Below, in pieces: positions 1 through 64,000 of a DNA stretch of 64,000 nt (its first letter is position 1; each line of letters begins with the position of its first letter). Position numbers and translations under genes: made by a program. The stretch is from a virus: the IMG/VR virus record IMGVR_UViG_3300045988_158900, one strand, 5' to 3'. The notes below the pieces were generated by a model that was not told the DNA's origin, did no database searches, and worked only from the letters and a program-made list of their open reading frames with translations.

Positions 1-11234: not shown

Positions 11235-11345
11235 GATCAGAGGATTATCCATGTGTTAGCGAGAGATAATCCGCGTTTAATGCAACCAATGGCGGTTCCA
11301 AGTCCGTAAAAATGCAGAGGAAACGCGGTTAGTGAAAATTCGCTA
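11235..11345 (+). ncRNA. candidate structured RNA (nested helices GGATTATC/GATAATCC and CCGCGTTT/AAACGCGG)
   Basis: Lies in a roughly 520 nt ORF-poor region 10860-11380. Confidence 0.25.
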
Positions 11346-11383
11346 ATTTTCTTATTTTTATACGAAATTTCATAAACCCATAT

Positions 11384-11473
11384 GTAGATATGGCAGAGTG
11401 GTTGAATGCGGTGCCCTGCTAAGGCATTAGTCGCGTGAGCGGCTCGAAGGTTCGAATCCTTCTATCTACGCCA
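11384..11473 (+). tRNA. tRNA-Ser (GCU), type II
   Basis: Acceptor GTAGATA/TATCTAC; anticodon arm GTGCC-CTGCTAA-GGCAT; long variable arm. Confidence 0.7.
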
Positions 11474-11474
11474 T

Positions 11475-11551
11475 GTGGCTGTAGTTCAGCTGGCCAGAAC
11501 GTCTGATTGTGGCTCAGAAGGTCGCGGATTCGAACTCCGCCAGCCACCCCA
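11475..11551 (+). tRNA. tRNA-His (GUG)
   Basis: Anticodon arm TCTGA-TTGTGGC-TCAGA; acceptor GTGGCTG/CAGCCAC. Confidence 0.7.
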
Positions 11552-11571
11552 AATCCAACAGGAGGATAATA

Positions 11572-12099
11572 ATGGAAATTGAGCGTAAATGGCTTCTGAA
11601 TAGTTTACCTAAAAATTTAACATTTTGGGATCAATATACTACTATTGAGCAAGCATATTTAACGATTGAGAAGTTTAATGATGTAATCACCAAGGAAGTG
11701 CGGGTTCGTAAGAAGACAACCGCAAATGGTGAAATAGATTATAAACTTGCCTATAAAATTAGTAGTGGCCTTGTTCGCAAAGAAATTGAAACTTCTATCA
11801 CTGAGGATTTTTGGAAGGAATGTACTAAAAATATTATTCCTATCCGTAAAAAATATTATACTGAAACTTGTAAGTGTCCGCATTATAAAGACGATGATCT
11901 TACTCAGACATTTACAGTAGAGTTCAGTGAAGTTGATGGTGGTGAGTTCTATTATGCGGAAGTAGAATTTAATTCTGTAGAAGAGGCCAATCATTTTCAG
12001 TTTCCTTATCCTAGTTTGGTAATTAAAGAAGCCACTAACGACGATAGTGGTCGTATGGCTAATTATTGGATTAAAACAGCATATCGTCGGATGAGCTAA
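11572..12099 (+). CDS. CYTH-like triphosphate tunnel metalloenzyme family protein
   Basis: N-terminal MEIERKWLL matches the ExExK motif; RBS AGGAGG. Confidence 0.45.
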   Translation: MEIERKWLLNSLPKNLTFWDQYTTIEQAYLTIEKFNDVITKEVRVRKKTTANGEIDYKLAYKISSGLVRKEIETSITEDFWKECTKNIIPIRKKYYTETCKCPHYKDDDLTQTFTVEFSEVDGGEFYYAEVEFNSVEEANHFQFPYPSLVIKEATNDDSGRMANYWIKTAYRRMS

Positions 12100-12107
12100 A
12101 AAATGAT

Positions 12108-12182
12108 GCCCTGGTAGTTTAATGGTGCGAACGGGGGACTTATAATCTCTTGATGGAAGTTCGATTCTTCCCCGGGGCACCA
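12108..12182 (+). tRNA. tRNA-Ile (UAU)
   Basis: Anticodon arm GGGGA-CTTATAA-TCTCT; acceptor GCCCTGG/CCGGGGC. Confidence 0.55.
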
Positions 12183-12258
12183 TTAAAAGACTCATACAGC
12201 AATTTCTGCTTGTTAAGCACTCACCTTTTAAGTGAACTATAAAATGAGTCTTGTATAT

Positions 12259-12334
12259 GTCCCGTTAGTCTAATTGGATAAAACGTTGGGTTTCTACCCC
12301 ATATTTGAGAGTTCGAATCTTTCACGGGATGCCA
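12259..12334 (+). tRNA. tRNA-Arg (UCU)
   Basis: Anticodon arm TTGGG-TTTCTAC-CCCAT; acceptor GTCCCGT/ACGGGAT. Confidence 0.65.
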
Positions 12335-12358
12335 TTAAATTAAATAAGGAGTATCTCT

Positions 12359-13534
12359 ATGAAGTAGAAATTTTATCTATTTAATTTAGGAGCGTTTGTA
12401 TTAGGAATAATTTTAGGTTTTATTGTTCCTTCAATTTTTCCATCAATCGCATTTTTAGGAACAATTTATATTAACCTTTTGAAAATGATGATTGTTCCGA
12501 TATTATTCTTCGGAATAGCAAGCGCATTAGCCTCATCTAAAAGAGTTGGTGCGATTACATTAAAAACAATTATTCTATTTATTATAATGTTTTCAATATC
12601 ATATTTAATCTGTTATGGATTATTTAGTATGATACAACCTGGAATAGGATTTAATTTTACTCCAGTAGAATGGAATGGAACAACAGTTTCTACTTCATTT
12701 AAAGAATTTTTTGTAGCTATCTTCCCTAATAATATTATTCAAGCTATGGTGAATAATTCAATTCTTCCTGTAATTTTATTTGCTTTTATGTTTGGTATAG
12801 CATTACGGCATACAACTCAAGCCGTATCAGAGCGATTAATTACTACATTGAATTGTTTTAATTTAGCATTTAATAAAATGCTTGAATATATTTTATATTT
12901 TACTCCTATTGGTATTTTTGCTTTAATGGGTAATACAGTTGCTACTTATGGTAGCCAAATCCTTACAACTTGCGCCATTTATGTTGGATGCGCTTGGTTA
13001 GGTTGTTTAATTATTGCTTTAATAGTAATGGTTTTGCCTGTGTGGATTTATTGTCATATAAATCCAATAGAGTACATTAAACGAGTGAGTAAAATTTGGT
13101 TGATTACTTTATCTACGTGCGGGTCTGCGGCGACTCTTCCTTATACTATCAAGATTTGTAATGAGGAATTTGGTATTAATAAGGAAATTACTGACATTGT
13201 TGTTCCTCTTGGATGCACTATTCATATGTGCGGAGGCGCTGTTTCATTTAGTCTATTGGCTCTATTTAATTGTCAAATGTATGGCATTACAATTACGCCA
13301 ATAATGTTTATTACAATGTTAGTGGCGGCTATTCTTATTAATATGGGCGCACCTGGTATCCCTGGCGGTGGAGTAGTAATTGGTGCTTCTTATTTAGCAT
13401 TAATTGATTGTCCACTTGATTTTATTGGAGTGTATGCTGGTTTTTATCGACTGCTTGATATGGCTTATACTACAATGAATGTTAGTGGAGATATTACGGC
13501 TAATTTGTTAATTAATAAAAATATAAATAAATAA
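12359..13534 (+). CDS. sodium:dicarboxylate symporter (SDF/DAACS, GltP/SstT-like) family transporter; TAG at codon 3 read as sense
   Basis: AAGGAG RBS 8 nt before ATG 12359; family-typical TM1 and C-terminal VSGDITANLLI motifs. Confidence 0.6.
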
Positions 13535-13538
13535 AATA

Positions 13539-13665
13539 AAGGCGAAAACAGCAATTTATTTTTTTTACAAGGGACTATTTGTTGAAGGTTCGAGTCCTTT
13601 TTTCCGCAACATATGCGGGAATAGCTCAAAGGGTAGAGCGATAGTATAATAAAAAAATTCGCCTT
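13539..13665 (+). tRNA. candidate circularly permuted tRNA gene: 3' half (13574-13608) lies upstream of 5' half (13615-13645), inside flanking inverted repeat AAGGCGAA/TTCGCCTT
   Basis: Halves give a perfect cloverleaf: acceptor GCGGGAA/TTTCCGC, D arm TAGCTCAAAGGGTAGAGC, anticodon stem ATAGT/ACTAT, T arm GAAGGTTCGAGTCCTTT; linker ACATAT. Confidence 0.45.
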
Positions 13666-13671
13666 GTATAT

Positions 13672-13748
13672 GCGAGTGTAGTTCAGTTGGTAAGAACGCA
13701 CGACTGATAATCGTGAGGTCAATGGTTCAAGTCCATTCATTCGCACCA
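13672..13748 (+). tRNA. tRNA-Ile (GAU)
   Basis: Anticodon arm CACGA-CTGATAA-TCGTG; T arm AATGGTTCAAGTCCATT; CCA encoded. Confidence 0.8.
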
Positions 13749-13821
13749 TAGGATAAAACTTATTAATTGTCTATATTCGATTCTTAAAATATATAGAAAT
13801 ATGTTTTAAGGAGGTAGAATT

Positions 13822-14625
13822 GTGGAATTTTTAGGTTGTAATCCTTCTAAAAAAGATTTAAGAAATTATAAAATTAGAGCTACAGCTTCTTAGATTGATA
13901 ATTTACCTGATGAATTTGAATTACCAAAATATTCATTTATTAAAAATCAAGGAAGTGTTGGTTCTTGTGTCCCGCACGTAATGTCTGAAATTCTTGAATA
14001 CCATAACCATGGACAAAATAAATTATCTACTAATTTTTTATATGGTATAAAACGAAAATTATGTAATGATTTAAGTCAAGGAATGTATTTAAGTGATGCT
14101 TGTAAGATAGCGACTAAATATGGAGATATGCTTGAATCTGATTGTTCAGGTAATATTGAAATTCCTCATGCTTGGTATGAAGCTGAAAGTGCATATGCTA
14201 ATATTGAAAAAATGAAACGAGCATATACATTTAGATTATAGGGTTATTTTACTTGTAAAACAAATAATGACATTAAAGTTGCTCTTCAAAATTATGGACC
14301 TGTTGCTGCTTGTATTGACTGGTATCAAGGTTGTAGAGCTAAAAATGATGGAACATTTATTTATAATACAAAGCACAAATCAACTTATCATTGTATTATG
14401 ATTTATGGATGGAATAAAAATGGATTTTTATGTCAAAATTCATTTGGTAAATCATGGGGCAATGATGGTTGTTTTATTTTACCATTTGATTATATTATTG
14501 GTGATGCTCGTGCATTAGTTGATGAATATAATCCAGAAGAAGAAGCATTAATTATACCGAAGACTAATAAATTTTTAGATTTTTGGTATAAAATTTTAAA
14601 TTGGTTTATTAATTTGGTGAGTTAA
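13822..14625 (+). CDS. papain-like (C1 family) cysteine peptidase; two in-frame TAGs
   Basis: QGSVGSC active-site Cys motif; NSFGKSWGNDG motif; GTG start 13822 after AAGGAGG. Confidence 0.6.
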
Positions 14626-14641
14626 TTTGGAAAAAAGATTA

Positions 14642-15907
14642 ATGTGGTTTCTTACAAATTAGTGTAATTTAAATTGTTTAAATTGCGCCAATCACTGTGA
14701 TGATCCAAGCGTTAAAAAATTTTTCATAACATTAGATGATGTGGAATTAAATTTAAAAAAAATAAAAATATTATTTCCAAATTTGGATACTTTAGATTTA
14801 AGTGGTGGAGAAGCAATTTTACATCCTTAGATTTAGGATATTTGTAAAATGATTTATAAGTTTTTTCCAAATATAAAAATTATGATTTATACAAATGGAT
14901 TAATATTAAATCATTTAACTGAAGATTTATTATTTTTTTTAGCTAATTATCATATTAAATTTGTTATTTCTATTTATCCTAGAATAAAATATTTTTAGTA
15001 GTATGAGTTATTATTTAATAAATTAGATAATAATAATATTGAATATGAAATAAGAAATAGTTTATTATTTCATTGCAATCCTATTATATAGGATTTAAAT
15101 AATGAAGAAAAGAAAAAATGTTTTTGTATTAATTATGATAACTCAACTTATTATTTAATTAATAATTATTTTTATCCTTGCTGTATAGCTGTTAATAATT
15201 TTTCTTATTTATCTGATAATAGTCGTAAAAATCTAACTACAATTTAGGATTTATTAGAATTAGATAATATGATGAATAATTTATTAACTCTTTGTTATAA
15301 TTGTTCGAATACTCGTGTATTTATACATCCTTGGCATGAAACTACATTAGGATTAAATAGAAGTTTATTAAAAAAATATAATTATAATTTATTTGATTTA
15401 TATTATTATGATTATAATAAATATAAATAGATTTATTATGATTATGATAAAGATTATTTAATTTTAATGCATTATCCTATTATGAGGAAATCGTTTGGAG
15501 ATATGCCAGGATTATTTAATAAATCAAGTTTAAGTATAAAATATTTAAACGGTTTATTAGATATTTATGTTTATATTCCAAATAATTTATCATTAAATAA
15601 GTTAAATAATTATATCGCCCAAATTCAAAAACAATCTATTTTTTCTAAATGTAATTTTTATTATTTAAAAAATTTTAATAATGATAATTATAATATAATG
15701 AATGAATTATATAATAAATTTTCTCCATATAAGCAAGAAGAAAATCATTGTTATTATTTATAGTCTAATTCATATGAAAATGGTTATAAAGAATTTTTAG
15801 AACATAGTTTTTTACCTTATAAATTTAGTTTAGATATAACTAATTTAAATAATTTAAAAGATGAAAACTATCTGGAGAAACAATATAATCAATTACAAGG
15901 AATATAA
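14642..15907 (+). CDS. radical SAM protein paralog (CNLNCLNC), heavily TAG-recoded
   Basis: CxxxCxxC motif; DLSGGEA glycine-rich motif; continuous frame to TAA 15905-15907 with about 10 TAGs. Confidence 0.55.
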
Positions 15908-15909
15908 TA

Positions 15910-16457
15910 TGTTAAAAGCTATAATGGCCGGCATTTTAATTGGTATTGCCGGTCTTGTTAATCTAAGTATTAATGTTCCTTATTTAGGAGCATTTCTTTT
16001 TTCTACTGGACTATTAATTATTTGCTATTAGCAATATAATTTATATACTGGTAAAATTGGATACATTAAATCATTAAATGATTTTAAAAATTGTTTAATT
16101 TATTTAATTGGCAATTTAATTGGTGTATTTTGTATAGGTATTATTCCGCAAACAACTACAATATTAAATAAAATTAATCAACCATGGTATTTAACATTAT
16201 GGTTGTCTATTGGTTGTGGTATTCTTATTTATTATGCAGTTGATATATTTAAGAAACATAATAGTGTAATTGGAATTTTATTATGTGTCCCTACATTCAT
16301 TATATGCGGTTTTAATCACTGTATTGCTAATATGTATTATATAATTGCAAGTCGTGAATTTACCATTGATGCTTTAATTTTTATTATTATTTGTATTATT
16401 GGAAATTCAATAGGTAGTTTAATTTGTAATTATGTTGACAATTTTAAAAAAATATAA
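15910..16457 (+). CDS. polytopic membrane protein (possible small-molecule transporter)
   Basis: Hydrophobic throughout; one in-frame TAG; ATG follows the upstream stop. Confidence 0.4.
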
Positions 16458-16505
16458 TATAATATTTATATAAGATGAAGGAAGGGAAAAATCTTCCTTC
16501 AATAT

Positions 16506-16581
16506 CCGGGTGTAGCTCAGTTGATAGAGCGCAGCATTTGGGATGCTGAGGCCGTGAGTTTGAGTCTCACCACTCGGACCA
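16506..16581 (+). tRNA. tRNA-Pro (UGG)
   Basis: Anticodon arm CAGCA-TTTGGGA-TGCTG; acceptor CCGGGTG/CACTCGG. Confidence 0.75.
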
Positions 16582-16612
16582 TCGAGAATAAAAATCCTTA
16601 ATTGATTTTTTA

Positions 16613-16661
16613 TAAAAATTATTATATAATATATATAGAAAGTTAAGAAAGGGATTTAAAA
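16613..16661 (+). promoter_or_regulatory. conserved phage promoter copy
   Basis: TTGATTTTTTATAAAAATTATTATATAATATATATAGAAAGTTAAGAAAGGG. Confidence 0.55.
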
Positions 16662-16838
16662 ATGGAAATTTCATTTGAAACTGCTCAGTTGGGTCATGAA
16701 GCGATTGCGTATACGATTACTAAAACATCGTATTTTACAACTGGTCAAATTCCTTCGGCAGATGATGTCAATAGTGCAACAAGTTTGTTTTTCTGTAAGT
16801 TTTTGAAAGACGAGAAGAATATTACAACAATTCGATAA
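16662..16838 (+). CDS. hypothetical small protein
   Basis: ATG 16662 directly after the promoter leader. Confidence 0.35.
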   Translation: MEISFETAQLGHEAIAYTITKTSYFTTGQIPSADDVNSATSLFFCKFLKDEKNITTIR

Positions 16839-16852
16839 TAAGAAAGGAATTG

Positions 16853-17065
16853 ATGAAAATGGAAATTAATTTTGGTTCTCGCTATGCTGATCTCGATAAT
16901 AATGTTTATAAGGTTGTGGGTAATGCATTTCATTATGGCGATAAGACTGATGAAGTGATTTTCCTCGCTCCCATCAAGAATGGCACTGTGGGCGATGTTC
17001 AGTATATTTCTCGTAAGGAAATGGAAAAGGGCGGAATTCTGTTCCCTGTTTCCAAGTATAATTAA
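16853..17065 (+). CDS. hypothetical small protein
   Basis: ORF track; AAAGGA RBS. Confidence 0.4.
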   Translation: MKMEINFGSRYADLDNNVYKVVGNAFHYGDKTDEVIFLAPIKNGTVGDVQYISRKEMEKGGILFPVSKYN

Positions 17066-17140
17066 GTCCCGTTAGTCCAATGGATAAGACCTGTGGCTAC
17101 GGACCACATAATCGGGGTTCGAATCCTCGACGGGATGCCA
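17066..17140 (+). tRNA. tRNA-Arg (ACG)
   Basis: Anticodon arm TGTGG-CTACGGA-CCACA; acceptor GTCCCGT/ACGGGAT. Confidence 0.75.
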
Positions 17141-17225
17141 TGTTCTTTTGCATTTGATTATTACATACTATAAACCGTGGGTTTGTATCCACATAGCAGA
17201 GAGGTAGTTTTTGACTCTGCTATAT

Positions 17226-17301
17226 GGGCGATTAGTGCAGCTGGTAGCGCATATCCCTTACAAGGATGGGGTCGGCGGTTCGAGTCCGTCATCGCCCACC
17301 A
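17226..17301 (+). tRNA. tRNA-Val (UAC)
   Basis: Anticodon arm TATCC-CTTACAA-GGATG; acceptor GGGCGAT/ATCGCCC. Confidence 0.7.
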
Positions 17302-17320
17302 GTAGAAAGGAATGAATTAA

Positions 17321-17752
17321 ATGTCTCAATATCTCAATTTTTTTATTAAAACTGGTGAAAATCAGTATCAGCAAATTGCGAATTATTCTCGCAATCATGT
17401 GATTTATCGAGCATTTAATTCCGCTCCTTATGAGCAAATTACACGATTAACTGAATTAAAGATAGTAAATGCTATTGGAGAATTGAAAGCAGCGAAAGAT
17501 GCTTACCAAAAAACAATGCGAGACAATGATGAGCAAGTTGCAATTCAGTATCGGCTATGTTCAAAAGATGAATTTTTCGATGTTTATGGTCAAATCCAAC
17601 AGACAAATAAAGAATTGAGACAAGATGTTGAGGAATGTAATAATGGGATTCTTGAACTTCAATTTATTCAACGAATGACAAGAACTCCTAATGATGCTGT
17701 GATTTATTTTGGGGTTGAGATTTATGACCCTAAAGATGAAGATATAATTTAA
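17321..17752 (+). CDS. hypothetical protein
   Basis: ORF track; RBS AAAGGA. Confidence 0.5.
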   Translation: MSQYLNFFIKTGENQYQQIANYSRNHVIYRAFNSAPYEQITRLTELKIVNAIGELKAAKDAYQKTMRDNDEQVAIQYRLCSKDEFFDVYGQIQQTNKELRQDVEECNNGILELQFIQRMTRTPNDAVIYFGVEIYDPKDEDII

Positions 17753-17774
17753 TATAAAGACCCTTGCAGCAAAC

Positions 17775-17863
17775 TCTTCTAATGAAGAATTACGGGTTCA
17801 AATCCTGTTGAACGCACTAGCGTTTATGGCGGAAATGGTTTATGCGATTGACTGATAATCAAT
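17775..17863 (+). tRNA. candidate circularly permuted tRNA (GAU anticodon arm): T arm plus 3' acceptor strand (17792-17816) precede 5' acceptor plus D arm plus complete anticodon arm (17820-17863)
   Basis: 3' strand TGAACGC pairs with downstream GCGTTTA (7 bp, one GU); anticodon arm ATTGA-CTGATAA-TCAAT; 3-nt linker CTA. Confidence 0.35.
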
Positions 17864-18074
17864 TTATTCATACTTAGGGGTCTTGGGCTTAACGAAATTT
17901 AGTTCAAAAATGTTAAAATGTCCGAAATTTCGTTTCCGCGTCTATGATAGTAAAAGCACGATAAATAAATTAACTATATCTCTTAGTCATGCCATAAAAT
18001 AAAATGATATGGTTTTATAGAGAGAAATTTTGGTCTGGAGAATCGGGAGAGCCAATAGACGCACAATTTAGTAT

Positions 18075-18271
18075 ACGGCCGTCGCCAAACAGGTAAGGCA
18101 CAGGACTTTCGAGAAATCGTTTAAATGGGTTATGTCATGTGATGGGTTAAGTAGCATGATGTAAGTTCTGTTAGTAGGACGCCAACCGGAATGATTGGTA
18201 GTATGAGTGCAAGTCTCATTTTCTCGCCCTGACTCCTGCATCTGCTGGTTCGAGTCCAGCCGGCCGTGCCA
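18075..18271 (+). tRNA. tRNA-Gln (UUG) interrupted in the anticodon loop by a 121-nt intron (18109-18229) that folds like a mini-tRNA
   Basis: Exon 1 ACGGCCG-TC-GCCAAACAGGTAAGGC-A-CAGGA-CTT has an E. coli tRNA-Gln-like D arm; exon 2 TGAC-TCCTG-CATCT-GCTGGTTCGAGTCCAGC-CGGCCGT-G-CCA; intron has acceptor-like CGAGAAA/TTTCTCG, T-arm-like ATGAGTGCAAGTCTCAT, then C-CC. Confidence 0.5.
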
Positions 18272-18398
18272 CCGGAGTTCTGCTAAATCATATATTTAAT
18301 TAAGAATTTGCTGCTCTGAACGAATATATGAGGATTTAAAAAATGGGTCTAGATGACGCAGATAACCCGCTCCGGACCAGAAATAAGTGAGGAAGAAT

Positions 18399-18587
18399 AT
18401 GTATATTTGTCCAACTTGTAATAGAGGATTTTCAACAGAAAAAGGTGTGGCAAAACATTTTTTAAGTTGTTGGAAAGAACAAAATCCATATCATCAATCA
18501 AAACCTGCTCCTCGCAGCGAAGATATTAATACAATGGAAATAAATGATGATGTAATGAATTTTTTTAATTCATTTAAGCAGAGGTAA
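18399..18587 (+). CDS. C2H2-type zinc-finger small protein
   Basis: CPTCNRGF...HFLSC motif; RBS GTGAGGAAG. Confidence 0.4.
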   Translation: MYICPTCNRGFSTEKGVAKHFLSCWKEQNPYHQSKPAPRSEDINTMEINDDVMNFFNSFKQR

Positions 18588-18589
18588 AA

Positions 18590-18940
18590 ATGGAAGAAGT
18601 CGCGGTAAAAACTCATTTAATTATTACTGATATTCATGAAGAATATCATATGAATTGGTGTGGTAAAATTTTTGACGCAAATCCTAAATTGAAAAATGGT
18701 TTACCTGTTTTTACAATTATTGGTAGCCGTGGTCGAATGGAAATTAGCACGATTGATATGAATCAATTAGAAAAGTGTGCTAAGTCCTTAACCTATCCGC
18801 GAGGTCGTTCTACTGTTTCTAAAGATAGTTCTCAAATCTATATCCAAGAAGTAGATGGAAATGAAAAATTATTGGGCGTTTTAACTCATAAGCATATCAA
18901 GAGTTATGCTCCAATGTATGATAAAGTAGGTTTTAGATAA
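18590..18940 (+). CDS. hypothetical protein
   Basis: ORF track. Confidence 0.45.
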   Translation: MEEVAVKTHLIITDIHEEYHMNWCGKIFDANPKLKNGLPVFTIIGSRGRMEISTIDMNQLEKCAKSLTYPRGRSTVSKDSSQIYIQEVDGNEKLLGVLTHKHIKSYAPMYDKVGFR

Positions 18941-19183
18941 GGAGAGTAATATGAATTTTCGTACTAAGGAACATTACGAGTATCGTATCGCAAAACTGAA
19001 GGCTAAGGGTGAGGTTGTCAATGCTAACCTAATTCATAAAACCGAGCGCAAATTGCATAATATGAAATAATTTGACATTTTAAAAAAAATATTATATAAT
19101 AAATATATAAAGTAAAGGCTTATCCAGCAAATTTTAGGAATGAAGATTCAACTTGGGTTGTTCATTAGAGCCTTGTTAGACAT

Positions 19184-19254
19184 TCCGGCTTGGAGTAATG
19201 GTAGCCCGCCTGACTCTAAATCAGGTCGCCTCGGTTCGAATCCGAGAGCCGGTG
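19184..19254 (+). tRNA. tRNA with CUA anticodon (would read UAG as a sense codon)
   Basis: Anticodon arm CCTGA-CTCTAAA-TCAGG is a perfect 5-bp stem with a 7-nt loop (U33, CUA, A37); T arm CTCGGTTCGAATCCGAG. Confidence 0.6.
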
Positions 19255-19481
19255 CGGCATTAAGTAAGAAACCTCCTCGTGGTAATGCTGGTTAATACTA
19301 ATTCTTGCGTTAAGAAAATGAAGCAATATGTATATAAACCATTGATAAGTCTTCATTGAGACAGGATGTAGGATTCGAAGTGTCCATCATTTAAAGAGTA
19401 GTCTATAACCGCGGAATAGATTTTTGGTATAGACACACACTGTCAAGGTTCTCGATTTACCTTAAACAAAATCGAATATTT

Positions 19482-19569
19482 GGGCCGGTAATGTGTTAAA
19501 GTAGGCACGTCAGTCTGTAAAACTGATACCTTATGGTTCGAGTGGGTGCGATTCCCTCTCGGCCCACCA
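19482..19569 (+). tRNA. tRNA-Tyr (GUA), long variable arm
   Basis: Acceptor GGGCCGG/TCGGCCC; anticodon arm TCAGT-CTGTAAA-ACTGA; 15-nt variable arm. Confidence 0.65.
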
Positions 19570-20024
19570 GTAGGTTATAAAGGTGAAATCCCATCAAGTG
19601 GCAATACACCGAAAGCGTGTGTTGGATATTTGATTACCTATGAGTCCCCAAGCATAAAGTTATAATAGCGAGGGCGGGCCCTTGTGTCGAAATGACAAGG
19701 TGAGTTATAGGGTATAGTTTAATTATTATGAGCTGTTTGGAGTACGTTAATGATTTGTCAATAAAATGAGTGTAAGGTGTCCTATTCGCCTGCCAAACAT
19801 AATACATGAATTTTATTGGACAGAATTTTTCTGTTATTAATAGTGAAGTAGCTGATGGTTAACAGGTAGGTAGCATAACACAAGGTGCGCTTTAGTGGTT
19901 ATGAAGTAAGCGATAGCATTATTAATAACAGGGATTTTTTGTTTGTAGGTGCGCTCTGGGCGAGAGCGAGCGTAAGAATCGAAAACCCAAATCAAAAATG
20001 GTTTTAGAAAATTTAAATATAAAT

Positions 20025-20100
20025 GCTGGTGTGGCGCAATTGGCAGCGCAATTGATTTGTAATCAATCGGCTATCGGTTCGAGTCCGATCACCAGCTCCA
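20025..20100 (+). tRNA. tRNA-Thr (UGU)
   Basis: Acceptor GCTGGTG/CACCAGC; anticodon arm ATTGA-TTTGTAA-TCAAT. Confidence 0.75.
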
Positions 20101-20243
20101 TAATATCCGCACGGATGGCCGTGGTCATAAGTTTAGCTAACTTGCTCTATTAGAGATTTAGTGCGGTATATAAATTAATATGGGCCTATAAGCGAGTGGT
20201 ATGACCCTCATTCGCTATTTTTTTGAGAAAAAGGTGTATTATT

Positions 20244-20594
20244 ATGAAGTATTCTCTGGATAAATATAAGTATTTTATCTATTATGACAAGAATGGTAAG
20301 AAGACAGTTTCTGCTGTTTCTACCTATGCTGGTAGAACTGTAAAGGGTTATGCTAAGTGTGATCCTCGTGATAATTTCTCTGAGGATAATGGCAAGAAAC
20401 TCGCAGCAGCTCGGTGTAATGCCAAGGTGGCTGATAAGCGTGTGAAGCGCGCAGAGAAGAAGATGGGCGATGCGCTCCGTCAGTTGGATGCGGCTGAGGC
20501 CTATTACAAGCGTATGCGGACTTATTTCAATGATGCATCTAAAGATGCTGAGTTCGCGAAGAATGAAGTTGTTTGTCTCGAACAGGAAATGTAA
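20244..20594 (+). CDS. hypothetical protein (GC-richer, basic)
   Basis: ORF track; RBS AAAAAGGTG. Confidence 0.5.
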   Translation: MKYSLDKYKYFIYYDKNGKKTVSAVSTYAGRTVKGYAKCDPRDNFSEDNGKKLAAARCNAKVADKRVKRAEKKMGDALRQLDAAEAYYKRMRTYFNDASKDAEFAKNEVVCLEQEM

Positions 20595-20620
20595 TATAAA
20601 CGGGGTTTAATACCCCATAT

Positions 20621-20711
20621 GCCGGGGTGCGCAAGTGGTCATAAGCGCCTAGTCTTGAAAACTTGTGTGAGCTAATTACTCCCGTGGGTTCGAATCCCAC
20701 CCCCGGCGCCA
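20621..20711 (+). tRNA. tRNA-Ser (UGA), type II
   Basis: Acceptor GCCGGGG/CCCCGGC; loop CTTGAAA; long variable arm; T arm CGTGGGTTCGAATCCCAC. Confidence 0.55.
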
Positions 20712-20760
20712 AATAAAAAAAATGGTGATATATATTTATATTATATATCACCATTTTTTT
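20712..20760. terminator. bidirectional rho-independent terminator (hairpin GGTGATATATATTTATATTATATATCACC between an A-run and a T-run)
   Basis: Perfect palindrome; serves the + strand tRNA operon and the - strand gene 20759-21448. Confidence 0.7.
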
Positions 20761-21448
20761 ATCCTTGCGGATGAGCTGCATTATAATCTGCAATAATTTT
20801 TTCAATTTGAGCTTCGGTAAAATGAGGTTTAGATTCTAATTTAGAAATTTTTGTTTTTAATTGAGAAATTTCATATTCTAATGTAGCAATTTTTGTATCT
20901 AATTCTTTAATTTTATCAATACTATCTTGAGCATTTACTACTTCAATACTAGAAAATTTCCAAGTAGGATTCCCAGTAGTATTTTTATTTAATGTTGATA
21001 AATTCCCTAAATTATAAGTATTAGGATTCCATTCTGGATTGTTATTATCATGTTCTTTAGCTTGCTATGGATAAAATCGAGAAAATACAGCTTGACTAGG
21101 GCTAAGGAAGATAGCATCTAGTAATTCTGCAGAATCATCTGTTTCACTAATTCGTCTTTTAATTATTTTATTATCCATACTATCTTGAATGATATTAAAA
21201 ATTTCATTTGTATTACCTGTAGTATTTATAAATAATAGAGGATTCCCGCCTCCTCCTGAATTTAAATTTCCATTTATTAATTCTAATTTTTCATTTATTT
21301 CTGTTTTAGTATAACTAATAGGTTCATCATTTATAGAATCTGTGTATAAAACTTTTTTATTCCCGTCATTTTTTAATGCAAATTTTTCTTTTAGCTGTGT
21401 ATAAAAATCTTTAAGATTCTATAATCCTACAACTTTTTTTTCTGCCAT
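20759..21448 (-). CDS. hypothetical protein on the minus strand, TAG-recoded (two in-frame TAGs); C-terminal coiled-coil
   Basis: Reverse complement has AAGGAG RBS and ATG at 21448, frame continuous to TAA at 20759-20761. Confidence 0.5.
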
Positions 21449-21530
21449 TTATTTAACAACTCCTTTATATCTTTTATAAATTTAAAAAAAAATATAAATG
21501 ATTTAAATATCTTAGGCCAATAATAAAAAA

Positions 21531-21589
21531 TTGACATTTTCAAAAAAATATAATATAATATATATAGAAAATAAAGATAAGAGAAAGAT
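21531..21589 (+). promoter_or_regulatory. conserved phage promoter copy (TTGACA variant)
   Basis: TTGACATTTTCAAAAAAATATAATATAATATATATAGAAAATAAAG. Confidence 0.55.
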
Positions 21590-21887
21590 TATGGAAAATA
21601 AACTATTATCAAGAGCCTATAATCGTGATGTATCCAAAAGAAAAGCATTAAGAAAACGCCAAATTGTACGAAATGTTTATCGCTGGAGCGAGAATCCCGA
21701 TTATTATAATAATCTCCATCAATATTCAAAAAATAAAATTCATTGTTCGTGTCCTTGGTGTTCCGAGAAAACGCGGAATAAAGGTCATCGCAGAATTGCT
21801 AAAAATTATAATCGGTCAATCAATTGGAAAAAATCTGATTTAATTAAAATCGAAGCGATGTGCGCTGATTTAAAAGAAAATATTTGA
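21590..21887 (+). CDS. small basic Cys-containing protein, paralog family member 1
   Basis: ORF track; resembles 22095 and 22439 products in composition (KR-rich, CxxC). Confidence 0.45.
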
Positions 21888-21953
21888 TTTTTATTAAAAT
21901 ATATATTATAATATATATATAAAGACTTGAACAGCAAAAACTGGATAGTAAAT

Positions 21954-22034
21954 CCACTCCTTAACTGGTTCGGTAGTTCGAATCTACCCTGGCCCACCAT
22001 ATGGGTCGGTAGCGAAGTGGTCAAACGCGGTGGA
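21954..22034 (+). tRNA. candidate circularly permuted type II tRNA: 3' part with CCA (21954-21999), TAT linker, 5' part (22003-22034)
   Basis: 3' acceptor CTGGCCC-A-CCA pairs with downstream GGGTCGG; anticodon stem strands GTGGA (downstream) and TCCAC (upstream); T arm GGTAGTTCGAATCTACC; long variable arm. Confidence 0.35.
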
Positions 22035-22094
22035 ACCAAATAAAAGAGTCTTGTTTGACAAATTTAAAAAAATATAATATAATATATATAGAAA

Positions 22095-22322
22095 ATGAAA
22101 CAAAGAGTAAGAAAAAAACGCCCTGAACCACCTTGGTATTTTTATTTTGACACTGATAATTGTTATCGTTGTAAAAATAAAAATGGATGTGGCGGCTGTA
22201 AATTTCTAAAAAAATATATTCATACAAAACAAAAAAAAATAAATAAAGGCTCGTACAGTAAATTTGTGTTTTCTAAATACAATCTCGAAAAATTGCTTGA
22301 AAAATTTTTCTTACATATTTAG
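22095..22322 (+). CDS. small basic Cys-rich protein, paralog family member 2
   Basis: ORF track; preceded by promoter copy 22055-22094. Confidence 0.4.
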   Translation: MKQRVRKKRPEPPWYFYFDTDNCYRCKNKNGCGGCKFLKKYIHTKQKKINKGSYSKFVFSKYNLEKLLEKFFLHI

Positions 22323-22335
22323 AGCCTTGTTGTAT

Positions 22336-22421
22336 GCCGCTGTGGTGGAATGGCAGACACAGCAGACTTAAAATCTGCCGACCCTAAAGTCGTACCGGTT
22401 CAAGTCCGGTCAGCGGCACCA
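22336..22421 (+). tRNA. tRNA-Leu (UAA), type II
   Basis: Acceptor GCCGCTG/CAGCGGC; anticodon arm GCAGA-CTTAAAA-TCTGC; long variable arm. Confidence 0.75.
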
Positions 22422-22438
22422 TTTATCATAATAAAGGA

Positions 22439-22756
22439 GTGATTATTATTTCTCGTTCGTATAAGAAAACCCCTTATTGTGGAGACAAGAAATCCAAAGA
22501 TTTGAAACGCTATGCTAATCGAGTTGTTAGACAGCATTTGAAAAATTCTAATGATAAATTGAATTATAAGTCATATCGCAAAGTATATGAATCATGGAAT
22601 ATTTGTGATTTTTGTACTATTGTACCTGATTTTGAAACATATTATAAATTTATGGTAGATCAATGGCATTCACGTCAGATTAATGGCTGGCATGAGCCTT
22701 ATCCTACACGAGAACAAACTCGTAAGGAGTATCGTAAATATTATAAAAACAAATAA
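22439..22756 (+). CDS. small basic protein, paralog family member 3
   Basis: ORF track. Confidence 0.4.
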   Translation: MIIISRSYKKTPYCGDKKSKDLKRYANRVVRQHLKNSNDKLNYKSYRKVYESWNICDFCTIVPDFETYYKFMVDQWHSRQINGWHEPYPTREQTRKEYRKYYKNK

Positions 22757-22888
22757 TTTGACATTTTTAAAAAATTTTTGTATAATATATATAGAAAGTT
22801 AAAGAACTTTCAAAAGCCTTTTCTTTAAATCCCTATCCCCAAAGGTAAGACTGTTTGGCATTTTCAACTTCATAAAGAAAATGCTTAC

Positions 22889-22963
22889 GCAGGTATAGTA
22901 TAATGGCTAATATATCTGGCTTCCAACCAGAGGATGAGGGTTCGATTCCCTTTACTTGCTCCA
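22889..22963 (+). tRNA. tRNA-Gly (UCC)
   Basis: Acceptor GCAGGTA/TACTTGC; anticodon arm TCTGG-CTTCCAA-CCAGA. Confidence 0.7.
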
Positions 22964-23433
22964 TTCCCTTTAATGGGACTATTCATATAATATTGAGAGC
23001 CGTGCAGCAAATTTTTATTAGAAAATTATTTCTACTAAAAAAGGATGATGCTATAATTAATAGCGCTACTTTACGGCTCATGAAGAGTTATCTAAGTGTA
23101 GATGCGATGATGGGGCTCTCGAAAATTACCATTGTCAATTTGAGAACGATAATGTTTAATGAGCCTTTTTTTACTTGCCTTCTTAGGAGGTCATAGCTAG
23201 TAGGAATGTGGCGATTATCGACAAAACATTCGAAAGCAATGAAGAACGGCAGGTTATTTATTGAATAGGTAAAGGCACAAACAGCAATTATTAGATGATT
23301 ATAATTAATGCTAGAAATTTTTAAATCAACGTGCCTTGGTTTTTTTCTTATGCATATTTCCAATTTTTTACCAGTTTTGGTAAATTTTTTCCATTAACAT
23401 GCTCCGTTAGCTCAGTGGTAGAGCAGTAGCCTT

Positions 23434-24170
23434 GGTGGAATCGTATAATGAAATACAATTCCGAACTCGGTCAAAATGGATTAATGAATTTAGTTAAGGT
23501 TTTAAATAACAGTGAAAGGAGCTGATTATTTATGGCTAAAACTAATTCAGAAAATGTATGTAATTTTGTAAAAAACAGAAAAACAAATTTAATTTCATTA
23601 TTTCATAATAAATGTTGTATTTGTGGATTTGATAAATTTCAAGAAGCATTAGAATTTCATCACGTTGACCCCTCTTAGAAAGAATTATCATTGTCTTCAA
23701 ATGTAATGGTATCATTAGAACGACAAATCAATGAAGCAAAAAAATGTATTCTTGTCTGTGCTAATTGTCATCGAGGAATTCATGCAGGATACTATAAAGT
23801 ACCAAACAATTATGAATCTTTATTTGATGAATAGCAGGCTCAATATTTATTAGAAAAAAATCAAGAAATTAAAGAAGGTAAAAAACATTATTGTAAATCT
23901 TGTGGTAAATTATTAAATAATAATTCAATTTATTGTTTAGAATGTAGTCATAAAATTTAGAGAGTGGCAGAACGTCCCACTCGACAAGAATTAAAGAATT
24001 TAATTCGTAATTAGCCATTTACTCAAATTGCTAAAAAATATAATGTTTCTGACAACGCTATTCGTAAATGGTGCATTTGTGAAAAATTACCTACTAAAAA
24101 AAGTTTTATTAATTCATTGACCGACGAACAATGGGAAGAGATATGAGTTCAAATCTCATTTCCACCTCCA
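23434..24170 (+). mobile_element. tRNA-like intron carrying an HNH homing endonuclease ORF
   Basis: Intron starts GGTGGAA-TC-GTAT..ATAC and ends ATGAGTTCAAATCTCAT-TTCCACC-T-CCA (acceptor, D and T arms of a tRNA, with an ORF in place of the anticodon arm); no terminal G, so not a typical group I intron. Confidence 0.45.
23532..24146 (+). CDS. HNH endonuclease (four in-frame TAGs)
   Basis: CCICGFDKFQ..EFHHVDP..N...CANCHRG HNH motif; RBS GAAAGGAG; TGA stop lies inside the intron's T-arm-like hairpin. Confidence 0.6.
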
Positions 24171-24413
24171 TTAAGCTATTGGTCCGGGGTTCAAGTCCCC
24201 GACGGGGCACCATAGGTGAATACGGCACCTAACCCCTTTTAATTTGGAAAATTTGAGACGACAATTCATATATCAACGTTGATAACGGTAAGAAGGTCTA
24301 TCAATCTTGAAAAAGATTAAGGGTTGTGCATATCTTCCCTGATTAGATATATGAAGTGGGGCAACGAGAGGCCCGCCCACTATAATATCGGGCCCTTCAC
24401 CATGGTAGGGAAC

Positions 24414-24478
24414 TCCAATGGTTAGAGAACAGCCTGCAAAGCTGGTGCCTGTCGGTTCGACTCCGACCCCTACCTCCA
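24414..24478 (+). tRNA. tRNA-Cys (GCA)
   Basis: Acceptor GGTAGGG/CCCTACC; loop CTGCAAA; T arm GTCGGTTCGACTCCGAC. Confidence 0.65.
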
Positions 24479-24581
24479 ATAGATAATAAAAGATTTAGGG
24501 ATAGTAGAAATACTATCCTTTATTTGATTTTTATAAAAAATATATTATAATATATTTATAATGATAAAGGAGTGAATTATT

Positions 24582-25142
24582 ATGCCATTAAATAAAGGTT
24601 ATTTAACTGCTAAAACAGATAAGGCTTCTGATGAAGTATTTACTCCTGAATATGCAGTTAAGCCTCTATTAAAATATATCGCATTATATGCTTAGAAGCA
24701 TAATTTTAATCAAAATAATCCTCTGACTATTTGGTGTCCATTTGATAAAGAATTTAGTTATTATGTTAAAACATTATCTACTCTTCCATATGTGAAAATT
24801 ATTTATACTCATATTGATGATGATAAAAATTTTTTCTATTATGAGCCAGATAATTATGATATAATTATTTCTAACCCACCATTTTCTCAAAAAGATGATA
24901 TTTTGAAAAGGTTGTATGAATTAAATAAACCTTATGCGATGCTCTTGCCTATCCCTTCACTACAAGGACAAGCGCGTTTTCCCTATTTGCAAAATATTCA
25001 ATATTTAGGGTTTGACAAGAGAATTAACTATTATAAAGATGAAGCTATGACTAAAACACAAGATGGCGTATCATTTGGTAGCTGTTATTTGTGCAAAGAT
25101 TTTTTACCAAAAGATTTAATTATCGAAGAATTGATTAAATAA
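24582..25142 (+). CDS. N6-adenine DNA methyltransferase (NPPF motif), one in-frame TAG
   Basis: IISNPPF motif IV; AAGGAG RBS; TAG at about 24693 in frame. Confidence 0.55.
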
Positions 25143-25152
25143 GGAGAAAATT

Positions 25153-25356
25153 ATGACTCACGCTTCTCGCAATACTACTACTGGACTTTTGTTTGAACAG
25201 CATACCAAAGGAGAGGCTATTGGTATTCCTCTTCATAAAAAAGAACTGGGAAAATATTATACTGAAAAAACTAAGAAATATTATGCCCTCTCTATGGTGC
25301 GTCCAAGCAAAAGCAACGGGCTACCGGTTGATAAAGAAGAACGCGCAAAGCGCTAG
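25153..25356 (+). CDS. hypothetical protein; the downstream frame-0 ORF (25350-25659) lacks its own start
   Basis: ORF track; RBS AAGGAG. Confidence 0.35.
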   Translation: MTHASRNTTTGLLFEQHTKGEAIGIPLHKKELGKYYTEKTKKYYALSMVRPSKSNGLPVDKEERAKR

Positions 25357-25665
25357 AAGGCCAGTATTTATTTTCTCGTGCGCTAGAACCAGATGAAGCT
25401 TATCTTGATGAAGAAAATAGTATTTTAACTATTTTTGAAAAAAAGTTTCAAGCAACGACTGGAAGCGCTGATGAAAAACTTCAAACATGTGGATTTAAAC
25501 TTCAACAATATCAAAAATTAGCAAAAGAATTAGGAATTGACCAAGTTTATTACATCTATATTTTAAGTGATTATTTTAATTCCAGTTATTATAAAGATGT
25601 TTTAGCTTATATTAAATCTATTCCTAATTGTGATTATTTTTTTGCTTCTGAGGAATAATTTTTAT

Positions 25666-25720
25666 TTGATTTTTTTAAAAAAATATAATATAATATTTAT
25701 AGAAAGTTAAAGATGTTATA
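25666..25720 (+). promoter_or_regulatory. conserved phage promoter copy
   Basis: TTGATTTTTTTAAAAAAATATAATATAATATTTATAGAAAGTTAAAG. Confidence 0.55.
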
Positions 25721-25770
25721 AATTTTCCTCTTGTCCAAGAGGAGTCAAAGAGAAAAAGGAGAATAAAACT

Positions 25771-27300
25771 ATGAGTGATTTTCTGAACGCTATGAAGAAT
25801 GCTACCAATTTCACCTACACTGAAAACGGTGCGTTAACTCACAAGTCTACTGGCACTGACCTGTATGATATGTTCGCACTTGGTGGTGCTATGCGTACTC
25901 GTTCTGACGAGGACGTTATTCTGATGTTCCAGAAGGCATATAAGGAGAATCCTGTATATGCTATGAAGTGCCTGTTTTATCTGCGTGATGTGCGTGGAGG
26001 CCAGGGTGAGCGCCGTTTCTTCCGTACTGTTATGAAGTATATGGCTAAGCATAATACAGATGCAGTTCGTGATATGATTCAGCATATTCCTGAGTATGGT
26101 CGTTGGGACGACCTGTATGTATTCGTTGGCACTCCTTTGGAGAAGGACGCATTTAAGTTCATTAAGGGTCAGTTGGCTCTGGATGTTCAGTGCAAGACCC
26201 CTTCCCTGTTGGGTAAGTGGCTGAAGTCTGAGAATACTAGTTCTGCGGAGTCCCGCAAGCTGGCTCATATTACTAAGACCTATATGGGTATGACTTCTCG
26301 CCAGTATCGTAAGACCCTGTCTATCCTGCGTGCTCGCATCAATATCGTTGAGCGTCTTATGTCTGAAAATCGTTGGGATGAGATTGAGTTTGACAAGATT
26401 CCTTCTCGTGCTGGCCTGATTTATAAGAATGCGTTCGCTCGTCATGACATTGAGCGCGAGAAGAATGGTGCCCGCACCTATGAGGATTTTGCCAAGGACG
26501 CTACCACTAAGGTAAATGCTAAGGCTCTGTATCCTTATGAGGTTGTTGATAAGGCTCTGAACCGCATGAGACATAGCTGGGGCTCTAATACTGTTGCATT
26601 GGATGACACTGATCGTCTGATGATCAATAAGTATTGGGATAATCTGGCTGATTATTTCAATGGCAAGACCTTTAATGGTATGGCTATCGTAGATACCTCT
26701 GGTTCTATGTGTGGCTCTGAGGCTTCTGCCCCCATTAATGTAGCCATTTCTCTCGGTATGTATTGTGCTGAGAAGGCGAAGGGCCCCTTCCAGAATCACT
26801 TTATTTCCTTTGAGTCTAATCCTCACTTCATCGAGGTTGAGGGTGTGGATTTCTGCGATAAGGTATATCGTGTCAGCCGTGCTCCTTGGGGTAATTCTAC
26901 CAACGTCGAAGGCGCATTTGATATGATGCTGGATGTTGCTATTGCTAATCATTGCACTCAGGATGAGATTCCTCAGAACCTGATTGTGATTAGCGATATG
27001 GAGTTTAACTACTGCGTATCTTCTAATGCCTATCGCTCTTCTTGGGGCGGTGGTGGCGTTAATGACACTCTGTTTGAGAAGATGCGTGCTAAGTGGGCGG
27101 CCCACGGGTATACTATGCCTCATCTGGTGTTCTGGAATGTCCAGGCTCGTCAGAACAACATTCCTATGCGCGACGAAGCAAATGTATCCTATGTCTCTGG
27201 TATGAGTCCTGTTATCTATGAGATGCTCCTGAGTGGCAAGACCGCACAGGACCTGATGTATGAAAAGCTGGACAGCGAGAGATACGCTCCTATCCACTAA
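25771..27300 (+). CDS. vWA (MIDAS) domain protein with a large helical N-terminal region; DUF2828/Ro60-like (TROVE plus vWA) architecture
   Basis: MIDAS IVDTSGSM about residue 305; LIVISDMEF strand; 509 aa; GC-richer codon usage (CTG, CGT); RBS AAAGGAG. Confidence 0.45.
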   Translation: MSDFLNAMKNATNFTYTENGALTHKSTGTDLYDMFALGGAMRTRSDEDVILMFQKAYKENPVYAMKCLFYLRDVRGGQGERRFFRTVMKYMAKHNTDAVRDMIQHIPEYGRWDDLYVFVGTPLEKDAFKFIKGQLALDVQCKTPSLLGKWLKSENTSSAESRKLAHITKTYMGMTSRQYRKTLSILRARINIVERLMSENRWDEIEFDKIPSRAGLIYKNAFARHDIEREKNGARTYEDFAKDATTKVNAKALYPYEVVDKALNRMRHSWGSNTVALDDTDRLMINKYWDNLADYFNGKTFNGMAIVDTSGSMCGSEASAPINVAISLGMYCAEKAKGPFQNHFISFESNPHFIEVEGVDFCDKVYRVSRAPWGNSTNVEGAFDMMLDVAIANHCTQDEIPQNLIVISDMEFNYCVSSNAYRSSWGGGGVNDTLFEKMRAKWAAHGYTMPHLVFWNVQARQNNIPMRDEANVSYVSGMSPVIYEMLLSGKTAQDLMYEKLDSERYAPIH

Positions 27301-27320
27301 AACAGAATAAAGTAAAATAA

Positions 27321-27352
27321 GTAGTGTATTAAATACACTACTTATTTTTTTT
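27321..27352 (+). terminator. rho-independent terminator
   Basis: Hairpin GTAGTGTATTAAATACACTAC followed by a T run. Confidence 0.65.
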
Positions 27353-27418
27353 GAATTTGACAAATGCTAATAATTTTAGTATAATAAAATATATATATTT
27401 AGAGAAAGGGTATAATTT

Positions 27419-27715
27419 ATGGCAAAAAAAATTCTTAAAGAAATTTCATTACCTCATGCATTAGTTGTATATTTAGAAAGAGTAGATTATGAAGTAAAAT
27501 CTTATCAAAGTTTATTAACATTTGCGATTAATAATAATTTATATAATTCTGAAAATTTTAAAAAATATGAATAGGAATATCTTGAGAAATTTGTTGAATA
27601 TGATCTATTAAAACAAGAAATTATTAATAAATTTACTCCAGAAGAATACTGTAAATCACCTTGGGAAATTTTTTATCAAAGTGAAAATTTATGTTTTTAT
27701 GAAGGGAGTCTCTAA
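27419..27715 (+). CDS. small protein encoded directly upstream of the radical SAM maturase
   Basis: ATG 27419 after GAGAAAGGG; one in-frame TAG; stop 4 nt before the next start. Confidence 0.4.
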
Positions 27716-27718
27716 ACA

Positions 27719-29032
27719 ATGTATAAAAAAACTTATGATTATGGACATTATTTAGAGCGATTATTTCCAGATGAAAAACGAGATATTAAACATACTGTAA
27801 AAAGTATTACATTTATAGTAACTGAAGACTGTTCTATGCGTTGCACATATTGTTATTAGCATAATAAATCTTCTAATCATATGAATTTTGAAACGGCTAA
27901 AACATTTATTGATTATTTATTATCTGGAGAAAAAGGTTTTGATTCTTATATTGATTCTAAAACTTGCTTAGGATGTATATTGGATTTTATTGGAGGAGAG
28001 CCATTCCTTGAAATAGAGTTAATAGACCAAATTGTCGATTATTTTAGAGAATAGACTTTTAAATTACATCATCCTTGGGCCACTAATTTTAGAATTAGTA
28101 TTTCTTCTAATGGACTTGCTTATTTTGACCCTAAAGTGCAAAAATTTATTGAAAAAAATAAAGATGTTTTATCATTAAACATAAGTATTGATGGGAATAA
28201 AACACTTCATGATAAATGTCGTATTGACACAGAAGGAAATCCTACTTATGATAGAGCAATGGCAGCGATGAATCATTATGTTAATTATTATCATGGATAT
28301 AGAAACTCTAAATTAACCATAGCTCCTGATAATGTTAATTATTTAGCTGATGCTGTTATCGAAATGATAAATAATGGTTATCAAGATATTAATCTTAATT
28401 GCACCTATGAAAAAGGTTGGGAGCCTCATCATGCAACTACATTATATTATGAATTAAAAAAAATTAGTGATTATTTATTAAAAAATAATTTAGAAGATAA
28501 AATTTTTCTCTCTATTTTAGACCCAACTTTTGGTCATGCTTTACCAGAAGATCATTTAATTAAATGGTGTGGTGGTACTGGTTTAATGATAGCTATTAAT
28601 TGGAAAGGTGAAATTTTTCCCTGTCAACGCTATGCAGAAAATTCATTAGGAAATAATCAAATACCTTATACTATTGGAAATTTAAATGATGGAATAGCTG
28701 TTAATCCTATCGAGTTAGAACGAGTAAAATGCTTAGATTGTATTAATCGACGTACTGAATCAACAGATAAATGTTTTTATTGTCCAATTGCTTCAGGTTG
28801 TGGAGAATGTTCTGCTTATAATTATGAAATGTATGGTACTCCAGATAAAAAAGCAACATTTATTTGTATTACTCATAAAGCGAGAGTATTAGCAATCTCT
28901 TATTTATAGAATATGACTCATCAAAAAAATAATAATGTTAATTTATATGAATTAACTATTCCAAAAAAATGGGCATTAGAAGTTATACCCGAAGAAGAAT
29001 ATGAAATGTTATTAAAAATATCTAAGGGGTGA
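27719..29032 (+). CDS. radical SAM/SPASM-domain enzyme (anSME or peptide-maturase-like), three in-frame TAGs
   Basis: CSMRCTYC motif; GGEPFL motif; C-terminal SPASM cysteines CLDC...CFYCPIASGCGEC; ORF 28136..28909 is its C-terminal part. Confidence 0.65.
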
Positions 29033-29039
29033 GAAAGAA

Positions 29040-29741
29040 TTGGTTGATGAATATATAACACCAAAAGTTTTTAATGATTTAAAAAATGCTATCGCTGCAG
29101 AATGCGATCGTCGATGTTATTCAGGAAGTGTTAAAGATGCTTATGGAAGTAAAAGTGGAAAGTATCATAATCTAGTCGCTGATGAAATAATTACCACTGA
29201 AGATTATTTCCAATATAAAAATCCATTACAAGCTATTATTGGGACTCAAGATAGCCAACTTTCTAAAATTTTAGGAGAAAGTAGTATTTCAGCTCTTAAA
29301 GTTAGTGAAGATGTTTTAATAAAATATAAAGATTTATTTAATAAAGAAAATATTTTAATATTATAGGCATTAACTACAATATTAAAAGCTGATCCTATAA
29401 CGGTTACTAATCAAGTAGGAACTCACTGTGCTGCAAGTTGTACTGGACTATGTTATTAGACTTGCACTGGTACATGTTATAATACATGTCGCGGTGGTTG
29501 TAGTGGTGGTTGTAGCGGTGGTTGCAGCGGTGGTTGTGATGGAAGTGGAGGCGGCGGTGGCGGCGATAGCAGCGGTTGTTCTGGCTGTGAGGGTGGTTGT
29601 GGTGGTTTCTGTACTGGAAGCTGTCACAGTACTTGCTCTAATTCTAGCGGCTCTTGCGGTAGATGTGGAAGTGGATGCGATAGCCAGTGTGCAGAAGGAT
29701 GCCGTGGAAGCGCCAGCTCAAGTAGTACAGTACCTGATTAA
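29040..29741 (+). CDS. Cys/Gly-rich repeat protein, candidate precursor substrate of the adjacent radical SAM enzyme; about 108-aa Met-free N-terminal region then about 120-aa CxGxC/GGCSGGC repeat region
   Basis: TTG start 29040 overlaps the upstream TGA (coupling); frame passes through TAGs at 29364 and 29457 into ...CAASCTGLCYQTCTGTCYNTCRGGCSGGCSGGCSGGCDG...CRGSASSSSTVPD; the track's 29428..29751 poly-Val ORF is the wrong frame. Confidence 0.45.
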
Positions 29742-29753
29742 TGGAGATTAAAT

Positions 29754-30023
29754 ATGAGTGTATTAACTAAAAATGAATATCTTTTAACTAAATATTTTAC
29801 TGAATTGCAAATTAATAAATCAGCTAGTGAAAATTTATGTAAAGAACTAATAGAATTATTAGATATTGGAACTGATGTATCTAATGGTTTTTTATTTAAT
29901 AGATTAGCTATGATGTTATTAGGAGAATATCTTACTAATGATGAAATATTTTTCCGCGAATATAAAAAATTAAAATTAAATGTTTATTTTTTATCTGAAG
30001 AACATATTAAAGATATGAAATAG
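29754..30023 (+). CDS. hypothetical protein
   Basis: ORF track; RBS GGAGA. Confidence 0.45.
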   Translation: MSVLTKNEYLLTKYFTELQINKSASENLCKELIELLDIGTDVSNGFLFNRLAMMLLGEYLTNDEIFFREYKKLKLNVYFLSEEHIKDMK

Positions 30024-30044
30024 CGTTTAATTGCTCTAAATCAT

Positions 30045-30320
30045 TTGCATACTGGAGCTCTTAAAGAAGAAGTTATTCCTAATTTAAAAAATTTTATTGA
30101 AGTTATTGAAAAATATGATGATATAAGAGATACTACTCGTAAAGGTATTTATGTTTCTTCTCTAAGTTTTTTGTACCGTCGTAATGGATTAGCTGATGAC
30201 ATTGAATTTACTTATTCTCTAATCAATAAAATTGATGCATTAGATGGTGTTTTAAATAGTGATTTTTCTATTCTAGACAATGTTTTAGGCGGAACGCCAT
30301 ATAATTTTGAGAGAGTTTAA
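30045..30320 (+). CDS. hypothetical protein
   Basis: ORF track. Confidence 0.45.
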   Translation: MHTGALKEEVIPNLKNFIEVIEKYDDIRDTTRKGIYVSSLSFLYRRNGLADDIEFTYSLINKIDALDGVLNSDFSILDNVLGGTPYNFERV

Positions 30321-30334
30321 AAGGTATAATTATT

Positions 30335-30619
30335 ATGGAAATTAAAATTCAAGATATTAATTTTATTAATGAATTACGCAATTTAAGCGCATTAATAGAT
30401 AGCCATAGTTCTGTTTTAACTCAATGTATTGAATCTAAATATAATATCAATAATGATAGTTTCCAAGCTTATCAAAATAAATATGATGAATATTGTAAAA
30501 GATTTAAAGAAAAAAAACAAGAATTAGAAACAAAATATATTATTCCTGTTTTAGGAACTAATATTAAATATAATTGGGAATTAAATTATGACTCTGGTAT
30601 TATAACTGTTAAAATTTAA
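30335..30619 (+). CDS. hypothetical protein
   Basis: ORF track. Confidence 0.45.
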   Translation: MEIKIQDINFINELRNLSALIDSHSSVLTQCIESKYNINNDSFQAYQNKYDEYCKRFKEKKQELETKYIIPVLGTNIKYNWELNYDSGIITVKI

Positions 30620-30628
30620 TTATTTAAT

Positions 30629-30660
30629 AGGCGTATATTTTTTATACGCCTATTTTTTTT
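30629..30660 (+). terminator. rho-independent terminator
   Basis: AGGCGTATATTTTTTATACGCCT hairpin plus T8. Confidence 0.7.
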
Positions 30661-30758
30661 ATATCTACTTATAAATATCTTAAATTGATTTTTTTAAAAA
30701 AAAATAATATAATATATAGTAAATAAATAAAAAATAAATTTTTAAGGAGATATAATAC

Positions 30759-41234: not shown

Positions 41235-41490
41235 CCCTGTAAAAGTTCCGCTCGATTCAGCAATGGTCGAGCGGAACACTCGAAACGAATGTATTAATGA
41301 AATTCGTCCTCGTATTCCAGAAGCATTATGGAGTAGAATTTCAGAGGAATTAGTCCGCGACCAATGCCTAAGTTTATGGACTTGTTGCATTGAATGTATT
41401 AAGGAAATGGCTGAGGCTTGGGAAGAACAGAATGGTGAAAACCTTGTATGGGTGCCCGGCCACTATGAAGTCCAAAAGGAGAAAGATTGA
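41224..41490 (+). CDS. hypothetical protein
   Basis: ORF track. Confidence 0.45.
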   Translation: MKYDPVKVPLDSAMVERNTRNECINEIRPRIPEALWSRISEELVRDQCLSLWTCCIECIKEMAEAWEEQNGENLVWVPGHYEVQKEKD

Positions 41491-41732
41491 TGGAAAAGAA
41501 TATCACTCTGAGTGAAGATAAATTTAAGCATATTTATCGCGGTTATCTGAAATATTTGGCACTTCAAAATGGCGGCGTCGATAACTGGTCATGGTATGGA
41601 GATTCACTTGGTAATTTTTTGAAAGAGTGTTATTTAGAAAATCATCCTGGTAAAACTCTTGAAGACCTTTTTGATGAAGACTATGATTTTGACACAGTTG
41701 TTGATGAAGATTTAAAAAATGGAAATTTTTAA
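41487..41732 (+). CDS. hypothetical protein
   Basis: ORF track. Confidence 0.45.
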   Translation: MMEKNITLSEDKFKHIYRGYLKYLALQNGGVDNWSWYGDSLGNFLKECYLENHPGKTLEDLFDEDYDFDTVVDEDLKNGNF

Positions 41733-41734
41733 TT

Positions 41735-41917
41735 ATGATTAATTTACATTTTCATAAAGCAGAGCCTGTTCCATTCTATATCAATACAGTTTTTTCTCTC
41801 TATAAATGCAGCAAATGTGATAAAGTATTATTGGTAAACCGCTATACTGGATACCGCAAATGGCTATCAGAAGAAAAAGCATTATACCAGGCTTATAAAT
41901 CAGAAACAGGGCTATAA
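41735..41917 (+). CDS. hypothetical small protein
   Basis: ORF track. Confidence 0.4.
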   Translation: MINLHFHKAEPVPFYINTVFSLYKCSKCDKVLLVNRYTGYRKWLSEEKALYQAYKSETGL

Positions 41918-41988
41918 GCTCTGTTTTTGATTTTTTATAAAAAATATATTATAATATATATAGAAAGTTAAGAAAGGAATTGATAAAT

Positions 41989-42246
41989 ATGATGTTTATT
42001 ATTTCGATCCTGTTGGTTGGTGTGTTGTTTCTGGTGCCGTCTGCTGTATGCACCTGGCTTTGGGGATTGATTCTTGTACCTATGTTCAATATTGAGCCAA
42101 TCAGTTTTTGGAGTATATATGGTTTGATTTGGATGGTGCAGCTTATGACTGGCAGCTTCTTCGAAGACATTGCTCTGTCTAATTCCTATCTTAATAATGA
42201 ATTGTTTGATAATATTAAATTTAATTCGGAAGATGAGGATAAGTAA
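41989..42246 (+). CDS. small membrane protein
   Basis: ORF track; promoter copy upstream. Confidence 0.4.
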   Translation: MMFIISILLVGVLFLVPSAVCTWLWGLILVPMFNIEPISFWSIYGLIWMVQLMTGSFFEDIALSNSYLNNELFDNIKFNSEDEDK

Positions 42247-42500
42247 TGTTTGAAGAGCACGCATTTTATTGTATGAAGTGCGGCCATCGAGGTATTCCGT
42301 TGGCTCGACGCACAAGTCATCAACACGAACGTTTCCATCGTAAGAAATTGTATTGTCCTTATTGTAAGGAAGAAGTCAATCATATTGAATGCAAGAATGA
42401 GACTGACATTGAAGAATTTTTGAAAAATTTTAACGAAGGGGTGTATGCGAATGAAGTCGAAGACTCTGTGGCTCATTGCCGGAGTGCCTGGAAGTGGTAA
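42246..42500 (+). CDS. zinc-finger small protein
   Basis: CMKCGH...CPYC. Confidence 0.4.
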   Translation: MFEEHAFYCMKCGHRGIPLARRTSHQHERFHRKKLYCPYCKEEVNHIECKNETDIEEFLKNFNEGVYANEVEDSVAHCRSAWKW

Positions 42501-42950
42501 ATCCACTTTCCTCGCCAATCAGGTTAATAAACCTAATGCAAAAATTGTTTCTCGTGATGCCATTCGTTTTAAACTCCTTGGAGATGGAGACGCTTATTTC
42601 AAGAATGAAGATACTGTCTGGAATATGTATGTAGATGCTATCAAGAATAGCCTTCAGGAAAATGAGCATACTATTCTTGATGCCACTCATTTGAATGAAC
42701 GTTCTCGCAATAAAATTCTTGATCGTTTAAATTTAAATGACGTTAATATCAATGTCATTTATTTTAAAGTTCCTCTGAATGTGTGCATTGACCGGAATGC
42801 TCAGCGAACTGGCCGAGCCCATGTGCCGACTGATGTAATTACAAAAATGTATGCTTCTTACCGCTACCCCACCTTTAATGAAAAATACTATTATAATCGT
42901 ATCCTTGAGGTTGATGAAAATGGAAATATTAATGAATGGAGTGATAAGTA
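42451..42950 (+). CDS. P-loop polynucleotide kinase (Pnk-like 5'-kinase)
   Basis: Walker A GVPGSGKST; T4 Pnk-like size; RBS AAGGGG. Confidence 0.55.
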
Positions 42951-43706
42951 ATGGCGATTTTCGCTACGTCAGATATGCACTTCGGGCATGACCGGGAATT
43001 CATTTGGAAGGTTCGTGGATTTAAGTCCATCCAAGAGATGAATGATGAATACGTGAATCGTTGGAATAGCGTGGTTGGCCCTGAAGATGATGTTTATTGC
43101 CTGGGCGATTTAATGCTCGGCGACCCTTCTAATATTGAGTATATTAAGAAACTCAATGGTAAAATCCATATTGTATATGGTAATCATGATACTAATAATC
43201 GGCGTAAAATGTATGCTGAACTTCCTAATGTGGTAGAAGCATCATGGGCGATTATGTTAGATTATAAAAAATATCATTTTTTTATGACACATTTTCCTTG
43301 TATGACTGGTAATTTGGAGAAAGAAAGTTTGAAACAATGCACTTGTAATTTGTTTGGACATACCCATCAGACTACCAATTTCTATAATGATTTGCCATTT
43401 ATGTATCATGTTGGCGTTGATTCTCATGACGGATATCCTGTAAGTCTTGATATTATTATCGAGCAAATGAATGCCAAAGTAAGAGAATGTCGTTCTTACC
43501 TTGATGAAGAGGAAACAATTCCTGCTCCGGTAGAGCGCAAGACCCCTGATTTTCCCGCTCGTTTAACTCAAAAAGAAATGTTAGAGGAGCATAAAGCAAC
43601 TGTTCGTTGTGATAAATGCGTATATAGCGCATGGTTCTGTGGTCAAAATCCCACTGACTGCCATGAGTATCGTCGCGACCCGCCTGATGGTGGTTATTAT
43701 GGCTAA
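42951..43706 (+). CDS. calcineurin-like metallophosphoesterase (bacterial Pnkp-type phosphatase domain-like)
   Basis: DMHFGHD...GDLMLG...GNHD motifs; start abuts the kinase stop (TAAATG). Confidence 0.55.
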   Translation: MAIFATSDMHFGHDREFIWKVRGFKSIQEMNDEYVNRWNSVVGPEDDVYCLGDLMLGDPSNIEYIKKLNGKIHIVYGNHDTNNRRKMYAELPNVVEASWAIMLDYKKYHFFMTHFPCMTGNLEKESLKQCTCNLFGHTHQTTNFYNDLPFMYHVGVDSHDGYPVSLDIIIEQMNAKVRECRSYLDEEETIPAPVERKTPDFPARLTQKEMLEEHKATVRCDKCVYSAWFCGQNPTDCHEYRRDPPDGGYYG

Positions 43707-43781
43707 TTATTAAAATATCAAATGTATACCAAAGTCTATAAAAAGCTTGATATAAAAAATTAAATATTTAAGGAGAAACAA

Positions 43782-45170
43782 ATGGAAATTCTAACTACTA
43801 TTTTGCCTTATCTTCCCATTGTCCTGATTGTAATTGTGGCTCTGATTATCCTTAAAGCCGGATATGTCAAAGCCCCTCCTGATACAGCATTGATTATCTC
43901 TGGTATGCACAAGAAACCAAGAGTTCTCATTGGTAAGGCTGGTATCAGAATTCCCTTCTTCGAGCGAGTAGATAATCTGTCTCTCGGCGCTATTCAGATT
44001 GATGTAAAAACTGGTTCAGCTGTTCCTACCGCAGAATATATTAACGTTAGAGTTGATTCTACCGTATCTGTCCGAGTAGGTCAAAATCCTGAGATGATTG
44101 CTCTTGCTGCTCAAAACTTCCTTAATGTAGACCGTGATACAATTGCTCGAAAGATTAATGACCTCCTGGAAGGTAATATTCGTGAAATTGTTGGTCAAAT
44201 GAAGCTGACTGATATGGTCAGCGATCGCAAGCTGTTTAGTGAAAAGGTTCAGGAAAATGCCGTTCCTGACCTGGCTCGCTATGGTTTGGAGTTGATTACA
44301 TTTAACGTCCAGAACTTTTCTGATGACAATGATGTAATTACTAATCTGGGTATTGATAATGTTGCTCAGATTAGCAAGAACGCCGCAATTGCCAAGTCCA
44401 ATGCTGAGCGTGAAATTGAGGTTGCTAAGGCTGAGAATGCTAAGCAAGCCAATGATGCTAAAGTTAAGGCGGCTGAAGATATTGCTACTCGCAATAATGA
44501 TTTAGCTATTAAGCAGGCACAGCTCCAGCAGGAAGCCGATACTCGTAAAGCACAGGCAGCCGCAGCAACTGGCATTGAGGAAGAGAATCAGCGTAAGATT
44601 AAGGAAGTTGCCGCAACTAATGCTAATATTGCTAAGGCAGAGCGCGAAGCCGAGCTGAAGCAGAAGCAAATTCAGTTGAAGGAATATGAACTGGATGCTC
44701 TGGTTCGTAAGCAGGCTGAGGCTGATAAGTTCGCGGCTGAAAAGCAAGCTGAGGCTGATTTGGTTCGTCGTCAGAAGGAAGCTGAAGCTAAGGCTTATGA
44801 AGCCGTAAAGAATGCTGAAGCTAAGAAGGCTCAGGCTGACGCTGACCGATATGCCGCTGAACAGCAAGCTGCTGGTATTCAGGCAGTTGGTGCCGCTGAG
44901 GCTGCTGCTATTGAAGCTAAGGCTGAAGCTCAGAAAAAGATGGGCGAAGCATCTATTATCGAGATGTATTTCAAGGCGTTGCCTGATGTAGTCGCAAGTG
45001 CGGCTGCTCCTCTGGCTAAGGTTGATAAGATTGTCCAGTATGGCGATGGAAATTCAACCAAGCTGGTCAAGGATGTAATGACTTCCGCGAACCAGATTAT
45101 GGAAGCTATGGCAGATAGTGGCATTGACATTAAGGATATGCTGACCTCTGCTCTGAAGAAGAAAGATTGA
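43782..45170 (+). CDS. SPFH/band-7 (flotillin-like) protein with long Ala/Glu/Lys-rich coiled-coil
   Basis: N-terminal TM helix, SPFH core, then AEAKAYEAVKNAEAKKAQADADRY repeats; GC-richer codon usage. Confidence 0.6.
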   Translation: MEILTTILPYLPIVLIVIVALIILKAGYVKAPPDTALIISGMHKKPRVLIGKAGIRIPFFERVDNLSLGAIQIDVKTGSAVPTAEYINVRVDSTVSVRVGQNPEMIALAAQNFLNVDRDTIARKINDLLEGNIREIVGQMKLTDMVSDRKLFSEKVQENAVPDLARYGLELITFNVQNFSDDNDVITNLGIDNVAQISKNAAIAKSNAEREIEVAKAENAKQANDAKVKAAEDIATRNNDLAIKQAQLQQEADTRKAQAAAATGIEEENQRKIKEVAATNANIAKAEREAELKQKQIQLKEYELDALVRKQAEADKFAAEKQAEADLVRRQKEAEAKAYEAVKNAEAKKAQADADRYAAEQQAAGIQAVGAAEAAAIEAKAEAQKKMGEASIIEMYFKALPDVVASAAAPLAKVDKIVQYGDGNSTKLVKDVMTSANQIMEAMADSGIDIKDMLTSALKKKD

Positions 45171-45288
45171 TTTTATAGACCGCTGATTAATTTCAGCGGT
45201 CTATTTTTATACTTTTGGGTATAATCGACTAATCGCATCCGTGATTTTTTTAGATTTAATAGATATAAAAAATAAAGGAGGCATTAGT

Positions 45289-45813
45289 ATGGTAAATATA
45301 ATGTCAAAAAGTGGACACACTACATATGGATTGACAGAATATGTTCTTGATGAAGAAAAAGAAGTAAATAATTTATCAGTCCTCGATGCACCTGGTTCTA
45401 CTGCATATATTATTGCTACTGGTAATAGTTATATTTTATCAGGTGGAAGTCGCACTTGGAAAAAAATGAAATTAGTAAGTTCTAGTGGAAGTGGAAGTAA
45501 TGCTGAAGCAGAAGCCCGTATTGCTGAGTTAGAAACTCAAGTTGCTGAATATCAAGCAAAAGAAGTTAAAGCAACTAAGTAGATTAATGAACTAACTACT
45601 ACAATCCAAGAGCAAAAAAATACATTAACTGAAAAAGAAACTCAAATTACTACCTTGCAAACAAATTTAAATAATAAAGAAACCGAACTCAATACAACTA
45701 AATCAGAGTTAGCTATAGTTAATAAAAAAGTAGAAAAATTGAGTGATGTTAAGGTCGAAGGAGATACCTTGGTATTGCCTGATGATTTGATTGATACAGT
45801 AGAGGAGGGTTAA
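45289..45813 (+). CDS. hypothetical protein, C-terminal coiled-coil; one in-frame TAG
   Basis: RBS AAAGGAGG; frame continuous through TAG 45580 to TAA 45811-45813. Confidence 0.45.
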
Positions 45814-45814
45814 T

Positions 45815-46843
45815 ATGAATATTTCTAAAATTAAAATCAAAGGATAGATTTATAATATCGTCGATGCCAATGCATACGTCGCAGAAGTAAATGGTGAAAG
45901 ATATGCTAGTTTAAATGAAGCTGTTATTGCTTGCGGGACTGCCCCATCTACTATCACTCTAATTGGTAATGAAGTTATGAGTGCTCAAGTTGTAATTGGC
46001 GATGGACAAGATATTACACTTAATTTAAACGGAAAGTCATTAACCGCGAAACCCAATTGGAATTTTAATTCTGGCCTATTGGCTATCCATCATGGTGGAA
46101 CTCTAACTATTAATGGTGAAGGTGAAATTTTTGGAGTAAGTCCTGGTGGTTGTGTATATTGTGGCATTGTTTTAACAGTTGATAAGACTGATAACGATAG
46201 TTCTAAACCCGCTAGATTAATTGTCAATGGTGGACATATTGTTGGTCAATGCTATGGTATTAGCGGTAATGGTTCTAATGCTGGACGCGGAAATACTGAA
46301 TGTATTATTAATGGTGGTTTAATTGAAGCATCAAGTATCATTACTGGAGAAGATAATTGTGGTTATTATCAACCTCAATTCAATAGTAGAATGACCTTCA
46401 ATGATGGAGTAATTCGTGGCCGTTCAGCTATTGAAATTCGTAGTGGAGATTTTACTATGAATGGTGGTATTGCTGAAGCCTATGGTTTTGCTAATGAATG
46501 TATGGAGAAAAATGGTAGTGGCCCTACCTCAAAAGGCGCTGCGGTTGCCATTGCTCAGCACACTACTAAACAACCTATTAATGTAATTATTAATAATGGA
46601 CAATTAATTGCTGAATGCCCATTTATTGAAGGTAATCCTATGGGTAATGATGAACTATCTATTGCCAGTGTAAAAGCTGAAATTAATGGTGGTTCATTCC
46701 GTCCAGTTGGAATTGGTGGTAGACCATTCCAAGCTGCTGATTTAACTGAATTTGTTAAAGGTGGAGAGTTCCTTCATGATTTTACCGATAAAAAATATTT
46801 AGACCCTACAAAATTTGATGTAGATAATTGGGTATCAATTTAA
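45815..46843 (+). CDS. right-handed beta-helix (pectate-lyase-like) protein, likely tail fibre or tailspike; TAG at codon 11
   Basis: Gly/Asn-rich beta-helix-like repeats; RBS GAGGAGGG. Confidence 0.45.
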
Positions 46844-47017
46844 TATATTTAATGGGAGAGATTAATTTCTCTCCCATTTTTTTTATTTGTTCCCGACTTC
46901 GGTCGTAATTTCGATTCTTCGCGCCTATAGCAATTTTTTAACCAAATAGCGACTATTTGCATTTTCCTATATTTTTTGATATAATATAAATATAAATAAT
47001 AATATAAGGAGAATCAT

Positions 47018-47362
47018 ATGAAAACTTCTTTTGAATATGATAATGGTCAAACACTATGTGTAATTGAATATAAAGACCATTACTTCGTAGGATAGGCTCA
47101 TTGTCATCCAGATGATGAAGATTTTATGAGTGAAAAAACAGGTTGTTTTATCGCCGAATCTCGTGCTCATCAAAAATATTTAAAATTTGTAAAAAATTGT
47201 GAAATTTTACCAAAATTAGAAGCATTAAATCATCTTAAATCAACGTTAGCGGTTTGGGAAAGTGATACCCCTAATTATTTTTCAAGACGATTAAATTCTG
47301 AAATTAAAAATCTTGAAGAAGATTTAATGATGTGTAAACGGGCTATTACTAATGAACAATAG
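47018..47362 (+). CDS. hypothetical protein (ends at TAG; could extend to TAA about 47443 if TAG is always sense)
   Basis: ORF track 47126..47362 extended to ATG 47018 with RBS AAGGAGAA. Confidence 0.4.
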
Positions 47363-47737
47363 TATTTACACGGCTATATTAAAGAAAAAGATAAATTATA
47401 TAAACGCATTCGTCTGAAGAACGGAACAACGGACAATTCAAATTAATATTCGTATCTAAAAATTTAAATTTAGAAACGGAAGGGTGAATACTATCGAATA
47501 TTTATTAGTTTTTCTCGCTGGCATAATTTTTTCTGATTATATTATCCCTTGCTTAGATGGCTTACTCAAAGTATTTTTAACTTAGCTCGAATGTGTTAAA
47601 CAAACTTATGCTGAAAAAATGTCAGAGAGTGAGGCTCGCATTAAGGCCCTTTCTAATCCTACTACAATAGTTAAAAAAATTGGTTTTACTGTTGAAGAAA
47701 AGGAAGAAGAATCTAAAACAGAAGAGGAAGATACTGA

Positions 47738-48991
47738 ATGATAAAAACAAGACAATTCTATGATACCTGTAGCCTGCTTCTGAGAGCGGGGAATTTGTTT
47801 GACGAACCAGAAGATTTTATTATTTCTTCAATTACATTACAAGAATTGGAAAATATAAAAACATCAACTAATAAAGATGATAATGTAAAATTTTCAGCTC
47901 GTCAACTTCTCCACGATTTAGATGAGCATTTTGGTCAATATTTAATTATTAATTACCAAAATACATATGCTCAAAATATAACACAAAGAGATTTTGAATT
48001 AACTAATGATACAAAAATTCTGAGCTGTTATTTGGAATGTGTGCGATTATTTCCAGAAGAAAAAATAGTATTTATTACTAATGACTTAGCCTTAAAAAGT
48101 ATCGCACGAGTATTTACTTCTAATATCCAATCATTAGAAGAAGATAAACCCGATGACTATACTGGATATAAAGAAATTACCATGTCTGATGACTGTATGG
48201 GTGATTTTTATACAAATCCAAGTGAAAATGAATGGAATCTTCAAATTGGTGAATATATCCTTGTTAAAAACACAGAAGGAGAAATTGTTGATCGTTTATG
48301 TTGGAATGGCGAATATTATCGACATTTAGATTATAAATCATTTAATTCACGATGGTTCGGCGAAGTCAAACCAATTAAAGGAGATGCTTATCAATAGCTT
48401 GCTTGCGATAGTTTAGTAAACAATAGAATTACTATGTTGAAAGGCCCAGCAGGAACAGGTAAGACTTATCTTGCTCTTGGATTTTTACTCCATATGCTTG
48501 ACCGTGGCCAAATTGATAAAGTTATTATTTTCTGTAATACTGTAGCAACTAAAAATTCTGCTAAATTAGGTTTTTATCCCGGCAGCCGAGATGAAAAACT
48601 TCTTGATTCTCAAATCGGCAATCTATTAATTAGTAAATTAGGAGATAGAATTGCTGTTGAAGAATTAATGAATCGTGAAAAATTAATTCTATTGCCTATG
48701 TCAGATATTAGAGGTTATGATACTACTGGTATGAATGCTGGTATTTATATCTCAGAAGCACAAAATCTTGATATTACTTTAATGAAATTAGCTTTACAGC
48801 GTATTGGTGAAGATAGCATTTGTATCATTGATGGCGATGCTTAGACTTAGGTTGATGACGTGCATTTTGCTGGCGCAAATAATGGTATGCGTCGAGCATC
48901 TAAGGTATTTAGAGGTAGCGATGTATATGGTGAAGTAGAGTTAAAAACAATTCATCGTAGTAAAATTGCAGAAATTGCTCAAAAAATGTAA
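47738..48991 (+). CDS. PIN-domain plus PhoH-like ATPase (PhoH2 type); three in-frame TAGs
   Basis: ORFs 47738..48397 and 48434..48844 share one frame joined by TAG; Walker A GPAGTGKT; PhoH motif DGDAQTQVDD with TAG at the conserved Gln. Confidence 0.6.
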
Positions 48992-49002
48992 TAAGCCAAT
49001 TT

Positions 49003-49030
49003 AGAGACATCTTTTGGGATGTCTCTTTTT
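49003..49030 (+). terminator. rho-independent terminator
   Basis: AGAGACATCTTTTGGGATGTCTCT plus T5. Confidence 0.65.
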
Positions 49031-49064
49031 ATATATATAATTTTTTAAAGAGAGGAATGATTAA

Positions 49065-50903
49065 ATGACTGCTATTGAAAAAGCTTGGCGTGAATACGTC
49101 GTTTATTTAGCACAGTCATATATTGGATGCAAAGAATCTGATGGTAGTCATAAAAAAATTGTAGATTTATACAATTCTCATAAACCATTAGCTCGTAGTT
49201 ATACATTAAAATATACTGATTCTTGGTGTTCTGGATTTGCATCTGCTATAGCAATTAAAGCTGGATTGACAGATATTATTCCAACAGAAGTAGGATGTGA
49301 AAAACATGTTCAACTATTTAAAAATCATCCTATTAGTAAATGGGAAGAGGATGGAACTAAAGCACCTGAACCCGGCGATTATATTTTTTATAATTGGGAT
49401 AAGTCTAGCCAGCCTAATGATGGTTCTGCTGACCATGTTGGTATTGTAGAACGAGTAAATAATAATGTAATTACTACTATTGAAGGCAATTATAGTGATA
49501 GCGTTAAACGCAGAACTTTAATTATTGGCGCTGGAAATATTCGTGGTTATGGACGCCCAGCATATTGGACTCTAAAAACTATGCCACCATCATATGAACG
49601 TGATACTTCTGCTACTTCTACAACAGCTTTGCTTAAACGCGGAGATAAAAATGACGCTGTGCGCGCTTTACAAAATAATTTAATTTCTCTAGGTTATTCT
49701 TGTGGTTCTGCTAGAGCTGATGGAGACTTTGGTCCCGGAACTGAAGCAGCAGTTCGTTCTTTCTAGTCTAAAAATGGTTTAACTGTTGATGGAATTGCTG
49801 GACCAGCTACTCTATCAGCAATTCGAACTGCATTGAAAAAAGCTTCACAACCTACAATGACAAGTAAATTAAAATATACAGATAGCAACCCTCCATTTAT
49901 TTGTATGTAGAAAAATAGCACTTGTTATAAAGGCACAAGTAAAATGCAGATTAAAGGAGTTTTATGGCATAGCACCGGTGCTAATAACACTTGGTTAAAA
50001 CGTTATGTTTAGCCCTATGAAGGCGATTCTGGTTATAATGAAGCAATAGCAAAATTAGGTAAAAATGTAAATAAAAATGACTGGAATCATATTACTCGTC
50101 AAGCTGGATTAAATGCTTGGGTAGGTAAAATGGGTGATGGTATTGTTGGTTGTGTCCAAACAATGCCTTGGGATTATCGCCCTTGGGGCTGTGGCAGTGG
50201 ACCAAAAGGCTCTTGTAATGATGGTTGGATTCAATTCGAAATTTGTGAAGATGGTCTAGCCAATGAAGCTTATTTAAAACAAGTATATGAAGAAGCGTGC
50301 CAATTAACGGCCTATTTATGTAAAAAATATAATATTGACCCAAATGGCACAGTTAATTTTAAAGGTGTAAATGTTCCTACAATTCTCTGTCATGCTGATA
50401 GTAATGCTTTAGGCTTAGGTTCAAACCATGGTGATATTAACCATTGGTTCCCCAAATTTGGTAAATCAATGGCAACAGTTCGTGCTGATGTAGCTAAATT
50501 AATGAATGCTACTTCTTCATCTACTCCATCAAATACTCCTAATTCATCTACTACTAAAGTTCAATTATATCGTATCCGTAAAACTTGGGCTGATAGTAAA
50601 ACTCAAATGGGAGCATATAGTTCATTAGAAAATGCTAAAAATGCTTGCGATAAATTAGGGGGAGATTATAAAGTATTTGACGCTGAAGGTAAAATAATTT
50701 ATACCCCAGCTAAACCATTTACCCCCTATATAGTTCGTGTTAATGTTGAAAAATTAAATGTCCGCGCTCAACCAAATAATACTAGTAAAGTAGTAATGGT
50801 TTTAAATAAGGGTGCTTATACTATAGTTGAAGAGAAAAATGGATTCGGTAAACTAAAAAGTGGTGCCGGATGGATTAATCTTGCCTATACAACTAAGAAA
50901 TAA
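49065..50903 (+). CDS. multidomain endolysin: CHAP-like domain, peptidoglycan-binding domain, amidase-like domain and C-terminal cell-wall-binding region; three in-frame TAGs
   Basis: ORFs 49065..49766 and 50130..50903 share one frame; the peptidoglycan-binding repeat ends AVRSF-TAG-SKNGLTVDGIAG where the consensus has FQ. Confidence 0.55.
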
Positions 50904-50905
50904 TT

Positions 50906-51277
50906 ATGGCTAAAAAAGATATGCGTTAGAAGAAAAAAGAATTTTCAAAAACCTTACTAATACAAGAATCTATATTAATATGGATAACTACCATATGTTT
51001 TATTGTATTGGCGTTTTATTGTGTAATAAAATAGTATTTTGGTGAATTACCTTGGCTTACCGCTATGGCAGCATTCCCTTGGAGTGCTTATGGTGTAAGT
51101 CAAGTATTTTATTATAAAAAAGCCGCGTTAGAAAATACAAAGGATGGTGTTAAATTTGAAAGTATTATACGAAGTATCGATAATGCTTATGTTAATACAA
51201 CCTATCCTCATCAAGATGTTTCAACCGATGATATAATTAATGAATTTTCTGGAAATTCTCAAGATCCAGTTGGATAA
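50906..51277 (+). CDS. holin-like small membrane protein (one in-frame TAG)
   Basis: Immediately after the endolysin; hydrophobic helix ILIWITTICFIVLAFYCVI. Confidence 0.4.
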
Positions 51278-51386
51278 TCTATTTACAGGGTTAGCGAATT
51301 AATTCGCTAACCCTTATTTTTTTTATTTGCTATTTCTTAATTTATTTGTTATAATATAATTAAATTAATAAAGGAGTATGATTTTT

Positions 51387-52436
51387 ATGAGTTTTACACC
51401 TTCTGAAATTGATTTAATTATTAAAACCAGAATAGAACATGGTGAAACTGTTTATAATTTAGCTACTGGCGACCCTAATTATCCAGTCCCGCCTCGAATC
51501 ATGGGTGGACTATCATATGCTATGAATATGGGTATCCATAATTATAGTCCAGTAACAGGATATCAAAGTTTGCGTCAAAAAATTTATCCTAGCCATCCCA
51601 CTCGCGTTGTTATTGGCAATGGCGCAAAAGAGCTTATTAATCTTGCTATTCAAGCAACTAAAAAAGATACTGAAAAAAATGAATATATCGTATGCGGACC
51701 CACTTGGTCATGCTATACTGATATGATTAGAAATGCCGGTGGTATAGTTAGATATATCGATTTATCTGACTTCACTAAAATTTTACAAAAAATTTCTAAT
51801 TTTGTCAATTCGAATACGCGAGCGATTGTGCTAAACAATCCGAATAACCCAACAGGAAAAATTTATGGCCCATCTACTATTCGACGCCTTGTGGATATGG
51901 CTGAGGAAAATAATTTTTATCTTATTGTAGATGAAGTCTATGAAGATTTTATTTATGATAAAGAAAAAACTAGTTATATGTCAGCGCAAATGTGGCCTAA
52001 TACTGTTGTAATTAAAAGTTTTTCTAAAAAATATTCTCTAACTGGATGGCGTTTTGGATATGCAATTTGTGGTAATAGTATGATTGCATCTAATATGATT
52101 CATATTAAATCTAATACTATTGGACCTCCTAATTCTCTTATCCAAAAGGCAGTTGAATATAATTGGGATAATATTATTGATAATAGAATTGTTGATTATA
52201 AAGCACGCAGAGATTATTTGGCGGAATCATGTGGTTGGAAAGCTCCTGATGCGGGGCTGTATTTTTGTGTCCCTGTAAAGAATTTTGACAAAACATTTAA
52301 AGAATTGGCGGAACAAGATATTTATATTCTCTCTGGAGAGAATTATAATATGCCTGGTTATGCGCGAATTTCATTTGCCAACACCTCGCTCGATGACTTA
52401 AAGAAAATTCAACCAATTTTAGCCACGATTTCTTGA
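51387..52436 (+). CDS. class I/II PLP-dependent aminotransferase
   Basis: NPNNPTGKIY and SFSKKYSLTGWRFGY (PLP-lysine) motifs. Confidence 0.6.
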   Translation: MSFTPSEIDLIIKTRIEHGETVYNLATGDPNYPVPPRIMGGLSYAMNMGIHNYSPVTGYQSLRQKIYPSHPTRVVIGNGAKELINLAIQATKKDTEKNEYIVCGPTWSCYTDMIRNAGGIVRYIDLSDFTKILQKISNFVNSNTRAIVLNNPNNPTGKIYGPSTIRRLVDMAEENNFYLIVDEVYEDFIYDKEKTSYMSAQMWPNTVVIKSFSKKYSLTGWRFGYAICGNSMIASNMIHIKSNTIGPPNSLIQKAVEYNWDNIIDNRIVDYKARRDYLAESCGWKAPDAGLYFCVPVKNFDKTFKELAEQDIYILSGENYNMPGYARISFANTSLDDLKKIQPILATIS

Positions 52437-52496
52437 CAATTCTAAAAATTTTTGATATAATATAAATATAAAAATAATTAGAAGGAAATTTAATAA

Positions 52497-52742
52497 ATGA
52501 TTAATTATGATATAAAAGAATTTGAAAAAATGAAAAAAATTGGTTCAAAATCTAATGTAGAAGAGTATATCCGTCTTTTTAATTATTTAATAAAAGAATA
52601 TGATTTTTCTTTTATTAAATTTACAAATAATGAAAATGAAAAAGAAAAAATTGATATACTTCATTTTTTCCAATATTTTCATCATAATTATAAATTTTAT
52701 TTATCTTCAACAAATACTGCTCTATTTTATGAAAAAAAGTAA
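52497..52742 (+). CDS. hypothetical small protein
   Basis: ORF track. Confidence 0.4.
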   Translation: MINYDIKEFEKMKKIGSKSNVEEYIRLFNYLIKEYDFSFIKFTNNENEKEKIDILHFFQYFHHNYKFYLSSTNTALFYEKK

Positions 52743-52798
52743 AATCTATTTATAAAAAAAATATAAAAAAAAGAAATAATTGGAAGGAGATTTAATAA

Positions 52799-64000: not shown

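Follow-up and report, generated by a model that had tools for sequence, protein, structure and literature searches.

The 64,000-nt stretch of viral DNA analysed here (the window) contains a tRNA-Lys(UUU) gene that is split between positions 34 and 35 by a 737-nt insert (23434-24170). This raises the question of what the insert is and how a tRNA could be made from such a gene. To our knowledge, all known bacterial and viral tRNA introns are self-splicing ribozymes, and the splicing of tRNA by protein enzymes is considered typical of archaea and eukaryotes. The explanation we favour, and consider probable on balance, is that the insert is a mobile tRNA-shaped intron which would be excised by RNase P and a 3' tRNA endonuclease, with the exons ligated afterwards. 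The insert would then represent a hitherto undescribed type of mobile intron; our literature search found no earlier description of such introns, although papers beyond those searched may exist. The split gene consists of:

23401..23433, plus strand: 5' exon of tRNA-Lys(UUU), comprising the acceptor, the D arm, the anticodon stem strand GTAGC and the loop nucleotides C32 U33 U34 (ARAGORN on the spliced sequence)
23434..24170, plus strand: the insert ("tRNA-in-tRNA" intron), 737 nt, mobile as judged from its presence/absence polymorphism among near-identical phages
24171..24212, plus strand: 3' exon of tRNA-Lys(UUU), comprising U35 U36 A37 A38, the anticodon stem strand GCTAT, the variable loop, the T arm, the acceptor, the discriminator A and an encoded CCA

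When 23434-24170 was removed, ARAGORN recognised a canonical 75-nt tRNA-Lys(ttt). The same gene is uninterrupted in six related phage contigs, where ...GAGCAGTAGCCTT runs directly into TTAAGCTATTGGTC..., and at least three of them share the flanking context. The 5' exon is identical to the same part of the uninterrupted gene in three contigs (L116, L117 and L121). Since the insert starts with G, ends with A and is flanked by two Ts, its boundaries are unique, and they are unambiguous because near-identical phages have the same tRNA-Lys gene uninterrupted. There is no target duplication at the insertion site. The sequence features given in a preliminary description of this DNA were correct to the base, and a search for the same insert in related phage genomes, which it had proposed, returned both the uninterrupted alleles in near-identical phages and diverged copies of the family. 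In intron mode ARAGORN moved the intron by 1 nt and read the gene as tRNA-Thr(tgt), which is ruled out by the uninterrupted alleles of the six related contigs. A DNA similarity search against deposited phages gave no match.

The insert spans exactly from +1 of a 7-bp inner acceptor stem to an encoded N-CCA end, and its parts are arranged as follows:

23434..23440, plus strand: 5' strand of the inner acceptor stem, GGTGGAA, pairing with 24160-24166 (7/7 Watson-Crick)
23441-23442, plus strand: spacer TC
23443..23456, plus strand: inner D-like arm GTAT-AATGAA-ATAC, stem strands 23443-46 and 23453-56, without G18G19
23457..23490, plus strand: 5' strands of the long "anticodon-arm" helices closing off the ORF, TTCC (23459-62), GAAC (23463-66, conserved), TCGGTCAA (23467-74) and AATGAATT (23483-90)
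23532..24146, plus strand: HNH homing-endonuclease ORF of 204 aa, with an HNH domain, a zinc ribbon, a C-terminal HTH and four in-frame TAG codons read as sense
24111..24137, plus strand: 3' strands of the helices that close off the ORF, located within its last part and assigned by complementarity, AATTCATT (24111-18), TTGACCGA (24117-24) and GGAA (24134-37)
24143..24159, plus strand: inner T arm ATGAG-TTCAAAT-CTCAT
24160..24170, plus strand: 3' strand of the inner acceptor stem, TTCCACC (24160-66), discriminator T (24167) and CCA (24168-70), the last base abutting the 3' exon

The ORF thus occupies the place of the anticodon loop in the inner tRNA shape, and its stop codon TGA (24144-24146) lies inside the inner T stem. 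The 5' strands at 23457-23490 are complementary to GGAA, TTGACCGA and AATTCATT near the ORF end. The homologous ORF-closing stems of three other copies (L123, L009 and L136) differ in sequence, and the 3' segments of these helices are kept in an ORF-less copy with a 112-nt insert (L003), which folds with them.

The insert has the acceptor, D and T arms of a canonical tRNA, and the anticodon stem-loop and G18G19 are missing. At default settings ARAGORN called none of the inner elements of the window, L003, L016, L024b and L012 a tRNA. A real nested tRNA or tmRNA was rejected as the inner elements also went uncalled in the tRNA, tmRNA and relaxed modes. For tmRNA, the only Rfam signal was a 10.5-bit local match to the T arm and acceptor, compared with a gathering score of 47, and the inner pair 3-70, which would be G3-U70 in tmRNA, is U-A in the window insert and variable across the family. 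Weak tmRNA and mascRNA-like Rfam matches fell on the inner T arm and acceptor. What the insert does possess is the shape of a pre-tRNA-like substrate of RNase P and RNase Z, a coaxial 12-bp acceptor/T-arm minihelix with a single-stranded 5' leader and a 3' discriminator, in which the 7-bp acceptor and the 5-bp T stem covary. It is established biochemistry that both enzymes need no more than such a minihelix as substrate.

Our searches, which included a scan anchored on the HNH match, located about 20 diverged copies of the insert in phages of gut and rumen that are not related to each other, where they interrupt genes for tRNA-Lys, Asn, Ile, Thr and Gln. The ORF-less copies measure 44-121 nt; the shortest (L012, 44 nt) is an acceptor/T-arm minihelix and nothing else, and the 70-nt copy (L016) is a mini-cloverleaf. 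We compared 21 homologous elements in a fixed register, selected in part on whether their acceptor and T stems pair, and found 97.9% of the acceptor, D and T cells paired as opposed to 71.5% in shuffles, with both-sided changes in 13 of the 16 pairs. The covariation score was 0.79, compared with 0.25 in shuffles (0/500 reached 0.79) and 0.08-0.16 in slid controls. All seven pairs of the inner acceptor (7/7) change on both sides. The inner D arm, which played no part in the selection of members, was 100% paired in the 21 elements and covaried in 3/4 pairs. The middle pair of the T stem covaries between G-C and A-U together with TGA and TAA stops of the ORF. Since G-U pairs are frequent on the sense strand, the structure is in the RNA. 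The tRNA-like shape proposed in the preliminary description (acceptor, D arm, T arm, discriminator and CCA) therefore exists, and compensatory change has maintained it. The base at -1 is U in 20/21 elements and the base at +1 is G in 18/21; both U at -1 and G at +1 are known to be preferred by bacterial RNase P.

When the tabulated copies are taken out at the inner-acceptor boundaries, each of the 21 leaves behind a 7-nt anticodon loop with U33. Position 37 is a purine in 20/21 (the exception is L016, with U37), and as read from these loops the genes are for Lys, Asn, Ile, Thr or Gln. The insertion point varies between 34/35, 35/36 and 36/37, and at these three loop positions the DNA boundaries of the tabulated copies are the ends of a mature tRNA (+1, and the discriminator or CCA). 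The 3' boundary also tracks the presence or absence of CCA in the phage's own tRNA genes. Twelve of the 15 CCA-ending inserts are in tRNAs with an encoded CCA (the exceptions are L016, L138 and L179), and 6/6 discriminator-ending inserts are in CCA-less tRNAs, where CCA is encoded in 0/25 neighbouring tRNAs (one-sided Fisher p ~0.0015 from these counts, relatedness ignored). Two further loci lie outside the tabulated 21: in L019 the halves of the outer anticodon stem are unpaired, and in L148 the restored loop has 8 nt, except if a 3' tail of 2 nt is assumed.

The ORF inside the insert, previously described as an HNH endonuclease gene with in-frame TAGs, proved to be just that. It matches PHROG HNH endonuclease families (E=5.9e-22 and 3.5e-19) and Pfam HNH (E=5e-4, 20.5 bits, just below the gathering score of 21.4), and a tblastn search found annotated phage HNH endonucleases. 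Among the homologs in alignment A1 the pattern CxxC...HH...N...CxxCH is invariant, and conservation extends to the HTH-like segment at the C-terminus. The ORF starts with AUG and has a Shine-Dalgarno sequence, AAAGGAG, 10 nt upstream (23515-23521). TAG codons are frequent within the long ORFs of the window, and the four in this ORF are accounted for by a suppressor tRNA which reads TAG:

19184..19255, plus strand: suppressor tRNA(CUA), reported by ARAGORN as "tRNA-Pyl (cta)"

The insert in L122 is 91.5% identical to that of the window, but it interrupts a different tRNA-Lys with unrelated flanks. The host exons are 76-84% identical, below the insert, and perfect identity is confined to about 13 nt on each side of the junction, which looks like co-conversion. 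Judging from this copy in a divergent tRNA-Lys and from the presence/absence polymorphism, the insert is mobile.

A mobile element whose insert (91.5%) is better conserved than its exons (76-84%) could also be a selfish insertion that inactivates a dispensable tRNA. The tRNA shape would then only release or stabilise the HNH mRNA via RNase P and RNase Z, and the tRNA halves would never be rejoined. Phage tRNAs are usually non-essential, and many homologs of the ORF are free-standing genes abutting tRNAs, with an intact tRNA-Lys or tRNA-Asn following immediately downstream; both would suit such a reading. So would Bacillus phage SDFMU_Pbc, in which a homologous HNH cassette replaces 5 nt of the tRNA-Asn anticodon arm and has probably killed the gene; such endonuclease cassettes can therefore spread without preserving the tRNA. 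(A stand-alone tRNA-shaped HNH cassette was considered for SDFMU_Pbc, which is a cultured phage; the locus is actually the phage's own tRNA-Asn disrupted by the cassette, and so does not count as a clean case of nesting.) However, a DNA insertion free of RNA-level constraint gives no reason for the exact 7-nt loop to be restored at three positions, and the ORF-less copies of 44-121 nt persist with no mRNA to release. The rest of the tRNA array bears on the same point, as it contains a second split gene:

18075..18271, plus strand: split tRNA-Gln(UUG), exons 18075-18109 and 18231-18271 (ARAGORN intron mode and custom scan)
18110..18230, plus strand: tRNA-shaped ORF-less insert in tRNA-Gln, 121 nt, CGAGAAA ... 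ATGAG-TGCAAGT-CTCAT-TTTCTCG-C-CCT

The window has 27 intact tRNAs covering 18 amino acids and the suppressor, and the two amino acids without an intact tRNA, Lys and Gln, are exactly those of the split genes. The Rfam tRNA model spans the split tRNA-Gln at 43.1 bits. Its insert is conserved in two other contigs (L118 and L159), with the acceptor and T stems fully compensatory. Between the window and the syntenic gene of L159 the exons are identical at 72/76 positions (94.7%), with one compensatory acceptor pair, and the inserts at 85/123 (69%). The exons evolve much slower than the insert and, judging from this comparison, the interrupted tRNA-Gln is under purifying selection. Together with the lack of any other tRNA for Lys and Gln, this argues against inactivation. 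That the tRNA-Lys gene is simply inactivated is unlikely, and so is a selfish insertion which uses its tRNA shape only for the HNH mRNA. The tRNA-Gln element has an N-CCU tail instead of N-CCA in all three copies, as well as conserved unpaired blocks, e.g. AAATGGGTTAT and GGGTTAAGTAG.

Group I introns with homing-endonuclease ORFs are the nearest familiar counterpart. They occupy the anticodon loop in cyanobacterial tRNA-Leu(UAA) and tRNA-fMet and in phage tRNA-Asn (L032, L052 and L067), and the phage introns use the same CTGT/TAA site as the insert family. Both show presence/absence polymorphism, an endonuclease gene that is looped out and an intact tRNA after removal. In contrast, the insert has no P1-P9 core, its ends are those of a tRNA acceptor stem with discriminator and CCA, and functional-looking copies go down to 44 nt. 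In Rfam 15 ("evalue" mode) no Intron_gpI or other ribozyme appeared at E<=10 in 23300-24300, while in the same mode the group I intron in tRNA-Asn of the related phage L032 scored 89.1 bits (E=1.4e-23). The Rfam gathering threshold missed presumed group I controls, of which one was detected in "evalue" mode. Neither the gathering nor the E<=10 threshold gave a group I or group II intron, small ribozyme or riboswitch in 23300-24300, 18050-18290 or L003. The insert ends in ...CCUCCA without the terminal guanosine (omega-G) of group I introns, and in relatives without CCA the last base is the discriminator, C or T, with no conserved G at the end of any of them. The 44- and 70-nt ORF-less relatives are far too small for a self-splicing core. 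The earlier view that this is not a self-splicing group I intron thus holds, and the group I core which would have contradicted it did not appear. Since the core is absent and copies go down to 44 nt, removal is expected to need proteins.

A ribozyme of an unrecognised class, self-splicing or self-cleaving, with the tRNA likeness incidental or a mere scaffold, seems very improbable to us. It would be in line with the bacterial and phage tRNA introns we know of, which are so far all self-splicing, and with the conserved unpaired blocks, such as YGAACU in the HNH-bearing copies and AAATGGGTTAT and GGGTTAAGTAG in the tRNA-Gln element. However, YGAACU, found after the D arm of the HNH-bearing copies, also precedes free-standing HNH homologs (as CGAACT), so it is part of the HNH gene and not of a splicing core. 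The 44-nt copy has its minihelix and nothing else, and beyond the helices there is little sequence conservation from one family member to the next. The missing terminal G and the empty ribozyme search at E<=10, with its positive control, speak against this reading as well.

The junctions do not resemble those of archaeal or eukaryal tRNA introns either, as neither a bulge-helix-bulge (BHB) nor a 4-bp central helix is present and this class was rejected. On the 5' side, 3-5 nt of single strand separate the outer anticodon stem (5 bp) from the inner acceptor (7 bp), and the 3' junction consists of a tail of 1 or 4 nt and another 2-4 nt. The archaeal and eukaryal introns, cut by a splicing endonuclease and joined by RtcB or Trl1, are similar in that a protein cuts near the anticodon, an RNA ligase joins and the tRNA body holds the exons. 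Unlike them, the insert would be recognised via a nested tRNA mimic, the ends predicted from RNase P and RNase Z cleavage are 3'-OH and 5'-phosphate rather than a cyclic phosphate, and it resides in a bacterial virus, is mobile and has an HNH gene.

Returning to the tRNA-shaped intron cut by end-maturation enzymes, the tRNA array would be transcribed first, and the inner tRNA mimic would then be recognised by the ordinary enzymes that mature tRNA ends. RNase P would cut 5' of G23434, so that the 5' exon ends in U34-3'OH, while the cut after A24170 would be made by a 3' tRNA endonuclease and leave a 5'-phosphate on U35. The latter enzyme would be RNase Z-like; in phages with CCA-less tRNA genes it would cut after the discriminator, and if CCA is encoded, after position 76. 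In model bacteria, which may differ from the host of this phage, the 3' trailers of CCA-encoding pre-tRNAs are largely removed by exonucleases, and CCA inhibits RNase Z. An exonucleolytic 3' route would destroy the 3' exon, and an endonuclease cutting right after position 76 is therefore needed; Thermotoga maritima RNase Z cuts directly after this position. The tRNA-Lys halves would be held together by the outer acceptor and anticodon stems, and the nick in the anticodon loop would be sealed by the ATP-dependent RNA ligase of the phage, which is encoded along with two end-healing enzymes:

39864..41234, plus strand: RNA ligase, ATP-dependent, DRB0094/Rnl-type, candidate exon-sealing enzyme
42445..43706, plus strand: polynucleotide kinase (42445-42951) and metallophosphoesterase (42951-43706), RNA end-healing pair

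The ligase is supported by PHROG RNA ligase (E=4.4e-62), Pfam RNA_ligase (E=1.5e-5) and TIGR02306 (E=1e-9), the kinase by AAA_33 (E=1.2e-22), the bacterial Pnkp kinase domain (E=8.6e-14) and PHROG polynucleotide kinase (6.3e-28), and the phosphoesterase by Metallophos_2 (2e-9) and PHROG phosphoesterase (1.9e-44). In a single-protein scan reaching close relatives and a degenerate-motif scan, the same ligase family was present in at least two further insert-bearing contigs. It is common in relatives without the insert too, and the ligase is therefore permissive and not specific. The spliced junctions would read GAGCAGUAGCCUU/UUAAGCUAUUGG for Lys (...GCCUU/UUAAGC...) and GGCACAGGACUUU/GACUCCUGC for Gln. 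The freed RNA with its tRNA ends would be the mRNA for the HNH enzyme, which in turn may spread the element in DNA by cutting the uninterrupted tRNA-Lys or tRNA-Asn of co-infecting phages. The preliminary description had suggested cuts by tRNA-end-processing enzymes followed by ligation. The boundaries, the CCA rule and the ligase, kinase and phosphoesterase genes favour this proposal; from them we infer which nucleases cut and that the ligase seals, and the targeting of the tRNA gene by the HNH enzyme is likewise put forward as a prediction. The N-CCU tail of the tRNA-Gln element, the three exceptions to the CCA rule, the loops of L019 and L148 and U37 of L016 are points against this explanation.

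The kinase and phosphoesterase adjoining the ligase are unnecessary for RNase P or RNase Z products. They would have a place if a dedicated nuclease, of the phage or a host enzyme resembling an anticodon nuclease, recognised the nested junction instead of RNase P and RNase Z. Its products would carry 2',3'-cyclic phosphate and 5'-OH ends, to be healed by the kinase and phosphoesterase and sealed by the ligase, similar to the T4 Pnkp/Rnl1 repair or to archaeal and eukaryal tRNA splicing. The N-CCU tail and the problem of exonucleolytic 3' maturation also speak against a strictly canonical 3' pathway. Nevertheless, cassettes of kinase, phosphoesterase and ligase are common in phages as repair against anticodon nucleases (PMC7824862). 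The junctions have no bulge-helix-bulge, and the full tRNA mimicry (7-bp acceptor, T arm, U-1, G+1 and a CCA-matched tail) is simplest if canonical enzymes read it. We regard a dedicated nuclease as rather unlikely.

The repair of PrrC-nicked tRNA-Lys by T4 Pnkp/Rnl1 is itself a close parallel, as a tRNA (often tRNA-Lys(UUU)) is broken beside the wobble base and resealed by a phage ligase, and the same trio of ligase, kinase and phosphoesterase is present in the window. Here, however, the break would be programmed by the gene architecture and not by a host defence, and the ligase is of the DRB0094/PF09414 type and not T4 Rnl1. If our favoured explanation is true, phage RNA ligases have a physiological, non-repair role. 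Mobile inserts would borrow the universal tRNA end-trimming enzymes by tRNA mimicry and an RNA-repair ligase would rejoin the host tRNA. The inserts would thereby form a new intron class and show a new way of splicing tRNA enzymatically. The explanation would also account for tRNA genes missed by standard annotation, here the only tRNA-Lys and tRNA-Gln of the phage.

The elements may also transpose at the RNA level, as a third, enzyme-dependent intron class of bacteria and phages, a proposal we find quite improbable. The excised RNA, with 5'-phosphate and CCA-3'OH, would occasionally be ligated by the repair ligase into an anticodon loop broken by a nuclease, and then fixed in DNA through reverse transcription and recombination. 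This would account for DNA boundaries that equal mature RNA ends, for the three loop positions and for the five tRNA species. If so, the only tRNA-Lys and tRNA-Gln of the phage depend on its own ligase for maturation.

In MALAT1 mascRNA and MEN-beta, mitochondrial "tRNA punctuation" and tmRNA, as we propose for the insert, RNA ends are set by RNase P and RNase Z, which are brought in by a tRNA mimic. In tmRNA an ORF also lies within an RNA that has a tRNA-like acceptor/T-arm domain. These RNAs differ from the insert as they release flanking RNAs or serve trans-translation, and none is nested in a tRNA that needs exon ligation. Compared with tmRNA, the insert lacks the alanine identity pair G3-U70 and pseudoknots, gets no ARAGORN tmRNA call, and has its own Shine-Dalgarno sequence and AUG and encodes a 204-aa enzyme. 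If excised as we propose, it would be a natural design for mRNA release from within a tRNA. The free-standing HNH, GIY-YIG and Seg endonucleases of T5 and T4 (F-Tfl, SegB) are similar in that their genes sit in phage tRNA arrays and are thought to target the tRNA genes of competitors. These, however, are intergenic, leave the tRNA uninterrupted and have no tRNA-shaped frame.

Neither ARAGORN nor Rfam called a tRNA in the region 23401-24212 at default settings. Once 23434-24170 was deleted, ARAGORN returned a canonical 75-nt tRNA-Lys(UUU). The preliminary description had read this 737-nt insert as a tRNA-shaped element with its own (inner) acceptor, D and T arms, and its account of the sequence and the arms matched base for base:

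23434-23440: inner acceptor 5' strand GGTGGAA, followed by TC
23443-23456: inner D arm GTAT-AATGAA-ATAC
23532-24146: ORF of 204 aa with a Shine-Dalgarno sequence and four in-frame TAG codons
24143-24159: inner T arm ATGAG-TTCAAAT-CTCAT
24160-24166: inner acceptor 3' strand TTCCACC, followed by T
24168-24170: encoded CCA, the 3' end of the insert

Since long-range helices (TTCC/GGAA, TCGGTCAA/TTGACCGA and AATGAATT/AATTCATT) close off the ORF, the insert RNA can be described as a tRNA with an expanded anticodon arm. The TGA stop of the ORF falls within the inner T stem. We speculate that this stop and the four TAGs could make translation and folding mutually exclusive, with translation awaiting the suppressor tRNA.

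The ORF product is an HNH endonuclease; it also carries a zinc ribbon and, at the C-terminus, a helix-turn-helix-like module. It matched PHROG with E=5.9e-22, annotated phage HNH endonucleases in tblastn, and Pfam HNH with E=5e-4, slightly below the cut-off. A YGAACU...GGnCAAA motif is conserved 5' of the ORF in nested and free-standing copies alike (at window 23462-23476 and in the 5' UTRs of the HNH homologs of L012, L013, L021 and L322). The motif is a part of the gene cassette and not of the tRNA shape, and may serve as a promoter or as a site of regulation or processing. In many free-standing homologs (L125, L140, L186, L187 and other contigs), about 10-15 nt separate the stop codon from an intact tRNA-Lys(TTT) or tRNA-Asn(GTT) downstream. 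The 3' ends of free-standing homologs (AATTTAATCTCAT) resemble a deleted version of the T arm of the nested elements.

The uninterrupted sequence, GAGCAGTAGCCTT followed directly by TTAAGCTATTGGTC, was present in six IMG/VR contigs, at least three of which share the flanking context of the window. Among the six are the closest relatives of the window phage, with RNA ligases 94-98% identical to its own. Because these alleles fix the junction, the inserted DNA is exactly 23434-24170. It entered without target duplication or boundary ambiguity and coincides with the inner tRNA-shaped unit, +1 through CCA. At the same site, the sister phage L003 carries a 112-nt version with the ORF deleted. L122, an unrelated contig from a metagenome, has a copy with 91.5% identity to the window insert across all 737 nt; its host tRNA-Lys exons are only 76-84% identical, its 200-nt flanks are unrelated, and perfect identity of the exons is confined to about 13 nt on each side of the junction. 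The contig pairs L018/L020 and L027/L150 showed the same pattern, which appears to be the signature of a mobile element spread by homing, with exon co-conversion or target-site selection.

We searched viral, metagenome and genome collections with an HNH protein alignment and followed this with a junction-anchored scan. The preliminary description had proposed to look for the same insert in related phage genomes; about 20 distinct nested elements were recovered:

tRNA-Lys(UUU): window, L003, L008, L009, L011, L012, L122, L123, L130, L179
tRNA-Asn(GUU): L015, L018, L020, L024, L027, L136, L141, L150, L154
tRNA-Ile(GAU): L138
tRNA-Thr(UGU): L024 ~4523-4609, 87 nt, ORF-less
tRNA-Gln(UUG): window 18110-18230, 121 nt, ORF-less
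ORF-less among the tRNA-Lys copies above: L003 2961-3072, 112 nt
ORF-less among the tRNA-Lys copies above: L012 2330-2373, 44 nt
ORF-less, in an odd-loop tRNA (Asp or Val reading, U37): L016 1937-2006, 70 nt

The 70-nt copy folds into a complete mini-cloverleaf (z = -2.4) and the 44-nt copy into an acceptor/T-arm minihelix alone (z = -2.75). At both loci a free-standing HNH homolog adjoins the split tRNA.

The tRNA-like fold held when it was examined across homologs. All pairing and covariation figures come from a register-fixed alignment of 21 elements. Standard pairs filled 97.9% of the acceptor/D/T cells vs 71.5% in shuffles, the acceptor and T percentages being somewhat inflated because these stems partly served for selection. 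Both-sided changes occurred at 13/16 inner stem pairs, and the covariation score was 0.79 (shuffles 0.25, with 0/500 reaching the observed value; slid controls 0.08-0.16). The inner D arm, which was not a criterion for selecting members, was 100% paired and 3/4 of its pairs covary. Since G-U pairs are frequent, the structure lies in the sense-strand RNA. That this is a genuine, conserved and mobile insert of tRNA shape is virtually certain.

In L017 (2286-3132) and L021 (2338-3152), tRNA-like 5' and 3' halves flank a complete tRNA-Ile and an HNH homolog, and in L017 the bona fide tRNA-Ile(GAT) begins exactly at the break in the anticodon loop of the outer tRNA. This may be another nesting mode or a disrupted gene.

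The second split gene of the window, tRNA-Gln(UUG), was missed by default ARAGORN and by Rfam at the gathering threshold:

18075-18109 and 18231-18271: exons, with the break after position 35
18110-18230: insert with acceptor CGAGAAA/TTTCTCG, three internal hairpins and T arm ATGAG/CTCAT

The insert is conserved, with compensatory changes, in contigs L118 and L159. Synteny extends here from the window to the distant L159. The exons of the two are identical at 72/76 positions, and the outer acceptor shows a compensatory change of C5-G68 to U5-A68; the inserts are identical at 85/123, with fully compensatory acceptor and T stems. The interrupted gene is more constrained than its insert, which argues that the product must still function and, if so, that the insert must be removed at the RNA level. 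The tRNA array of the window has 27 intact genes, covering 18 amino acids and a suppressor, and the amino acids left without an intact tRNA, Lys and Gln, are exactly those of the two genes bearing nested inserts.

The rival reading, an inactivated tRNA gene whose halves are never ligated, has to face this constraint. The HNH lineage can also insert destructively, as in the cultured B. subtilis phage SDFMU_Pbc (L322), where a homolog (33% identical), annotated only as a hypothetical protein, lies in tRNA-Asn(GTT) (OQ884030.1 ~36985-37705). Its cassette replaces 5 nt (GACTG) of the anticodon arm and contains a partial copy, CTTGA-TTAA, which means that the tRNA cannot be regained by simple excision. 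In the relatives Bp8p-C and phiAGATE (L351, L352) the gene is intact.

For the nested elements, removal along boundaries set by the inner acceptor restored a 7-nt anticodon loop with U33 in 21/21 tabulated copies and left a purine at 37 in 20/21, the exception being L016 (U37). The insertion points differ:

34/35: window, L009, L011
35/36: L008, L123, all Asn copies
36/37: L130, L179

Three loci do not fit the loop rule cleanly: L016, L019, where the halves of the outer anticodon stem do not pair, and L148, whose loop comes to 8 nt except with a 2-nt 3' tail.

The 3' ends follow the host tRNA. Inserts ending in discriminator and CCA (N-CCA) lie in tRNAs that encode CCA themselves in 12/15 cases, and those that stop at the discriminator interrupt tRNAs without CCA in 6/6, with 0/25 neighbouring tRNAs encoding CCA at those loci (one-sided Fisher p ~0.0015, relatedness ignored). 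L016, L138 and L179 break the rule. Since elements of both groups are homologous (HNH proteins 45-86% identical), the tail is adapted to the tRNA 3'-end style of the host phage, as expected if the machinery that makes tRNA 3' ends makes the 3' junction. The tRNA-Gln insert ends in N-CCU in 3/3 copies (CCCT at window 18227-18230, TCCT in L118, CCCT in L159), which has the length of N-CCA and another last base. This suggests that it is the distance to the acceptor helix, and not CCA itself, that fixes the 3' cut. At the 5' junction, the preceding base is U in 20/21 copies and +1 is G in 18/21; both are known preferences of bacterial RNase P. Cuts by a dedicated nuclease followed by end healing are a rival, to be weighed against the adapted tail and these preferences.

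The absence of a terminal G, noted in the preliminary description, was borne out. At E<=10, Rfam returned neither a group I or II intron nor a small ribozyme in the window insert loci and L003; the same mode detected the group I intron in tRNA-Asn of contig L032 (89.1 bits). An unknown ribozyme would be a further rival, and copies as small as 44 and 70 nt leave no room for a catalytic core. Group I introns do occur between CTGT and TAA of tRNA-Asn (L032 1889-2084, also L052, L067 and L017), with related HNH genes nearby, so one tRNA site is used by two different intron types.

From these comparisons we conclude that the insert is best explained as a tRNA-in-tRNA mobile intron. RNase P would cut at the inner +1. 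On the 3' side, an RNase Z-like 3' endonuclease would cut just past the inner discriminator, or past position 76 if the gene encodes CCA. The halves would be held together by the body of the outer tRNA, and the nick left in the anticodon loop, with 3'-OH and 5'-phosphate ends, would be sealed by the phage ligase; T4 Rnl1 is known to repair tRNA-Lys nicks of this geometry. The RNA set free, which has tRNA-like ends, would be the HNH mRNA. In model bacteria exonucleases trim the 3' ends of CCA-encoding precursors and CCA blocks RNase Z; the model therefore requires a cut directly after position 76, which is known from Thermotoga maritima. Relatives binned into MAGs suggest candidate hosts among gut and rumen Clostridia and related groups. 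Protein-dependent removal guided by the tRNA shape is quite probable; to the full mechanism, with RNase P and RNase Z-like cuts and sealing by the phage ligase, we give slightly better than an even chance.

In the full-text literature searched, neither tRNA-shaped introns nor splicing by RNase P/Z plus ligase was described for bacteria or phages, although other publications are possible, and no similar DNA was found among deposited phage genomes. Insertion site, mobility, ligation chemistry or a tRNA mimic as processing signal recur in the closest known systems, but none combines them.

Further genes of the window are:

19184-19255: suppressor tRNA(CUA)
39864-41234: ATP-dependent RNA ligase (PHROG E=4.4e-62, PF09414, TIGR02306-like N-terminus)
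42445-42951: polynucleotide kinase, bacterial Pnkp-like (E=8.6e-14)
42951-43706: metallophosphoesterase
47738-48991: PIN-PhoH protein
57822-59033: ATP-dependent DNA ligase
59685-60653: GIY-YIG endonuclease domain protein

The RNA ligase, kinase and metallophosphoesterase form an RNA-repair cassette (39864-43706). The same ligase family occurs in the contigs of L003, L009/L027 and L010. Since relatives lacking the insert have it too, the ligase does not mark the insert but provides a permissive background.

The window phage is TAG-recoded, reading TAG as sense, with up to 12 in-frame TAGs in long ORFs (e.g. 2166-5114). Many genes in the 30-46 kb region have few TAG codons or none, and other genes have many, a pattern that suggests stage-specific recoding. 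Directly 3' of tRNA-Met (10218-10293), Rfam found a tRNA at 10300-10369 (35.8 bits) that is not in the ARAGORN list. Next to the tRNA arrays of related phage loci (L011 4758-5361, L024 1245-1356 and L017 1993-2276) lie a ROOL RNA (285 bits), a RAGATH-33 RNA (135 bits) and a tmRNA encoded by the phage (61.5 bits).
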